From positions 224,001-288,000 of the forward strand of contig CBDANF010000003.1 in the NCBI GenBank assembly GCA_965197475.1: 64,000 nucleotides of DNA. The letters run 5' to 3'. Shown here one piece after another: positions 1-64,000 of the stretch; position 1 is the first letter of the stretch, and the number at the start of each line of letters is the position of its first letter. This stretch comes from Candidatus Poribacteria bacterium. GTDB lineage: Bacteria; Poribacteria; WGA-4E; WGA-3G. Made by a program: the position numbers and the translations under genes. The notes under the pieces are model-generated. The model did not search any database and was not told where the DNA came from. It saw only the letters and a program-made list of their open reading frames with translations.

Positions 1-169
1 TATCAGTTACCTTAAAATTTGATTACGTATATTTTACCATGCCTACAAGAATATGTCAATTTTATAGATTGACTCAGGAGAACACATTTTCGGCTTGATG
101 CCTATAACAAAATCTGTTATATTAAAAGACAAGCAATTTGTTGGACTAAGGAAGAGTATTCTTTACCTA

Positions 170-1153
170 ATGCGCAAAACTAACTCTAACAAACTGATCG
201 TAGGTTCTCTGATAGCTGAACCCGGGACACGGATGGAAGGGCGTTTGTCCGTTGGAACACTGCCGGATGGCACGCCGATTCGTGTGCCTGTTGTTCTCAT
301 CAATGGAAAACAACCGGGTAAAACTCTCTACCTCCAAGCGATTAGCGATGGAAATGAACTGAACGGTATCGCTGTTATCCACGAAATCTTAAGCCAGATT
401 GAACCTGCAGAATTAAACGGTAAACTGATTGCAGTACCGGTTGTCAACGTCCACGCCTTTCATGCAAAGCAAGCGTATAGTCCTGTTGATAACGTAAAGA
501 TGAACCGTTGTTTCCCCGGACGCGCTGAAGGCACATCAAGCGAGCGTATCGCATATCAGTTATTTGAGAAAGCCATCCGAAACGCTGACTATTGCATCGA
601 CCTGCATCAGGGAGGTGTTCAGCCGATGATTGATGAAGTGCGCGTGCGTGTTGGAGAGAAACATCAATGTCATAGTGCTTGCCTTGCGTTAGCACGCGTC
701 TTCGGTATCGGCTATATTCTTGACCAAAAGGGCCCGAAGGGACAACTTGCCCAAGCTGCGCCGGACATCGGGATACCGACAATTGACCCAGAACTCGGTG
801 GAACACATGGATGGGATACCATTAGTATTGGCAAAGGTGTCCGAGGTGTGCTAAACGTACTTAAACAGTATCAATTTATCAATGGAACACCTGAAATTCC
901 TGACCAGCAGATTGTTGTTAACCGATTTGTGTCTGTCCTCAACAATAAAGGTGGATTCGTCTACTACAAAGCGAAATTATATGATCGGCTTGAAGCACGG
1001 CAACCGATAGCTGAAATTCGCGATGTGTTTGGACATGTATGTGAGGTTGTCCGCAGCCCTGATGAGGGTATATTTTGGTCACACCCGGTCTATCCGATGG
1101 TTGCGAGCGGTGGTATTATCGGTAAAATAGGGACACCAATTAGTTACCTCTGA
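170..1153 (+). CDS. Succinylglutamate desuccinylase/aspartoacylase family (M14-like) protein
   Basis: DGNELNG, NRCFPG, DLHQGG and ELGG motifs plus a C-terminal biotinyl-like domain. The ORF track opens at 95; ATG 170 is preferred because a sigma70-like promoter (TTGATG 95-100 / TATATT 118-123) overlaps the longer start. Confidence 0.85.
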   Translation: MRKTNSNKLIVGSLIAEPGTRMEGRLSVGTLPDGTPIRVPVVLINGKQPGKTLYLQAISDGNELNGIAVIHEILSQIEPAELNGKLIAVPVVNVHAFHAKQAYSPVDNVKMNRCFPGRAEGTSSERIAYQLFEKAIRNADYCIDLHQGGVQPMIDEVRVRVGEKHQCHSACLALARVFGIGYILDQKGPKGQLAQAAPDIGIPTIDPELGGTHGWDTISIGKGVRGVLNVLKQYQFINGTPEIPDQQIVVNRFVSVLNNKGGFVYYKAKLYDRLEARQPIAEIRDVFGHVCEVVRSPDEGIFWSHPVYPMVASGGIIGKIGTPISYL

Positions 1154-1309
1154 AACGGCTTTCGGCTATTGGCTTTCAGCAGTCGGTTACAGAAATTTCT
1201 TTTAGAAAGTTGATTGAAAATCGGGCTTAAAAAGCCCTCCCACAAGAAAGAGAAATCAGAATTACAAATCCTCCGACGAGAGTTGGTATCACCTTTAGGA
1301 AAGAATGGT

Positions 1310-2611
1310 ATGCATAAAAAAAATCGAGAAAACTTTATAGAACAGATGGGGTCTGGGAGCGTTGCAATCTTTGCTAATGCGCCTGCTGCAATGCGGAACC
1401 ACGACACAGAACATATTTATAACCCCGATCCGAATTTTTATTACCTCACAGGTTTTGAAGAACCGGAATCGATTTGTGTTATCGCACCTGACCATCCAAA
1501 ACATCAATATGTTTTGTTTGTGCTTCCCAAAGATGAAAAAGCCGAAATCTGGAACGGCAAACGGGTCGGCGTTGAAGATGCCTGTGCACACTACGGTGCA
1601 GACAAAGCATTCCCAATAGACAAGTTTGAAAAGAGAATAGGCAGATACTTAAAAAAGGCTGAACGGCTGTATTACACGCTTGGCTCCAATGGCCATGTTG
1701 ACGCTGAAATCCTCGCCCGTTTTAAACAGGGTGTGAGGTCGCGTATTCGCACTGGAAAAGGAATCCATACGCTTGTTGATCCGAGTCCAATTCTCAGTGA
1801 AATGCGGTTAATCAAAAATGAGACGGAACTGTATCGTATAAGGCAGGCAGCGGATATTACGGTGGATGGTCATATCGCAGCGATGGTAGCAGCACGTCCG
1901 GGGATGTACGAGTACGAATTAGAGGCGATTGTAGATGCAACCTTCCGTAGCAGTGGCGCAAACGGCACCGCTTTTCCGACAATTGTCGCGAGTGGGGGAA
2001 ACGCAACGATCCTTCATTATAGAACTAACGACTGCCAGATTGAAGATAATACGCTCGTTCTTATTGATGCAGGTGCAGAATATGAACGCTACTGCGGGGA
2101 CGTAACCCGAACCTTTCCTATCAACGGCACTTTTACCGACGCGCAAAGAGAGATATATCAACTTGTTCTTGATGCACATTATGCGATTATTGACACGATT
2201 CGTCCGGGGGTCTCTATTGATGAACCGCACCAAAAATCGATCGAGTTGTTGACAGAGGGGATGCTTAGTCTCGGTCTTTTAAAGGGCAAAACGAAAAAAT
2301 TGATAAAGAAAGAGACATACAAGCAGTTCTATATGTATCGTGTGGGGCACATGATCGGCTTAGATGTTCACGATGTTAATTGTGTTCGCGATGCAGAAGG
2401 TGAGTTTAAAACCTTTGAACCCGGGATGGTCATCACAATTGAACCTGGACTCTACGTTGCGGAAGGCACGAAAAAGGTTCCTACAGATTACCTCGGCATC
2501 GGTGTCCGCATTGAGGACGATATTCTCGTCACGGAGTCCGGCTGTGAGGTGCTAACTGATGTTGTTCCAAAGGAAATTGATGCGATTGAGGAACTGATGA
2601 AACAGGGTTAA
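1310..2611 (+). CDS. pepP: Xaa-Pro aminopeptidase (M24B)
   Basis: FYYLTGFEEP N-domain, DAGAE, GDVTRT, GHMIGLDVHD, EPGLY and GVRIEDD metal-binding motifs. Confidence 0.93.
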   Translation: MHKKNRENFIEQMGSGSVAIFANAPAAMRNHDTEHIYNPDPNFYYLTGFEEPESICVIAPDHPKHQYVLFVLPKDEKAEIWNGKRVGVEDACAHYGADKAFPIDKFEKRIGRYLKKAERLYYTLGSNGHVDAEILARFKQGVRSRIRTGKGIHTLVDPSPILSEMRLIKNETELYRIRQAADITVDGHIAAMVAARPGMYEYELEAIVDATFRSSGANGTAFPTIVASGGNATILHYRTNDCQIEDNTLVLIDAGAEYERYCGDVTRTFPINGTFTDAQREIYQLVLDAHYAIIDTIRPGVSIDEPHQKSIELLTEGMLSLGLLKGKTKKLIKKETYKQFYMYRVGHMIGLDVHDVNCVRDAEGEFKTFEPGMVITIEPGLYVAEGTKKVPTDYLGIGVRIEDDILVTESGCEVLTDVVPKEIDAIEELMKQG

Positions 2612-2648
2612 CTACCCATCATGTGTTATCTGTTGAAGCCATAAACCT

Positions 2649-2822
2649 ATGAGAAATTACCAATTTTATCTCAAAGATATTTATGAAGCAATGAGTGCTG
2701 TCCAAACATTTGTCAAAGGTATTGATTTTGATGCGTTTGTCGTAGATGATAAAACCACCTCTGCTGTCATCTGGAAACTTGAAATTATTGGAGAAGTGGC
2801 TAAAAATATTTTGGAACTGTAA
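2649..2822 (+). pseudogene. Truncated DUF86/HepT-like toxin fragment (57 aa)
   Basis: Manual translation MRNYQFYLKDIYEAM...DDKTTSAVIWKLEIIGEVAKNI matches the N-half of DUF86 proteins. It stops before the RxxxxH motif. Confidence 0.7.
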
Positions 2823-2836
2823 TATTATAATCGGTG

Positions 2837-4601
2837 TTATTCCGTAACAACCGTTTCCTCTCCAAGCATATCAATAATCTTCACAGCAACGCGGGCATCA
2901 GGACGTGGCAACGTTACCGTGTATTCTCCCTCAACAAAATCATCCTTTTTCTCTGGAACATCGCTCTCAACTATTTTGAATCCTGTGTATTCTCCCTCAA
3001 CAAAAATGCTCTCCTGTGTAGTCAGTATCAATTAGCACACAATCAATCTGTGCGCGGAAGTCGTCAATTTGCTCGTCAAAAATGGTGCGGTCTATGTCCA
3101 TACGCGCTAAAATGGTAGGACTAATGTACTCTGCGATGGTAATTTTGAGACTATCTCCCTCTCTCTCAAAATTAACCTCTGCGGATGCAGGCTCAAACGT
3201 AGTTATTCCTTCGCTGCCGATGTCACGCACAAATATTTTGTTTACTGCGCGCCGCCTGTTTTCCTCCTTGAGTTCCGCCTGAATGTTACTATTGGTCCCG
3301 TAGCAAAATACAGTGATGTTGCGCGACTCTTCCGGACGATTCTCAAGTTCATCTTTAATTGTCTGAATATCTAATGGGGTAAGCGGTTTTGTAAGGTCAA
3401 TGATTTTGACGAGTGTTCCGTCAAGTGTTCCATCAAAAAATGCCTCTTGCCTATCAGTTTGCACGCCATATTTTTTAATCACAATATCCCTTCGCTCCAA
3501 ATCGGTACTGGCATCGTAGTTATTGACCCGATAATGCACAATGCCGCGCTGCATATCTGGCAACTTCTGTAGTCTCTTTATTGTCGTTTGAATTGCACCT
3601 TTGTTGATATCTGCAGCGATCCAACGTCTACCGAGTTTTTCAGCAACGGCAGCCGTGGTACCGCTGCCGACAAAGCAGTCAAGCACAATATCACCCTCGT
3701 TTGAAGAAGCATTGATAATACGTTCTACGAGTGCTTCAGGTTTTTGGGTTGGATATCCTATACGTTCATTATCGTCCCCTTGTATAGTAAGTTCCTTTTC
3801 TATCCATAGATTTCCAATAGCGACTCCAGGATTAGTATCAAGGTAGACTTTCTTAACAGTGCCTTGTAGATATTTGCGACCACGAGGTATTGCATAACGT
3901 CGTCCATTTTCGTCAATGTGTCTATATTCAGATTTGATAGTTTCTTCTGATAATGGACGGTATATGGCATTGAAAGTATATCTATCGGTGACAGAGTAAA
4001 ACAGTAAAGTGTCGTTCTCAGTTGTAAATTTTAGCTTCGCTGTATTTTTATGTCCACCATATTTTCTCCACACAATTTCATTTCTAAAGTTAATTTCTCC
4101 AAAAATCTCGTCCAACGTTAACCTCAAATAACTGTTCATTCGCCAGTCACAATGCACATAGATAGCCCCTTTATCTGATAACAATTCCCGCATCAAAATC
4201 AACCGTTCATACATAAATTGAAGATAAGTATCATTTGCCCAGATATCACTGTATTGTATCTGTTCAGCAATAGTGTGTCCTTCAGCCTCCAGAACCTTCT
4301 TTTGACCGCGTAATGCCACTTTCCGCACATAATCAGCACCGCTTGCAAAAGGCGGATCAATGTAGATAAGGTCTATCTTACCACGAAAACCTTGCACCAG
4401 CAGTGTGGAGAGAATCTCTTTGTTATCACCGTGAAAAAGGAGGTTAGGACCGTCCTTAAATTTGTCGTAACTCGGTTCTTTTTCTGCGTTCTCAACGTTA
4501 TAGCTATCTATCAATTGCGCAGGGTAGTTGCTTATCGTGTCAATTGGGCGTTTGCCTACCCAGTGCAGCATGGGTCTGCCTTTAACTGGCTTGATTTTCA
4601 C
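2837..4601 (-). CDS. mod: Type III R-M Mod subunit (beta-class amino-methyltransferase); extreme C-terminus frameshifted by a 25-bp insertion
   Basis: IYIDPPF (motif IV), YPTQKPE and DCFVGSGTT (motif I). Removing 2981-3005 restores YTGEHFKIVESD...VAVKIIDMLGEE in frame to the stop at 2837. Confidence 0.88.
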
Positions 4602-4652
4602 TGTGTTCCTTCTTGTAGTTTAGAAATCGCATAAAATGTTCTGGGTGGGATA

Positions 4653-5222
4653 TTAGGGATTTACTATACGCTGCTGCTTCAATGTTTCTATTTCTCGTGC
4701 AAGTTCTTCAATGCGTCTCTCTTGCTCGCGATCGCTTCTTCCGCGCCATGCAATGAGTATCTGTGGAATGCCTACGGCTAAGACAATAAGAGCTATTAAC
4801 CCGTAAGTGACATTTGTCGCATGTGAGATTTGATCCTTAACGCCATCAAATTGTTTATCAACGCCATCAAATTGTTTATCAACGCCATCAAATTGTTTAT
4901 CAACGCCATCAAATTGTTTATCAACGCCATCAAATTGTTTATCAACGCTATCAAATCGTTTGTCAACACCTTCCAGTTTGCCGCGTATCCAGGAGATGTC
5001 CATGTGAATAGGAAATGAATCCTTTTGCTCTAGCCATGGTTCTGCTCTTCCTTCCTCTACTTTTTGAAGACGGGTATCTAATGCTTTGATTTCTGCTTTT
5101 ATTGGATCTATTTCCTCTTTGAGAATCGATCGGATCTTATCAAGGTCTTGAGGTGTTAAATCAGCGAAAGTTGGCAAAATAATTGTCCACAAGACTATTG
5201 ATAATAATAAAACATTTTTCAT
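4653..5222 (-). CDS. Signal-peptide, coiled-coil heptad-repeat membrane protein
   Basis: N-terminal signal sequence, (DKQFDGV)x5, a C-terminal TM helix and a charged tail. Confidence 0.75.
   Translation of the reverse strand: MKNVLLLSIVLWTIILPTFADLTPQDLDKIRSILKEEIDPIKAEIKALDTRLQKVEEGRAEPWLEQKDSFPIHMDISWIRGKLEGVDKRFDSVDKQFDGVDKQFDGVDKQFDGVDKQFDGVDKQFDGVKDQISHATNVTYGLIALIVLAVGIPQILIAWRGRSDREQERRIEELAREIETLKQQRIVNP
4839..4964. repeat. 21-bp tandem repeat (5 perfect + 1 degenerate copies)
   Basis: AACGCCATCAAATTGTTTATC repeated from 4839; encodes DKQFDGV. Confidence 0.97.
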
Positions 5223-5560
5223 TGTATTTCCTCCAAAATAGCATGCGGTGAGTGAAGGGAGTCTTTTAACTTAGAAAGAATGTCCAACACTTTATCCAAT
5301 TGCGGTGGATGCTCGGTATTAAGGAGATAAGTGAGAGCCTGGGGGTTAAGATTTGTCCATGTGACAAGTTCTTCAATTCCGCCTTGTGCTTCTACAATAT
5401 CTTTCATGGAAAGTAATAGTATCTCAATGTTGCCATCTTTATCAAAATCTTGCAGTGCAGCTTCAAGATAACCTTTTGCAAATTCTGGTTGTGCCAGGTC
5501 TTTGAGAAAATAGTCTTTAAAAGGTGTTGTGTATTGCTGAAGTTTGATATCTGCATTCAT
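5219..5560 (-). CDS. Addiction-module antidote-like HTH protein (HI1420/HigA-like)
   Basis: YLEAALQD...LLSMKDIVEAQGGIEEL...P.LDKVLDIL pattern. Confidence 0.7.
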   Translation of the reverse strand: MNADIKLQQYTTPFKDYFLKDLAQPEFAKGYLEAALQDFDKDGNIEILLLSMKDIVEAQGGIEELVTWTNLNPQALTYLLNTEHPPQLDKVLDILSKLKDSLHSPHAILEEIQ

Positions 5561-5630
5561 CGTTGTTATTCCTTCTCTTGTCAGAATCCGACATTATCCA
5601 TAAACCAAACCATTACATCTGTTCTCAATG

Positions 5631-5900
5631 TCAAAGTTCATCAAGCAACTTCTCATATTCTGTATGTGGACCAATCCAGAACCAAACAATTACTCCATTT
5701 TCAATAACGCCAACTGCTCGGTAATTGATGTTGATACGAACAGAGTAAATTGACTCAGTATTGTGTACTTTCTTGAATCGTAGACTTGGATGGTGTGAGT
5801 TTTCGGTGAACAGTCTATAAGCTTCTTTAGCTTGATGTTGAATGTTACCTGGTAATTTCGCGAGCATCTGACGAAAGCGTTTTGTTGTTCTTGAATTCAT
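5631..5900 (-). CDS. RelE/ParE-superfamily toxin
   Basis: HPSLRFKKV, YSVRININYRAVG and WFWIGPHTEYEKL motifs; overlaps the upstream gene by 4 nt. Confidence 0.8.
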   Translation of the reverse strand: MNSRTTKRFRQMLAKLPGNIQHQAKEAYRLFTENSHHPSLRFKKVHNTESIYSVRININYRAVGVIENGVIVWFWIGPHTEYEKLLDEL

Positions 5901-6115
5901 AGTTGGTCTGGATTGAGTTCCTGTGTTTGACCACTACGATGTTCGGCAATTGCTTCAGAAGCCAATTTGGATAACGCCTCTTGAGAATTGGCGAATAACC
6001 TATCCCACTGTCTTTCAGAGCAGAGTTCAGCAAGTACCCAATCTGCTAGGGCATCCTGTTCCTTCGGTGAGAGCTTTGATGCTTCTGTAAAAGCTTGTTC
6101 AAGTCGCGTTGTCAT
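5897..6115 (-). CDS. Cognate antitoxin of the RelE-like toxin
   Basis: 72-aa acidic protein MTTRLEQAFTEASKLSPKEQDALA..., GGAGG RBS, translationally coupled to the toxin. Confidence 0.75.
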   Translation of the reverse strand: MTTRLEQAFTEASKLSPKEQDALADWVLAELCSERQWDRLFANSQEALSKLASEAIAEHRSGQTQELNPDQL

Positions 6116-6273
6116 TGAGATACCTCCGTACAAAAAGTGGTTAGCGATGTCAATGCTATGGTAAGCACAATTATCTGATTGCAAGTCTGATTAAGTATAA
6201 GATATTCACAGCGAATTGTCAACCTGTTTCCTCACCGCAAGGTGATTCATTTTAGATGAATACGTTTGTTTCA

Positions 6274-8922
6274 TCATTGTTTCTGTAAGGGTTCGTTCCC
6301 ATAAATCCATTCGCGAATTTTCTGCATTTCGTCTATATTCTCCTGTAGAAAAGCGTCCTTCGTATAAATGACGTGATATTCAAAGTGAGCGTCCGGTTGT
6401 AACTTTGCCAGACGTTTCACCGCCTTCTTTTTCGCCACGACGTCCGGGGCACCGCGTTCGCTTTCAGACTTAATCTCAACAATGTAGAATTCTCCTGTGT
6501 TCTTGACGATGACAAAATCGGGAAAATAGCGGTGATAATTGTTATCAGTGCCTTTGTATTCAAAGTGAAAATCGGTTTTCTTGGTATTCGTTAAACTTCC
6601 GGTAAACAGGAATACTTTGACATCTGCAACGGATTCCTTAAGTGTTAACAAAATCGTTTTAAAGAAATTCTGTTCGGGGCCGCTATCAAAATCGTAGGGC
6701 GTATAATGAAAACTCGCATCGTGATCGTCATCTAAGTCCTCTTCACTGAGCAGCAGGTCAGCTTTACTTTTGCGCAGGCGCACCTTGTGAACGTAGCAGT
6801 CCTCAGCCGCATCTTTTTCAAAAAGTAGGTTGCCATCGTCATCGTGGATACGGATAAGCGCGAGGTATTCCGTAATCGTTTCCTCAATCACTTCGTAATT
6901 TTGCTGTTGGTCTTCCACCTGTTTGCATAGCGAATCGAAGTGTTTGAACGGGACTTGCCCCTCTGGATAAAGCTTTTTCAGGATTTTGAGCGTCTCTATA
7001 ACAGAGAGATGATAGTTTGTTGCAAGTCGTCTTGCAAGTGTGTAGCAATCCGTTGTCCGATTAGCAATCTCCACCTTGTCCTGCGCGCCTAACGCTGTTA
7101 GAGGAGAGGCACCCCGCTGCGTAAAATCGGGAGTCAGAATGCTGCGAAATGCAGGTGGAGTCTCCCTTACATCTGTAGGCTTATACAACTGAATTGCTTT
7201 AGGTGCATTTTCCAGAGGAACAACCTTGCACACCAATTGCATAATTTTTAATTTCGGTAAATCAGTTTTGCGAATGCGAAGTGCAACCTCCTCTGTTTCT
7301 GCGTCTTGTCTACGCAGTTCACCAAGTGTGGTGCCGAAGTTTGCTTGTAATTCTTTATCTAAAATCGTACTGTTTTTCGTATCCAAAAAGATTTTTGCTG
7401 TCCGTGTGTTACCTTTTACTTGACGTAGGCATCGCGTTGAGGCTTGCAAGATAAAGTTACTACTCGTTGTTTGTTCTTTAATAAGCGCGCAAGCGAATAG
7501 ACTTGGACAATTCCATCCCTCTGTCCCTTTGCCAATAAGTAGAATAATACGTTTTTGGCTGTCAGGATTGTTAAGTTGGTTGAATTCATCAATCTCGGCT
7601 TGACTGGATTTTTGGGTATTAACGAGTATCTGCGTGGTGTTCTCTCCGATTTCTGTTAGCGCGTTTTGGATGTGCTGATTGGAAGCATCCAAATGTTCTT
7701 GCGTCCTGAAGTAAAAGGCGATTTTGGATTTCGCACCATCGGGCAATGATACATCACCGTAGTTATCAAAAAAATCGTTGATAACGCTACGGATCACGTC
7801 TTGGTCAGGAATAGTTCCGATAGGATACTGAACAATGCCGTTGTGAAGACTTTTAAGGATGTTGTCCTTTATCCCTTCACCGAGACTATACCATGCCACA
7901 ACTTCTCTGAGCATCTGCCGTTTGGCGTAAGGGGTGCCGGTGGTGTTGATAACAGCTATGAGAGGCGTTTTCTCATGTATGTAGTTAACTGTTTCGCGTA
8001 CCCGTTTGAGTTCTGTGTCTATTTTGTTTCCATAAGTATGATGTGCCTCGTCTGAGAAGACCCCTAAACTTGGCAAACTCGTTATTTTTTGGAGACGGAG
8101 GTTTGCCTCTAATTCTGCTTGTTCCTTCTTTTCCTCAAATTCAAACAGCGACTGATTTGCCCGCTGCCTCATGTTTGCTCTCAAACTAATTTTCTCGGTG
8201 TTCGTGACGATGACGTTGAAAGCACTACCCGCTTGGACTTGAATCTCTTTTGCCCCGGTCTGTGGGTAGGTAAGCTTGAGATTGGCAAGGAAGTCACGGT
8301 GTAGACTGGGCGGTAGAATTTGATCAAAAGGAATGTCACTGATTTCACGGAGACTTTCAATAATCGTTGTGCCGGGAGCAAAGACGAGGGCATTTTTCAT
8401 AAATTCGCCATTAGGATAGCGGAGTGTCATCGCGAATTCGGTTGCAATAATAGTGCCGATAAGAACCGTCTTGCCTGTGCCCATTGCAAGCGCAAAGATA
8501 TAACTTGGATATGGAAGGCTTATCGCTTCGTAAACAGGATCAATTCCTTTCTGTTTAAAGAATTCGGGTTTCTCTTTCACTAAGTTAATGACGGCATCAA
8601 CATTCTGAATCAACATCGCTTCGTTTTCAGTGATTGGAATACCGAATGCTTCACAGAAATCGCGTATATCGCCAGTTGTATCGTAGTAGTGTTTATAGAG
8701 TTCAACAATATGCGGGGTGTTCAGGACTAATCTGATATACCAGTAGAGTTCCAGTGATTGGAATTGCGGTTCACGGAGGTATTTGAGGTGGACGCGTTCC
8801 CCTGCTTCGCCTTCAAATTGCCAGCGTAGCACCTCTCCGATAAGCGGGTAATCTTGGCAAGGGTATCCATCTTTACGCCATTTTAGTGTGTCGGCACGTA
8901 GTTTTTCATAGAGGTGTTGCAT
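6274..8922 (-). CDS. res: Type III R-M Res subunit (SF2 helicase + PD-(D/E)xK nuclease)
   Basis: AMGTGKT Walker A, DEAHH, EGWNCP, QASTRCLR and C-terminal YFPDF...VEIK. Confidence 0.88.
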   Translation of the reverse strand: MQHLYEKLRADTLKWRKDGYPCQDYPLIGEVLRWQFEGEAGERVHLKYLREPQFQSLELYWYIRLVLNTPHIVELYKHYYDTTGDIRDFCEAFGIPITENEAMLIQNVDAVINLVKEKPEFFKQKGIDPVYEAISLPYPSYIFALAMGTGKTVLIGTIIATEFAMTLRYPNGEFMKNALVFAPGTTIIESLREISDIPFDQILPPSLHRDFLANLKLTYPQTGAKEIQVQAGSAFNVIVTNTEKISLRANMRQRANQSLFEFEEKKEQAELEANLRLQKITSLPSLGVFSDEAHHTYGNKIDTELKRVRETVNYIHEKTPLIAVINTTGTPYAKRQMLREVVAWYSLGEGIKDNILKSLHNGIVQYPIGTIPDQDVIRSVINDFFDNYGDVSLPDGAKSKIAFYFRTQEHLDASNQHIQNALTEIGENTTQILVNTQKSSQAEIDEFNQLNNPDSQKRIILLIGKGTEGWNCPSLFACALIKEQTTSSNFILQASTRCLRQVKGNTRTAKIFLDTKNSTILDKELQANFGTTLGELRRQDAETEEVALRIRKTDLPKLKIMQLVCKVVPLENAPKAIQLYKPTDVRETPPAFRSILTPDFTQRGASPLTALGAQDKVEIANRTTDCYTLARRLATNYHLSVIETLKILKKLYPEGQVPFKHFDSLCKQVEDQQQNYEVIEETITEYLALIRIHDDDGNLLFEKDAAEDCYVHKVRLRKSKADLLLSEEDLDDDHDASFHYTPYDFDSGPEQNFFKTILLTLKESVADVKVFLFTGSLTNTKKTDFHFEYKGTDNNYHRYFPDFVIVKNTGEFYIVEIKSESERGAPDVVAKKKAVKRLAKLQPDAHFEYHVIYTKDAFLQENIDEMQKIREWIYGNEPLQKQ

Positions 8923-8959
8923 TTAAGTGTATTACCTAAAGAGTGGAGGTGAATTAACG

Positions 8960-9223
8960 TTATTCATCGTCTATGATTGAAATATCTATAATTTCAGGTT
9001 CAGAAATCTTGGCATTTTCTTGTTCTAAGATTTTGGTGATTAAACTTTCTATTGAATGTATTATATTCTCTAACCCTCTTAAGTCCGTTGAAAATTGTGC
9101 TCTTTCTAATGGAGAAAGTACTGTAGGGTTAGCAAGCCTTCTTTGTATAGGTGCCAGTTTTTTTTGAGCAGGTTTTAATGCTGTTTGAAGTAAAGATAGC
9201 GTTAATTTAGTTTCTTCATCCAT
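8960..9223 (-). CDS. Hypothetical protein
   Basis: 87-aa ORF with AAGGA RBS directly upstream of res; no recognisable motif. Confidence 0.5.
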   Translation of the reverse strand: MDEETKLTLSLLQTALKPAQKKLAPIQRRLANPTVLSPLERAQFSTDLRGLENIIHSIESLITKILEQENAKISEPEIIDISIIDDE

Positions 9224-9532
9224 TAGAGTGTTCCTTGCAATGTTATAAGTGAGATTTGTCTGAAAAATGATTTACAACAGCTGGCTGAAAAATTCCTATC
9301 CACATCGGAATTATACCAGGCTTGAGTAAAATGGGCAATGAAATTAACATGAGGAGTGTGTAAATATTTTGCCACTTAGGTTCAATTGCGAAAAGAACCC
9401 CGTGTTTTTCTACTGTAGGGCACAAGGACGCGCTCCCACAATAAGGGATGTGCGGTTATGACAATCTTTACACACTCCAATCCAACCTACAGGCTGAAAT
9501 ATGATTAAGGAGTCTTATTTCCCAATTAAAAC

Positions 9533-9561
9533 TTGAAAAACTGCAAAACGTGTGTTATAAT
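9533..9561 (+). promoter_or_regulatory. Sigma70-type promoter for the ECF operon
   Basis: TTGAAA-17 nt-TATAAT with TGn extension. Confidence 0.6.
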
Positions 9562-9661
9562 TCTGTTAAATTCCCCTCAGTAAAAAAAATCTAAAAAAAA
9601 ATGAAGAAATTATATTTCCGATACAACTAATTCTGTAACATCTGCGCGAGGTGGACATTTT

Positions 9662-10219
9662 ATGATTCCAGATGATGTTTATGTGCACAAAACAGTAGAG
9701 GGCGATGTTGAGGCATTTAACGAATTGGTCAATCGCCACCATACCAAAATATATGGGCTTGCATACCGCATGCTCGGCAATGCCGAAGATGCCGAAGATG
9801 CCACGCAAGAAACGTTCTTAGAAGCTTATAAGTCAATAAAAACGTTTCGATTCCAATCGCAATTTGGAACGTGGTTGTATAAGGTCGGTATAAACACTTG
9901 TAATCAATACATCCGAAAAGCCAAATCCCGTAACAGAATGCTGGACGCTTATACTGAAGACACTGCAGCGCGAGGCATGACTGAAGAATGGGAAGTACCT
10001 GAACGGATGGTGATTAAGACTGAACAACGTCAGGTGATTCAAGCGGCTATTGACCGGCTGCCTCCGAAGCAGCGTGAGGTCGTCACGCTGTATTATATGC
10101 AACAACTTAAATACAAAGAGATCGCTGAAATCCTTAACTGCTCTCTCGGAACTGTTGCCTCACGATTAAATAAAGCCATGCAGAATCTCAAAACGAAGTT
10201 GGAAAAATGCTACTTTTGA
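9662..10219 (+). CDS. ECF sigma factor
   Basis: DAEDATQETFL, FGTWLYKV (region 2) and YKEIAEILNCSLGTVASRL (region 4). Confidence 0.93.
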   Translation: MIPDDVYVHKTVEGDVEAFNELVNRHHTKIYGLAYRMLGNAEDAEDATQETFLEAYKSIKTFRFQSQFGTWLYKVGINTCNQYIRKAKSRNRMLDAYTEDTAARGMTEEWEVPERMVIKTEQRQVIQAAIDRLPPKQREVVTLYYMQQLKYKEIAEILNCSLGTVASRLNKAMQNLKTKLEKCYF

Positions 10220-10276
10220 GTAATCATGGTTACTACGTGAGCCAATTCTTAACTCATTGAAGCGAGGATTATTAAA

Positions 10277-10957
10277 ATGAATTGTGAACGGACTCGTGAA
10301 AACCTTGTTTTACATCGTCAAGATTCCATGCTGAAGGGAACGAAGCGTCGCGAATTTTTACAGCATCTCCGTGGCTGCAAGGCGTGCCAAGTCGAATATG
10401 AAGGATTATGGCATACCGCCACAGTACTGGGTAGCCTTGAAGCACCGGAACCGCCTCCCGAATTATTGGAGAATATCCAACGTCAAATTCGGGAGGTCCA
10501 TAAGCGGAGCAAAATTGCTTTCTTTGCAAGTCCTGTCTCATGGCTGTTCAGTAAGTTGAAGTTAGAGTTTTCCCCACAGTTTGTAAATTGCACTGCGCTG
10601 CTTTGTTACCTACTCGCGTCAGTCTTCTTGGTGAAACTGGCTTTCTTTACTGACGCACCGGAACAGGATTTTGGTTTGACTGCGATGGAGGAGGCACGCC
10701 TCCGGAACGTGCGAATTTCACCATCGCCGTGGGCATCACTAAAACACAAGAGTACTAAGATTGATAACGTACTTCCTATAAAGACACCAGGCGATAATCG
10801 TGTGAGCCTTTCTAACCAATTTGTTGGTATTGAAACAGCGGAAATATGGCACAGTCACACTATTAATGAGGGCGGAGAAACCATAGATGCACATTTTGTG
10901 GAGACTGCCAGCAAAAAGCTCGCCCTATTCTGGAGTGACATCAAGACAGATCTGTAA
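10277..10957 (+). CDS. Zinc-finger (ZAS) anti-sigma factor
   Basis: HLRGCKAC (HxxxCxxC), one TM segment, directly after the ECF gene. Confidence 0.85.
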   Translation: MNCERTRENLVLHRQDSMLKGTKRREFLQHLRGCKACQVEYEGLWHTATVLGSLEAPEPPPELLENIQRQIREVHKRSKIAFFASPVSWLFSKLKLEFSPQFVNCTALLCYLLASVFLVKLAFFTDAPEQDFGLTAMEEARLRNVRISPSPWASLKHKSTKIDNVLPIKTPGDNRVSLSNQFVGIETAEIWHSHTINEGGETIDAHFVETASKKLALFWSDIKTDL

Positions 10958-11009
10958 GGGGGAAGTATATAGATCAAACATCTCAAATATAAGAGGACAG
11001 ATCCTAAGT

Positions 11010-11046
11010 AAGAGGCACAATATATTGTATATTGTGCCTCTTTTTT
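11010..11046 (+). terminator. Intrinsic terminator
   Basis: AAGAGGCACAATATA/TATATTGTGCCTCTT stem followed by a T run. Confidence 0.8.
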
Positions 11047-11170
11047 ATGGAAGAGGATTGTTAGTTTCTATAGCCCTAATTCACACCCAACCTAAAAAAG
11101 TTGACCCACAGTCCGTTTTGCGCTAAAATATACATATTTACAGGATCAAACTGCAGTATCGGACAAAAAA

Positions 11171-12229
11171 TTGACACAACCTCTACTTGAAGTTTCTAAT
11201 CTAAAAACAGTATTCCCTACGGATGGTGGAGTTGTAAACGCCGTGAACGATGTCAGTTTTTCAATTGCGCGTGGCAAAACCGTTGGCATTGTCGGAGAGA
11301 GTGGGTGTGGGAAAAGTATTACCGGACTTTCGCTTCTTCAACTTGTGCCAAATCCAGGCAGGATTGAGAAGGGTGAGATTCTGTTTTACCGCGATAACAC
11401 AGAGAAACCTTTAGATATAGCACAAGTATCGCCGAGAAGCGAGTTGATGCGTAGGATTCGCGGCAACGAAATCGCTATTATTTTCCAAGAGCCAATGACA
11501 TCGCTTAATCCTGTCTATACCGTTGGAGACCAGATCGCTGAGGCGATTGTGTTACACCAAGAGCACAAGCGTTCACCTCTGGCACGTTTCGGTTTGCAAA
11601 CAACACCAAAATGGGCACGCGAACGTGCTATTGAGATGCTTGCCCGCGTGGGCATCCCCGCTCCTGACCAACGCGTTGATGAATATCCACATCAGCTTTC
11701 CGGTGGGATGCGGCAACGTGTTATGATTGCCATGGCACTCTGTTGTGCTCCCGCGCTTCTCATCGCGGATGAACCGACTACGGCACTTGATGTCACGATT
11801 CAAGCACAAGTCCTCACCCTTATGCAGGAGCTGCAAGCGGAAATTGGGATGGCGATTATGTTGATTACACATGATTTAGGGGTTATCGCCGACATGGCTG
11901 ACGAAGTTGTTGTTATGTATGCTGGACGCGTAGTCGAAAAGGGAAACGTTGACGACATTTTCTATAATCCCTTACACCCCTATACACGTGGCTTGCTCAA
12001 CTCTATTCCAAAACTCGGTGGAGGTCAACAAAAAACGCTGCTCTCTATTCCCGGAACGGTGCCGCATCCGTTAGCACTTCCTATTGGATGTTCGTTTCAG
12101 CCACGATGTGTTGAACGGATGCCTATCTGTGAACAGATGCCTGAACTTAATATGATTGATGTTGAGAACGGGGAGCACGCCGTGAGATGCTGGCTTTGTG
12201 AGGAAAAAACCGATGCCGAGATTGCTTGA
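11171..12229 (+). CDS. oppD: Oligopeptide/dipeptide ABC ATPase
   Basis: [24 protein letters not shown] and HPYT with a Cys-rich C-terminus. Confidence 0.9.
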
Positions 12230-13214
12230 GGTCAAAGAACTACGAAAATATTTCCCTATACGGAGAGGCATTCTCCGCCGTACCATTGGACTTGTGAAAG
12301 CGGTGGATGGCATTAGTTTCGACGTGGAACGCGGCGAAACCCTCGGTTTGGTCGGTGAAAGTGGTTGCGGAAAGACAACTGCAAGCCGATGTCTCCTTCG
12401 TCTAATTTCACCTACCAATGGCAGCTTCGCTTTTGGTGAGGAACAGGTAGATTTGGCGAAGTTGACCTCTCAACAGATGCGTCCTTTTCGCCGACGTATC
12501 CAGATGATTTTCCAGGACCCGCAGTCATCGCTGAACCCACGGCTGACGGTAGGAGATATTGTTGGTGAACCGATACGTGTCAACCGAACCGTAAAGAGAA
12601 AGGAACTTCAGGACCTGATTGTTGAACTCTTGGAATCTGTCGGTTTAAAGCCTCAGGATATGCGGCGTTACCCGCATGCCTTCAGTGGTGGTCAGCGACA
12701 ACGTATCGGGATTGCGCGTGCGTTAGCTCTTCACCCAGAACTGATCGTAGCAGATGAACCGGTGTCAGCACTTGATGTCTCCGTGCAGGCACAAATACTC
12801 AACCTCTTGGCGGAATTGCGGGAAAAATTTCAACTTTCCTATATCTTTATCGCACATGACCTGAGCGTTGTTGAACATATTAGTGATCGTGTCGCAGTGA
12901 TGTATCTCGGTAAGATTGTTGAGATTAGCGACGCAGAGACACTCTATCAATCGCCGAAACACCCTTACACAGAGGCATTGATATCCGCTGTGCCGTTGCC
13001 AGATCCGAAGGCGCAACGCGAGCGTGAACTAATTCGACTTGAAGGGGATGTGCCTGATCCATCTCAACCACCGACAGGATGTTATTTTCATCCACGATGC
13101 CGCTACGCAACCGATATTTGCAAACAGGAAACACCTGAACTTCAAGAGATTACACCCGGTGTGAAAGTTGCGTGTCATTTGAGTGAAACATTGGAATTAC
13201 AGGGAGTATCGTGA
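12213..13214 (+). CDS. oppF: Oligopeptide/dipeptide ABC ATPase
   Basis: [24 protein letters not shown] and HPYT. Confidence 0.9.
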
Positions 13215-14161
13215 TGCCAAAATTAGATCAGATAACACCAGAAGAACTTGCAGCCTGCCGGAAGCAGCTTGAACGCCGATGGAAAAGCCGCAAAGTTGAT
13301 GAGGCGTTGCTGGAACGCGCGTGGCAGGTTGCATACAAAATCGCAACACTCCTCTATGACGAGTTCGGTGCGACACAGGTTGCAGTTTTTGGGTCGCTGG
13401 CGGAACCGTTGGGTTTCACAAAGTCATCGGATATTGATATTGCGGTATGGGGACTCTCTGATAAAGCACATTCAAAGGTGAACGGTAAAGTAATGGACAT
13501 TGATACAAGGTTTAAAATAGACCTGATTAATTTTGATACGACGAAAGGACTTTTCCGAGAAAGAATCCAACAGCAAGCGATTCCTATAAAAAAAGGCGAA
13601 CAACCTACATTATGGAAGACACTTTACCAGCATCTGCACCGACAAGTTTTTCCTATCGTTGAGGAAGAAATATACGAAATGAACCGAAAAAAATTGACCC
13701 AACGCATCAATGACGAATGCACAAAAATTGAAACTACTGTTGTCGCAATCGTGAAAGCTCTGGAAGATATTGAGGTAGTTCCCGCTAACTACAAACAATA
13801 TATAGAAGAATCAATTGCCAACAAACTTGCTGATGTTTATAATGGCATAGAAAGAATTTTTGAACGGATTGCCAACGAAGTTGACGCACACCTGTCGCGT
13901 GGAAGTAGATGGCATAAAAACTTGCTTGAACAGATGACAAAACAACGTCCCGAAAGACCACCTGTGATTTCGCAGGATACTTTTTTGCTTTTAGAAGCAC
14001 TCTTAGAATTTCGCCACAAGGTTAATAATATCTACGCGGATGAACTAATTTATGAAAATACGGAGGCGCACGCAAACGGTATTGACAAACTTTTTCAGAG
14101 TTTCTCCGATGATCTCAATATTTTTACAGATTCTCTTGCGCAGCGTCCGGAGGATGGTTGA
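13211..14161 (+). CDS. Fused minimal nucleotidyltransferase (MNT) + HEPN (HepT-like) protein
   Basis: VFGSLA...SDIDIAV in the N-half; [14 protein letters not shown] and FRHKVNNIY in the C-half. Confidence 0.8.
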
Positions 14162-14176
14162 AAGGAATAAAACAAC

Positions 14177-15004
14177 ATGCCAACACGAATAGATCCTGGT
14201 TTCTTTGCGACAGATGCCTCATTTGAAGATAGTGCTGCAATCGTAACAGGCTCCAGCCGTGGTATCGGACGCGCAATCGCTATTGAATTGGCACGCCAAG
14301 GTGCCGATGTACTCATCAACTATAACCAGAACCGGGATGCCGCTGAAGCAGTGCAGCATGAAGTAGAATCACTCGGTAGAAAAGCGGTCATAATTCAAGC
14401 AGACATTAGCGACTTAGACGCACACGCGAAACTGCTTGAGACAGCACATGATGCCTTCGGTAAGGTAAATATTCTTATTAACAATGCTGGCATCACACAC
14501 ATCGCTGACATCCTTGAGGAAACACCGGAGCAGTTTGATCTGCTGTTAAACACGAATCTCAAAGCACCCCATTTTCTTACGCAACGCGTCGCAAATTACA
14601 TGGTGGAGAATGAAATTCACGGATGCATTATTTACACGCTTTCCATTTCAGATACGATGGCATCCGACAACCGAACCGCCTACTGTATTTCAAAAGCTGG
14701 ATTAGAGATGAGTATGCGAGCTTATGCTGGCAGATTAGCGATGCACGGCATCAAGGTGAACGGTATCGCTGCAGGTGTAATTAATACCGATCTGTCGCGT
14801 GTCCGCATACCGGATTACGAAGAGGCAGCGGAGAAAGGTTATATCTTTATGGTGCGTCCCGGCACGCCTGAAGATGTGGCACATGCGACTGTTGCTGCGA
14901 TGCGGCTTTACGATACGGGGGTTGTCCTACCTGCTTCTGGCGGTGTGATGACACCGTTGCTGAATCTGCGGTCTATGACGGAATTAGAGATGAATAGGTC
15001 TTAA
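14177..15004 (+). CDS. Short-chain dehydrogenase/reductase
   Basis: TGSSRGIG, NNAG and YCISK. Confidence 0.92.
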   Translation: MPTRIDPGFFATDASFEDSAAIVTGSSRGIGRAIAIELARQGADVLINYNQNRDAAEAVQHEVESLGRKAVIIQADISDLDAHAKLLETAHDAFGKVNILINNAGITHIADILEETPEQFDLLLNTNLKAPHFLTQRVANYMVENEIHGCIIYTLSISDTMASDNRTAYCISKAGLEMSMRAYAGRLAMHGIKVNGIAAGVINTDLSRVRIPDYEEAAEKGYIFMVRPGTPEDVAHATVAAMRLYDTGVVLPASGGVMTPLLNLRSMTELEMNRS

Positions 15005-15096
15005 TTGAAAGTAGTAGGCACACACCGTGCGCTATTAAACCCAAGATCAGTTGGTATTTAGACCCGTTTTCTTACATTTATCGTAAGGACGGGAAC

Positions 15097-15200
15097 ATGA
15101 CACAAAATCTGCTACGCAGTGGTCAAGCGTCAACTCGTAAACAAGTTGCGGCGTTGATAGGTGTCAACCGCAAAACTATTAGATACTGGTTAGCGACTTA
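15097..15200 (+). pseudogene. HTH remnant resembling an IS630-type transposase N-terminus
   Basis: LLRSGQASTRKQVAALIGVNRKTIRYWLATY, cut at the left end of a MITE-like copy. Confidence 0.5.
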
Positions 15201-15285
15201 TACCAAATTAACGGGATTTATCCTATTTTCCGGACGGTAGATGTGGTTTCCTAACCGCACCGTAGGCATCAATTTAGTGTGGCAT
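15200..15285 (+). repeat. Diverged copy of the 91-bp MITE-like family
   Basis: Starts ATACCAAATTAACGGGATTTATC; internal hairpin differs and the right end is degenerate. Confidence 0.6.
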
Positions 15286-15342
15286 ACGCATCAACATCAT
15301 TATAGGGCGGGGGTCTCCCTGTGCCCCGCTGAATCATGCAGC

Positions 15343-15452
15343 ATGCCATAAGCGCATTTAGCGTTAATTTGGCCAAATCTGATGTATCCAAATAATGGGC
15401 GGGCACAGGGTGCCCGACAAATGCCATAAGCGCATTTAGCGTTAATTTGGCC
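15343..15452. repeat. 32-bp perfect direct repeat flanking a GC hairpin
   Basis: ATGCCATAAGCGCATTTAGCGTTAATTTGGCC at 15343-15374 and 15421-15452, with CGGGCAC-AGG-GTGCCCG between them. Confidence 0.85.
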
Positions 15453-15511
15453 TCTACAATGAGATGTGGACAGATTTTGCCAAAAACTTTATATACCCCC
15501 AACATCCAATT

Positions 15512-15602
15512 ATACCAAATTAACGGGATTTATCTTATTTTTCTGGGTATTAGGTGCGCTTAGAAAGCGCATCTACCGAGTGGGATCAAGTTAATTTGGT
15601 AT
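15512..15602 (+). mobile_element. 91-bp MITE-like element, copy 1
   Basis: 13-bp TIR ATACCAAATTAAC/GTTAATTTGGTAT and an internal REP-like hairpin; related copies at 38185 and 53307. Confidence 0.85.
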
Positions 15603-15612
15603 AATCCGCCTC

Positions 15613-15641
15613 TTGACATCACAACCCTATTATGCTAAAAT
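15613..15641 (+). promoter_or_regulatory. Sigma70 promoter, probably giving a leaderless rimI mRNA
   Basis: TTGACA-17 nt-TAAAAT with TGn; ATG 15649 lies at the expected +1. Confidence 0.65.
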
Positions 15642-15648
15642 TCCACAA

Positions 15649-16113
15649 ATGATCGTAAAGAAACCGTTTCCAGAAATTATGTTTGAACAGATGCAAAGGG
15701 AAGACCTCCAACAGGTAATGACAATAGAAAGGGGTTCCTTCTCCGATCCGTGGCACGAATCATTTTTTAAAAGGCAACTTCGCAAACGAAAAAAACACAC
15801 CTTTTTATACGTTGCTCGAATAAATAACAAAGTGATTGGATATATTGTCTTTTATATTTTTTCTGGTGAAGGACACATCATGAATATTGCTGTAGACTCT
15901 AAATATAGACGGCATGGTGTGGGAAGATATATACTCGCTTCAACCTTGGAGATCGTTCAGACTCAAGCGTGTAACGAGGTGTTTCTTGAAGTCGCTGTGA
16001 ATAATACAGCAGCGCGACAGCTCTATCAACAATTCGGGTTCCAGGTTTACGGTATTCGTAAAAGATACTATCACAACTGTGAAGATGCTTACGTCTTACG
16101 AAAAGAGATGTAA
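15649..16113 (+). CDS. rimI: Ribosomal-protein alanine N-acetyltransferase
   Basis: IERGSFSDPW, HIMNIAV, RRHGVG, LEVAVNN and GIRKRYY...EDA. Confidence 0.85.
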   Translation: MIVKKPFPEIMFEQMQREDLQQVMTIERGSFSDPWHESFFKRQLRKRKKHTFLYVARINNKVIGYIVFYIFSGEGHIMNIAVDSKYRRHGVGRYILASTLEIVQTQACNEVFLEVAVNNTAARQLYQQFGFQVYGIRKRYYHNCEDAYVLRKEM

Positions 16114-16179
16114 GGTTGATCTTCGCTGATTCCTTGTCAAGAAACTTGGTCATAAATTGCACCTATAGGAGGTATTGAT

Positions 16180-16971
16180 ATGATTTTTGATATAGCACGT
16201 TCAGTTTTTTCAGCTACGGACACTGGGGAGACACTTTCGCTTTCAATCCGAAGGCAGGAAGCACGAACTGCCGGAAGAAACGGATGGCGCATCCTTGAAG
16301 AAGAGGTCAACTGGCAGGCAAGCAAAACCGCTATCATTGTCGTTGACATGTGGAATGAACATTGGTCATGGGGGGCAACCGAACGTGTCAACATCATGGC
16401 ACCAAGAATGAACATTGTCTTACAACGCGCAAGACAACGCGGCATCCAGATAATCCACGCACCTTCCGATACGATGGATTTCTATAAGGACCATCCTGCG
16501 CGAACGTCTGTGCTTGAAATCCCACACGCTGAGCCTCCACCTGAACGTGAAATGCCAGATCCGCCTCAGCCTGTTGATGCGTCCGATGGCGGCTCAGACA
16601 CCGGTGAAACTAATAGTTACAAAGCGTGGCACCGTCAACACCCGGTGATTGAAATTGATGATGGGGATGCCATCAGTGACAATGGACAGGAGGTTTACAA
16701 CCTGCTCGCGCACGAAGGTATTCAAAACCTTATCTTTATGGGGGTTCATACCAATATGTGTGTGCTTGGTCGTTCCTTTGCGATTAAGCCGATGGTGCGC
16801 TGGGGGTTCAACGCTGTTTTAGTGAGCGATTTAACAGACGCAATGTACAATCCTTTCAAACCGCCTTATGTTAGCCATGAAGAAGGAACGCGCTTAATCA
16901 TTGAGTATATTGAGAAATTCTGGTGTCCCACAATCTTGAGTGGTGACTTAACCACCCCCAAACCGGAGTAA
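16180..16971 (+). CDS. Isochorismatase/cysteine hydrolase-like protein
   Basis: VVDMW, IIHAPS, GVHTNMCV and DLTDAMY. Confidence 0.8.
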   Translation: MIFDIARSVFSATDTGETLSLSIRRQEARTAGRNGWRILEEEVNWQASKTAIIVVDMWNEHWSWGATERVNIMAPRMNIVLQRARQRGIQIIHAPSDTMDFYKDHPARTSVLEIPHAEPPPEREMPDPPQPVDASDGGSDTGETNSYKAWHRQHPVIEIDDGDAISDNGQEVYNLLAHEGIQNLIFMGVHTNMCVLGRSFAIKPMVRWGFNAVLVSDLTDAMYNPFKPPYVSHEEGTRLIIEYIEKFWCPTILSGDLTTPKPE

Positions 16972-17038
16972 CTTCAAATTTATATTCGAATACTGTCGAA
17001 TAATACCGTAGGCCAGGGTAGGGTTGGATACCATACAC

Positions 17039-17076
17039 AAAAAAGCCCGCGACAATAAAATGCCGCGGGCTTTTTA
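17039..17076. terminator. Bidirectional intrinsic terminator
   Basis: AAAAAAGCCCGCG...CGCGGGCTTTTT between convergent genes. Confidence 0.8.
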
Positions 17077-17679
17077 TGTTAAATTCATTGCTATATTCAA
17101 TATAGTTGCCCATGTAAAGGTCAAGGAAACCATCGGCATCGTAATCGCCCCACGCAATACCCGACCCGAATCCTGTATGTCCGATACCTCCTGCCCCGAT
17201 GTGAAACGTTTGAATGTCCCATCTCCTCTATTTAAATAGAAAACATTCGCTTTATAGTTTGTGACATAAAGATCAGGATCGCCATCGTTATCATAATCAA
17301 CAAAGGCACACCCCATACCCCAACCTGTGTCACCAACACCCGCGATGTCAGTTACATCTGTAAATGTGCCATCGCCGTTGTTTCGGTAGAGCACGTTTTT
17401 TGGAAGAGTTGCCCCCGGTTCAGGTCTCACTGCGGTGCTGTTGACAATGTAGAGATCAAGCGTGCCATTATTATCATAATCTCGCCAGGCAGCACCAGAG
17501 CCAACAAGTGCTGGCACCACACGGAGGTCAATACCACCGGCATGTTTGAAGCGAATTCCTGATGCTTCGGTAACATTTACAAACTGAATCTCTGCCGCGT
17601 GTCCGTACCAGACAAGCATTATGCTCAATAATATCAAACTTGTGAAAACAGATATGTACCTGTTCCGCATGTGAGGCAC
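17074..17679 (-). pseudogene. Truncated, frameshifted FG-GAP/ASPIC-UnbV (CRTAC1-like) protein
   Basis: DYDNNGTLDLY and DYDNDGDPDLY repeats. A -1 shift at the C run 17194-17197 continues as WGDYDADGFLDLY; homology then ends near the terminator. Confidence 0.8.
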
Positions 17680-17728
17680 CTTTCTTGTTCAGTGTCATTT
17701 TCCAAAGACATCAATATAAGATTTATTG

Positions 17729-17803
17729 ATACACATTTCGCCCCGCTGGGGCTAAGAGGGTTATTCACCAGCGTTTCTATACACATTTCGCCCCGCTGGG
17801 GCT
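17729..17803. repeat. Pair of 25-bp REP-like direct repeats
   Basis: ATACACATTTCGCCCCGCTGGGGCT at 17729 and 17779, each containing a GCCCC-GCT-GGGGC hairpin. Confidence 0.85.
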
Positions 17804-17977
17804 GCCTTTGCTGAACCTATAATAGTTTTTCTGTGGGTTACAACTTTGCACAAAACTCGTAGAAAAATAGAAAGGACTTGAGAACACAACATGAAACAGA
17901 CAGAAATTGTCCAAACTTTAGTAAAACTAAACGCAATAAGTAGTTTTGGACTTGCAACAAGCCATTGAATTTTTCAC

Positions 17978-18007
17978 TTGACTCTCTTTTCTCCCACATG
18001 TTATACT
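17978..18007 (+). promoter_or_regulatory. Sigma70 promoter inside the IS left end
   Basis: TTGACT-18 nt-TATACT with TGn extension; predicted +1 about 18013-18014. Confidence 0.7.
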
Positions 18008-18011
18008 ATCC

Positions 18012-18090
18012 TAACGTTGTTGGTAGGGAATCTCATCTGTCTCGCTTGAGGCAGTCCCTACCAAACCGAATGAGATCGGGAACAACGTTA
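18012..18090 (+). ncRNA. Candidate pseudoknotted structured RNA (HDV-like stem order)
   Basis: Stems 18012-21/18081-90, 18022-29/18055-62, 18030-36/18070-76 (crossing) and 18037-43/18048-54; it starts at the predicted TSS. Confidence 0.65.
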
Positions 18091-18150
18091 AGGTTAAACA
18101 ACGTGATCCTATAAACAAAACACGTACAACCCTTACCATAAGGGAATATC

Positions 18151-18387
18151 ATGGTACTTTTAGTGTGGCCACTTCTTGTATTTGCTTACTATAAGCAAAA
18201 ATACACGTTGAAAAACTGGCTTTTGTTTTTCGCTATCATTGGATCTATAGTCACTGTTCTCGGTGCTCGAGAATACGCATTAGTAGCATTGGTAGCCCAA
18301 ATTGTCGGCATACCTATTATTTTTCTGTCGGCAAGATTCACCGCTTGGTGTATCAAACGGTATGTAAACCGAAAGAAAACAGACTAA
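18151..18387 (+). CDS. IS passenger: small membrane protein (78 aa)
   Basis: AAGGGA RBS, 2-3 hydrophobic segments and a basic C-terminus. Confidence 0.65.
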   Translation: MVLLVWPLLVFAYYKQKYTLKNWLLFFAIIGSIVTVLGAREYALVALVAQIVGIPIIFLSARFTAWCIKRYVNRKKTD

Positions 18388-18435
18388 CCCAACAACGAGG
18401 TGCCCCTGTCCCCTCTAACTCACAAAGGAACTATC

Positions 18436-18771
18436 ATGTTAATCATATTTCCAAAACCTGAACAAATCACTGGATTTTGTCCATTAGCCGTAAATCTTAA
18501 TATTTATGATGAAATTGTGATCATCAAGAACAACGAATCAAACTTGTTCAATCTGACTCTGTTGAAACATGTAGACGCTCATGGATCGAACCAATCAACT
18601 TTTCTCTACAATTTGGGCATCTTCCAATCCGAGTCAGATTGCTATACATTGTTCCAAAATATTCTCGAAGCTTTGAATTCGGATCAAAAGACATTCGAGC
18701 TTCCGCCATCTGTGCTGCAAGCACCGCCTGAACCCGCGGATCATGCAAAGAAACGCCCTGGGTACCTTTAG
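18436..18771 (+). CDS. IS passenger: hypothetical protein (111 aa)
   Basis: AAGGA RBS before ATG 18436; converges on the transposase stop. Confidence 0.6.
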   Translation: MLIIFPKPEQITGFCPLAVNLNIYDEIVIIKNNESNLFNLTLLKHVDAHGSNQSTFLYNLGIFQSESDCYTLFQNILEALNSDQKTFELPPSVLQAPPEPADHAKKRPGYL

Positions 18772-18777
18772 TTTCAC

Positions 18778-19662
18778 TCATCTCATACTCTCATTAACAA
18801 ACTTATCAAAGATGCTGTCAATGCTCCTATAGTTATACTTGTAGCACGCCTCTGCGACATACAGGGGCGTATATTCAGTCCAATAGTGGTGATGTGAACC
18901 ATACCAAGCGCGTTTGAGAAGCGACCAAAACCCCTCAATCGTGTTTGTGTGGACATCACCGTCAACAAATTGCTCTTGATGATTGATGATATGATGCTTC
19001 ATATCTCTACCGAGTGCGAGATAAGCATTATATTCATCGGTCATCAACTCCGAATCCTGAACTTTCACGGCTCTTCGGATAAAGTCTAAAATAGTCCGTC
19101 CTGTCAAATCCCTTGCAAGTTGTGCTACAACTTTCCCACCGCGTTGGACAGCCCCGATGATTGCGTCTTTATCAGTGCCACGACCACGCTTGGCAGGCTC
19201 CGCATCTGCTTTCTTGTTCGGCTTGCGAGGTTTACCCCCGATGTAAGTTTCATCAGCCTCTATGATGCCTTGTAATAGCACGTTGCTACCTTTCTTTGCC
19301 ATTTCAGCACGGATACGAGTCATTATAAACCATGCAGTTTTCTGATTCAAGTCTAAATCACGACTCAACTGGTAACTGGATAACGACTTCTTCGCATTCA
19401 CAATCAACGAGATCGCCAAAAACCACTTCTGAAGTGCTATCTTTGTCCCGTGAAACACCGTGCCACACGTCACCTTGAAAGTAGCAGTGCAATCATGGCA
19501 TTGCCAGCGTCCGATGCGTCCCAATTCCGTCTCTGTCCGTTCCGCAACGTTTAGACTATCACAATGCGGACATCTTGGTTCACCACGCCACCGAATATAT
19601 TCCAAATGCTCAATACATGCTTCTTGGTCAGGAAAACGCTCCATTACCTTCAATAAATCCAT
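18778..19662 (-). CDS. IS1595-family DDE transposase
   Basis: Zn ribbon CPHC...CHDC, HTH (KTAWFI), EADETYIGG, LMTDE and HTNTIEGFW. Confidence 0.95.
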   Translation of the reverse strand: MDLLKVMERFPDQEACIEHLEYIRWRGEPRCPHCDSLNVAERTETELGRIGRWQCHDCTATFKVTCGTVFHGTKIALQKWFLAISLIVNAKKSLSSYQLSRDLDLNQKTAWFIMTRIRAEMAKKGSNVLLQGIIEADETYIGGKPRKPNKKADAEPAKRGRGTDKDAIIGAVQRGGKVVAQLARDLTGRTILDFIRRAVKVQDSELMTDEYNAYLALGRDMKHHIINHQEQFVDGDVHTNTIEGFWSLLKRAWYGSHHHYWTEYTPLYVAEACYKYNYRSIDSIFDKFVNESMR

Positions 19663-19681
19663 CAGATACTCCTTGAAATAG

Positions 19682-19792
19682 GAGTTGCTTTTTCTGACGG
19701 ATTTCTGATATAATACCAGATAAGATTAGAACCGTCAAAAAGCAACTCGCTTTTTGTGTTCATTTAGGGGGCTACCAACCCCCTACTTTCTT
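19682..19792. promoter_or_regulatory. Inverted repeat holding two overlapping, oppositely directed sigma70 promoters plus a downstream terminator
   Basis: Plus strand TTGCTT 19685 / TATAAT 19709; minus strand TTGACG 19738 / TATTAT 19715. Hairpin TAGGGGG-CTACCAA-CCCCCTA plus CTTTCTT at 19765-19792. Confidence 0.55.
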
Positions 19793-20004
19793 ATCTATAT
19801 TGTATCATAGTTGCACAATTAAAACAAGTGGAAATGTAGTCTACATCTGTGTTTGTAGCGATTTTTACATGTTTGTTGCAAGTCCAAAACTACTTATTGC
19901 GAAAATAAATACAAGAATATTTACGTTAATATGGTATTAGGTTGTGTTTATATTTCAAAAGTCAGGATATTCAAAAGGTATATTCTATTGCCTGTGAGTA
20001 TACG

Positions 20005-22149
20005 TTAGAATGACTTATTTTCAACATCCGGATCAATTTCTTTTGCCTTTGCAAAGTCTGCGCTTGCTTCTTCGTGTAGTCCATGTGCTTCTTTTGCTTG
20101 TGCACGTTCGTAGTAGTAAAGCGCATTATCTGAATTAATCCGAATTGCCTCACTGAAATCTTCAATTGCCTCATCATAATTACCAAGCGCAGCCTTTGCA
20201 GCTGCCCGGGTGTGGTAGGCGGGAGCACTCGGTTTGTCTGAATTTAGACGAATCGCCTCATCACTGTCAGTGACTGCTGCTTGAAAAAGAATGTTGGCTT
20301 CTTCTTTATCTCCATGCTCAACTTCTAATTGTCCAAGCATATACTTTTTCCATCCTCTCCCATTATAGGTTGAGGCGTATTCTGGGTTTATTTTGATAGC
20401 TTCTGTATAGTCGTCAATAGACGCTTTATAGTATTCTCGCGCATCCGCTATGTTCCCTTGATCCGCTTTAGATTTACCAAGATTGTACTTCGCGAAACCA
20501 CGACTGTAGTAAGCAACATGATCCTTAGGTCTCAACTGGATAGCATTATCATAGGCTTCTATCATCCCTTTATAGTCACCGAGTTTACCTTTCGCAAGTC
20601 CAATGTTTTTGTAATATCCAGCAAACTCTGGATCTAATTTGATTCCCTCCATATAGTCATCTATAGCCTGTAGAAAGTATTTAGTGGCTTCTGCGTCATC
20701 CCCTTTGTTTGCTATGGATCTACCAAGGTGGTACTTCGCCAATCCACGCATGTTGTATGTTCTATAATCTTTCGAGTTGGCTTGGATGACTTTGTTGTAG
20801 TCTTCAATCGCCCCTTCATAGTCGCCGAAACAGTATTTTGCTTTTCCGCGACTTTCATAGACGTTGAAAAAAGTACTGAATTCAGGATTAATACTGATCA
20901 TTTTATCAAAGTTTTCAATAGCCCCGGCATAATCCTCTAACTCACACTTCAAATTTCCGAGACAAAAGTAGACTTCTATTGAATCAGGGTTGAGTTTCAG
21001 GGCAATATCAAAATCGGCGAGTGCCGCTTCATGTTGGTCAAGGCCAAATTTTGCCATTGCTCTGCAGATATAGGATTGAACAAGATCAGGGTCAAGTTTG
21101 ATGGCAACATCACAGTCAGCAACAGCGTCTTTGTATTGTTCTAACGATAAGTGTGCGGCTGCTCGGTTGTTATATGCCCATTCAAAATCGGGATTAATCT
21201 TGAGGACAACATCACAGTCAGCAATTACGTCTTTGTATTGTTCTAACGATAAATTTGCAGCTGCTCTGTTGATATACGCCTCTAAAAAGTCAGGATTGAG
21301 TTCTATGGCAGCATCACAGTCAGCAATAGCGTCCTCCGCTTCACCCAAGAATACATTTAAACCCGCCCGAGTGACGTATATCTCCACTAAATCTGGATTA
21401 AGTTCAAGGGCAGTGTCAAAGCATTTTTTTGCCTCCATGTGTTTACCTTCCGCAATTATCATCTGACCCTGCACACCTTGAGCATAGCCACGTATCCGTG
21501 GAAGTTTTTGCCATTCTTCTAAAGGTTCCGCTTCCCTCAAGCTCACAAGCAAGTAGTTTAAGACATTTGCTGGGATCGCATGGCTAATAGATGGCATCTC
21601 TCCTCTACTAAAAGCCGATATCTCAAAGGAAGCACCAACTGCAACACCTATTACCTCACCTGTGTTGTTTAGCAGGGCACCCCCACTATGTCCGGGACCA
21701 ATTCTCCCTTTAATCCGGACATATTTATCGCTATTCCTTATACCGAGGAGGGTGACTTGTGTGGCTACACCTTTTTCTCCACCGGGGTACCCTACGGCAC
21801 AAGCAACATCACCACTTTTGACCATATCACTGTCGCTAATGGAAAGCGGTATCCCTTCACCTGTGACTTTTAGTATGACAAGGTCGTTTTTAACATCAAA
21901 CGCGACTACTCCTTCAACTGGATATCGAGTTTCCGTACTGGCAAGTTCGGCAAAAATAGAGGGTGCACCTGCAATACAATGAATATTTGTCACAACCCTG
22001 TTTGGACTAACAAAGAACCCGGTTCCACGTAGCCAGACAAGAAGTTTACCAGATTCTTCGTCAGTTTTTTGCCATACTATACTGACTACTGATTCCATTA
22101 GGGCTTTTTCACCAATCTGTTGCAGTCTTTTATCTCTTTTTTCTTCCAT
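20005..22149 (-). CDS. Trypsin-like serine protease fused to a TPR array
   Basis: GTGFFV, TNIHCI, NDLVIL and GHSGG triad motifs, followed by many 34-aa TPRs. Confidence 0.9.
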   Translation of the reverse strand: MEEKRDKRLQQIGEKALMESVVSIVWQKTDEESGKLLVWLRGTGFFVSPNRVVTNIHCIAGAPSIFAELASTETRYPVEGVVAFDVKNDLVILKVTGEGIPLSISDSDMVKSGDVACAVGYPGGEKGVATQVTLLGIRNSDKYVRIKGRIGPGHSGGALLNNTGEVIGVAVGASFEISAFSRGEMPSISHAIPANVLNYLLVSLREAEPLEEWQKLPRIRGYAQGVQGQMIIAEGKHMEAKKCFDTALELNPDLVEIYVTRAGLNVFLGEAEDAIADCDAAIELNPDFLEAYINRAAANLSLEQYKDVIADCDVVLKINPDFEWAYNNRAAAHLSLEQYKDAVADCDVAIKLDPDLVQSYICRAMAKFGLDQHEAALADFDIALKLNPDSIEVYFCLGNLKCELEDYAGAIENFDKMISINPEFSTFFNVYESRGKAKYCFGDYEGAIEDYNKVIQANSKDYRTYNMRGLAKYHLGRSIANKGDDAEATKYFLQAIDDYMEGIKLDPEFAGYYKNIGLAKGKLGDYKGMIEAYDNAIQLRPKDHVAYYSRGFAKYNLGKSKADQGNIADAREYYKASIDDYTEAIKINPEYASTYNGRGWKKYMLGQLEVEHGDKEEANILFQAAVTDSDEAIRLNSDKPSAPAYHTRAAAKAALGNYDEAIEDFSEAIRINSDNALYYYERAQAKEAHGLHEEASADFAKAKEIDPDVENKSF

Positions 22150-22331
22150 TGTAATATTCCTTTTTGCGTTGAACTGTCAGATAATTTGGTCGTTTATATT
22201 ATGTTTAGGTAAAACTTAAACATAATGATAACATTAAAACGAGAAAAAGCGTAATTGAATTGTAAGTTGTGTAGGTTGTACAGCATAATTGTCCAATTTT
22301 AGAGTTACTATGATCATTCAATGGACAAGGT

Positions 22332-24952
22332 TTACTCTTTCGGTTTGATAAAAGCATTAAGATCCCAAAGATATACGACACCATCAAGTCCACCGCTCGC
22401 GAACAGGTTCCCATCTGGACTAAACACAACAGAATGGACATCTTGCCGATGTCCTTTGACTGTAACAATGTGTGTTTCCGTTGATACATCCCACAGATCA
22501 ATTTGACTCCAACTACCACTCACCAATGTCCTACCATCCGGACCAAACGAGATACTATTAAGCACATTTTTACCCGAAATTGTTGCTTTGTGTTCTAACT
22601 TAGTAACATCCCATAGTTTGATAGTTGAGTCTCTACTTCCGCTCGCTATCGTCTTGCCATCCGGACTAAACGCAACTGAATTAACCCAATTCGAATGTCC
22701 TATAAGTGTCTTTAGATGGCTGCCCGTAGCGATATGCCATACGCGGACAGTAGAATCTCTACTTCCACTCGCTAATAATACCCCATTTGGACTGAAGGCA
22801 ACCGACAGGACACGATCTGTATGACCTGTTAGGGTTGCTTTGATCGCACCAGTGGAAACATCCCATAGCTGCACAGTATTGTCTTCACTCCCACTTGCCA
22901 ACCTCTTACCGTCTGGACTGAACTTAACGGATGTAACATCCTGTGTATGTCCTGCAAAGTTAGATACTTGTTCTGCAGTTGCAACATCCCATAGACGGAT
23001 AGTCGAGTCAGCTCCGCCACTTGCCAACAACATGCCGTCTGGACTGAACGATAACGAAGCAACCCAGCGCGTATGCCCCGAGAATGTATTTTTATATGTA
23101 GCAGTATTTACATCCCATAGAAGAACGGAAGCACTACCTGTACTCGCCAGTATCTCACCATCCGGACTAAATGCCACAGAATTGGTAACAACTATATGTC
23201 CAGTAAAGGTATTAATTTGTTCCCCAGATGCAATCTCCCATACGCGAATTGTTCCATCATTGCTTGCACTTGTTAGTGTCTCACCGTCCGGACTAAAGGC
23301 TACAGAATTAACAGGACCTGTATGCCCTACGAACGTGGCAATCGGCGAGGTGCTTACATCCATATCTTGACCAATACCCCACAAATTGATAATATTATCA
23401 GTACCCCCACTCGCCAACACCCCACCATCCGGACTAAAGGCTACACACGTATGCCCTTTGAGCGTTGCTTTGTGCTTGCCAGTACCAATATCCCAGAGCC
23501 GGACAGTTCCGTCCCAACTTCCGCTGACGACAGTCTCACCATCCAGACTAAACGCTACAGATGTAACCTGCCGTGTATGTCCTCTTAGTGTTGCTTTCAA
23601 AGTGCCGGTGTTAACATCCCAAAGATAACATTTTTATCAGCATTCCCGCTTGCTATTGTACGACCATCCGGACTGAACGCCACAGATGAAACACTCTCCC
23701 TATAATTAGACTCCTTATTTTTGCTGAGGGTCGCTTTGAGTTCATCCGTTTCAGCATCCCAAATACGGATTCTGTCCAACTCCGCAGTTGCTAACATCCT
23801 ACCGTCGAGACTGAAGACTACTGAATCTACAGGATTCAGCACTCCGGAAACTGTAAGTGTTGACTTTTGGGTGCGTGTGGCAACATTCCACAGCGTTGTG
23901 GATTTCCCATTTGCGCCACTTGCGAGTGTCTGTCCATCTGGACTGAACGCGATTGAATTAACTTCTGTAGCACCACCCATCAAGGCAAGTTCCTGTGTCG
24001 TTTCCGCATCATATAGCCAAATTCCAGCATAGGTCGCAACGGCAAGTAGTTTACCATTTGGCGAATACTTAATCTCATTTACCCCACCTTTACCCAACCG
24101 TGCTATTGCACCTTTGGGTAAACCCCAGCGTGTGTATTCTGGTGCTCTAATTATTGGACTTGATTGTGTATCCTCCTGAGCAGATGGCAAATTTACATCC
24201 CCTGTATTCTGAGGACCGAAATAGTATTGCATCCCAATTCCAATTAGTAATACAAATGAAACACAAACAGCGGCAGAAATTGCCAATGGCACCAGAGGAC
24301 TCCCACCTGATGGTGCTACTGGACCCAGTTGTGAAATCTCTTTCATCACGTTTGCTGTTAATTCTGTTGAGAATTGGAATCCACCGAGAATCTCTTGAAT
24401 CATGCCTTCCTCCTTCTTTAATCGGTTCCGCGCACGGTGCAGCCGACTCTTAACTGTGTTTGTTGATACACCGAGAAACTGACCAATCTCTTCACAACTC
24501 AAACCAGTAAGATAGTGAAGTGTTATTACTGTGCGATCGCTTTCTCGCAGCTTGCTAAGCAGTTTATGAACTAACGCGTGACGCTTTTCTTTTGTCGCTT
24601 CCTCACGCTCCCGTGATACATGTTCCGAATAGTATACTTCCTCTAACTCAATCGGGTCTGTATCTTCTAACGATTGTGGTTGTGGGGTTTTCTTTCGGTA
24701 CCACGTGATACACTTACGATTTGTGATGGTATATAACCATCCTGCAAAGCGGCCACGATTTTTGAGGGTCCCAAGTTTTTGATACGCTGTGATGAATACA
24801 TCCTGAGTAATCTCTTGTGCAATGTGAAAATCACCGACCTTCTGCCATGCCAATGCGTGTATCTGATCTTGGTATTTTTCAACCAGCGCAGCAAAGGCAC
24901 GCTCATCACCTTCAAGTGTGCGTTCAATCAACTCAGCATCATTGTGGCTCAT
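22332..24952 (-). pseudogene. ECF sigma factor-TM-WD40 repeat fusion split by a -1 frameshift
   Basis: Sigma regions 2 and 4, a TM helix, then WD40 repeats. Adding one base at the A run 23621-23623 joins ASGNADKNVI to WDVNTGTLKATLRGH. Confidence 0.85.
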
Positions 24953-25365
24953 GTGACACCTCAAAATAGAAATAATCTTTTAATTTATAGACGCGATTTT
25001 GAATTGGAAGGTTGCACTTTTGCCAAAAAAAATACGTGTTTTTTAGGAAAATGAGCAATTATTTTGAGAGATGGACAAAATAACAATGCATCCTTCTTTG
25101 GAAGGGTATATCTTAAAGGATAGCATAAGGATTAAACAGCAGCCAACTTAAAAACACAACACTCTCAATAAAAGTGGGGTTTTGGTAATTTCCAATTTCG
25201 TAAAGATATTTTAAGGCTCCCTGGCAAGAAGGTAACCGATAAGCAGAAAGGCACGCATAAAAAGCGTGCCTAATGAAACTTTGGTAACTCAATTCTAAAA
25301 CAATTACAAGGAAGGGATAACGTAGGGACTTGAGATTAAAATGAAAATCTCGGTTTTTGAGAACT

Positions 25366-25749
25366 TTACATGTCCAGGCTTAATAACTTCGCGCCCGTAG
25401 TTGGCAGCAGCTTACGCGATAGCACATATACGGTTTGCTTTGCCCTTTCACCGTCCTTCTGCTGTGTGCCATTGGCATTAGAGATAATATCAGCAGCGTC
25501 TTTTGAAACAGAATTATCTTCTTCTGATGTGTCCGGTTCCACTGTGTCAGCTTGTTCTATTTGTGGCGTTTCTACCTGTTTTGTTTCCGAGGGTCTCTCC
25601 AAGTGTTGTGCCTCTACATCGCGATTGGTACTGTGTTGTTCTATGGAAGCCATTTCGTTTTGAAACCACATATAGCATCCAAGTGTGAAAATCAAAATGA
25701 AGCCGATGCCACCGAGAATCCAGTTTTCTATGGAAAATTCTTTTAACAT
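25366..25749 (-). CDS. Hypothetical N-terminally anchored protein, probably truncated
   Basis: AGGAG RBS, N-terminal TM helix, acidic low-complexity linker and an abrupt end. Confidence 0.55.
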   Translation of the reverse strand: MLKEFSIENWILGGIGFILIFTLGCYMWFQNEMASIEQHSTNRDVEAQHLERPSETKQVETPQIEQADTVEPDTSEEDNSVSKDAADIISNANGTQQKDGERAKQTVYVLSRKLLPTTGAKLLSLDM

Positions 25750-26133
25750 TCTTTTCTCCTATTTAATTTCGTATGTTGGTGTGCATTCGCTGGGTAATAA
25801 TTCTATATTTTTGTTAGCTCAGTTGATAATTAGACAAATGAGGAAACATTATGTTCACAGAAACGGAATATCCGATTTCTGGGTAATTTCAGTAGATTCC
25901 AGCATTCATAAAGTACCCTCTGTAATTAAAGACGCGTTTGCAAGGAAAAAGATTGCATTTTTTTATAAAAATCGCATTTTTTCAGACAAAAAAGTGAATT
26001 TTATCAATTTTCTTGATGAAACAGGCGGAAATAGACCTCTTTAAGAGCTTCACGAAAACACAAGTTTACCAGGAAAGGAAAGGCGCGCATAGAAAGCGCG
26101 CCAAAGATGGGTGTTGTAACGTTAATGTCACAA

Positions 26134-26753
26134 TTATTCGTCAAGAGCGAAACGAAGCACACCATTACCGAGGGTTCCGACATAGAGCGTATCGCCATCA
26201 ACATCAAGACCAGAAACAAGATATGGGATTTCAGAGGTTACCTGCTTCCACTTATCTGAATCTTCTTTCAATTGATACACTTTTTGCTCAGCTTGACCGT
26301 ATACCGTTGTGCCATCCACCGCGAACCTGATTACGACAAGATGTGTCCTTCTGCGTCAGTTATCGTTTGCCAGTCAGTACCATCTCTTGATCGCACAACA
26401 CCTTTATCAGTTGCAACATAGACAGTTTGTTCAGCGAAGATTATTGCCTTGAAATGATCAACAGAAATTGAAAGATTTGCAGTGACATCGTTCCAAGAGT
26501 CTCCTTCATCAAGAGATTGCATAAGTTTGCCATCCCGCTTGCCGACGTAAACGGTTTTTCCTGAAACAGCGAGTTTGAATTCGTGTTCTTTTATGTCTGA
26601 AAAATTATCTATAGCCGCTTGATTTCCCTTATTTTTTATTCCGGTATCTATCCATTCGCTTGTGCCAGTTTTCCACCGGAAGAGATGAATTCCATCAAAT
26701 GACATATAGTAGGTTGTGCCACTAACTGCAAAAGCAAAACCACCCGGTAACAT
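26134..26753 (-). pseudogene. C-terminal beta-propeller remnant paralogous to the 50056-53157 protein
   Basis: KLAVSGKTVYVGKRDG, VYVATDKG and LYVGT match the C-terminus of that protein; frameshift near 26335 and no N-terminus. Confidence 0.8.
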
Positions 26754-26985
26754 TTATGTAGCGATCAGTGGTGTCATAAACGGGAGTATGAATTAAAATG
26801 ATTGACTCTAAAATCATCTTACGGTATAATCAAAGAGACCTATAGAAACTTTACCGAGTGTTGATTGCAACTCAAAATGCGTGATATATTATACACAGTA
26901 CCTGTAAAATATATCGGACTTTTTTCAGGGCTTGTTTTTGCACAAACGATGTTTTGAGAAACTATTTTGATAAGGAGATAAAATT

Positions 26986-27782
26986 ATGTCAGAGAAAATA
27001 ATGTTAATCCTAACTTTCAGTATCTGCGCGGTTTTCCTCACTATCCCTTTCGTTAATGCGCAATTTCCTGAAAATGGTGTCGTGGGGTACTGGTCATTTG
27101 ACGTTGGCACGATTAATGGTAATACCGTTAAAGATTTATTAGGTGAAAACGACGGTGAATTGGAAGGCAACCCAAAAGTTGTAAATGGAAAGGTGGGAAA
27201 GGCACTTGAATTCAATGGTGACAATGCTGTCCGTATTTCTGGTACTGATATGTTAAACTTCAACGGTGCCGAGGAAATGAGTGTAGTTGCATGGGTCAAC
27301 CCTGCAAGTGCTAAGCCTGTCAGAGGTGTAATTCCCGACCAATGCTGCGGTACGATTGTTGGTCAACGTGATGCCGAAAGCTGGGTGCTGCGTTTTGATG
27401 GTAGAAATGGGGTAAAGAGATGGTGCTTATTGTCCAACCGGGGTGGCAGGGACACAATACACTTGGTGTTCCCCCATTTACCGAAAACACATGGCATCAC
27501 TTGGTGGGAGTCGTTGATAAAAACAAATTGTTGCTTTATGTAGACGGAAAATTAGCAGATGAAGTGGGATACAACGGTCCAATGGCGACGAAAGGCACTA
27601 CAACTGAGATTGGCAATGCCAAGGCAGACGGTGGTTTCATCGGCATTATTGACGAAGTTCTGATTTACAATAGAGCAGTCTCAGCTAACGAAGTTAAACA
27701 ACTTTTTATGGCACAAGGGTTGTCTGTTGAACCTCGTAGTAAACTTACTACTCAGTGGGGGAACATTAAAAAAGTATGGTAG
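26986..27782 (+). pseudogene. Secreted LamG/concanavalin-like protein split by a -1 frameshift
   Basis: Signal peptide, GYWSFD, GKALEFNG, WHHLVG, LYVDG, IIDEVLIYNRA and a VEPRSKLTTQWGNIK tail; shift at GGGG 27409-27412. Confidence 0.85.
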
Positions 27783-27857
27783 AAATTTGAAATCATAAGG
27801 TTGTAATGCGAATACTTAATTATACGAATTTACTACCGAATTATAAAAGATTGACTT

Positions 27858-28880
27858 GTGAAAATACTTGGAATTGATACATCTTGTGATGAAACAGCTG
27901 CCGCGGTCGTAATTGACGGACGTGAGGTCTTATCAAATGTGGTTGCATCACAGATTAAAGCACATCAAGAATACGGTGGCGTAGTACCAGAGTTGGCATC
28001 GCGTAAACATATCGAGGCGATCAACTATATCGTCAATAAAGCGTTGACCGAAGCAGAGGTCACATTTAATGATTTAGATGCTATCGCAGTTACAAATCGT
28101 CCCGGATTAATCGGCGCGTTACTTGTGGGTGTGGCAGCAGCAAAAAGCCTTGCTTACTGCCATAATCTTCCGTTGCTCGGTATAAATCACATTGAAGGGC
28201 ATATCTACGCCAATTACATGGTGCATGATACGCTGACTTTTCCGCATGTCTGCTTGACTGTTTCCGGTGGGCACACTTTACTCGTTGAGGTGCACGAAGG
28301 GTGGAAATATAAAGTATTGGGAACAACACAGGACGATGCAGCGGGGGAAGTTTATGACAAGGTTGCGAAGTATCTCGGACTCGGTTTCCCTGGTGGTCGA
28401 ATCATAGACGAACTGGCACAAAAAGGTGATCCTACTGCGATAGACTTTCCCCGTCCTATGCTGCGTAGCGGTGATTACCAATTCAGTTTTAGTGGTGTCA
28501 AAACATCAGTGCGGTATTTTGTAGAGAAGGCAGAACGTGCGGGAATGATGGCGAACGGAGAAATCAGCATTGAAGACATTGCTGCCAGTTTTCAAGCAGC
28601 GGTAGTTGATGTGCTTGTATCAAAGACAGTTCATGCAGCGAAAACCTCTAATGTCCGTACTATTACGTTAACTGGAGGAGTCGCTGCAAACAGCAAACTA
28701 CGCAGTTCCCTGAAGGCAGCAGCTGCTGAAATTGACGCGGATGTCTACTATCCGCCAATTAACCTATGTACAGACAACGGCGCGATGATCGCAGGGATTG
28801 CTTATGAAAAATTTCAGCAGGGGCATCAAGATGGACTATCTCTCAATGCTGCTGCGAACGGTTCAATAGTTGATGTCTAA
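27858..28880 (+). CDS. tsaD: tRNA N6-threonylcarbamoyladenosine transferase
   Basis: GIDTSCDET, GGVVPELASRKH, HIEGH, DDAAGE and CTDNGAMI. Confidence 0.96.
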   Translation: MKILGIDTSCDETAAAVVIDGREVLSNVVASQIKAHQEYGGVVPELASRKHIEAINYIVNKALTEAEVTFNDLDAIAVTNRPGLIGALLVGVAAAKSLAYCHNLPLLGINHIEGHIYANYMVHDTLTFPHVCLTVSGGHTLLVEVHEGWKYKVLGTTQDDAAGEVYDKVAKYLGLGFPGGRIIDELAQKGDPTAIDFPRPMLRSGDYQFSFSGVKTSVRYFVEKAERAGMMANGEISIEDIAASFQAAVVDVLVSKTVHAAKTSNVRTITLTGGVAANSKLRSSLKAAAAEIDADVYYPPINLCTDNGAMIAGIAYEKFQQGHQDGLSLNAAANGSIVDV

Positions 28881-29519
28881 ATGGGTGAAAACTTGCAATC
28901 TGATTTACGAATTACATCCGCTGTGGATTGCCTAAAATCTGGAGGTATCATTGCTGTTCCCACCGATACGGTATATGGGTTGGGTGCTGACCCATTTAAT
29001 GCAAAGGCAGTGCAAAAACTGTATACGTTAAAAGGTAGACCAGAAGAGAAACCGATTCCCCTTATCCTCGGTTCAGTTGTAAATGTGGAACAGGTCGCAC
29101 AAAACTTACCGGGTTTCTTTTTTCATCTCACAGAAAGGTTTTGGCCAGGGGGATTAACAATCATTGTAGAATCAAAAAACCTTCTTCCGCAGATCACAGC
29201 AGGCGGGACAACCGTTGGTGTGCGTATCCCAAATCAACCACTGCTTTTGGAGATTCTTCAAGAATTCGGCGGTCCAATAGCAATAACAAGTGCAAATCTG
29301 TCGGGACAACCAGCTGCAACATCTCCTCAAGAATTTGGTCAGGAACTTTCTTCAAAAATTGATTTTATCGTAGATGACGGACAAACGCCCGGACCCATCC
29401 CATCAACAGTATATGATATATCCGTATCTCCCCCACAAGTTCGCCGACAAGGCGTGATTTCTGCAGATACCCTTGCCAAGGAGTTGATGTGTTACAACAA
29501 ACTTTTAAAGAACTCCTAA
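28881..29519 (+). CDS. tsaC: Threonylcarbamoyl-AMP synthase (YrdC/Sua5)
   Basis: PTDTVYGLG, KGRP..KP, FWPGGLT and TSANLSG. Confidence 0.92.
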   Translation: MGENLQSDLRITSAVDCLKSGGIIAVPTDTVYGLGADPFNAKAVQKLYTLKGRPEEKPIPLILGSVVNVEQVAQNLPGFFFHLTERFWPGGLTIIVESKNLLPQITAGGTTVGVRIPNQPLLLEILQEFGGPIAITSANLSGQPAATSPQEFGQELSSKIDFIVDDGQTPGPIPSTVYDISVSPPQVRRQGVISADTLAKELMCYNKLLKNS

Positions 29520-30073
29520 AATTTCTTGCTACACCGACAGGAAATTGGGTGATACTTGGGTTGGGGTGTTTGATTGCTTTGGCAGTAGTTTACCACAGAT
29601 GGCGACAAATCCCAGAGTTGATGGCAGCGTTAATCCCGGAGGATACATGGTTTATCAATCGAGACGATAATAATCGTTTGGCAATTGTGGTTTCGCTCCA
29701 TCTGATCAATAAATCAGGCGCGCCTATACAGTTTTGCAAATGTAAGTTGAGTGGTTATACCCCAAAACCTCCGCCAGAACAATTGTTTTTAGAAGGATAT
29801 GACGAAACCATCGAACTCATTTATCCCGAATATGATTCTTTCTCAGATGCGGTAGGAAAATCTGAAAACCCTAATTCGGCGTATGTTCTTAATCCGTATA
29901 CAGAACAACGGATGTGGGTTTATTTTGAGTCCGGTATTGTGACATTGACCAATATGCTTCGCGCACCGATTGTGCTAAAGGATTTGAATCGAAAACGAAA
30001 ATCTATGCAGATTACTGTGCCTCGTAATATGGAACAGATTCAGTTATATCGTGAAGCAGCAATGCGTTGGTAA
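29489..30073 (+). CDS. Hypothetical membrane-anchored protein
   Basis: GTG start with AAGGAG RBS and an N-terminal TM helix; operonic. Confidence 0.65.
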   Translation: MLQQTFKELLKFLATPTGNWVILGLGCLIALAVVYHRWRQIPELMAALIPEDTWFINRDDNNRLAIVVSLHLINKSGAPIQFCKCKLSGYTPKPPPEQLFLEGYDETIELIYPEYDSFSDAVGKSENPNSAYVLNPYTEQRMWVYFESGIVTLTNMLRAPIVLKDLNRKRKSMQITVPRNMEQIQLYREAAMRW

Positions 30074-30218
30074 GCCAATAATTCCTATTTCAGAAATTAT
30101 ATGACTCAATTTGTTATTTCTCACCCATTTAACATCATCCTCAACTCACTATTCCAATTTATTTGCCATTTTTTCAGGGGTGTGGTATCCTATATCTTCA
30201 AGGAGAGATACGAAACCT

Positions 30219-30974
30219 GTGGCATCTATTAATGACATTGCAAACGAATTTATCCGTGAAGAAATTGAAGAATACCTTGAACGTCCCGATGAGATAGAAC
30301 GTATCATTGAGATGTTCGCGCAAGCAACCCCCAAAATGCAGGACATTGCTGCTGCACTGATTGATGGTGATCATCACACCGTTGATGCGTTGACAGAAGC
30401 AGCACTTGCAGAAGGCACAGAAGCTCTGGAAATTATGGACGATGGGTTGATCTCAGGAATGGGTATCGTTGGCATCAAGTTTCGTGAGAACTTTATATTT
30501 GTGCCAGAAGTGCTTGCATGTGCACGCGCAATGAAGGCAGGCATGGCACATATTGAACCCATTCTTTCCGATTCCGGAATTGAACCTATGGGTAAGGTGA
30601 TTATGGGTACTGTCAAAGGTGACCTGCATGATATTGGCAAAAACTTGTGTATTATGATGCTGCGGGGGGCAGGCTTTGTCGTCCACGATCTGGGTGTGGA
30701 TACCTCCGAAGACGAATTCATTGAGGCGGTGGAAGAATACAAAGCACCAATCTTAGGGATGTCTGCGCTGCTAACAACGACAATGCCAAACATGGGCAAA
30801 ACAATTGATGCTTTTATTGATGAAGACCTGCGTGAAGAAGTGAAAATTATGGTCGGCGGTGCTCCTGTTACCCAGACATTTGCTGATGATATGGGGGCTG
30901 ATGGATATGGTAAGGACGCGCTTGAATGTGTCGCCTTAGCAAAGCAGTTTCTTCAAGAAGAACCCGAGGAATAG
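30219..30974 (+). CDS. Corrinoid (B12-binding) methyl-carrier protein
   Basis: Cap domain FVPEVL, GDLHDIGKN (DxHxxG), SALLTTT and VGGAP. Confidence 0.92.
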   Translation: MASINDIANEFIREEIEEYLERPDEIERIIEMFAQATPKMQDIAAALIDGDHHTVDALTEAALAEGTEALEIMDDGLISGMGIVGIKFRENFIFVPEVLACARAMKAGMAHIEPILSDSGIEPMGKVIMGTVKGDLHDIGKNLCIMMLRGAGFVVHDLGVDTSEDEFIEAVEEYKAPILGMSALLTTTMPNMGKTIDAFIDEDLREEVKIMVGGAPVTQTFADDMGADGYGKDALECVALAKQFLQEEPEE

Positions 30975-30999
30975 TAACGCTCGTAGATTGTTTTTATAT

Positions 31000-32919
31000 A
31001 TGAAAAAGACAGACAAAGCTGAGTACGAGAAACGGCTTAACAAAATAACACAAATTTTTGAAGACCTTGTCGTCCATGCTGATGAACAGGCTACCTACCG
31101 CTGTCCTTATAAAAATCGGCTTGACCACTGCACGGCGAAATTCGGATGCCGAAACCAACGTAAGATTGATGAAGGTACCGGTCTCTTGTGTGTCGGAGAC
31201 GATAAGTTAGATTATCGTAGTGCTTGGGAAACGGATGATACCGACAAGATGGGACAGACACATAAGAAAGCAAGCGGCACAATTATATGTGACGGGAAGG
31301 TATATCAACTTACCCCTGGAAAAACCGTCTTTGACTACGCAGATGATTTAGCTGTACAAGTTCCTACCTCTTGCTTCCGAACAGGGCAATGCCACGAGTG
31401 TATCGTTGAGATCAAAAGTGGAATGGACAGTCTCCGTCCTCCTAACGAAGCAGAAACTTTCCTCAGAGATAACTACCGCCTTGCCTGCCAAGCAGTTGTT
31501 CTGGATGTTGATGTGCATATTGAATTCACACCGCTACGGCGCAGACCAAGGATTCTGACACATATCGGCACGGTCGACGCAAAATCTGAAAGCGATTCCC
31601 CTTCTTCTCTAAATCCACTGGTTACACATCGCGATGGAATTGTCTTTTATGAGGATGAACCCGTTGATCGGTACCGAGGACATCTCTTTGGACTCGCATT
31701 GGACATCGGTACAACAACTGTGGTGGCAAATCTGGTGAATTTAGAAAGTGGTGAGACAGTTTCAGTCAGCTCCTTTGAAAATCCGCAACGTTTCGGTGGC
31801 AGCGACATCATGCACCGAATTTCTTATGATGGTGAATTTGAAGGTGAGTTACGTAAATCGCTTATCGCCGCATTAAATAGCGAAATTGTGGACATGTGTG
31901 AAAGGCACGGCTTTGTTCGTCAGGAAATTTACGAAATCGTTGTTGCTGGCAACACAACGATGCGCGATATCTTCTTCAAACAGGATGTGCAGAGCATCGG
32001 GCAAAAGCCGTATAAATCTTTGATTGAGCATGAATTTCGCGAGGGCACCCGTTCAACAACATCACTTACTGAAAAATCGCGTCGGTTAGGTATTCGTTCC
32101 AATCCGAAAGCAATGGTATATAGTTTGCCGTTGATTGCAAGCCACGTTGGTGCGGATGTCGCAGCAGATTTGGTCACTATTGACATGCAATCCCAAGACG
32201 AAGTGATTATGTTAGTTGATGTCGGGACAAACACTGAAGTCGTTGTTGGGAATTCAAAGCGCATGGTTGCTGCTTCGTGTCCAGCCGGTCCAGCGTTTGA
32301 GGGAGGCGGTATTGAATACGGAATGCCTGCATACCCGGGTGCGATTGAGGCGGTGAGATGGATAGAAGGTAAGATTGACTATGAGACAATTGGAAACGAA
32401 ATGCCGCAAGGATTATGCGGTTCAGGTCTTATCTCCCTGCTGGCGGAACTGTGTCGGCACAATCAGATGACTCCAAAGGGCGTTTTTGCTGATAGAAAAC
32501 AGCGGATAATGCCGCTTTTACCTGAACACGGTATTACTTTCTCACGCGATGATGCGAGCAATTTAGCACAAGCGAAGGCAGCAAACTATTGTGGGCAATA
32601 TATTGTTTTACGTCATTTCGGATGTTCGCCGCAAGACATTACCAAACTCTTTTTAGCGGGCGGATTTGCGAACTATGTTAACACACAGGATGCCGTTGAG
32701 ATAGGTTTCCTCACACCCGTCTCTGAGGATCGAATTGTCAAAATTGGGAATGCTGCAGTAGGCGGTGCGAAAGCGGTATTGCTTTCAAGAGAAAAACGTG
32801 CGGATATTGAAGCTTTTGTCAAAAACATTGAGCATATTGAACTCGAAACGACACCAGATTTCTTTGAAATATTTGTAGAGGGATGTCAATTCAAACCGAT
32901 GCCTACAGATATTAGTTAG
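31000..32919 (+). CDS. Reductive activator of corrinoid proteins (RACo/DUF4445, ASKHA ATPase) with 2Fe-2S domain
   Basis: C-FRTGQC-HEC...RLACQ ferredoxin, DIGTTT, DVGTNTE, AGPAFEG, GLCGSG and AGGFA. Confidence 0.88.
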   Translation: MKKTDKAEYEKRLNKITQIFEDLVVHADEQATYRCPYKNRLDHCTAKFGCRNQRKIDEGTGLLCVGDDKLDYRSAWETDDTDKMGQTHKKASGTIICDGKVYQLTPGKTVFDYADDLAVQVPTSCFRTGQCHECIVEIKSGMDSLRPPNEAETFLRDNYRLACQAVVLDVDVHIEFTPLRRRPRILTHIGTVDAKSESDSPSSLNPLVTHRDGIVFYEDEPVDRYRGHLFGLALDIGTTTVVANLVNLESGETVSVSSFENPQRFGGSDIMHRISYDGEFEGELRKSLIAALNSEIVDMCERHGFVRQEIYEIVVAGNTTMRDIFFKQDVQSIGQKPYKSLIEHEFREGTRSTTSLTEKSRRLGIRSNPKAMVYSLPLIASHVGADVAADLVTIDMQSQDEVIMLVDVGTNTEVVVGNSKRMVAASCPAGPAFEGGGIEYGMPAYPGAIEAVRWIEGKIDYETIGNEMPQGLCGSGLISLLAELCRHNQMTPKGVFADRKQRIMPLLPEHGITFSRDDASNLAQAKAANYCGQYIVLRHFGCSPQDITKLFLAGGFANYVNTQDAVEIGFLTPVSEDRIVKIGNAAVGGAKAVLLSREKRADIEAFVKNIEHIELETTPDFFEIFVEGCQFKPMPTDIS

Positions 32920-32942
32920 TGAAAACGGAGGAGACACAATAA

Positions 32943-33938
32943 GTGATAGAGTTCCGTGAACGTTTGAAATCTGACATACCGATTCTATATGATGGCGGAT
33001 TTGGGTCGCAGCTCTTTGATCGCGACATACAACTCGCCAATAGTGCGCTTGCCAACGAATCGCACCCTGCAGATGTTGTCGGCATCCATTCAGATTATAT
33101 CAATGCTGGGGCAGATGCTATCGGCACAAATACATTTGTTGTTTCCCCACTTCACTTGCAAATGGCTGGTCAGGATAAATCGGATGCACAACGACTCACA
33201 CGGCTTGGGGTTCAACATGCAAAGAAAGCAGTTGCGGAGAGTGAAAGTGAAGTTTACATTACCGGTTCTGTTGGGCCATCGCCAGGTGCGATTGAAGCAG
33301 ATAGTGGTGATACCACCTTCGGTATTGCAAATGCTGAAGTTCGGGATGCACATAAACTGGTAATCCACACGCTTGCAGAAGAGGGTGTGGATTTTCTCTG
33401 TCTTGAAACGATGTTTTCAGCGAAAGAAGCAGCGATTGCTGTTGATATCGCCCGAGAAACTGGACTTCCAATAGCAGTAAACTTGACATACAAATGGACA
33501 AAAGAACGCCGATCCGGCAATATAGTATATAAAACCGACTGGGGGCATTCCGCTTTAGACTTGCTGCATCTCCTTGCGAGTGGAGAGTTTTCAAGTGGAG
33601 ACTCACTCTTAGATTACGTCAATATCATCGGTCTAAACTGCGGTGCGGAATCAAAGCGCGCCGAACATACGGGGATGCCTTACGCTATCACTGGAACCGA
33701 GCAACTACGTGCCGCATTGACAGAGATGGAGATTAACGGCATACGGATGATGGCATATCCAAACGCTGGCATGCCCGAACTTGATGAAAATTATAAAACT
33801 GTCTATACGCAGACCCCTGACGAGATGAAAGGTTATATCCCCGCTCTCATAGAAGCGGGCGCATACCTTATCGGCGGCTGTTGTGGCACGACTCCTGCAC
33901 ATATCAAAGCGTTCCGTGAGGCAATTGATGTAGACTAA
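32943..33938 (+). CDS. Homocysteine S-methyltransferase domain protein (MetH N-terminal-like)
   Basis: YDGGFGS, AGADAIGTNTF, GLNC, YPNAG and IGGCCGTTPAHI. Confidence 0.9.
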   Translation: MIEFRERLKSDIPILYDGGFGSQLFDRDIQLANSALANESHPADVVGIHSDYINAGADAIGTNTFVVSPLHLQMAGQDKSDAQRLTRLGVQHAKKAVAESESEVYITGSVGPSPGAIEADSGDTTFGIANAEVRDAHKLVIHTLAEEGVDFLCLETMFSAKEAAIAVDIARETGLPIAVNLTYKWTKERRSGNIVYKTDWGHSALDLLHLLASGEFSSGDSLLDYVNIIGLNCGAESKRAEHTGMPYAITGTEQLRAALTEMEINGIRMMAYPNAGMPELDENYKTVYTQTPDEMKGYIPALIEAGAYLIGGCCGTTPAHIKAFREAIDVD

Positions 33939-33985
33939 CTTACGATTCGGACTTGAATTGTTTCATTCTTAAGATAAAAGAGATC

Positions 33986-34624
33986 ATGCGAACACGCGTT
34001 AAAATTTGTGGCATTACCAATCTTGAAGATGCAGAAACAGCAGTTGCAGCAGGAGCAGATGCTCTCGGATTTATTTTTGTCCCAGAGACACCACGTTACA
34101 TTAAACCCACCGAAGCAGCTCAAATCATGCGGATGTTACCACCTTTTATTACGACAGTTGGGGTCTTCAGAAATGCTGAACACAAGATAGTTGAGGATAT
34201 TGCAGCGCAATGTGGTTTAACGGCTGTTCAATTACACGGAACAGAATCACCGGAATTTTGCACGCAACTCTCATTACCTGTTATTAAGGTATTTGAATTA
34301 CAAAGCGAAGAGGATTTACAAACCTTGCATGATTACGAGGTGAGTGCTTATCTCGTAGATAAACCAAAATCGATCTCCTCAGGCACGATCAATTTGGAAT
34401 TGGCACTGAAGGCGCGACATCACACGAGAAAGTTGATTCTTGCAGGCGGTTTAACCCCAGAAAATGTTGCAGAGGTAATCCAATATGTTAAGCCTTATGC
34501 AGTTGACGTTGCAAGCGGAGTCGAATCGGAGAAACGCAAGAAGGATTCAAGAAAAATTATGGCGTTCATCAGAGCTGTTAGGGAAACTGATGCGAAATTG
34601 CCTATGGATCAGGAGTGGAACTAA
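33986..34624 (+). CDS. trpF: Phosphoribosylanthranilate isomerase
   Basis: VKICGIT, VQLHG, LAGGL and VDVASGVE. Confidence 0.93.
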   Translation: MRTRVKICGITNLEDAETAVAAGADALGFIFVPETPRYIKPTEAAQIMRMLPPFITTVGVFRNAEHKIVEDIAAQCGLTAVQLHGTESPEFCTQLSLPVIKVFELQSEEDLQTLHDYEVSAYLVDKPKSISSGTINLELALKARHHTRKLILAGGLTPENVAEVIQYVKPYAVDVASGVESEKRKKDSRKIMAFIRAVRETDAKLPMDQEWN

Positions 34625-34632
34625 GAAGAACG

Positions 34633-35139
34633 ATGAAAACCATAACGCTGACCTATAAAAGACTACCTGATCGGGTCAATTATTTTCAACAGCAGTTGCT
34701 TTACGAAAACAAAGAGGTTATTGTCACATCTCAGCGGGTAAAACCTTCTTCACCAATCGTTTTGAACGGTGAGACAGTTTTAGGAGATAATTTCACAGCA
34801 GTCTGGTTTGTATTTACAGGATTGTGGTATGACATCGGTAAAATCTATAATCTTAATAATGAATGGACCGGCTATTATTGTGATATAATAATGCCTACCA
34901 AGCGGAGTTCAGATGAATTCGAGATTGTTGACCTGTTTCTTGATTTGTGGGTATCACCCGATGGTAGTTATGAAATCCAAGATGAGGACGAATTTGAAAC
35001 TGCCCTTGCAGAAGGTGTTATCGGCACCGAATTAGCAGAGAAAACCCGGAATGCCCTAAACGACTTAATCAATGAGGTTGCATCAGGAAGATTTCCACCT
35101 GAATTTGTGAAAAACTTTCCAATTTCTATTAACAATTAA
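34633..35139 (+). CDS. DUF402 family protein
   Basis: GYYCDI, VDLFLDLWV and DEDEF. Confidence 0.8.
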   Translation: MKTITLTYKRLPDRVNYFQQQLLYENKEVIVTSQRVKPSSPIVLNGETVLGDNFTAVWFVFTGLWYDIGKIYNLNNEWTGYYCDIIMPTKRSSDEFEIVDLFLDLWVSPDGSYEIQDEDEFETALAEGVIGTELAEKTRNALNDLINEVASGRFPPEFVKNFPISINN

Positions 35140-35186
35140 TGGTATTATTCCGTTACATTGATTGAAAATGCCTATGGAGTTTTGAC

Positions 35187-36398
35187 ATGGCAATTTTAGC
35201 AATAAATAGCGGTGAACCTATCCGCACTAAGCCTTATCCAACGTGGCCCACTCTTGATTCCGCTGATTTAGAGGTGTTTGAGAGTATCTACAACAGCGGG
35301 CAATGGGGTGCTGGTGAGACAAAAGTTCCTGAATTTGCGAAACAATTTGCTGAATTTCAAGGTGCAAAATATGGCGTTTGCGTCAATAGCGGTACTTCCG
35401 CACTCTATATTGCCTTAAAAGCGGCTGATGTAGGTCCAGGCGATGAGGTAATTACCACCGCGTATACATTTCAAGCTACTGTTGTCGCTATTCTGATGGC
35501 ACACGCCGTGCCTGTTTTTGTTGATACCGCGCCTGATAGTTTTCTGTTAGATGTTTCTAAAATTGAAGACGTGATTACGGAGAAGACGAAAATAATTCTA
35601 CCGGTTCACATTGGGGGATACCCAGCTGATCTTGATGCGCTTGTAGATATTGCTAATCGACATAACCTTAAGATTATTGAGGATTGTGCGCAAGCGCATG
35701 GTGCAGAATGGCGTGGCAGGGGTGTGGGGAGTTGGGGACATTTCGGATGCTTCAGTTTTCAATCATCCAAGAACCTTTGTGCTGGTGAAGGTGGCATCAT
35801 TCTGATGAATGATAGAGAACTCTATGAACGGGCATGGGCATTGCACAACTGTGGACGTCCGGCACCGAATGCAGAATTCGGTAATATAGAACCGTTCGGT
35901 GGAAATTTCAGAATGACAGAATGGCAAGGAGCACTTCTTCTTTCACGTTTAGCGAGACTTGAAGCGGAAACTAACTACAGACACATGAATATGCGCTGGT
36001 TAGATGGATGGTTTGGTGAAATTCCGGGTATAAAGGTTACGCCGCTTGACCCACGTGCGACCCGATGTGGTTCGCATGGCTATAAGGCAATTTTCAATTC
36101 TGAGGAGTTTGAGGGTATCTCACGCAAAATGTTTCTTGATGCAATACGTGCTGAAGGTATTCCTATCGGGTATTGGTATAACACACCGATGTATCGCGCC
36201 TCGTTCCTAAAATCTAACCTGTTTGGTCAAAACCTTGACTATTCGGATGTTGAATGTCCTGAAACTGAGAAATTATGTCAAACAGGCCTTGCCCTTGGTC
36301 AAAATGTTTTGATGGGAAGTGAAGAGGATATGGAAGACATCATCAAGGCTGCCGTGAAAATTCGCCGTAATGTAGGCGAATTGAAAGAAGGTTCATAA
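35187..36398 (+). CDS. DegT/DnrJ/EryC1/StrS PLP aminotransferase
   Basis: NSGTSAL, EDCAQAHG, FSFQSSKNL, GEGG and NFRMTE. Confidence 0.92.
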   Translation: MAILAINSGEPIRTKPYPTWPTLDSADLEVFESIYNSGQWGAGETKVPEFAKQFAEFQGAKYGVCVNSGTSALYIALKAADVGPGDEVITTAYTFQATVVAILMAHAVPVFVDTAPDSFLLDVSKIEDVITEKTKIILPVHIGGYPADLDALVDIANRHNLKIIEDCAQAHGAEWRGRGVGSWGHFGCFSFQSSKNLCAGEGGIILMNDRELYERAWALHNCGRPAPNAEFGNIEPFGGNFRMTEWQGALLLSRLARLEAETNYRHMNMRWLDGWFGEIPGIKVTPLDPRATRCGSHGYKAIFNSEEFEGISRKMFLDAIRAEGIPIGYWYNTPMYRASFLKSNLFGQNLDYSDVECPETEKLCQTGLALGQNVLMGSEEDMEDIIKAAVKIRRNVGELKEGS

Positions 36399-36555
36399 TA
36401 CATTAATTTTACATTTATTCCTATCTTTTCATCCCTTCACAGTCATCAATTAGGACAAAATTAGAAAAAATGCTATTTTTCTGAAAATTTTACTATCTTT
36501 TCTGTATGTGAGAGACTCTATAATATCAAATGCGTCCATATTAAGGAGATTTAAA

Positions 36556-37104
36556 ATGAGTAATGAACGTGAAACCCAAAAGGAAGTTCGGAGAATTGTC
36601 CGAATGTTAGAGGCAACAACAAGGCTTCTTGAGAAACCTTCTGTTTTAGACAATTTTTCGAATGGTGAAGCAAGGTGCATCCGACAATTCAACAACGCGC
36701 TGGCACGCTTAAATGATTTGGAGGCACTGCCAGAGGGATTATTTGAACCTTTAAATGAAGATGCATCCGTTGGTGACATCGGCTATGCATATCATCAAGT
36801 TGCCACGTATCTCAAAGAAGGGATGAATAATTTCGATTTCGACTTTAAGCGAGAGAAGGAAACGATCGGCAATGTGATGAAAGATGTTGGGGATGTTGTA
36901 GCTCGCAACATCTTTAGTGCAAGGGAAATGGATTCAGAGGAGGATCAATCTTCGGAATCTACAATTGAGATTGTTGAAGTAGAGGAAGATAAACCCGATC
37001 CCGTTGAACCGCGCCTTGACAAATTAGAGGAGCAGATGGGAACTGTTGTTGAGATACTTCAAGAACTTCGATCCAAAAAGGCAAAAAAAGATGAAAAGAA
37101 GTAG
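36556..37104 (+). CDS. Hypothetical protein
   Basis: AAGGAG RBS; helical with a C-terminal coiled coil. Confidence 0.7.
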   Translation: MSNERETQKEVRRIVRMLEATTRLLEKPSVLDNFSNGEARCIRQFNNALARLNDLEALPEGLFEPLNEDASVGDIGYAYHQVATYLKEGMNNFDFDFKREKETIGNVMKDVGDVVARNIFSAREMDSEEDQSSESTIEIVEVEEDKPDPVEPRLDKLEEQMGTVVEILQELRSKKAKKDEKK

Positions 37105-37326
37105 AGCAAACATCACTCGCGCATGATGAAGTGTTGAATATTGTTCAGCAATAGCATAGTATGAAAGCGCGCTTTGCAACAATCAATATCAAAGAGTTTT
37201 AAGCTCCTCAGGATATTGCTGAGTAATACCGAAACTTATGAAAGGCATCATATACCGTTGTTTTGGGAAATCTATATCAAGCATTTGTAAAAAAACAGAT
37301 GTATACCGAATTATAGGAGAAACACC

Positions 37327-38115
37327 ATGAAACGCAAACAATACTAGGGGCTTGCCTCTCTCATCATTTTACTGGCTGCAGCCGCCGTGTTGTGGGTTCG
37401 ACACGAACGCGCAGATATCCGGCAACTTGAACAGGAAGCTGCTGAGGCAGACAAACTGTTAGAGGAAAGCGAGAAGGAAAAAGAAATACCAGAGGAAGTA
37501 AACGTTGGCAGTGTCGACACTAAAGAAGATAATAAAGGAAAGGTCTCTGATGCTGATGTAGAGAAATTTCTTAAGGCACTTGCTGCGGAGGGAAAAGTCT
37601 CTGATGCTGATGTAGAGAAATTACTCAAAGAGGTTGCTGCAGAGAAGGAAGAAGAGGAAAAGGAAGACCTCTCGGCTGAAGAGATGGCAAAACGAGAAAA
37701 TCGGCGAAAGGCGAAGGAACTCTGGGAAAAAATAGGCAAAATAATACAGGGTGCTGGTGGCGGTATACACTCTTCTACGCACCCAGAAGAAATGCAAGAG
37801 TTGGTTCGCCTTATTGAAGGAGCCGCAGGAGGTCCCACCATACTTACCGAGATGAATAATACAGCAATGATGCTCCAGAAATATATAAACGCAAACGGTG
37901 AGGTGCGTACTTCCGATCTCTTAAAAATAGCAGATTACTATGAATCAGAACTCGGCGAACTTGGCGAACTCATCGATCCCCGTACCGCAACAGTTTATCG
38001 CAACATGGCACGATATGCCACCATTAAAGGCTGCGAGGTAATTAATCTCTACGAGATCATAAATGCTGACGATTTTGAAGAAGTTCTGAAGGCTCACGAT
38101 GAGTCGACCAAATGA
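37327..38115 (+). pseudogene. N-anchored acidic protein with an in-frame TAG at codon 7
   Basis: AGGAG RBS, then MKRKQY*GLASLIILLAAAAVLWV in frame with the 37387-38115 ORF; internal GKVSDADVEK duplication. Confidence 0.7.
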
Positions 38116-38184
38116 TGCCCAAGCCTCGGAGGACTTTTACGACATTAAGTCTCTATTCCTTACAATAATAATCAAAACTGCGTA

Positions 38185-38275
38185 ATACCAAATTAACCGG
38201 ATTTATCTTATTTTTCTGGGTATTAGGCGCGCTTACAAAGCGTGCCTACCGAGTGAGATCAAGTTAATTTGATAT
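38185..38275 (+). mobile_element. 91-bp MITE-like element, copy 2
   Basis: Near-identical to 15512-15602, with one TIR mismatch. Confidence 0.85.
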
Positions 38276-38287
38276 AAGTCTAATTTT

Positions 38288-38385
38288 GTGCCCTATCTCT
38301 TTCGTGGTCACTCTTATGCGAAAATCAGCGAATACGAAAAATCTATTACCGATTTTAACGAGGCAAAAGAACTGGATCAGAAATT
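38288..38385 (+). pseudogene. Single TPR remnant
   Basis: PYLFRGHSYAKISEYEKSITDFNEAKELD, immediately after the MITE. Confidence 0.5.
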
Positions 38386-38516
38386 AACTGAAGACTCATA
38401 CCCACGTTTTTTATTTCCAATGCCTGTGTTAATCCGCCAGCCTGACATATATCTATGCCCAGCACTGCACAGTTGGGAAGTAGATTTATTACCCTAATAT
38501 TGTCATACGAGAAAAA

Positions 38517-38932
38517 ATGCAATTCCCAACAAATTAATACTACCAACCACACTAATTCTTTTATCCCTCACCATCGGCTGCGGTCCTGACTCGGAGTTCA
38601 AAAGCCCTTGCAAGGGGTCTTGGATTTCGCGGTGCGCGGCAAATACCAAAATCATTATAATTGGTCCCTATAGGACAGAGTGTCCAAGTTTTTCTGGAGA
38701 AGATTGCTATCTCGAATTCAACGAGGAGAGGCAGCGGTGGGAGTTTTTCTATGAAGGCATACGGGGATTTAACTTTGAGCCAGGATTTATCTATAGGCTG
38801 AAAGTCAGTCTCCATGAACGACCTGAGGGGATTCAGGATGTGGGACGGTATGAATATCGTCTCGTAGAAGTGATAAGCGAGGAGGAAGCATCGATTGATG
38901 AGAGACCTCCGCGAAAACCGTCAACAGAGTAG
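38517..38932 (+). pseudogene. DUF4377-like lipoprotein with its start codon out of frame (absent from the ORF track)
   Basis: Manual translation KLILPTTLILLSLTIGC (lipobox)...IGPYRTEC...CYLEF...IRGFNFEPGFIYRLKV...YEYRLVEVIS. ATG 38517 needs one extra base near CCC 38525-38527. Confidence 0.7.
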
Positions 38933-38966
38933 TCAAACCCTATCGGTATGCTTTGCATGCACAACA

Positions 38967-39788
38967 CTATCTTCCATGAATCGCTCGTAGATCTAGCCGG
39001 GCATCAACATCATCCGATACAGCATTTGTCCAATCCACATCGTCAGTGCTTTGCAAACTCATCAGTGCAACGTTTACCATCGGGTTTGAGAGAGAATAGT
39101 TGAGTAGAAAACTATCCACATCAACCGCTGCCATCTCGTTGGGAAAGCAGTGTTTCATAAGATTTTGGAAAACATTACTTGTAGTGGAGCGCATCAGTAC
39201 AATACCCATGTCTTGTGCGACAGCATCAGGAATGACACCGCGTCTGCCGAATGTATCACAAGTGTTTTGATACATCAGATTGTAATGGATTTGCATCATA
39301 TCAAACTCACCAGTGGCAATCAGTTGTTCTGTGCCTCCAGAAGGACCATCCGCAGAAAATCCGATAAACCGCACTTTTCCCTCTTCCTTCAGCTTGAGAT
39401 ATTTTTCCAAGCCTCCACCGTTCAGAATCTGTTCCGTTTCTTTTGCATAGAACCAACCACCATGAAATTGAATCACATCAATATAATCAGTGCCGAGTCG
39501 TTGTAAGCTGCCTGCCACATCCGCTGCAATACCATCTGGATCAAACGCCTCCGTTTTGGTTGCGACGATACAAGCGTCCCGACGATCTGCTATCGCCTTA
39601 CCGATAACTGTTTCGCTGTAACCGCCACCGTAGGTAGGTGCCGTGTCTATGAAGTTCAGTCCGTGGTCTATGGCGTAATGGATCATATTGACAAGCGACT
39701 TTTCATCATGCTCTGGACGAACTCGACCGCCACCGTAGCCGATTTCTGAAACACGGAGTCCGGTTTTACCGAGTGTGCAATACTGCAT
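38967..39788 (-). CDS. Aldo/keto reductase
   Basis: LGKTGLRVSEIG, IDTAPTYG, ATK and SLQRLGTDYID..QFH. Confidence 0.92.
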   Translation of the reverse strand: MQYCTLGKTGLRVSEIGYGGGRVRPEHDEKSLVNMIHYAIDHGLNFIDTAPTYGGGYSETVIGKAIADRRDACIVATKTEAFDPDGIAADVAGSLQRLGTDYIDVIQFHGGWFYAKETEQILNGGGLEKYLKLKEEGKVRFIGFSADGPSGGTEQLIATGEFDMMQIHYNLMYQNTCDTFGRRGVIPDAVAQDMGIVLMRSTTSNVFQNLMKHCFPNEMAAVDVDSFLLNYSLSNPMVNVALMSLQSTDDVDWTNAVSDDVDARLDLRAIHGR

Positions 39789-39862
39789 AATAAGTGAATC
39801 TCCTCTCGCCCAATTTAGCGGGAATACATTACCGTTGCCCTATCCTAAACTAAGGATTGTTC

Positions 39863-42800
39863 TTAAACATAATTCATCCGGGAAGTGCGCTTTCCATTTT
39901 TACTTTTTGGCTTCGTTCGATTGCTTCGTTTGATGCAATTCTCTCCGAATAGATTTTCCACCTGTTTGAAAACTGAATCGTCATCCACAATCTTATAGTT
40001 AGGACTACATCGCGCGATGACTTCGCCGAAACGTGGAGTCATGAGCCGCAAAATCAGGTCAAGCTTGCCCTTGTTAGCAAGCGCAAGCTCCTTGAGAGTT
40101 TTTAGTTTGTCAAGGTTGTCAAGATCAGATTCCGGAATTGTAACCTCAGCTGCATAAGTCTGTTGCTCAGGAACAACTTCTATATCAACAATTTCGTCTG
40201 CTTGAATTTGACGCTCCTCTACTTCGGTTTCGTCATCAGAATTCCGATTTTTGCTGCCGTTCTGATTAATTTTGACTGTTCCTTCAATCCAAACTATCCT
40301 TCCTTCAAAGAGTTCCCCCGCTTTTTTATATGCCTCAGGAAAAACAACAACCTCTATTGATCCCTCAAGGTCCTCAAACTCAAGGACTGCCATGGAGTCC
40401 CCTTTCCTCGTGGTAAGATTTTTAACATCAGTTATCATTCCTGCTACTGAAACTGTGGACTCAATGGGGTGTCCGCCAAGGGTTTGGGTGCTTGCAGATG
40501 TATAATATTCGATGATGTCCTTATATTCTTGGAGCGGGTGTCCGGAGACATAAAATCCGAGTTGTTCTTTTTCCAGCTTAAGCCGTTCCAAGGGGGCATA
40601 TTCCGTCGCCTCCGTGAGGGTTACGGTTGTCGTCTGTATATCAGCTGCGTCCTCAAAAAGATTCATCTGTCCGCGCTCTCGTTCTGCCTGTGCGCTCTGT
40701 GCTATTTTCAAGACACTTTCCAAGTTAGCATGGAGTTGCGCCCGATGTCCTTCAAATGTATCAAATGCACCGCTTAAAATAAGGCCTTCAATAGCACGTT
40801 TATTGACCACTTTTGTATCCACGCGCTCACAGAAATCTTGCAGCGATGTAAACGAACCCCCTTCCTTTCGTGCTTCCACAATTGCGTTTATTGCGTTATC
40901 GCCAACACCTTTTACAGCAACAAGTCCGAAACAGATATCATTGCCGTCTACCATGAAATCTTTATTGCAGTTGTTGACATCTGGTGGAAGCACGTTGATT
41001 TCAATACCGAGGAAGTCAGCAAGTTTTGTACATTCCGCTCGATAGCGAGTGATCTTGTCTGAGTCGCCTGCTTCTCCGGTCATCATTGCTGCCATGAATT
41101 CGTGCGGATAGTGCGTTTTCAGATACGCCATGCGGTAAGCTAACATAGCGTAAGCGACAGAGTGTGATTTGTTGAAGGCGTATCCACTGAACGGTTCAAG
41201 GAGGTCGTATATTTCTTCTGCATCTTTTTTAGAGATTTCATTTTTGAGGGCACCCTCAACGAACTTCTCTCGCTGCGCTTGGAGCAGCTCCGGGTTTTTC
41301 TTACCCATAGCGGAACGCAGCACATCTGCTTCTCCAAGGGTAAAACCTGCCATATCACGTGTGATCTGCATCACCTGTTCCTGATATACACACACACCGT
41401 AAGTGTTTTTGAGTGCGTTCTCAAGCAACGGGTGAATAAATTCTACCTTTTCCAATCCATTTTTCCGATCAATAAACTGCTGCGTCATGCCGCTTTTATT
41501 TGGACCTGGACGATATAAAGCGGGAATTGCGCAGAAATCCTCAAAGTTGTCCGCCTTGAGTTGCGTCACAACCCGATACATGCCAGGGGAAGTTTCAAGT
41601 TGGAACAAGCCTGCAATCAATCCTTTGCTGATCAGTGAATAGACTTGTTCATCGTCAAAGGGAATATCCTCTAACTTGATATCCTTGCCATGATTCGCCT
41701 TAATCATTTGGAGGCAGTCATGAATCTCAGTGAGACTACGGACACCGAGGAAATCAAATTTGACGATACCGACATCTTCAACAATTTTTCCTTCAAACTG
41801 TGTTGCGACCTGGTCAGTTTTATCCTTGAACAACGGCACGTAATTAGTCAGGGGACCATTTGAAATGACGATAGCGGAAGCATGACAAGAAACGTGCCGT
41901 TTCATGCCTTCGACAGCTCTGCTGAGATCCATCAATTCTTTATTTTCTGGCTGCGCGGCAAGTGCCTGAAATTCGGGCACCTGTTCCAATGCTTCATCAA
42001 GCGTAATACCTGGGGTGCTTGGAATTAGCTGCGTTAACTTGTTAACATTTTCGAGGGGGACTTCAAGTGAGCGTCCGACATCTTTGATAGCGGCTTTCGC
42101 TCCCAAGGTCGCAAAGGTAGCAACTTTACCAACAGAATCATGACCGTACTTATTAACGAGATACTCAATGACGTGATCGCGTGCGCGGTCTGCAAAGTCT
42201 ATGTCAATATCAGGTGGACTAATCCGTTCAAGGTTCAAAAATCTTTCAAATATGCAGTCATAATCCATTGGATTGAAAGTTATTACACCAAGAGCATACA
42301 GTACAAGACTGCTGGCGGCGGACCCGCGCGCGGTGAGCGGATTTCCCTGCTTGTTTGCATAATTAACGTAATCCCAGACAATCAGAAAATAGCCAGGGTA
42401 ACCGGTCTTACTAATAATATCAAGTTCGTAATCCAGACGATGTTGAACTTCAGAGGAGAGTTCTCCACCCAATTTTTCACGTAACCCTTGGTAACAGAGC
42501 TCCTTTAGGTAACTATCATTTGTGTGTCCTTCCGGAACCTCATATTTCGGCATCACACTCTTGCCATAATCGAGTTTGAGATTACACCTTTTAGCGATTT
42601 CAAGTGTGTTGCTGATAGCTTCAGGTGGATAATTCTTAAGCACCTCTCGCATTTCGCTAACGTCTTTAAAATAGAAATGATTATCAAATCGCATCCGGTC
42701 TGGGTCATTGACAGTTTTCTTTGTTTGGATACAGAGGAGCACATCGTGCATGTGATGGTCGGATTTGCGGAGGTAATGGCAATCGTTTGTGCCAATGAGA

Positions 42801-43399
42801 GGGAGATCGAATTCTCTCGCTAAATCCACCATTATCGGGTACGCCTCAAGTTCCTTGTCAATATAGTGGTTTTGCACCTCAACATAGAGGTTACGGGGAC
42901 CCATTATATCAATCAGCGTTTTGAAGTTTTGGATGCCTTCCTCCCGTTTATTTGATGAGAGGAGTTGCGGTACCTGTCCTTGGATACACCCTGTCAGTGC
43001 GATAATCCCTTCACGGTGTTCCCGCAAGATTTCCATGTCAATACGCGGTTTACTGTAGAAGCCTTCTGTGTAACCGAGCGATACCAATTCAAGCATATTT
43101 TGGTAACCCGCCGCATTTTCTACGAGAAGTGTCAGATGGTAGGGGCTGCCTTGGTCTTTACCACGTGTCCTCCTATCACCGGGAGCGACATATACCTCAC
43201 ACCCGACAATAGGGTTGACACCTGCCTTTTGTGCAGCAGTGTAAAACTCCCATGCACCGAACATATTGCCGTGGTCGGTGAGCGCGACAGCAGGGGCACT
43301 ATTTTCTACTGCCCACTGAATCATATCTGAAATGCGGCATGCCCCGTCAAGCATACTGTATTCACTGTGGTTGTGTAGATGGACAAATTCCGAAGACAT
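39863..43399 (-). CDS. dnaE: DNA polymerase III alpha subunit
   Basis: PHP domain HLHNHSEYSMLDG, PDIDIDF, KFDFLG, YAFNKSH, QMNLF clamp motif and OB domain. Confidence 0.97.
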   Translation of the reverse strand: MSSEFVHLHNHSEYSMLDGACRISDMIQWAVENSAPAVALTDHGNMFGAWEFYTAAQKAGVNPIVGCEVYVAPGDRRTRGKDQGSPYHLTLLVENAAGYQNMLELVSLGYTEGFYSKPRIDMEILREHREGIIALTGCIQGQVPQLLSSNKREEGIQNFKTLIDIMGPRNLYVEVQNHYIDKELEAYPIMVDLAREFDLPLIGTNDCHYLRKSDHHMHDVLLCIQTKKTVNDPDRMRFDNHFYFKDVSEMREVLKNYPPEAISNTLEIAKRCNLKLDYGKSVMPKYEVPEGHTNDSYLKELCYQGLREKLGGELSSEVQHRLDYELDIISKTGYPGYFLIVWDYVNYANKQGNPLTARGSAASSLVLYALGVITFNPMDYDCIFERFLNLERISPPDIDIDFADRARDHVIEYLVNKYGHDSVGKVATFATLGAKAAIKDVGRSLEVPLENVNKLTQLIPSTPGITLDEALEQVPEFQALAAQPENKELMDLSRAVEGMKRHVSCHASAIVISNGPLTNYVPLFKDKTDQVATQFEGKIVEDVGIVKFDFLGVRSLTEIHDCLQMIKANHGKDIKLEDIPFDDEQVYSLISKGLIAGLFQLETSPGMYRVVTQLKADNFEDFCAIPALYRPGPNKSGMTQQFIDRKNGLEKVEFIHPLLENALKNTYGVCVYQEQVMQITRDMAGFTLGEADVLRSAMGKKNPELLQAQREKFVEGALKNEISKKDAEEIYDLLEPFSGYAFNKSHSVAYAMLAYRMAYLKTHYPHEFMAAMMTGEAGDSDKITRYRAECTKLADFLGIEINVLPPDVNNCNKDFMVDGNDICFGLVAVKGVGDNAINAIVEARKEGGSFTSLQDFCERVDTKVVNKRAIEGLILSGAFDTFEGHRAQLHANLESVLKIAQSAQAERERGQMNLFEDAADIQTTTVTLTEATEYAPLERLKLEKEQLGFYVSGHPLQEYKDIIEYYTSASTQTLGGHPIESTVSVAGMITDVKNLTTRKGDSMAVLEFEDLEGSIEVVVFPEAYKKAGELFEGRIVWIEGTVKINQNGSKNRNSDDETEVEERQIQADEIVDIEVVPEQQTYAAEVTIPESDLDNLDKLKTLKELALANKGKLDLILRLMTPRFGEVIARCSPNYKIVDDDSVFKQVENLFGENCIKRSNRTKPKSKNGKRTSRMNYV

Positions 43400-43556
43400 G
43401 GCTCTCCCTACTTTTTAGATTTTTATAGATTTTACGCTCGAAAATCGGTTTAGATTTCAACTAATTTGCAAACCTAATTATAGCAGAAAAAAGTGAAATT
43501 TACACGACAAAATTTCCGAGAGAAAATGTGTCCTCGGCTTGAAGTTCAGTTTAATA

Positions 43557-43585
43557 TTGACACATCGCTTACGCACTGCTATAAT
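43557..43585 (+). promoter_or_regulatory. Consensus sigma70 promoter
   Basis: TTGACA-17 nt-TATAAT with TGn. Confidence 0.75.
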
Positions 43586-43646
43586 AGTTGATACTGTGCA
43601 ATTGCAGTTTTCTCAAGTGTGCAGAATCTGTCTTTTGAACTTACGA

Positions 43647-44873
43647 ATGCAAAAATCGAGACTTCTCCTCCTGTTTTTAACCCTGTTTTTTGTGATGCTT
43701 GGGTTTGGTATAATTATTCCAAACCTTGCTTATTACGCAGAAGATATTGGGGCATCCCCCACCAAAATCGCGATATTACTGTCTATCTACTCTGGAATGC
43801 AATTGGTGTTCGCACCGATCTGGGGTAGGTTATCAGACAAACACGGCAGAAAACCTGCAATTCTGTTTGGCTTGCTTGGGAATGCTGCTGCCTTAGTAGC
43901 CTTTGGATTGGCAAAAGACTATATGTGGCTTTTTATTGCACGCAGCGCAGCCGGGATCGCTTCAGCTGCGGTGTTGCCGAGTGTAATGGCGTATGTGGCG
44001 GATGTCACTACATCAGAGGAACGCGGTAAGGGCATGGGACTGATGGGCGCAGCAATGGGACTCGGTTTCATTCTGGGACCGGCGATTGGCGGTGTGATGG
44101 GACGGCATGATCTACCTTTCTTTGTCGCAGGCGGGTTGTCGTTATTGACTTTTCTCTTTGCGCTTGTGCTTCTACCAGAATCGCTTCAGAAAGGTACTGT
44201 GGCAGAACAGCACGAATGGGTCTCACCGCGCGAGTTATTCCGTGGGACGACGTTGAAATCGTCGCTCACGCCTCTTTTCCTTGTAGCTTTTTTTTCTACC
44301 TTTAGTTTCGCAGGATTGGAAGCTACCTTTCCACTGTTCATTAAAGAGGGTTGGGGGTTTGGACAGAGAGAGATGGGATGGATGTTTATGGTCATGGGTG
44401 CGATTGTAGTCCCGCTACAGGGTGGGTTGCTCGGAAAATTGATCAACAAGTTGGGTGAACGCCGAATAATTGTAGCAGGTTTACTACTTAACGCTCTCGG
44501 CATGGTGCTTTTGCTCTACGCTTTCAACTTTGTGACTTTAACGGTCTATCTTACGATTACGGGTATCGGCAACCAACTAATCCGTCCGACAAATACATCA
44601 TGGATTTCTAAGCAGACCCAGATTGGACAAGGTGCGGCTATCGGAATTATGGATGCTTTTTTGAGTTTAGGACGTATCTTAGGACCGCTTCTCGGTGGCT
44701 GGCTGTATGATAAATCAACACACCCAGAATTTGTAAAAACGGGTTTTAGCAGAGTTATCGGCGATTGGTTATACGGAAATAATGCCTACTCTTATGCCGT
44801 TTTAGCAGGGATTTTGTTAATTGCTGCCTTTTGTCTATATGTCCCCCTACGACGAGTTGAACGTAATAAGTAA
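43647..44873 (+). CDS. MFS transporter (DHA1/TetA-like)
   Basis: WGRLSDKHGRKP motif A, GFILGPAIGG motif C and about 12 TMs. Confidence 0.9.
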   Translation: MQKSRLLLLFLTLFFVMLGFGIIIPNLAYYAEDIGASPTKIAILLSIYSGMQLVFAPIWGRLSDKHGRKPAILFGLLGNAAALVAFGLAKDYMWLFIARSAAGIASAAVLPSVMAYVADVTTSEERGKGMGLMGAAMGLGFILGPAIGGVMGRHDLPFFVAGGLSLLTFLFALVLLPESLQKGTVAEQHEWVSPRELFRGTTLKSSLTPLFLVAFFSTFSFAGLEATFPLFIKEGWGFGQREMGWMFMVMGAIVVPLQGGLLGKLINKLGERRIIVAGLLLNALGMVLLLYAFNFVTLTVYLTITGIGNQLIRPTNTSWISKQTQIGQGAAIGIMDAFLSLGRILGPLLGGWLYDKSTHPEFVKTGFSRVIGDWLYGNNAYSYAVLAGILLIAAFCLYVPLRRVERNK

Positions 44874-44885
44874 GCGGAAAACACC

Positions 44886-47800
44886 TCATTTTTCTAGCAA
44901 GGTAGGCAATTGATGCGTCACGCGACGTGTGTTATATTCAAGCCTATACTGCTGGTGTGCTTCGTCATCCGGATAATGTTCAGTTTTCGGATATGGATAG
45001 GCAGACATTCCGTGAAATGGCAGTGGTTCAACCGTTTGCGATGTGAGCGTGTTGATATCACCATCTTTGTCCCACCCATCGCTGTAGAGGATAAAGTCTC
45101 GAGTCCAACCTGCTTTTAGTGGTGGTAATCGCGCTGCGTCAAATTCAACTGTGATTTCATCTCCCGCATTGAGAATAACATACATATCATCAACTGCTTG
45201 CAATAAGGGATTGACATCGCCGTAGCGGGTATAATATCCAGCCAAGTCTCGCCACTGTCCGGTTTTCGTCACTTTTTGATAGTCAAACAGATGCGGTGCG
45301 TGCAGGTTCGGGCGATACATTTCCGAGAAGCCTCGGTAGTGCAAGTCTGCACTATCAGGATTCAATTCTGTGATATCCATAGGAACATCCTGCTCGCCAA
45401 CTGCGAAAAATACGGCATCCCAGTAAATTTGCATGTCGGTTTCAATCCGAACGTGTCGGTCATCGGACAAAAATATTCCTGTCAGATCAATAGCGATAGT
45501 CTTATTTTTACCTGCGGGTATCCCAATCATATCAATGACGGTTTTCCACTTTCCAGTCTCGTCCTTCACAGCAACGGAAGGGAAATGTGGGTCAATTGCA
45601 TGATTTTGGGACAGGGCAACATTGATGCTGGTATCTGTAGGAAAAATCCAGCCATTAAGGTAGAGCGTCACAGGTGCATCATCAGGAACATCACCAAGGT
45701 CAAGGATGATAGCATGCGGTTCCACAACGCCTTGGTAAGGGCCGGGTGCGTGTTCAATGGCATAATGATAATCTGCTTTTTTTAGTGCATCAGAGACATC
45801 TTCACCTTTGTGGTTTACAGCAGATTTCGGATGTAGTTTCTCTGATACGCCATATATCTTAAATTCCGCAAACGGAGGAGGTGTGTACTGTTCATTCACG
45901 AAAATATCGGTATCGGCAGGATGGTCAACTGCTATAAGTTTAACCATATCAAAATAGGCTGTTTCCCACAACTCCTCTGTTATCTGTATAGAATATCTGC
46001 CAGATTTAGGTTGTATTTGAGATGCTGAGATTTTTACGAAATCTTTAGTCTCATCCGGTGCGACAAATCCCATAGAGGTGATGAGCCCAAGCGGAGCACG
46101 CCAAAGCAAATCGGTGACGAATTGATATTTTTCGCCATCGTAGACGTATAAAAACGGACATGAACCTTTTAATATCTGTTTTTCCAGAATCCGTTGTTTT
46201 GCCTTCGGAGTGATAACATTTTGAGGCACGCCGTTTGTCCACACAACACGCACGACATCTGCGCTGTCAAATGCACCTAATCCGAAATGCGCTACCTGTT
46301 GAGACATATATTGCAATTGATATAGGTCACTGACTTTCACCTCTAATTTTGAACCGATACCATCCCTATTAACTTTATTATTCCCAGTAGTGATGCCCTC
46401 CAATCGCACCTGTATCCAGTTATTTTGATTTCCACCGTTGTTTTGTAACGCACGCAGCTGCCCCCTGTCGTTGATAAAGAATAGGTCTAAATCTCCATCG
46501 TTATCGTAATCACCTACGGCACCCGCTACAGCTCTTTCCATCGGCGTGACGGTTTTTATGATAGAACTCGTTTCGCTGAAACGACCAGTTCCATCGTTCC
46601 GAAATAGGGATAATCCTTTTTTGCTAACAATCCATAAATCGAGAAACCCGTCATTATCATAATCGAGACTTTTTAATATAGTTGACGGGTCGTCGAACCT
46701 TTTTTTGGAAATCTGCCTTGAACGCGTATCAAAAACAAAAGTAGCGTCACCTCTATTGCGGTAGAGGTGAATACCGGTTGTGGTTGCTAAAAATAGGTCA
46801 ATGTCGCCATCGTTGTCATAATCACCCGCTGCAGCCGATGTATAAGGAACATTTTGAGGAATTCCAGTTTCGCCGGAAACCGCGCGGAGTTTTCCTTGGC
46901 GGAGGTTATCGTAAAGCGTGCATCCCGTTTCACAACGGATGGTAAATATATCGATATCGCCATCGTCGTCAAAGTCCGCAGCGAGAGCGTCTGTAGGGGT
47001 TTGCTGTGTTAGCGTGTTTGTATCTGCCGACACAAAGGTTTGGTCGCCTACATCCGTAAACGTTCCATCACCAGTATTCCGATACATCGTAATGCTGGGT
47101 TGCCCTGAAAAGAGATCAAGGTCTCCATCATGATCAAAATCAACAGGCAGAAGGATGCCCGTTTCGTCTTCTGTCTGCTCATGTTGGATTATAGGAGATG
47201 CTACCCAATTCCTGTCTGCATTTCTTTGTATTAGTGTTATCTCGGCTTTAGTTTGCGACAGGATATCTTGTGTCCCGTCTTTATCCAGATCGGCATAGGC
47301 AACAGTGTACGGAATTAAAGAAGTTTGTTTTATGATCTTCTGAAAATGTTGGACAGACACATACTTTCCGTCTACATTCCTAAGAAGTATCCCCGTCGGT
47401 GTTGTATGGACATCCAAGTTTCCGTCGTTGTCATAATCAAACAGTGAAACGACTGTATAGCTTGTTAGTTCGCCTTGCACATTGACAAGTCCAAGTTGTT
47501 GGGTGACATCCACAAATTCCACGTTTATTGATGGACTCTGTTTTGCAGTGATCCGCGCTTTAAATCCTGGACTAAACGTCTCTATCGGGTGCCCGAGAAT
47601 GTCGGTTACCAATTCGCTGATGCCTTGCTGATAGCGCGGGCTTGCCCGATGCAAATTCTCAAAAATACGGATATTTCGTGAGGCCGCCTTTTGGTCGCCT
47701 TTCTTTATTGCGTCTATCCCTTGTGTTAGGTATACCAACTTTTCAGTTTCGGTATCGCCTAACAGGATCATCAATTGCTGACAAAGGTTTCCCGCTTGTT

Positions 47801-48398
47801 CAAGTTGCTCTTGCCCCAGCAGTACTTGTGTCAACTTCAACAAGATCACAACATTTACAGGTGAGCGGGCGTGAAGTTGCTGTAAGTGTAAAACTGCCTC
47901 CCGTTGTGCTTCTGGGTTGTTTCGTTGCCCAAGATAGTGCCTAACCAGTTTATAGCGGAATTCCAATTCGTCAGGTGCTAACCGCACTGCCTCTTTCATT
48001 GCTTCAATGGCTTGCTCGCTCTGTCCTTTTAACTGATAAACCTCGGATAAGATGAAATGTAGTTGGCTATCCATGGGAACGGCATCAATTCCGCGCTTTA
48101 CCCATTCCTCTGCAGCATCAGCTTGCTGTAAGCGCAGGTGTGCAACAGCAAGATTGCCGTAGCCAATTGCCTCATCAGGGAGCAGCTCAACAAGTGCAGT
48201 AAAAGCGGGAAGTGCTTTTGAAGGTTGTGATTCTTCAAGATATGCCAACCCCAAATTTTGATACTGAATTGCTTCTTTGATAATTTTGTCACTGTCGGTT
48301 TCCTGTGCAATCGCACATAAAACGACAGAGAGAAAAATTGCGAAAATAAGGCAACCTAAAATCTTTTTTGAATGCAATAAATGGAATAGCATTGTCAA
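44886..48398 (-). CDS. Secreted TPR + FG-GAP + ASPIC/UnbV protein
   Basis: Signal peptide, TPRs, repeated DYDNDGDxDL, NRDGIG...HFGLG and a GSCPFLY C-terminal module. Confidence 0.88.
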   Translation of the reverse strand: MTMLFHLLHSKKILGCLIFAIFLSVVLCAIAQETDSDKIIKEAIQYQNLGLAYLEESQPSKALPAFTALVELLPDEAIGYGNLAVAHLRLQQADAAEEWVKRGIDAVPMDSQLHFILSEVYQLKGQSEQAIEAMKEAVRLAPDELEFRYKLVRHYLGQRNNPEAQREAVLHLQQLHARSPVNVVILLKLTQVLLGQEQLEQAGNLCQQLMILLGDTETEKLVYLTQGIDAIKKGDQKAASRNIRIFENLHRASPRYQQGISELVTDILGHPIETFSPGFKARITAKQSPSINVEFVDVTQQLGLVNVQGELTSYTVVSLFDYDNDGNLDVHTTPTGILLRNVDGKYVSVQHFQKIIKQTSLIPYTVAYADLDKDGTQDILSQTKAEITLIQRNADRNWVASPIIQHEQTEDETGILLPVDFDHDGDLDLFSGQPSITMYRNTGDGTFTDVGDQTFVSADTNTLTQQTPTDALAADFDDDGDIDIFTIRCETGCTLYDNLRQGKLRAVSGETGIPQNVPYTSAAAGDYDNDGDIDLFLATTTGIHLYRNRGDATFVFDTRSRQISKKRFDDPSTILKSLDYDNDGFLDLWIVSKKGLSLFRNDGTGRFSETSSIIKTVTPMERAVAGAVGDYDNDGDLDLFFINDRGQLRALQNNGGNQNNWIQVRLEGITTGNNKVNRDGIGSKLEVKVSDLYQLQYMSQQVAHFGLGAFDSADVVRVVWTNGVPQNVITPKAKQRILEKQILKGSCPFLYVYDGEKYQFVTDLLWRAPLGLITSMGFVAPDETKDFVKISASQIQPKSGRYSIQITEELWETAYFDMVKLIAVDHPADTDIFVNEQYTPPPFAEFKIYGVSEKLHPKSAVNHKGEDVSDALKKADYHYAIEHAPGPYQGVVEPHAIILDLGDVPDDAPVTLYLNGWIFPTDTSINVALSQNHAIDPHFPSVAVKDETGKWKTVIDMIGIPAGKNKTIAIDLTGIFLSDDRHVRIETDMQIYWDAVFFAVGEQDVPMDITELNPDSADLHYRGFSEMYRPNLHAPHLFDYQKVTKTGQWRDLAGYYTRYGDVNPLLQAVDDMYVILNAGDEITVEFDAARLPPLKAGWTRDFILYSDGWDKDGDINTLTSQTVEPLPFHGMSAYPYPKTEHYPDDEAHQQYRLEYNTRRVTHQLPTLLEK

Positions 48399-48659
48399 TT
48401 ATGCCTCTGACTTTTGGAGAGATGCAGCGGATTCCTGAATCGCTTGCTTTAGTGCTTTCAATCGGACCTCTAATGAATCTTCAAGTTGTTTAAGATGTAG
48501 TAGCCATGAATCTTTGGATTGGTCATCTTCTGCACCGAATCCATCAGTCATTGAAAGTCGGATATATTTTAGTCTTTCTGATTGCAGTATTTTCAGTTGT
48601 GCTTCGTAGTCTGCAATACCTGATTCTAACAGCGTTGTAAGTTCTCGTATCTGTTCCAT
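48399..48659 (-). CDS. Hypothetical coiled-coil protein
   Basis: AGGAG RBS before ATG 48659; abuts the next gene. Confidence 0.65.
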   Translation of the reverse strand: MEQIRELTTLLESGIADYEAQLKILQSERLKYIRLSMTDGFGAEDDQSKDSWLLHLKQLEDSLEVRLKALKQAIQESAASLQKSEA

Positions 48660-48780
48660 TGGGTTCTCCTGTTCGTCTAAATTATAACCTATTTTCGCAT
48701 ATTTTGTGCCCTCAGGCAAGCGAATTTATGTATGGACGGGTGTTGAATTGAACAGAAATAGAACAAATCGTATATGCTTA

Positions 48781-48841
48781 AAAATAAAAAGCACTCAATG
48801 CAAGCGTGATACTGAACGCAGCATTGAGTGCTTTTTATTTT
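48781..48841. terminator. Long hairpin/terminator
   Basis: AAAATAAAAAGCACTCAATGC / GCATTGAGTGCTTTTTATTTT inverted repeat just after the 48849 stop. Confidence 0.75.
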
Positions 48842-48848
48842 TAAGAGA

Positions 48849-49454
48849 TTATTCTGAAAGGGTTATGACACCACAACTAACTTGCGTGCCATCTGCTAAA
48901 TCACCGGAGTCAACCTGTTCGTGGATAACCAATACTTTACCGAGTATGCCGGTTTCTGAATCGTTGTCAATAGTGACATCTGTGAGATAACTACGGCTCA
49001 CTGTACCATCTTCATCAGTTGTAAAAGAATAGGAATTAAAACCGTCAACATCCCAGATGTTACCCGGTGTGTCGCAACTGTTACCAGAATAGATATATGC
49101 GGCGTACTTACGGTCGGGGTCCGCACCCTGAATCTCGACATCAAAGTTCCGAATCGTAGTTGATCCCACAGATTCCGAATCTGAATCTACATATTCCGTG
49201 AAAGTCGCTGTACCAGTGATCCCACTTCCATCCTTTTCCTGGAGTGTTACCGTAGCTGTTTGATTTAGATCAATGAGCCCTCCACTAAATCCCTTAAGAA
49301 GCTCTGTGCTAAATGTGTTAGATGATGATGTGCGTGATTCACAACCTATAGTGAAACACACCGCTAAGATTAGAATAGTTAACACGCAGAACGTCTTATT
49401 TTTTAACGTAAAGACGTTTTGTTTGCCCATAAAAGACACTAAATTTTTGTACAT
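48849..49454 (-). CDS. Cu/Zn-superoxide-dismutase-fold lipoprotein lacking most metal ligands
   Basis: Lipobox FTIGC; GTATFTE, ILGKVLVIHE and SCGVI match SodC, but the HxH motif is replaced by YIY. Confidence 0.7.
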   Translation of the reverse strand: MYKNLVSFMGKQNVFTLKNKTFCVLTILILAVCFTIGCESRTSSSNTFSTELLKGFSGGLIDLNQTATVTLQEKDGSGITGTATFTEYVDSDSESVGSTTIRNFDVEIQGADPDRKYAAYIYSGNSCDTPGNIWDVDGFNSYSFTTDEDGTVSRSYLTDVTIDNDSETGILGKVLVIHEQVDSGDLADGTQVSCGVITLSE

Positions 49455-49534
49455 TTTAATTTTTCCTTTTTTGCGCCAGAATTTGGCGGGTTTGGTTAAT
49501 TTGTTCTCCGTTTTGGAGACTTAGTTTATTCAAT

Positions 49535-49675
49535 CAGGACTTACGCATTCCCCCTTGATACTAAATTTAACCCCAATAGGAGGGGGTAGGGGGGTTAAAA
49601 AGTCGTTATTTCAGTGATTTAACCCCCTAAATCCCCCTTATCAGTGGGACTTTTGAATACATTGCGTAAATCCTG
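49535..49675. mobile_element. 141-bp MITE, second family
   Basis: TIRs CAGGACTTACGCA / TGCGTAAATCCTG, exact 5-bp TSD TCAAT on both sides, and an internal G-run/C-run palindrome. Confidence 0.88.
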
Positions 49676-50055
49676 TCAATAGAAGAGATATGCCCTTGCC
49701 TCTGGCCCTCCAAATAAAATAATATCTGGTAAACCTCAGGTGCCCTATAAGTTTATGGACCGAAACATCGGGCATATCTCATATCCTCGTACAACGAGGA
49801 CGCTCTTCAAGTTTGACTTTAGTAAATCTAAAGTGCTTGTTAACAATGTCAAAGTAATTATAGACTTTGCTATAGATGTAAGTGCGGAGGTTTAAAGTCT
49901 CCCGGCAAGACTCGAAACGTTATTTTGTCTTAGCTTCTTGATTCAGTAGATTCTTTCTCTACACGCTTCCACCTATCGCTAGTCTTTTAAGTTTTTACTA
50001 AAAATACGCAACTCACTTGCAAACGCTAAATCCCGTAAGTATGTTCAGTACTGAT

Positions 50056-53000
50056 TTAGTGCTTGGTCAGAGGAATATGTGAAAAGTCTTCAAGTCCGAT
50101 AAGCTGCAAACCACCGTTTTCAGTGCCGACATAAAGTATGCCATTTGCAACAGCGATCGATGTAGCAGCGTCTGGAATTTCCGGCGTAATCCGTTCCCAA
50201 GTACTATCTGCCCTTGTCAATCGATAGACGCCACCCTGAGCATTTTTTGAAGAACTCACAGCATACAAAGCCGGACCGTCCAGAGCAAAACGGTCGAATA
50301 TGAGCTGCTGTCCATCTGAATCGGTGATGATGTTCCAGTTAGCACCATCGTTTGATTGCAAAGCACCTTTGTCGGTTGCCACATAAACGGCTTCGTCAGT
50401 GATAAGTATCTGCTTGAAAGAATCAACAGGAATCGGTAGCGATACGGTTTTCCAATTGCGCCCTCTATCAACAGAGTAAAGGAAAACACCATCGGGCTTG
50501 CCAACGTAGACAGTATCCCCAGAAACACCCAACTTGAAACTATTAAAAGAGGTAAGGTCGGCGAAGTCGCGAGTATCTTCGATCTTGGTATCGGACCAAC
50601 CTGTCCCGTTGTTCACTTGAGATGAAGAGTCCCATATCAGAAGTTTCCGTCCGTGCTCAACATAGAATGTGTTCACACTGACAGCAAATGTCCCCAAGAT
50701 ATTTGCTCCCATGCTAAGGAACTTTCCTTGCAAATTACTGGCATTTTCCCCATTACCCTCCTTCTTCCTATCATCCTCCACAGATGTCTGTACTGCCTCC
50801 ATAAATGCTGCTATGAGATCCGTTCTACCAAGGGCAGGAACACCTTGGATCGGGATAAGTGTCTCACTCTGTTCGTCTAAACGGAAAAAGTTTAGTTGGA
50901 GTGCTATGAGTCCTTTTGCATAAAGGATTCCATCTGCTTCTGTTATTTGTTGTATTCTTGCTATTTGTTGTATTCTTGCCTTGGACAGCGGTAGCTTGCG
51001 GTTATAAAAAGTCATATTCGTATCATCTGAATTCACAGGAATTGCTTTCCATGACTGTCCACCGTCGGTTGATGTAACAAGTTGGTTATCTGCTACTGCG
51101 TAGAGTTTATTATTAAAGACAGTTAGATTTTGTATTTTGCCTCCCAATCCGGTGTTAAATCGTTTCCACGAGTCCCCGCTATCGGTTGAACGTCGAATTC
51201 CGTTGTGATCCCCTACGTAAAATTGATATTTGCCGTTTTTAGATTGCTGTTGATGAGAGGATTCACCGCTACTTTTTACTTTCAAAGCAGCAAAAGCACC
51301 TTGACTTGGAAAACTTCCCGAAGGCACCGCATTACCAATAGGTATCCAAGTTTTTCCCTCATCAGTTGACCGTAAAGTGTCGTGTCCAATTAACATAACC
51401 GTTTTTCCTGCAGCAGCAATCATAAGATTTGCAGCTTTCTGATTTTTTTCAAAAGCGTTTTTTGGTGTTATGTCTGTCCACGAATCGCCTCGATCTGTTG
51501 ATCTAAAAACTGCCCATAAAGGTTGTTTACTTAGTGCTGTCTTTACTGCTTCCATTAAAGTTGTATCGGTCATAATTTTTAGGCGTCCTGTGACAACATA
51601 CAGGCGATGTTCTGAAACTGCGAATGCGTGAATGGATTTAGATTCCGCTACCGGTAATTGTTCCCATACACCTGATCTATCAAGACCATTTTCCGAACTC
51701 GGTTCCAGATTGAAGCGGAAGAGCCCTTGATCGGTACCAGCAAACAGTGTGTTTTCGTTGGATGCTACCGCATAGATTTTTCTGCTTGCCAAACCGTTGT
51801 TTAGAGGTGTCCAAGAGACCCCGGCATCATCAGAGAAAAACATCCCTTGTAGTAGTCCGAGATAGAACTCAATAAAGCCTTGTGCCTTATCCTTTACTAC
51901 CAAACCAATTGGCTGTCCTTTCGGATGGGTGCAGAGAGATTTCCATGTTTTACCTCTGTCTTCCGATGTGAGTACTGCCTCATCAGTTACAATATAAAGA
52001 ATGTCATTGTGCTCTACTATCGGAGTTGTGGTCTCCGAAGTAGGGAGGCTATTGTTAATTAAGTGCCATCTTTCACTATTATCTCCCATTCGATAAAGTC
52101 CTATTGAAGTCATGGCATAAAGGTCGTTTGTTTTAGTGGCAAATAGTGTGGATACTTTCGCCGCTTCAGGACTGTCAAGTTGAGTCCACCGTTCCGTTGA
52201 GAGTGGCACCTCTGTTTCAATTGTTTGGAAAACATCGGTAAGATTTACCTTTTCGGTCATATCCGTTTTCTCGCCAGTGCCTTGACTTTTACTGGGAATA
52301 TCAGTGTTCCCGAGTTGATTACGTTGATCAGGTTTTATTTTCCGGATAACACTAACAGGCGTATCAACGATTTCAACCGTTAACATTGATTCGGCATTGA
52401 AGTCGTACGGTTGGAAAAAGAGGGAAAGATGTTGGACTCCAATTCCTATCAATAAAAAGACTAAAATGGCAGAGGCAGCAGAAACCACCCACGGCAAAAA
52501 AGGCTTGCTGCTTGAAGGAACAATGGGATTAATGCGTGAGATTTCCTTCATTATGTTCTCTGTCAATTGTGTTGGAAGTTGGAAGCTGCTGAGGTTTTCC
52601 TGAATTATCGCTTCTTCTTTCCTTAAACGGTTGCGGGCGCGGTTGAGTCGGCTTTTAACCGTATTCGGAGACACACCGAGCATCTTACTAATCGTCTCAC
52701 ATGTCATTTCTCCGAGATAATGGAGCATCATGACCGTACGTTCACTCTCAGGAAGCTTTTGGAGCAGTTTCTGGACTACTTCCCGCAGGGCTTCAGTCGA
52801 TTCAGAGTCTCGTTTTTCTGCCATATATTGTGAATGTGACACTTGAGCGATCTCCATTTTGTCAGTAGTTTCTAAAGATTGGATCGGAAGCTTCTTCTTT
52901 CGGTGCCATTCAGTGCATAAGTGAGACGCAATAACATATACCCATCCCGCAAATAAGTTGTGGTCTTTCAAAGTTCTGAGTCTTTCATAAGCTCTGAGAA

Positions 53001-53157
53001 AGGCATCCTGCGTAATTTCTTGTGCAATATGAAAATCTCCGATTTTCCGCCATGCAAGTGCGTGAATGCCCTTTTGGTATTTTTCAACAAGGGTAGTAAA
53101 TGCCGTTTGATCACCGTCCAATGTACGCTGAATCAGCTCAGTATCATTATTTTGCAT
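50056..53157 (-). CDS. ECF sigma factor-TM-BNR/Asp-box beta-propeller fusion
   Basis: Sigma regions 2 and 4, a TM helix, then repeated SxDxGxxW Asp-boxes. Confidence 0.9.
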   Translation of the reverse strand: MQNNDTELIQRTLDGDQTAFTTLVEKYQKGIHALAWRKIGDFHIAQEITQDAFLRAYERLRTLKDHNLFAGWVYVIASHLCTEWHRKKKLPIQSLETTDKMEIAQVSHSQYMAEKRDSESTEALREVVQKLLQKLPESERTVMMLHYLGEMTCETISKMLGVSPNTVKSRLNRARNRLRKEEAIIQENLSSFQLPTQLTENIMKEISRINPIVPSSSKPFLPWVVSAASAILVFLLIGIGVQHLSLFFQPYDFNAESMLTVEIVDTPVSVIRKIKPDQRNQLGNTDIPSKSQGTGEKTDMTEKVNLTDVFQTIETEVPLSTERWTQLDSPEAAKVSTLFATKTNDLYAMTSIGLYRMGDNSERWHLINNSLPTSETTTPIVEHNDILYIVTDEAVLTSEDRGKTWKSLCTHPKGQPIGLVVKDKAQGFIEFYLGLLQGMFFSDDAGVSWTPLNNGLASRKIYAVASNENTLFAGTDQGLFRFNLEPSSENGLDRSGVWEQLPVAESKSIHAFAVSEHRLYVVTGRLKIMTDTTLMEAVKTALSKQPLWAVFRSTDRGDSWTDITPKNAFEKNQKAANLMIAAAGKTVMLIGHDTLRSTDEGKTWIPIGNAVPSGSFPSQGAFAALKVKSSGESSHQQQSKNGKYQFYVGDHNGIRRSTDSGDSWKRFNTGLGGKIQNLTVFNNKLYAVADNQLVTSTDGGQSWKAIPVNSDDTNMTFYNRKLPLSKARIQQIARIQQITEADGILYAKGLIALQLNFFRLDEQSETLIPIQGVPALGRTDLIAAFMEAVQTSVEDDRKKEGNGENASNLQGKFLSMGANILGTFAVSVNTFYVEHGRKLLIWDSSSQVNNGTGWSDTKIEDTRDFADLTSFNSFKLGVSGDTVYVGKPDGVFLYSVDRGRNWKTVSLPIPVDSFKQILITDEAVYVATDKGALQSNDGANWNIITDSDGQQLIFDRFALDGPALYAVSSSKNAQGGVYRLTRADSTWERITPEIPDAATSIAVANGILYVGTENGGLQLIGLEDFSHIPLTKH

Positions 53158-53306
53158 AAAAGTGCTCCGGAGTGGTACCACTACTTAATATAAGTGACGA
53201 GTTTTAAATAAAAAAAGGTTGCATTATTTTTATGTGTTTTACAGAAAAACGAAAATTGGGGTATCAAAGAATAATATCTGACTTATGAGGTAGCTTGGAG
53301 GAACTA

Positions 53307-53397
53307 ATACCAAATTAACTTGATCCCACTCGGTAGGCGCGCTTTGTAAGCGCGCAGTCTGCCCAGAAAAACAAGACTAATCCCGTTAATTTGGTAT
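53307..53397 (-). mobile_element. 91-bp MITE-like element, copy 3 (inverted)
   Basis: Same 13-bp TIRs and a GTAGGCGCGCTT..AAGCGCGC hairpin. Confidence 0.85.
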
Positions 53398-53500
53398 TAG
53401 CTGTTCTACGATTTGTACCCAAGTATGCTGTTTAGACGTTAAAATTACAGAGCAAGTTTTACCTTCAAAATTCGCAAAGAAAAATAGATGGAGTTTAAAA

Positions 53501-55435
53501 ATGCAATTGAAAACTCTCGTACTTATCAGTATTGTAGTGATTGTGTTAGGAAATGTTGTAGTTACGGAGGGGTCTTCTGGAATAGACCATCGCGATATCT
53601 TTGTTGGAGCGAGTGCGCGAGCGGTCGGTATGGGGAGTGCTTTCACCGCCGGTCCCTCAGCAAATAACGGGTTTTTGTGGAATCCCTCTTCGCTTGGATT
53701 TATGAACGGTTTGGAAGTAAACATGGGTGGGATTCCGTTTTCAGGTGAACCATCAGGACCGGATCAGGCACTTTCGTTAGCAGTGAGTCCTAACGCGCTT
53801 GGTTTAACCGATAAAAATGTGGGGAATCTGTCTGTAGCGTCTTGGTTTAACGGTTGGAACAATAATAACAGTGAGTCTACGCAGATAGTGCTTTTAGGGT
53901 ATGGCTTAGCATTAGGCGAACACGCATCAGCAGGTGCGAACTTACGCTACTATCAGAACAATACGTCAATCAGGACGAATTATCTCTTGAGTTTGGATAT
54001 CGGGATGCAATTTGCCTATCCGTTAGAAAAGTTAGGTGATTCGGTCACGGTAGGCATGAACCTGTCGGAGTTGAGCAATGGTATCCGGGAAAATGGCGCG
54101 CTTATTAAAAGTTTACCGTTAGCTGCACGTTTCGGGACGACGTATCGTCCGGACAGTGCGACTTTGTTATCAGCAGATATTGCTATCCGTGGACAAAATG
54201 ACGCGAGTTGGGGAGAACGGCTCCGCTTACACTTCGGTGCAGAACGTTGGTTGTTTAATAAACATTTTGGGATCCGCGTAGGATACACGGCACTAACCGA
54301 TGCGGAAAAATTCAGTGCCGGTCAATGGACACAAGGGATTAGTTTTCAGAACTCAGCTGGACAATTAGATTACGCTCATGTCAGAGGCGGTGAGTTAGAC
54401 CAAAGCTTACATTGGATTTCTGCAACGTTAAGGTGGGGTGGAAGAAAGAAGAATTCCACTCCTACGACAACGTCTCCCACTCCTATCACGGAGGCAAAAC
54501 CTAAAGAAACCCCTGAAACGGACGCAATACCGCGAATCCTGATGCCGAAAACACTTGATGCGGATGTAGAAGTTGATGTGCCTGCAGAAGAATTGCAACT
54601 CTCCGAAACTGCAATTTCACCTAATAGTGACGGCGTTGCGGATACTACAACATTCCGATTTAAGGTTGGAACGAATGATAAGTGGCGATTAACGCTCCGT
54701 GATGCGTATACCGAACAGGTTTGGGAAAAAACTGGAACAGGTTCACCATCGGAAGGTGTTGCGTGGAACGGAGTGGGAAGTGCTGGTGAATTGGTGCCTG
54801 ATGGGGACTACGTGGCGCAGCTACACATTTTTGATGCACAAGGGACACCCCATCTCAGAAGCAGCAAAAAGGTCACGATTGACCTAATTCCAGCGACGTT
54901 AGAAATCTCTAAGAAAGCACTGGGAACCGTCGGTGTGAAAACGTGGGACATCAACTCTATTGCTAATTGGAAACTTGAGATTTTTGATGCAAGTAATAAA
55001 TTAGTTGAAAAGAGCGAAGGTAAAGGTTCGCCACCAGAGGCGGTCATTTTAACTAAAGTGCCACAGTTGCCAGAAACAACTTATAGGTTCGCATTGAGTG
55101 TTCAAGATATAGCCGGTAATAAGAGCGTTCAGCAAACACAGTTGCAATTCGGCAGTGGAACTACTGACAACGGAACGCAGGCGGTAAATGAAAAACCTAA
55201 GTTAACGTTGATGGTTGGCTCGTTTGCTGAGCGGAGGAATGCCAATATGTTGTCAGAAAATCTACAACATTTATACCCGAATGAAAAGGTGAAGATATAC
55301 ACTGTGACAATTAATGAGAGAACAATGCATCGGGTAACAATAGGGGAATTCGCTGTGCGATCAGATGCATCGGGACTCAAGCAGCAAATTCAGGATTCCC
55401 AAGGCGTTGAGCCTGTCCTGATTACGCCTCAATAG
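53501..55435 (+). CDS. PorV/PorQ-like beta-barrel fused to FlgD-like Ig and SPOR domains
   Basis: GASARAVGMGSAF...WNPSSL N-terminus, alternating beta strands, ISPNSDG..D...WNG...VPDGDY, and VGSF...NA...HRVTIG. Confidence 0.75.
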   Translation: MQLKTLVLISIVVIVLGNVVVTEGSSGIDHRDIFVGASARAVGMGSAFTAGPSANNGFLWNPSSLGFMNGLEVNMGGIPFSGEPSGPDQALSLAVSPNALGLTDKNVGNLSVASWFNGWNNNNSESTQIVLLGYGLALGEHASAGANLRYYQNNTSIRTNYLLSLDIGMQFAYPLEKLGDSVTVGMNLSELSNGIRENGALIKSLPLAARFGTTYRPDSATLLSADIAIRGQNDASWGERLRLHFGAERWLFNKHFGIRVGYTALTDAEKFSAGQWTQGISFQNSAGQLDYAHVRGGELDQSLHWISATLRWGGRKKNSTPTTTSPTPITEAKPKETPETDAIPRILMPKTLDADVEVDVPAEELQLSETAISPNSDGVADTTTFRFKVGTNDKWRLTLRDAYTEQVWEKTGTGSPSEGVAWNGVGSAGELVPDGDYVAQLHIFDAQGTPHLRSSKKVTIDLIPATLEISKKALGTVGVKTWDINSIANWKLEIFDASNKLVEKSEGKGSPPEAVILTKVPQLPETTYRFALSVQDIAGNKSVQQTQLQFGSGTTDNGTQAVNEKPKLTLMVGSFAERRNANMLSENLQHLYPNEKVKIYTVTINERTMHRVTIGEFAVRSDASGLKQQIQDSQGVEPVLITPQ

Positions 55436-55453
55436 CTGGTTTAGGAAAATTGC

Positions 55454-56293
55454 CTATATCCTATAGAATTCTAAAGCATTCTGGTAAAAGAATAGGTTTT
55501 TCTCTGCATCAGATGCGTCGTCAATAGTTGAGAGCAGGGCTTCTAACCACTCCTGATATTCGGCAGCTAAGGTGCAGACGGGCCAATCACTACCGAACAT
55601 AAGTCGGTCAAAGCCGAATATTTGGACGAGATGTCGGATGTAAGGTTTTAGTTCTTCAGATGTCCAGTTTTCGCTGGCAGTAGTTACGATACCTGATACT
55701 TTACAATGAACATTATCAAGGGCGGCGAGTTCGCGCATGTGGGTTGCCCACGGCTCAAATTCACCGTCTTTTATATTTGGACCGCCGCAGTGGTTAACAG
55801 CATGCATGATGTCGGGAGTGGCTTTAACTAATTCGATGGCGGCAGGAAGTTGGTCACGTTTAGCGCAAAGTTCAAAGGACAGATTATATTTCGCCAATAA
55901 TTTCACGCCATTGATCAGTTCGGGACTGGCATAGAAATGATTGTCCGGTAGATGCCATGCCATTCGACGGATACCCACAACGAGGTCAAACGCTGCGAGT
56001 TGTTCAAGGATAGATTCCGCGTTCGGCTTTTCGAGTGGTGCAGCAGCAGCAATTGCACCTATCATTCCATCTGTTTCTGCGATGTGGGTTAGCCATTCTA
56101 CTTCTTGGACGACGTGTGTTTCGGCAGGATCGCCTTCAACGTGAACCGATTTGACGACGTTAATATCACCAACAGCGTCACGATAATCATGAGGCGTATA
56201 TTGCTGACGAAGTAGATCAAATCCATCTAACCATGGGTATTCTAAATTGGAGGTATCCCAAAGGTGTTGGTGGGTGTCAATGATTTTAAGCAT
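55454..56293 (-). CDS. Amidohydrolase_2 family (sugar-lactonase-like)
   Basis: IDTHQHLW, CKVSG and RLMFGSDWPV. Confidence 0.88.
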   Translation of the reverse strand: MLKIIDTHQHLWDTSNLEYPWLDGFDLLRQQYTPHDYRDAVGDINVVKSVHVEGDPAETHVVQEVEWLTHIAETDGMIGAIAAAAPLEKPNAESILEQLAAFDLVVGIRRMAWHLPDNHFYASPELINGVKLLAKYNLSFELCAKRDQLPAAIELVKATPDIMHAVNHCGGPNIKDGEFEPWATHMRELAALDNVHCKVSGIVTTASENWTSEELKPYIRHLVQIFGFDRLMFGSDWPVCTLAAEYQEWLEALLSTIDDASDAEKNLFFYQNALEFYRI

Positions 56294-56471
56294 GTGTGCC
56301 CTCAATTTTTCAAGAACGTGTATTTACTGTGGGTATTATACCATACAAAATAAGATTGTCAAAGAAAGTCGTAGAAACAGAACAGTCCAACCTTCCAAAA
56401 CAAAAGATTGTAAAATCTGCGGTTTTATGTTACTATGGTACGTAGAAAAATTCAACTATTGAAGGCTATAG

Positions 56472-57260
56472 ATGGTTGCCAACCGCAATTCTTTTCCTGC
56501 CTATTTTGCCCTATTTAAACTGACGCTCCGTCAACTATTTTGGAGTCGGCGAGGACTGCTGATTCTGATTGGGTGCGTGTTGCTGCTTGCCATCGCGATC
56601 GTGTTTCGGTTTAACGCACGAGGCACGGGCAGTGTCAACAGGTTTATTCCTTACATTACGTTTATAGGTTACGGGTTTTTGACGAATTTGTGTGCGATAT
56701 TTTACGGTTCCGCAATCGTCTCAGATGAAATTGATGGAAGAGGTTTGACATATCTCCAGATGCGGCCACTACAGAAATCGTTAATACTACTTACCAAATT
56801 CGCAGCTTACATGATAGGAACTGTTGTCCTCATTAGTCTATCTCACTTACTTCTAACCGGCATTATAGAGACACATCCGAAACTAAGGGATCGTGCGTTG
56901 GTGTTAGTTATGAGTTTTCGGTATACAGGTTCACTGTCGTTATCATTGTTAGCCTACGGAGCCTTCGCGGTACTTTTATCTGTTCGGTTTAAGCATCCGG
57001 TGCTATGGGGGTTGTTCATATTTGGTTGGGAGCGGATTACGACATTTCCTCCGATGCCGATGGGCATCAAGCGGATTGGTTTGTCACATTATCTTATAAC
57101 ACTGTTTCCAAATTTCAAATTACAGCGGAACATGCTTGATGATTTCATAGGTGAAACACCTCCCTCAGCGTGGGTGGCGGTGTTAGTGGTCTGCTTGCTA
57201 ACGGTAGGAGCAATATGGTTAGCTATTCGGATTTTTCAGGAGCGGGAGTATTTGATGTAG
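56472..57260 (+). CDS. ABC-2 type permease
   Basis: Six TMs and the SDEIDGRGLTYLQMRP motif. Confidence 0.8.
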   Translation: MVANRNSFPAYFALFKLTLRQLFWSRRGLLILIGCVLLLAIAIVFRFNARGTGSVNRFIPYITFIGYGFLTNLCAIFYGSAIVSDEIDGRGLTYLQMRPLQKSLILLTKFAAYMIGTVVLISLSHLLLTGIIETHPKLRDRALVLVMSFRYTGSLSLSLLAYGAFAVLLSVRFKHPVLWGLFIFGWERITTFPPMPMGIKRIGLSHYLITLFPNFKLQRNMLDDFIGETPPSAWVAVLVVCLLTVGAIWLAIRIFQEREYLM

Positions 57261-57295
57261 AAACTCCGTGCCGAAATGAGTAAAACGTTAAAAAT

Positions 57296-58492
57296 TTAAG
57301 CAGAAAGCACCCGTGCAGTTTCACGTGATACGATAAGTTCCTCATTTGTGGAAACAACAAGAATCTTAGCACGACTGTTATCCGCAGATAGGTCGGCTTC
57401 TCCAGTTGATTTCTCATTTTTTTCAGCATCTAAATGGATACCGCACCATTCAAATCCTTCGCAGATTTTAGCGCGTGTCGTTGCGCTTTTCTCCCCGATA
57501 CCACCCGCAAAGGCGATGACATCAACCCCACCAAGTGCTGCTATATAAGCACCGATATACTTCTTCACACCGTAAACATAGGTCTCTAAGGCTAATCGCG
57601 CATTGTCGTTGCCAGCATCTATTGCTGTCTCCACATCACGCATATCACCGCTGGTGCCAGAGATACCTTTAACTCCCGATTCCTCAATCAATTGGCGGCG
57701 GATCTCGTCGGTAGAAAACCCCTCCTTGTCCATCAGATATAGTACAGCAAATGCATCCAAATCTCCGCAACGTGTGGATTGTATCATGCCGTATTGCGTT
57801 GATGCGCCCATTGAGGTATCAATAGACTTCCCGTCTTTGATGGCACAGATAGAGGAACTCCCGCCAAGGTGGCAGGAGATAATCCGAATCCCTTCTCCGG
57901 TTTTGTGACCGAGCATTTGCGGTACGCGTTCCGAAATGTAGCGGTGTGATGCACCGTGAAATCCGTATTTCCGAATGCCGTGTTTTTCTACCCAGAAACG
58001 TGGCACGCCGAATTCGTAGGCGTAATCCGGGATAGTTTGATGAAACCATGTCTCAAAAACAGCAACGAGCGGTGTTGTCGGGAGGAGTTCTTGAAAGGCA
58101 CGGATAGAAGCAATATAGGCAGGGTTGTGCATCGGTGCAAGCGGTGTAGATGCCTCCAGAGCTGCAATAACTTCTTCCGTAATTCGTGCTGAACGCCAGT
58201 ATCCTTTGGCGAGAATGGTTTTGAATCCGACTCCGTCCAATTGGTTGAGGTCTGTAAGACAACCGACTTTGGAATCGGTGATGAGTTGCATGGCGTGTGC
58301 AATCGCATCAATGTGTGATGGCGCATCAATTTCCCCTTCGCGGGACGGTTTTCCCGGTACTGCGTGTGTGAAGGCAGATGGCGAATTGCCGATACGTTCT
58401 ATACCTCCCTTGACAAGGGAGGCGGTTGTTTCCATATCAATGATTTGGTATTTGAACGAGGTGCTTCCTACGTTCACACAGAGTATACACAT
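57296..58492 (-). CDS. ackA: Acetate kinase
   Basis: NVGSTSFK, APMHNP, YGFHGASH, CHLGGSSS, TRCGD and AGGIGE. Confidence 0.93.
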   Translation of the reverse strand: MCILCVNVGSTSFKYQIIDMETTASLVKGGIERIGNSPSAFTHAVPGKPSREGEIDAPSHIDAIAHAMQLITDSKVGCLTDLNQLDGVGFKTILAKGYWRSARITEEVIAALEASTPLAPMHNPAYIASIRAFQELLPTTPLVAVFETWFHQTIPDYAYEFGVPRFWVEKHGIRKYGFHGASHRYISERVPQMLGHKTGEGIRIISCHLGGSSSICAIKDGKSIDTSMGASTQYGMIQSTRCGDLDAFAVLYLMDKEGFSTDEIRRQLIEESGVKGISGTSGDMRDVETAIDAGNDNARLALETYVYGVKKYIGAYIAALGGVDVIAFAGGIGEKSATTRAKICEGFEWCGIHLDAEKNEKSTGEADLSADNSRAKILVVSTNEELIVSRETARVLSA

Positions 58493-58544
58493 GATGATCT
58501 TTCGTCTCTTTGAAGTGAATAGAATAGGCAAGTGAACGGCGGTG

Positions 58545-59303
58545 TTATATGCTAACCCCGCTATAAGCATACGGTAAGGCATCCCAAGTTCTGTTTTCTA
58601 AAAGTCTGCCATTCTGTTTTTTATTTAGACCACCCCACTGTTTAAAAAAGAAAGGGACTGAGGCTTCTTGACATTGGTCACGAATATCAATTATCCATTT
58701 TTCTTCAATAGGTCGCGCCCCGGGCCCGGATTCCCCACCGACAATAACCCAATCTATATGTGTTAAATTAAGGTTTTTGAGTTCACCTATAAGTGGTTCA
58801 AGAGACAAAAATTTGATTTTTGCAGCTGTTTTTCGCAAATCATCAATGCGAAATATATAGTCTTGATTTTCAACACTGACACCCATCCACACATTCTCAG
58901 GCCATTGTATCTCGGAACTGAGTTTAACCAAACGTTTTGATCGCTTTGTGAGTACTTGGAAATGATGTTGCTTAGCTTTACGCATTGTGTCAAAAACCTT
59001 TAGAATAAAATCCAATGGAACGTCATCATGGAATAAATCGCTCATAGAATTAACAAAAATCAACTGTGGTTTTTTCCATTTCAATGGCATATCAAGTAAT
59101 TCTGGAACAGGTTCTACCTTATTTGACCATCTTGGACCTGCTTTCGTCATTTTTGCAAATCCTTCATAAGCAAACCCCTTTTTTGAAAACCTTGCAGCGA
59201 TTCGTTCGGCATAACAAAACTTACACCCTTCAGAAACACGAGTACAACCTCTTACAGGATTCCAAGTTGATTGTGTCCACTCAATATTGGATTTAGTTGC
59301 CAT
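58545..59303 (-). CDS. DUF5131 / phage Gp37Gp68 three-Cys-motif protein
   Basis: IEWT..TWNP..GCTRVSEGCKFCYA, FVNSMSDLFH, LTKR, GGESG and FFFKQWGG. Confidence 0.92.
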   Translation of the reverse strand: MATKSNIEWTQSTWNPVRGCTRVSEGCKFCYAERIAARFSKKGFAYEGFAKMTKAGPRWSNKVEPVPELLDMPLKWKKPQLIFVNSMSDLFHDDVPLDFILKVFDTMRKAKQHHFQVLTKRSKRLVKLSSEIQWPENVWMGVSVENQDYIFRIDDLRKTAAKIKFLSLEPLIGELKNLNLTHIDWVIVGGESGPGARPIEEKWIIDIRDQCQEASVPFFFKQWGGLNKKQNGRLLENRTWDALPYAYSGVSI

Positions 59304-59330
59304 TTTGAGGTGCCTCCTTAGGTAGCAACA

Positions 59331-60452
59331 TTACTCGTTTTTGGGTAGAAAAGTGACTTTGACTGTGTCGGCAAAAGTATTTTTTCGACGCTTGTTAGCG
59401 GGCGGATCCGTTTGGATCTTTCCCTGAGCCTCAAGTTTGGCAAGAATCTCTTTATAGTTCCCTGAAACATACCATGTGCCAACATTGTGCCGATCAAAAA
59501 TCTGCTGCATCGTCATCGTCCTACCTGCAAATTCTGTCAACAATATTTCAGCTAAATCGTCAAGAGGACGTGAATATCCAAATAAGAGGAGTTGTTTCTC
59601 AGTAGCAGGAGTATATTCAAATGAAGGCACACCTTGTTCGGAGTCCGAACTTTCTTGAGCCATGATATCCTTCATAATCTTATAACCTGTTTTATTCTTA
59701 GAAACGAAGATTAAATAGTGACTTGAACGTTTTCCATCTTCTTTTTTGAAACAAAATGGCAGAACGTACTCACCCGCTTTTTCTTTTAAAGCCTGACTAA
59801 TTGTCTCAATTATAGATAACTCCCGTTCGGCTGAACTCAAAGTTGTTGGGAGACTTCGGAGCTCATCTGCGCGTTCTTTACCGAATAGAGCATCTATATG
59901 TTTTTGAACAGATGGAATACTAATACTCCTATTAATACTATTATAGTTGAAGAAAAACATACAATCACACCCCCAGTTTTTGAGGGCTGAACTGATAAGT
60001 TCAAGGGAAAGTCCTTTGTATCCCCATGGATCCACAAAAAACAGTGCAGGCATTCCTTTTACAGTATCTAAAATCTGAACAGATACGTCCTCTTCACCCA
60101 TTTCCGAATTTGTAACGATAGGTTTGTTTTTGAGAGTGTCTATGCCTTCAATTAAGTTGATAGCATCTTCAAGACTTTTAGTATACTTAGGATTAGCATC
60201 GTTAAAAACACTAATGAGTCTGTCTCGTATTTTTTGATCGTGAATTGCTTTTTCAAGGACAAGAAGAGGAGTAGATTTCGATCCGTCAGCATATCTACCT
60301 GGACCGGCAAAAAAATCAACATAGCCAATTCTATTGATTTTATTTTTTGTGCCAATTATGACATTTGCCCATGCCCAGAAGTATTTCTCAACAATTCTTG
60401 CTTTAACCTGTGACTGTTCTTTGGATTCATCAAAAAAAGAACTATCTTGCAT
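59331..60452 (-). CDS. tcmP: Three-Cys-motif partner protein (methyltransferase-like fold, C-terminal wHTH)
   Basis: YVDFFAGPG SAM-binding-like motif and FVDPWG; directly upstream of the DUF5131 gene. Confidence 0.85.
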   Translation of the reverse strand: MQDSSFFDESKEQSQVKARIVEKYFWAWANVIIGTKNKINRIGYVDFFAGPGRYADGSKSTPLLVLEKAIHDQKIRDRLISVFNDANPKYTKSLEDAINLIEGIDTLKNKPIVTNSEMGEEDVSVQILDTVKGMPALFFVDPWGYKGLSLELISSALKNWGCDCMFFFNYNSINRSISIPSVQKHIDALFGKERADELRSLPTTLSSAERELSIIETISQALKEKAGEYVLPFCFKKEDGKRSSHYLIFVSKNKTGYKIMKDIMAQESSDSEQGVPSFEYTPATEKQLLLFGYSRPLDDLAEILLTEFAGRTMTMQQIFDRHNVGTWYVSGNYKEILAKLEAQGKIQTDPPANKRRKNTFADTVKVTFLPKNE

Positions 60453-60653
60453 AATCTCCCCTAATTATAATAGTATCACACATGTATTATTTTGTCAAAT
60501 TTTAATTAACTATCTACAAATTCAATCTTTCTTGTGTTGATTACTTAATACTCTCAAAGCAGTTTCAACTTCAGCTGCTAAGTCTTCAGCGGTGAGTTCA
60601 GCAAAAGGTGAAATGCCAGCAGCGGACATCAACTTGAAAACCTCTATCGTAAA

Positions 60654-60977
60654 TCATAAGTTTTCGCGTTCCTCAATAATGGCACGACTACCAAGATTGT
60701 CATCTGGTTTTATGCCATCTTCCAAGAGAAGCTGCTGAATTTCTTCTGCTGTGGGGATTGCGGTGTCGGCCTCCGGTTTTCTGAGTGCTTTTTCAATTGA
60801 AGGACGCAACCTCTCGTTCTGTGCATTGACCCTTGCAGATTGCGCTGCTGCGCTCTCTTCGGGAGGCAAAGATTTTATGAAAAACGGTTGAAGTTTTTCT
60901 AACTCCTTTTTCACTTCTGCTAACTCCCACTCAAGCTGCTCAATTTTTATAATAAGTTTGGTTATAGCGGGTATCAT
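60654..60977 (-). CDS. Hypothetical antitoxin-like protein
   Basis: GAGGAG RBS, N-terminal coiled coil and a C-terminal SRAIIEERE; the stop overlaps an ATGA. Confidence 0.55.
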   Translation of the reverse strand: MIPAITKLIIKIEQLEWELAEVKKELEKLQPFFIKSLPPEESAAAQSARVNAQNERLRPSIEKALRKPEADTAIPTAEEIQQLLLEDGIKPDDNLGSRAIIEERENL

Positions 60978-61068
60978 AGGTGTTCTCCTCTCTATCTGTT
61001 GCGCGTTTGCGCTATTAAAGGGCGGTTTTAGGACATCTATGGCCTTGACAAGTTCGTTTTGAAGGTAG

Positions 61069-63810
61069 TTAATGCTGATATTCGTTGTAAAGAGGCTTTA
61101 AGAAATCAAGACCACCTTCCGCAAATTGAATACAGATCTGGTTGGCAATCTCTTTCTGTCCTGAATTATATAAAATACGGATGGTTTCTATAACTTCGTC
61201 CTGTTCCAAGAACGGGCCAAGTAAAGTGTTTTTTATCCCTTTCTTAGACAGTTCTAGATAAATAATACCAACCTCAGTTGGTGTCTCGGAGGCATGCTTT
61301 AACAACGTTTTACTGAGAATACGGATATCCCAAGTAACATGCCTTACGGACAACTTTAACCATTCGAGGGCTTCCTCATCTATGCTATCAATAAATATCA
61401 CCCATTTAGATAATACATCTAAAACTTTTGAATATTTCTTTTCATCTTTGTTTTGGGAAAGAAATTTAAACATAAAGCACCATGCGGCTCTAACCTTCTC
61501 CTTATCTTCCTCGGATAGATTATCTCTTTGATCCCAGAAAAAATTAACAATAACAGAGAGAAAGTTTGGATTGCTGCTGTTTACTACTTGATAAATTAAA
61601 CTGATTTTGTCGTCCAAATTTTCGTAATCTTCTAACCAGAAGGTACAAATGTGTGTCGCAAGTGCGGCCTCAACATCAGGATAAGCAAAATTGGTATTTA
61701 GTGCTTTTTGATAGTGTTCGCCTTTCTTAAGTATGAAGTACAGAAATTTACAGATTTTGCCAGAGGTAAGCAAGTACATTGAAAAGGTTACATACCAATG
61801 ATGCTCATTCTGCAGCGGGAATATACGATCTACATTATCTACGACCCACTTCTGATCAAGGTAAAACAAATTCGGCAAGAAGGCACCAAGCATGAAAGAA
61901 AATTCAAAAGAGGATTCTATGTTTCTATCCAATCTTTTGGTGAGATCTGCTTTGATCGCCTGAGGCCACAAAAAACCTGTTCGTTGGTTATCACTTGTAC
62001 GAGCAAAACGCAAAGTATACTCCATCATCGCCCAAAATACCATACCTTTGGAGGAATTCAAAAATGTACTCATTGGAGTTTCCTTAAGAACACATTTTGA
62101 TTTCGCCTTCTCCACAAGCATTAAAAGTACCTGTTCTGCAAGAGGTAAGAGCTGTGAATCAAAACCATGGAGATCATCATTTGTTCCGGCTGCTATCAAC
62201 TCTGCAACGTCGGCAAGAATTTGATCCTTATATTTAACGCCATCTGCCTCCTGCTCAGTCCAGAAATGTTCTAACGAGAGGATTCCATGGCAAAACCTAA
62301 GTAACGCTTTCCAATCATTTTCTTGCCTATCCTGTAATGCAGCCAACAAGTCAGATAATACTGAGTGCTGGTCAGGCGAAAAGACATCTTGGAAAACACG
62401 TAGGTAACTCGTAAACCGTTGTAAAATTACCGATACAAATTCTCTATATACATTTTCTAATCCTTGTTCAGTTAGATGTTTGTTTTTATCTACAGCTTCG
62501 CTTGTTTGTCTTAGAAATTCAAGTCTGTCCTCGCTTGACATATTAGACAATAATTCTGTAAGTGCAGGATTAGTATTTTGTTCTATGCTCTCTATCAAAC
62601 GATTTGCACCACGCCAAAATGCCGTAACATTTTTATTTTGTTTATTCCAATTTTCCCAGGCAGATGCAATGAAAGTGTCATGTTCACTTTTTCTTTTATC
62701 TTTAGGGAGAGCATCAATAATCCGAATTATTTGTTGACTTAGGGTACTACTCTCAATAATCTTTTCCCTTGTATCTTCAGCACAACCAATAATCATATCA
62801 ACAATTTCCGCAAGTGTGTCAATAGTTGCCTGACAAGGATGCTTTTTGGTACGTTCAGCAATTCTTTCTACATATTTGAGGGCATGCCACTGCAAAACCT
62901 TATTAGATTCTATAGTTTTTGCACTTGTCTTAGTCAATGAACTTGATTCAGAATCAAACCATCCTGCATCTATAAGTGGTTTCCACCAGTCAAACCAATC
63001 AAGTTCTTTTGTGGAAATTTCAAAGCGTTCTACGACTATGTTAGATTCTGGATCAAACCATCCATCCTTTTTTAATGGTTTTAGCCAGGTGGGCCAAGGA
63101 AGTTTTTCAAAGAAATATTCACGTCTTGTTTCCGATTTCAACAGATTCGGCAAAACTTTTCTTATTTCTTTGGTTGGTTCCTCGTGATCAAGGATTCGAT
63201 CCACTACTTTGATAAGGAAATTCAGATAGTTACCCACCAAATCTGCTAAAACATCCTCAAATTCATTCCACAGTGGGATAAAGGTTTCTCTGTCCCGTGG
63301 GGGTTTCCAAACTCCGCGACGATGGGCAAATTTATGAAATTTCCCAGTGACTTCCAGCCACCTCTCAGCTAGTGGGGAAGGCTCGTTAATACCCAAAGAT
63401 TGTAGAATTGAGGTTTTATGTTTCCCGATTCGGTTGTAAGTCACTGTGACGGCACCAGGTACATTGATGGCGAACTCAAACCTGTCTGTTTTTCCTTTTT
63501 CGTAGTTAAATTTGTTGCCATCAGGTGTGGTGATAACAAATTCAAGTTCTTCCTTTTTATCTGCTGACAGGACATTTCTTAAACCTCCATCAATTTCCCT
63601 AGTGATATGCGCTAAGAGGTTAGCCGCAGTTTCCAAGTCATTATTTTGTAGAATTCGGATACCGTCGAGATAAAAGGCTGCGATTTCGGGCCCGATAGCT
63701 TCCAAATTTCGATAAATTTCAGTTTGCCGCGGGGATAATTCAAGATCGCGGTTTTGAAATCTCTCAGGTGTCTGCGATAAGTCTTGTTCTTTGCCAAATC
63801 CGTTTTTCAT
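61069..63810 (-). CDS. Large helical hypothetical protein (913 aa), candidate defence protein
   Basis: GGAGG RBS, N-terminal AHITREI...KFAH segment, duplicated WxKPLxxxGWFDxES motif and a long helical-repeat C-terminus; no Walker A seen. Confidence 0.7.
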   Translation of the reverse strand: MKNGFGKEQDLSQTPERFQNRDLELSPRQTEIYRNLEAIGPEIAAFYLDGIRILQNNDLETAANLLAHITREIDGGLRNVLSADKKEELEFVITTPDGNKFNYEKGKTDRFEFAINVPGAVTVTYNRIGKHKTSILQSLGINEPSPLAERWLEVTGKFHKFAHRRGVWKPPRDRETFIPLWNEFEDVLADLVGNYLNFLIKVVDRILDHEEPTKEIRKVLPNLLKSETRREYFFEKLPWPTWLKPLKKDGWFDPESNIVVERFEISTKELDWFDWWKPLIDAGWFDSESSSLTKTSAKTIESNKVLQWHALKYVERIAERTKKHPCQATIDTLAEIVDMIIGCAEDTREKIIESSTLSQQIIRIIDALPKDKRKSEHDTFIASAWENWNKQNKNVTAFWRGANRLIESIEQNTNPALTELLSNMSSEDRLEFLRQTSEAVDKNKHLTEQGLENVYREFVSVILQRFTSYLRVFQDVFSPDQHSVLSDLLAALQDRQENDWKALLRFCHGILSLEHFWTEQEADGVKYKDQILADVAELIAAGTNDDLHGFDSQLLPLAEQVLLMLVEKAKSKCVLKETPMSTFLNSSKGMVFWAMMEYTLRFARTSDNQRTGFLWPQAIKADLTKRLDRNIESSFEFSFMLGAFLPNLFYLDQKWVVDNVDRIFPLQNEHHWYVTFSMYLLTSGKICKFLYFILKKGEHYQKALNTNFAYPDVEAALATHICTFWLEDYENLDDKISLIYQVVNSSNPNFLSVIVNFFWDQRDNLSEEDKEKVRAAWCFMFKFLSQNKDEKKYSKVLDVLSKWVIFIDSIDEEALEWLKLSVRHVTWDIRILSKTLLKHASETPTEVGIIYLELSKKGIKNTLLGPFLEQDEVIETIRILYNSGQKEIANQICIQFAEGGLDFLKPLYNEYQH

Positions 63811-64000
63811 ATTTTACACCCTCCTTTAAGTTCCGTGCTAACATTTTAACACGTCCCAAACCCAATTTCAATCGAATTTCTGCGCCTCCGCCTCCAAATC
63901 ACACCGCGATTTTTTACCGCCGTGAATGCTCGGCTCGGCGCAGAGCTTCTCACGGAGCCGACCCACCGCAGTATGCACATCCGCAGAGGTGATGCCCAAA

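Follow-up and report, generated by a model that had tools for sequence, protein, structure and literature searches.

Positions 17932–19901 of the window—the whole 64,000-nt stretch of DNA analysed here—probably comprise a single, intact insertion sequence of the IS1595 family, one of the passenger-carrying kind. Besides its transposase gene, it would carry an operon of two small passenger genes, ORF1 and ORF2, preceded by a 5′ leader; the passengers would not be obligate partners of one another, and antisense transcription would restrain the transposase. The 1,970-bp element probably inserted recently, and its host genome is probably that of a Candidatus Poribacteria bacterium.

If this reading is right, the element is one more IS1595 'transporter IS', and the kind now reaches into a candidate phylum whose bacteria are mostly uncultured. 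The packaging of the cargo would be illustrated as well: it comes with a promoter and a 5′ hairpin of its own, so that the passengers would be expressed at whatever site the element enters. The transposase, for its part, may be kept quiet by convergent transcription and a hairpin at its start codon. Two unannotated families of small proteins come to be defined, one of 78-aa membrane proteins, the other of proteins of ~105 aa with a sheet-plus-helix fold. Greater importance would follow only if the membrane protein were a regulated toxin or a defence effector. The features are these:

17924..17931, no strand: left copy of the target duplication, AAACTAAA, 8 bp, 7/8 identical to the right copy
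17932..17960, + strand: left terminal inverted repeat (IRL), 29 bp, perfect, unique in the window
17978..18007, + strand: sigma-70-like passenger promoter, TTGACT, 18 nt, TG-n-TATACT (10/12 positions plus TG)
18014..18150, + strand: structured 5′ leader (folding; transcription start placed from the promoter)
18014–18021 paired with 18081–18088, + strand: P0 stem (folding)
18022–18062, + strand: P1 hairpin, with a 7-nt bulge at 18030–18036 and distal stem 18037–18054 (folding)
18066–18079, + strand: P2 hairpin (folding)
18097–18104, + strand: second AACAACGT (read in the sequence)
18131–18145, + strand: small hairpin over part of the ORF1 ribosome-binding site (folding)
18151..18387, + strand: ORF1, passenger 1, predicted small integral membrane protein of 78 aa (hydropathy, family alignment)
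18436..18771, + strand: ORF2, passenger 2, predicted soluble protein of 111 aa from ATG, or 123 aa from an upstream GTG
18778..19662, − strand: IS1595-family DDE transposase, 294 aa, full length (PF12762, PF12760, NF033547)
19655..19704, − strand: hairpin in the transposase 5′ leader, pairing Shine-Dalgarno and AUG (folding)
19710..19738, − strand: sigma-70-like transposase promoter, TTGACG, 17 nt, TATTAT with TG (10/12, a consensus match only)
19765..19785, + strand: terminator-like hairpin, 7 pairs (5 G-C) then CTTTCTTATC, just inside IRR (terminator scan)
19873..19901, − strand: right terminal inverted repeat (IRR), 29 bp, perfect, unique in the window
19902..19909, no strand: right copy of the target duplication, AAAATAAA, 8 bp, 7/8 identical to the left copy

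Boundaries and family

The two ends are complementary at 29 of 29 nt, and the 29-mer occurs at just these two sites in the window even when up to three mismatches are allowed (0 of 100 shuffles). The flanking 8-mers agree at seven positions. Such agreement is rare: of the 62,014 8-mer pairs that the window offers at this offset, 40 agree at seven or more positions, as does 1 of the 345 pairs in which both members are AT-rich. The simplest account of the single mismatch is a mutation that arose after insertion. The stretch from ORF2 to the transposase gene has no third repeat in it, which places the cargo within one element. The G+C content of the element, 42.3%, compares with 43.2% for the window, and a search of the 64,000 nt for a second instance of any of its parts (either end, leader, ORF1, ORF2, transposase) found none. 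Fourteen nucleotides at 7015–7028 do match the right end; this match, which sits within an open reading frame and extends no further, is put down to chance. The 8-mer GTTGGTAG, spotted by eye near both ends, was dropped, too, with ~0.7 chance matches expected by a hand estimate.

The transposase matches the DDE_Tnp_IS1595 profile, PF12762, from position 2 to position 153 of 153 (E = 1.6e-36). Residues 11–60 match the PF12760 zinc ribbon (1.4e-09; 38.2 bits, cut-off 25.4), and the protein also matches NF033547, the IS1595 transposase (1.8e-55; 188 bits, cut-off 75). Relatives are legion: 7,017 of 8,000 scored candidates reach E ≤ 1e-30, and the best 120 of those listed are 71–98% identical and 264–344 aa long, mostly 292–298 aa. 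When the transposase is compared with seven close relatives, 183 columns are invariant among these seven. Copies in the plasmid collections are more distant, being at most 39% identical. DDE domain, zinc ribbon, terminal repeats and AT-rich 8-bp duplication are thus all present, as in members of the IS1595 family. The earlier note on this DNA had proposed perfect 29-bp terminal inverted repeats, an 8-bp near-duplication of the target, and a compact, cargo-carrying IS1595 element with two extra genes convergent with the transposase; all three hold, the repeats being 100% complementary and the duplication 7/8 identical and AT-rich.

IS1595 elements that carry passengers have been termed 'transporter IS' (tIS), according to the passages of PMC3129680 that deal with them, which cite Siguier et al. 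2009; tIS are also described in the TnCentral preprint. The same passages of PMC3129680 bear out the premise, from which the earlier note started, that IS1595 members can carry passengers. What defines a tIS is the presence of non-transposition genes inside the repeats, and here IRL and the transposase gene enclose ORF1 and ORF2. Neither has a transposase or recombinase domain in Pfam or NCBIfam, and both are presumably unrelated to transposition. Since tIS have been described already, the kind of element is known and only its cargo is new. It resembles other tIS in its single IS1595-type DDE transposase, its terminal repeats, its 8-bp duplication and the placing of passengers inside the repeats; it differs in that the passengers come from unannotated families. 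We note, too, in a comparison that does not extend to gene order, that these passengers have their own promoter and structured leader and converge on the transposase. ISNwi1 is the name of one IS1595 subgroup; the literature search on it brought up nothing of relevance, and it yielded no work that joins Poribacteria with IS1595.

That AT-rich 8-bp duplications are a habit of the family is taken from ISApl4 (IS1595 family, IS1016 group), as described in PMC12561309, where examples are AAACATAA and TTAATAAA. In other respects ISApl4 is unlike the present element: it is 712 bp long, has 14-bp repeats and carries no passengers, whereas ours is 1,970 bp long, with 29-bp repeats and two passengers.

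The passenger promoter and its leader

The left 840 bp would amount to a self-sufficient operon, transcribed from the sigma-70-like promoter just inside IRL. The earlier note had credited the passengers with their own promoter, and a promoter-like site matching at 10 of 12 positions is indeed there, though the match by itself is not significant, since the region has 7 such sites and shuffled versions have 5.7 ± 2.5. The 5′ bases of the transcript would form P0, closing the long, bulged P1 hairpin. Folding of 17995–18150 gives −50.3 kcal/mol (z = −5.6), and none of 200 shuffles is as stable; z-scores for the leader range from −4.7 to −5.7 overall, and P1 by itself reaches −24.0 kcal/mol (z = −5.7). 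The small hairpin over the ribosome-binding site, at z = −0.4, is unremarkable.

What the earlier note called a structured RNA is real as a fold, but finds no support as a free-standing non-coding RNA. A scan detects no terminator-like site between the fold and ORF1, and Rfam 15 at its gathering thresholds gives no match anywhere in the window; at E ≤ 10, the best sub-threshold matches in the region are to eukaryotic snoRNA and miRNA models, with E of at least 2.7. Because the fold begins at the predicted transcription start and enters ORF1 without a terminator, the best reading makes it the passenger operon's 5′ untranslated leader, rather than a separate RNA gene. Most likely, such a leader would protect the 5′ end of the mRNA and, at whatever site the element enters, set the level at which ORF1 and ORF2 are expressed.

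Simple stabilization would not account for three features of the leader: P2, the complementarity between bulge and loop, and the presence of a second AACAACGT. A guide-RNA idea was tried by eye as well, but complementarity of the leader loops to the ends or target came to just a 6-nt overlap (CAACAA), and it was dropped. The literature search turned up nothing relevant that joins IS1595 with a non-coding RNA or riboswitch.

The passenger proteins

The ORF1 protein contains three hydrophobic stretches, and its C-terminal tail is basic. Its family numbers 25 clusters, its own and 24 others, at 56–100% identity, and in the alignment 12 columns are invariant and 17 nearly so. The 78-aa membrane protein of the earlier note is in this way upheld as a conserved coding sequence. 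Against Pfam, NCBIfam, PADLOC and PHROGs it has no match above cut-off; Pfam searched with all 25 rows of the family gives scattered sub-threshold matches only; a profile-to-sequence search of the PDB gives none; and the plasmid and phage collections give none either.

The predicted ORF2 protein combines a sheet of five strands with a single helix, and its tail is disordered. A word-based search found 4 clusters of relatives, and a profile search 43 representative clusters at E ≤ 1e-3, 14 of them at E ≤ 1e-10. Modelled by AlphaFold2 from only 5 alignment rows, the protein came out poorly (pLDDT 57); a run on 39 rows, which replaced it, gave pLDDT 83.8 and pTM 0.70. Thus the second protein of 111 aa that the earlier note had described proves to be a conserved coding sequence with a confidently predicted fold. 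It, too, lacks matches above cut-off in Pfam, NCBIfam, PADLOC and PHROGs, and has none in the plasmid and phage collections. Pfam searched with all 39 rows of the family gives scattered sub-threshold matches, the commonest being Peptidase_M26_N (3 of 39), and the best match of its profile to PDB sequences has E = 1.5. The structural and profile look-ups that had been proposed for the two proteins—the ORF2 fold, and the profiles of both, against the PDB—returned nothing significant: Foldseek found no match to the ORF2 model in the PDB or BFVD at E ≤ 0.001, the best PDB match having E = 0.85, with listed TM scores all at or below 0.41, and the best in the viral library E = 0.057. Scores in the ESM Atlas reached no more than 0.84 and 0.85, under the 0.9 level below which a match is a lead at most.

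A related locus and the distribution of the cargo

One independent locus was available for comparison, a truncated remnant in a 12-kb stretch from Candidatus Poribacteria (L001). It has the same order as the element: IRL core, promoter position, P0-like helix, P1, and an intact ORF1. The IRL core is the related sequence AGT[A/C]GTTTTGGACTTG, at the equivalent position ahead of the ORF1 homologue, and between it and the hairpin, judged by eye, is TTGACA ... TACAAT with a different spacer sequence. ORF1 therefore adjoins IRL in both loci (2/2), and the two versions of it, at dN/dS 0.47, suggest only moderate constraint. Of the 7 pairs in the distal stem of P1, 2 differ between the element and L001 by compensatory changes and 1 by a change on one side only, pairing being kept throughout, and the shuffle control for this pairing is uninformative, 135 of 500 shuffles reaching the observed value. 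With one comparison locus, the conservation of the leader rests on two sequences, in which only P0 and P1 recur; L001 has no transposase, no P2, no bulge partner and no second AACAACGT. Nor does tblastn or profile search find an ORF2-family sequence in the 12 kb. ORF1 is flanked there by a type II Zorya system and a fragment of a type IIG restriction enzyme, that is, it lies in a defence island.

Elsewhere, the ORF1 and ORF2 families apparently share contigs only for copies at least 98% identical, by an indirect test that covers part of the families; both families are from Poribacteria wherever the organism is named. Four other transposase clusters, of 76–88% identity, appear to lie on the same contig of 4,167,388 bp, where there is only one ORF1 sequence, in a count from which relatives too diverged or too short could escape. 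Many contigs of 1.0–1.6 kb hold the full transposase gene, and are too short to hold both ORFs besides. From these distributions, the cargo does not seem to be universal in the transposase clade, and we infer that ORF1 and ORF2 belong to two different families that have been joined in this IS lineage without forming an obligate pair. A two-gene addiction system would be expected to keep its genes together across relatives; as far as this indirect and partial test goes, they are not kept together. The earlier note had treated the membrane protein and its partner as a unit, which L001, with ORF1, promoter and hairpin but no ORF2, does not support.

What might the cargo do?

Our best guess is that the cargo is a membrane-acting accessory of benefit to the host or the element. 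The earlier note leaned toward something more specific: an RNA-controlled toxin, addiction or abortive-infection module. ORF1 would then damage membranes and be checked by the leader, by ORF2, or by both, and the module would help the element to persist or protect its host from phage. In type I toxin–antitoxin systems of the hok/sok kind, the mRNA for a small hydrophobic protein forms a long, stable structure at its 5′ end, close to the ribosome-binding site, and by analogy ORF1 may be comparable: it is small and strongly hydrophobic, with a basic tail, and its ribosome-binding site, which follows a very stable leader, is partly taken up in a hairpin. That hairpin is not unusual, however, and classical type I toxins are smaller than the 78-aa ORF1 with its three stretches. 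A consensus scan of 17932–18450 found no promoter-like site on the minus strand opposite the leader and ORF1, so no antisense RNA is predicted by this kind of scan, which could overlook one. ORF1 has no family match of its own, but one relative, P0010, alone among the 25 members, aligns to positions 20–87 of the 122 of SLATT_1 (PF18181) at E = 0.001, scoring 19.6 bits, below the curated cut-off of 26.3. In the SLATT two-helix effector domains of conflict systems, as in this relative, small helices in the membrane lead into a basic stretch on the cytoplasmic side. PADLOC offers no family for ORF1 or ORF2 even at E ≤ 1, and Pfam, NCBIfam and PHROGs, as noted, nothing above cut-off. The L001 copy, in its defence island beside Zorya, and the finding of one ORF1 cluster on 10 contigs, as expected of a mobile thing, could be taken to favour such a module, but mobile DNA gathers in defence islands anyway; and as ORF1 persists in L001 intact, with a promoter and without ORF2, ORF2 is no indispensable antidote. 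On balance we think a toxin, addiction or abortive-infection module unlikely. A bolder version makes ORF1 a holin-like or SLATT-like effector gated by a new class of leader—P0/P1 with a lineage-specific junction and pseudoknot—and ORF2 an exchangeable modulator, the whole being a minimal, self-promoted addiction or anti-phage cassette on an IS1595 transposase that can survive solo, as in the Zorya-flanked remnant; this we regard as decidedly unlikely.

ORF1, ORF2 or both might instead be accessory factors for transposition, ORF2 for example a nucleic-acid-binding regulator of the transposase or the ends. The ORF2 model, an antiparallel sheet packed by one helix, has as weak structural neighbours the PARP2 WGR domain, Pur-alpha, PC4-like proteins, the MRP1/2 guide-RNA-binding proteins and an integrase arm-binding domain, and ORF1 keeps its place beside IRL. 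But none of these structural matches is significant, and thousands of close IS1595 transposases stand against a few dozen clusters of ORF1 or ORF2. Transposases 76–88% identical apparently do without ORF1 in the same genome, and the short contigs with a full transposase gene leave no room for both ORFs; we consider an accessory role in transposition very unlikely. Most improbable of all is a leader that acts as a new riboswitch sensing a ligand, or as another autonomous structured RNA, a three-way junction whose bulge-to-loop pseudoknot gates the cargo. The fold is very stable, P1 has compensatory changes, and the bulge at 18030–18036 is perfectly complementary to 18070–18076, a pairing that 87 of 100,000 shuffles retain. 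P0, moreover, has two nearly isoenergetic partners, the normal one at −47.8 kcal/mol and the second AACAACGT at −45.5, a cost of 2.3 kcal/mol. Yet Rfam has no match, no terminator follows the fold, and since L001 has neither P2 nor the partners for the bulge and for the alternative pairing of P0, junction and pseudoknot are not conserved. The extra AACAACGT is present where the earlier note saw it, but the switching it was thought to allow finds no support: its region is absent from L001, and with the alternative pairing the ORF1 ribosome-binding site is predicted to be as accessible as before (0.53 versus 0.55). A riboswitch-like regulator would be expected to keep its whole fold among homologous leaders, coupled to an expression platform; in the two sequences compared, the fold as a whole is not kept.

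Control of the transposase

The transposase would act on both repeats and so mobilize the whole 1,970 bp, cargo included. Its own expression, unless we misjudge the signals, may be kept low in two ways. Translation would be repressed by the hairpin at 19655–19704 (−20.8 kcal/mol, z = −6.0; none of 200 shuffles as stable). Leader hairpins let IS10 and IS50 restrain the translation of their transposases, and here, likewise, a stable hairpin takes up both the Shine-Dalgarno sequence and the AUG in its pairing. Unlike IS10 and IS50, this element may have a second layer: convergent transcription from the passengers, with no terminator between. The stop codons of ORF2 and the transposase gene face each other 6 nt apart, the scan finds no terminator-like site between the two genes, and the first on the + strand past the ORF2 stop, at 19192, is weak, which makes read-through probable. 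Passenger transcripts would probably run on in antisense over the transposase gene, to end at the 19765–19785 hairpin, and together with the burying of the start codon, this would keep transposition low. The transposase promoter, finally, is straddled by an inverted repeat, 19682–19693 and 19737–19748.

A transporter IS with two passenger genes

The element at 17932–19901 is an IS1595 transporter IS, a kind already known: passenger-bearing IS-like elements are described in two sources, one of which, PMC3129680, terms them 'transporter ISs' in a passage that cites Siguier, Gagnevin and Chandler 2009. New about this member are its unannotated cargo and a structured leader that is conserved in part. 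It is 1,970 bp long, with a G+C content of 42.3% against 43.2% in the window, and comprises:

18151–18387, +, ORF1, 78 aa
18436–18771, +, ORF2, 111 aa from an ATG with AAGGA 8 nt upstream
18778–19662, −, transposase ORF, 294 aa (PF12762, PF12760, NF033547)
19738–19710, −, transposase promoter-like site

The earlier note had listed 29-bp terminal inverted repeats, an 8-bp near-duplication, and an enclosed RNA fold with two ORFs, and every detail of this is present. The repeats (17932–17960 and 19873–19901) are 29 nt long and perfect, and no further copy occurs in the 64-kb window at up to three mismatches (0/100 shuffles). As this search found no third copy between cargo and transposase, we are dealing with one element, not with an IS beside a solo end. 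The flanking 8-mers are AAACTAAA and AAAATAAA; identity of at least 7/8 at that offset is found at 40 of 62,014 window positions, and at 1 of 345 when both 8-mers are AT-rich. According to a passage of PMC12561309, ISApl4, another member of the IS1595 family, generates AT-rich 8-bp duplications.

The transposase matches the IS1595 DDE domain PF12762 from end to end (1.6e-36), and also the IS1595 zinc ribbon PF12760 (1.4e-09) and NCBIfam NF033547 (1.8e-55). Its gene looks intact, since most of the 120 best relatives listed have the same length, the majority being 292–298 aa. The stop codons of ORF2 and the transposase are only 6 nt apart. To judge from the terminator-like sites on the + strand—the first past ORF2, at 19192, is weak, and a better one follows at 19765–19785, just inside the right end—passenger transcription may cross the whole transposase gene in antisense. 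The transposase message has a leader fold of its own, which pairs the Shine-Dalgarno sequence and AUG (−20.8 kcal/mol, z = −6.0). A perfect 12-nt inverted repeat, 19682–19693 and 19737–19748 (GAGTTGCTTTTT and AAAAAGCAACTC), flanks the predicted promoter, and a transcript arriving from outside the element could pair across it.

The cargo proteins

ORF1 and ORF2 are real but unannotated cargo genes. Neither protein matches a described family in Pfam, NCBIfam, PADLOC or PHROGs, and neither has a match in PDB by sequence or in the plasmid and phage collections; best scores of 0.84 and 0.85 in the ESM Atlas were counted as no match.

A word-based search with ORF1 returned 25 of 25 candidate clusters, its own included, with proteins of 73–97 aa and 56–100% identity; one of them carries the name Candidatus Poribacteria. 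Twelve of the 78 alignment columns are invariant and 17 nearly so, and the conserved parts include a FAYYK.K block and the tail SARFTAWCIKRYVNRKK. By hydropathy, three hydrophobic stretches, with KQK..LK and GA.E between them, are followed by a basic tail. One relative gives a weak lead, a match to SLATT_1 below threshold. For the ORF1 cluster P0009, records show one identical 78-aa relative on 10 contigs, with related members on 6.0- and 6.2-Mb contigs, a spread that would fit a mobile gene present in several copies in other genomes.

For ORF2, the word-based search returned four clusters only, and a profile search against 1.84 billion representatives gave 43 matches at E <= 1e-3, 14 at <= 1e-10 and one at <= 1e-30; here too, one family member carries the name Candidatus Poribacteria. 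The alignment comprised 34 of the 43, the window protein and the four word-search clusters; nine short fragments or partial matches (clusters P0154, P0159, P0181, P0184, P0185 and P0189–P0192) were omitted. From this alignment, AlphaFold2 models five strands, one helix (residues 66–81) and a disordered tail (pLDDT 83.8, pTM 0.70). Foldseek found no match to the model at E <= 0.001 in PDB and BFVD, and among the neighbours, all insignificant, are several small nucleic-acid-binding domains, a weak lead. In many members of the aligned family a variable disordered linker runs into an end of the form ...LP(K/T)V or ...G(Y/F/I)L; going by these motifs, the C-terminus looks like a docking tail.

Co-occurrence of cargo and transposase

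Co-occurrence was compared through contigs of equal reported size, taking in all 25 ORF1 clusters (seven member by member), 19 ORF2-family clusters and the 120 best transposase clusters. Only three sizes are common between families: 4,167,388 bp, with ORF1, ORF2 and transposase; 8,007 bp, with the same three, the latter two shorter; and 346,792 bp, with ORF2 and transposase. Identity to the window is 98% or more for all these copies. The size 4,167,388 bp is also given for four other transposase clusters (76–88% identity) but for one ORF1 sequence only, and many close full-length transposases lie on contigs of 1.0–1.6 kb, too short for the cargo. As far as this indirect and incomplete test goes, then, carrying the cargo is no general trait of the transposase clade, nor do ORF1 and ORF2 form a fixed pair.

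A truncated relative in a defence island

A scan of species-representative genomes gave 73 pattern matches, one of which encodes a relative. This locus, L001, sits in a Candidatus Poribacteria chromosome. It opens with a left-end core matching the left inverted repeat and has a promoter-like site (TTGACA ... TACAAT) as far from that end as in the window; then come a short outer helix followed by a hairpin, and an intact ORF1 homologue, 67% identical (dN 0.21, dS 0.44, ratio 0.47). No right end or transposase was found in it, nor, by tblastn and profile search, any ORF2-family sequence. Its other contents are a Zorya system upstream and, downstream, an unrelated IS with part of a type IIG restriction enzyme:

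L001 2012–5487, −, complete-looking type II Zorya system, upstream of the ORF1 remnant (ZorA2 8.5e-72, ZorB2 1.1e-76, ZorE2 9.4e-52)
L001 6364–8481, type IIG restriction-methylase N-terminal fragment, ending at the inserted IS (PADLOC 1.7e-90, profile positions 8–291 of 1646)
L001 6459–7355, transposase of the inserted IS, DDE_Tnp_1_3

Given these losses and this company, L001 is a truncated remnant in a defence island, with ORF1 and its expression signals still intact. The 16-nt string TTATCAAACTCACGTT occurs on either side of the inserted IS.

The earlier note had likened RNA and cargo to a toxin, addiction or abortive-infection module. No test that was run supports this, and the solitary ORF1 of L001, standing without ORF2, weakens it.

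The probable RNA leader

The first 82 nt from the predicted start (about 18014) fold at −34.1 kcal/mol (z = −4.7), and helix P1 (18022–18062) by itself at −24.0 kcal/mol (z = −5.7). The outer helix P0 starts at the first predicted transcribed bases in both the window and L001. A scan for terminator-like sites found none from the fold to ORF1, and the RNA has no match in Rfam. Hairpins at the 5' end can protect a message and set its translation; by analogy, the fold is most simply read as an untranslated 5' leader, with a terminal stem-loop that would do the same.

In L001 the hairpin has the base GGUAGGGA / UCCCUAC, as in the window, with a bulge of 7 nt and a distal stem of 7 bp, and also a tetraloop. 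All seven distal pairs are kept in both, with two-sided changes at two (U-A to C-G, C-G to G-C) and a one-sided change at one (U-G to C-G); the shuffle control gave 135/500, and with two sequences only, significance is out of reach. About 67 nt of the window leader are missing in L001, comprising helix P2, the bulge partner and the second AACAACGT.

A switch had also been proposed. The second AACAACGT can indeed stand in for the first, and the exchange costs 2.3 kcal/mol. It hardly alters how accessible the Shine-Dalgarno sequence and AUG of ORF1 are predicted to be (0.53 vs 0.55), and L001 does without that second stretch. The simple leader reading leaves one thing unexplained: the 7-nt bulge in P1 and the loop region of P2 are perfectly complementary. 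Only 87 of 100,000 shuffles retain this match.

Neighbouring sequence

An ATG at 17892, behind GAAAGGA, opens a short frame that the element splits (17892–17931 joined to 19910–19942); by eye it has 23 codons once one duplication copy is removed, and is probably no gene. Just upstream of an FG-GAP gene starting at 17679 (−) lie two identical 25-nt direct repeats, 17729–17753 and 17779–17803 (ATACACATTTCGCCCCGCTGGGGCT), 50 nt apart from start to start, with no other copies in the window or L001. Beyond the element, 20005–24964 holds three genes:

within 20005–24964, −, trypsin-like peptidase fused to many TPR repeats, 714 aa
within 20005–24964, −, WD40 propeller protein, 422 aa
within 20005–24964, −, ECF sigma factor fused to WD40 repeats, 455 aa

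Each ATACACATTTCGCCCCGCTGGGGCT repeat contains a GCCCC-GCT-GGGGC palindrome, and their minus-strand fold has z = −2.1.

Follow-up and report, generated by a model that had tools for sequence, protein, structure and literature searches.

The DNA analysed here is a 64,000-nt stretch of a Candidatus Poribacteria genome, referred to below as the window. It contains an IS1595-family insertion sequence whose plus strand carries a promoter, a predicted structured RNA and two small passenger genes, followed by a transposase gene that runs convergent with the predicted RNA transcript. The element ends in perfect 29-nt terminal inverted repeats (17932-17960 and 19873-19901) and is present in the genome in six copies that are 100% identical, one of which (C3:590404-592373) retains an intact 8-bp target duplication. 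DDE domain, N-terminal zinc ribbon, inverted repeats and 8-bp duplication are those of the IS1595 family, for which passenger genes are already on record (Siguier et al. 2009, as cited in PMC3129680). The features of the locus are as follows.

17932-19901: IS1595-family insertion sequence carrying the RNA; six identical copies in the genome
17978-17983 (-35), 17999-18000 (TG), 18002-18007 (-10), plus strand: sigma-70-type promoter, TTGACT-18-TATACT, 10/12 matches
About 18013-18015, plus strand: predicted transcription start, inferred from the promoter
18012-18021 (X1) with 18081-18090 (X'1), plus strand: P0 closing stem, 10 bp (sequence; fold; double changes at 10/10 pairs)
18022-18029 with 18055-18062, plus strand: P1, 8 bp (sequence; fold; covariation)
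18030-18036 with 18070-18076 (PK'), plus strand: PK, 7 bp, crossing P1 (covariation)
18030-18036, plus strand: 5' strand of PK, a 7-nt bulge separating P1 from P3
18037-18043 with 18048-18054, plus strand: P3 hairpin, 7 bp with one G-U, loop 18044-18047 (fold; covariation)
18066-18068 with 18077-18079, plus strand: P4 hairpin, added in this follow-up (covaries in relatives)
18069-18076, plus strand: P4 loop, 8 nt, made up of 18069 and the 3' PK strand at 18070-18076
18097-18105, plus strand: X'2, a second copy of X'1 and alternative partner of X1 (8 contiguous Watson-Crick pairs with X1)
18103-18114, plus strand: three-codon frame opened by a GTG inside X'2
18130-18144, plus strand: small hairpin over Shine-Dalgarno-like bases of passenger ORF 1 (read from sequence; this class only)
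18151-18387, plus strand: passenger ORF 1, 78 aa, hydrophobic, without a family match
18436-18771, plus strand: passenger ORF 2, 111 aa, of a small family that recurs behind this RNA
18778-19662, minus strand: IS1595-family transposase (DDE_Tnp_IS1595 PF12762, E 1.6e-36; Zn_ribbon_IS1595 PF12760, E 1.4e-9)

Neither of the two passenger proteins in the window matches any family in Pfam, PADLOC or NCBIfam. The 111-aa family has 61 representatives at E<=1e-3 among 1.84 billion proteins, and it is one of three recurring kinds of IS1595 passenger, together with a 42-aa basic protein, likewise without a family match, and DUF805 or other membrane proteins. "Cargo-less" IS1595 copies (L040 type) are deletion derivatives; in one of them, the N-terminus of the basic protein is fused to the C-terminal half of the 111-aa protein.

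The original prediction placed a pseudoknotted RNA at 18012-18090, directly behind an extended -10 promoter. Our promoter scan agrees on the promoter (TG present, 10/12 consensus matches), and the four stems it described, which take up 64 of the 79 nt, are all found in the sequence at their claimed coordinates. The nested part of the fold has an energy of -36.2 kcal/mol versus -18.5 +/- 3.2 kcal/mol for 200 dinucleotide shuffles (z -5.49), none of which was as good (0/200). The proposed set of stems was incomplete in one respect: a fifth helix, P4, was missed, and the linker thought to be single-stranded is not. In relatives, three to five bases of this supposed linker pair with bases just 3' of the PK' strand, so that the "linker" is a stem and the 3' PK strand lies inside a hairpin loop. 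With P4 in place and PK' in its loop, the architecture becomes a three-way junction with a 7-bp bulge-loop pseudoknot, and not the nested double pseudoknot of HDV ribozymes. Comparison with relatives indicates that the window RNA is a three-way junction formed by P0, a P1-P3 arm and P4, locked by a helix of 7 bp between the bulge of the arm and the loop of P4.

Evidence for this fold begins within the same genome, where related insertion sequences carry the same promoter followed by an RNA of the same layout with different stem sequences. A strict structural scan of the 5.7-Mb genome returned 28 instances (8 distinct variants), as against 1 in a block-shuffled genome. We then considered two MAFFT alignments to which no structure had been fitted. 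They had 99.3% and 94.2% of cells paired, with double changes in 17/35 and 18/35 pairs, and 0/500 shuffles were as good; sliding the partners by 1-3 columns left 34-45% of cells paired. A single MAFFT alignment of all variants was non-structural, and we therefore built two class-specific covariance models, R1 for the class of the window RNA (class 1) and R2 for a second class (class 2), with PK declared unpaired in both. Infernal was run with its filters off because the default filters missed most divergent variants. The alignment derived from R1 (71 hits, 67 distinct) has 97.8% of cells paired, compared with 37-42% in slid controls. The 67 distinct sequences show compensatory changes in 33/35 pairs. 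P3 is paired in 100% of cells, 35 of them G-U and none non-standard, and covaries at 7/7 positions; the pattern of its G-U pairs identifies the plus strand as the folding strand.

The pseudoknot, named P2 in the original prediction, does form by the same standard. PK is paired in 98.5% of cells of the R1-derived alignment and shows compensatory double changes at 7/7 positions among the 67 distinct sequences, even though it was unpaired in the search model. A parse of 100 model-hit loci that placed no constraint on PK succeeded for 91 and yielded 85 distinct cores with 55 distinct PK sequences between them. The two strands match at 7/7 positions in 62 of these cores, at 6/7 in 5 and at <=5 in 18, some of the last group probably being register errors of the parser. 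Mismatched PK partners reach 7/7 in 2.4%. On this comparative evidence we conclude that the pseudoknot is real.

Some dimensions of the fold are nearly fixed, and others vary freely. P1 is 8 bp in 58/59 copies, P3 is 6-9 bp (7-9 bp in 58/59) with a variable loop of 2-9 nt, and the junction before P4 and the strand after it each vary over 0-6 nt. The set of 95 distinct cores was gathered with a pairing-demanding descriptor and family-built models, so that P1 conservation and the counts of junction and loop lengths and of loop bases are partly by construction. The length of P4 is inversely related to that of the junction (Spearman -0.84, in part an effect of stem parsing), and their sum is held at 5-8. 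A P1 fixed at 8 bp together with this trade-off fits a ring of helices closed within one molecule.

Sequence, by comparison, is poorly conserved. No position is invariant across the family, paired or unpaired, and no unpaired base is common to both classes; of 38 variants, 17 have C, 12 have U and 9 have A as the single base that separates P4 from PK'. Within class 1 (29 variants), the loop base is A in 24/29 and P4 is followed by G or A in 21/29. PK and X1 are the most variable segments of this class, at 1.00 and 1.26 bits per position versus 0.17 for P1, and 20 distinct PK sequences occur in the 29 variants. The genome of the window alone holds 8 variants with 7 distinct PK sequences, one being shared by two near-identical copies of type H. 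The absence of an invariant nucleotide argues against a ribozyme or a small-molecule riboswitch.

We next asked how widely the RNA is distributed. Model R1 gives more than 400 matches, with hits in 100/151 Poribacteria genomes (88/131 of those of high quality) and 5/22 genera, and model R2 has hits in 32/151 Poribacteria genomes and 4 genera. A strict class-1 pattern, run over 185,579 species genomes, found 24 stretches: 21 labelled as Poribacteria, 2 in MAGs without such a label and 1 in Dehalococcoidia, which we set aside as merely a perfect hairpin. Rfam 15 returned no family at the gathering score for the window RNA and 13 further loci, nor in E-value mode on the scanned variants, and 17700-18400 had no match even at E<=10. 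Among the papers retrieved, our literature searches found no description of an RNA motif in Poribacteria, of a pseudoknot in IS1595 or of a conserved structured tnpB 5' leader. The window RNA thus belongs, on sequence comparison, to a large family without an Rfam 15 match that appears undescribed and that, as far as we searched, is found only in Poribacteria, which are bacterial symbionts of sponges.

The surroundings of the RNA are constant on one side and diverse on the other. Upstream, a promoter with a score of >=9/12 and with 12-22 nt (mode 14-15) between the end of its -10 and P1 is present in 59/61 copies, compared with 3.7% of random windows, and with this spacing the transcript should begin at P0. 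Downstream, the 95 distinct cores divide into 27 with tnpB directly behind the RNA, 28 in IS1595 elements, 5 before GIY-YIG genes, 2 with the 111-aa family only and 33 others. The share of IS1595 is inflated because the IS1595 transposase served as the route to about one quarter of the set; for the 77 cores that the RNA models alone had led to, the counts are 25 for tnpB, 15 for IS1595 and 5 for GIY-YIG. The original prediction had the RNA carried inside an IS1595 element. This is true of the window, as repeats, transposase and duplication attest, but the RNA also occurs outside IS1595, which is not its defining context. In IS1595-borne copies, the transposase gene is either convergent or co-directional. 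All 11 downstream ORFs that were tested as tnpB matched Pfam OrfB_IS605, and 10 had a Cas12f-like TNB domain as well; Pfam GIY-YIG was confirmed in one downstream ORF. Other genes found downstream encode DUF805, T5orf172, an HsdR-N-like protein and an FGE-sulfatase protein. Ahead of the promoter, the tnpB elements have a hairpin-like sequence that is distinct from the RNA and similar to their right end. PK or PK' 7-mers also occur 76-170 nt after the tnpB stop at 3/9 loci; their positions are inconsistent, and we treated them as chance. In metatranscriptomes, the element is present in four runs of one study, in contigs at a depth of ~4-20, some of which start upstream of the predicted start, so that DNA carry-over or read-through is possible. 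Taken together, the family looks like a portable promoter-plus-leader module placed before selfish or accessory genes, most often tnpB of IS605-family elements.

We then examined the sequence directly behind the fold. X'2, the second copy of X'1, lies 2 nt after P0 in class 2 and 7-13 nt after it in class 1. Pairing of X1 with its own 45-nt downstream stretch reaches at least 6, 7 and 8 contiguous Watson-Crick pairs in 39, 26 and 17 of 61 copies; with the downstream stretches of other copies, the same thresholds are reached in 5.8%, 1.2% and 0.2%. X1, X'1 and X'2 co-vary three ways. Of the 39 copies with a clear X'2, 24 have an ATG or GTG that starts inside it, where the background rate is 26% of windows. 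In seven of the 24 this is the start codon of tnpB, and a GGAG-type ribosome-binding site is located between the X'1 and X'2 strands; the remaining ones open frames of 1-49 codons. When the two folds were forced and compared (n=26), P0 was favoured by a median of 1.65 kcal/mol (range -1.8 to +7.3); in the window, the alternative fold is 1.8 kcal/mol above the P0 fold.

Our best reading of these observations is that the RNA is a bistable 5' leader that gates translation, which, judged on sequence, we hold about equally likely to be right or wrong. With transcription starting a few bases past the promoter, the window RNA would be the 5'-terminal domain of the mRNA. Pairing of X1 with X'1 would close the pseudoknotted domain and leave the start site free; were X1 to move to X'2, the start codon would be masked (in class 1, usually that of tnpB or of a short leader ORF). 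The compact domain would thereby set the share of mRNA that can be translated, and the 5' end, base-paired in both states, should also protect the mRNA. The balance might be shifted by a protein, by temperature or ions, by the ribosome or by another RNA. Among the functions named in the original prediction, its "riboswitch-like leader" comes nearest to this. Mutually exclusive pairing (X1:X'1 versus X1:X'2) is linked to expression signals, in that a co-varying alternative closing helix overlaps start codons; the ligand pocket that the term implies fails, as highly conserved unpaired pocket nucleotides were not found across the two classes.

Several observations bear on how general such gating could be. 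P0 is usually the more stable state, and the alternative helix may thus rarely form. A clear X'2 of >=6 pairs is absent from 22/61 copies. Class 2 supplies 15 of the 39 copies in which X'2 is clear; its X'2 lacks a start codon and pairs with a further copy of X in a small hairpin, so that the output there may differ. A short U-rich stretch follows this hairpin in class 2, and variant L126 has a terminator-like hairpin; we considered an attenuator for this class and did not call it because the class is too heterogeneous. In the window itself, the passenger gene starts 46 nt past X'2 behind its own small hairpin, and the X'2 frame looks vestigial.

The main rival of the translational gate, which we consider unlikely on present sequence evidence, is a passive 5' stabiliser or insulator: the fold would protect the triphosphate end from 5'-end-dependent decay and make expression independent of the downstream gene, with X'2 having no regulatory role. 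Such a role would accommodate the position of P0 at the predicted first transcribed bases in 59/61 copies, the greater stability that P0 usually has over the alternative, the wide variety of downstream genes and the lack of any unpaired base conserved between the classes. However, a plain terminal hairpin would suffice for it, and it leaves unexplained the junction, the pseudoknot, the fixed 8-bp P1 (58/59) and the co-variation of X1, X'1 and X'2.

The variability of PK and X1 raises a different possibility, namely that the RNA acts between molecules, through kissing dimers or pairing with another RNA, in copy-number or incompatibility control. We think this doubtful, and equally doubtful the idea that the hypervariable PK and X sequences serve as lineage-specific addresses. 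The segments that would make contact, PK and X1, are the most variable in class 1 (20 distinct PK in 29 variants), and PK diversity extends to 55 sequences in 85 cores and to seven among the eight variants of the window's own genome. Against this, the combined junction and P4 length of 5-8 and the 8-bp P1 fit closure within one molecule, an argument in which the conservation of P1 is partly an effect of how the copies were found. The promoter scan also places minus-strand sites at 19322-19958 and none near the RNA on the opposite strand. In its boldest form, a private RNA switch for each selfish element, read between transcripts of the same element by kissing or strand exchange, the proposal is again improbable. 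Were it true, tnpB and IS1595 elements would sense their own copy number and throttle translation, which would amount to RNA-only incompatibility or copy control on transposons, like the antisense control of plasmids, exerted from a self-complementary leader.

A self-cleaving ribozyme, whether an HDV-like variant or a new class, was a tempting call in the original prediction, and we now regard it as very improbable. Like many bacterial self-cleaving ribozymes, the present RNA is a compact pseudoknot associated with mobile and nuclease genes, and some unpaired bases of class 1 are fairly constant (A in 24/29; G or A in 21/29). Its order P1-PK-P3-P3'-P1'-PK' resembles that of HDV only if P4 is ignored, since PK' lies in the P4 loop and not 3' of a closed P4. 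The linker CGAA had been likened to the HDV C75 strand, but the C in question belongs to the 5' half of P4, which is paired and varies, and the base between P4 and PK', which may be C, U or A, cannot stand in for a conserved catalytic cytosine. The supposed echo of HDV L3 dissolves in the same way: P3 is a covarying helix of 7-9 bp with a variable loop, longer than the 3-bp P3 of HDV, and neither L3 nor P1.1 is present. We also looked for the G-U wobble at the cleavage end of P1 and found it in 1/67 sequences; 64/67 have G-C as the first P1 pair. Invariant positions are absent from the family. The suggested check against Rfam ribozyme models gave no match even at E<=10, and at the scanned loci no Rfam model for hammerhead, twister, twister-sister, pistol or hatchet matches. 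Contigs from RNA libraries cross the predicted cut at 18021/18022, a weak point in that contigs cannot quantify cleavage.

A small-molecule or ion riboswitch with the three-way junction as its aptamer is just as hard to credit. The architecture of a junction plus a distal contact recalls the purine riboswitch, and the alternative helix is of the expression-platform kind. However, the strands of the junction vary in sequence as well as in length (0-6 nt), no unpaired base is common to the classes, and the downstream genes have no common metabolic theme.

Less probable again is that the conserved entity is a single-stranded DNA structure for IS200/IS605-type transposition and not an RNA. Such transposition uses DNA hairpins, 27/95 copies lie in the left part of tnpB elements, and G-T pairs form in DNA too. 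But the same fold is found in IS1595 (DDE) elements, before GIY-YIG genes and elsewhere, copies sit 12-22 nt after a -10 box, and tnpB elements already have the separate hairpin-like sequence described above, which lies ahead of the promoter and is similar to their right end. Type III antitoxin RNAs (ToxI-like) are tandem repeats upstream of an endoribonuclease toxin gene; an RNA antitoxin for the two downstream genes, also among the original suggestions, is the least probable reading of all, for although a pseudoknotted RNA does stand immediately upstream of small genes without an assigned function, it is a single unit and no tandem repeat array, the downstream proteins match no toxin family (Pfam, PADLOC, NCBIfam), and other copies of the RNA stand before tnpB, GIY-YIG and a wide range of unrelated genes. 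A tRNA mimic or tmRNA was rejected, with 0 genes called by ARAGORN in 17600-18300.

Beyond correcting the ribozyme call, the analysis points to an apparently undescribed and abundant RNA family, present in at least 100/151 sampled Poribacteria genomes and often in many copies, with unusually clean covariation of its pseudoknot. Most often it is found as the 5' leader of tnpB, whose product is the RNA-guided nuclease that gave rise to Cas12; to our knowledge, little is known of how tnpB expression is controlled. The occurrence of the same module on IS1595 passenger cassettes and GIY-YIG genes suggests a portable unit of expression control that selfish elements exchange. If its closing stem does gate translation, it would be a compact natural switch whose specificity parts (PK and X) are freely variable, which would be of interest for RNA-structure work and design.

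Among known systems, a Poribacteria-1 RNA motif was reportedly listed as a candidate structured RNA from Poribacteria in a 2017 motif survey. Our full-text literature search for "Poribacteria-1" found no paper; the family described here is set apart from that motif only via Rfam 15, if the motif is included there, as no scanned locus matches. HDV-like ribozymes share with this RNA a compact pseudoknot, the order P1, PK, P3, P3', P1', PK', low conservation and a link to mobile elements. They differ in that here PK' lies in the P4 loop, P3 is 7-9 bp with a small variable loop, L3, P1.1, the conserved C and the basal G-U of P1 are absent, and an extra closing stem, P0, is present. The phi29 pRNA likewise combines a three-way junction with a complementary, covarying bulge and hairpin loop. 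Its loops pair between molecules to form a ring on the phage motor, whereas here the geometry suggests intramolecular pairing and the RNA is predicted to be an mRNA leader.

Two further systems resemble the leader in how it might switch. Aptamers of the purine-riboswitch type have a three-way junction, a distal loop-loop contact and a switchable closing stem, and the present RNA has a closing stem, two arms joined by distal pairing and an alternative pairing of the closing stem. In contrast to those aptamers, it has neither conserved junction nucleotides nor a plausible common ligand, its distal contact is a 7-bp bulge-loop helix, and it is the 5' closing strand, not the 3' one, that would switch. 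In the transposase-gene leaders of IS10, IS50 and IS200, an upstream segment masks the translation start in the form of simple hairpins, and pairing of X1 with X'2 follows the same start-masking logic. Here, however, the masking strand also closes a three-way-junction/pseudoknot domain, which gives two near-isoenergetic states, and the module serves tnpB as well as non-transposase genes.

Directly to the left of the IS (the IS1595-family insertion sequence) lies a further repeated sequence, with the following parts:

Window 17729-17924: multi-copy element, directly left of the IS.
Window 17729-53 and 17779-803: direct repeats of 25 nt each, spaced by 50 nt, in the left part of this element.

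The unit of about 125 nt that follows the two repeats is present in at least 20 copies in the window's own genome, at 90-99% identity. The depth of RNA-library contigs (assembled from metatranscriptome runs, where DNA carry-over or read-through is possible) is 100-170 at the element versus 4-20 within the IS, and the contigs of IS-free alleles part from the window sequence at 17924. Possible identities for the element are an abundant small RNA and a MITE. The six identical copies of the IS (G000 C3, a contig of the same genome) show 8-bp target duplications swapped among them, such that the left flank of one copy equals the right flank of another; the swapped flanks form two closed sets, one of three copies and one of two. 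This pattern points either to IS copies that have recombined with each other or to joins made through them during assembly. Beside one IS copy of a related Poribacteria genome lies an RNase P RNA gene (L040:1638-1981, 302 bits).

A second conserved leader segment, located 30-110 nt 3' of the RNA (the pseudoknotted leader) and ahead of the gene for the 42-aa basic protein, was found at L002, L024, L027, L040, L072, L108, L117, L135 and L141 (loci of relatives, as are the L-numbers below). It comprises two short, mutually alternative hairpins, and is still kept by cargo-less IS copies. The transposase gene has a leader of its own:

Window 19663-19830, minus strand: transposase 5' leader, structured and kept across IS classes.

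Here the transposase ribosome-binding site is base-paired within a hairpin (19668-19685, minus strand). A homologous segment, L112:1849-1995, matched the Collinsella-1 RNA in Rfam at 29.7 bits, which is below the gathering score of 35.

The RNA also precedes tnpB, an IS605-family gene. Several of these tnpB genes (L193, L212, L160, L154 and L195) are shortened to 147-152 aa, no longer have their start codon, or retain only a few N-terminal codons. The RNA and its promoter are intact at these loci, and at L154 the module now lies 5' of another gene, itself intact, with a 307-aa product. At L139, L144, L157-L162 and L025, the tnpB elements carry similar hairpin-like sequences at two places. One lies 5' of the promoter of the RNA; the other ends the stretch that follows tnpB, the presumed guide-RNA and right-end region. 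The two probably serve an IS605-family element without tnpA as recognition hairpins for its left and right ends.
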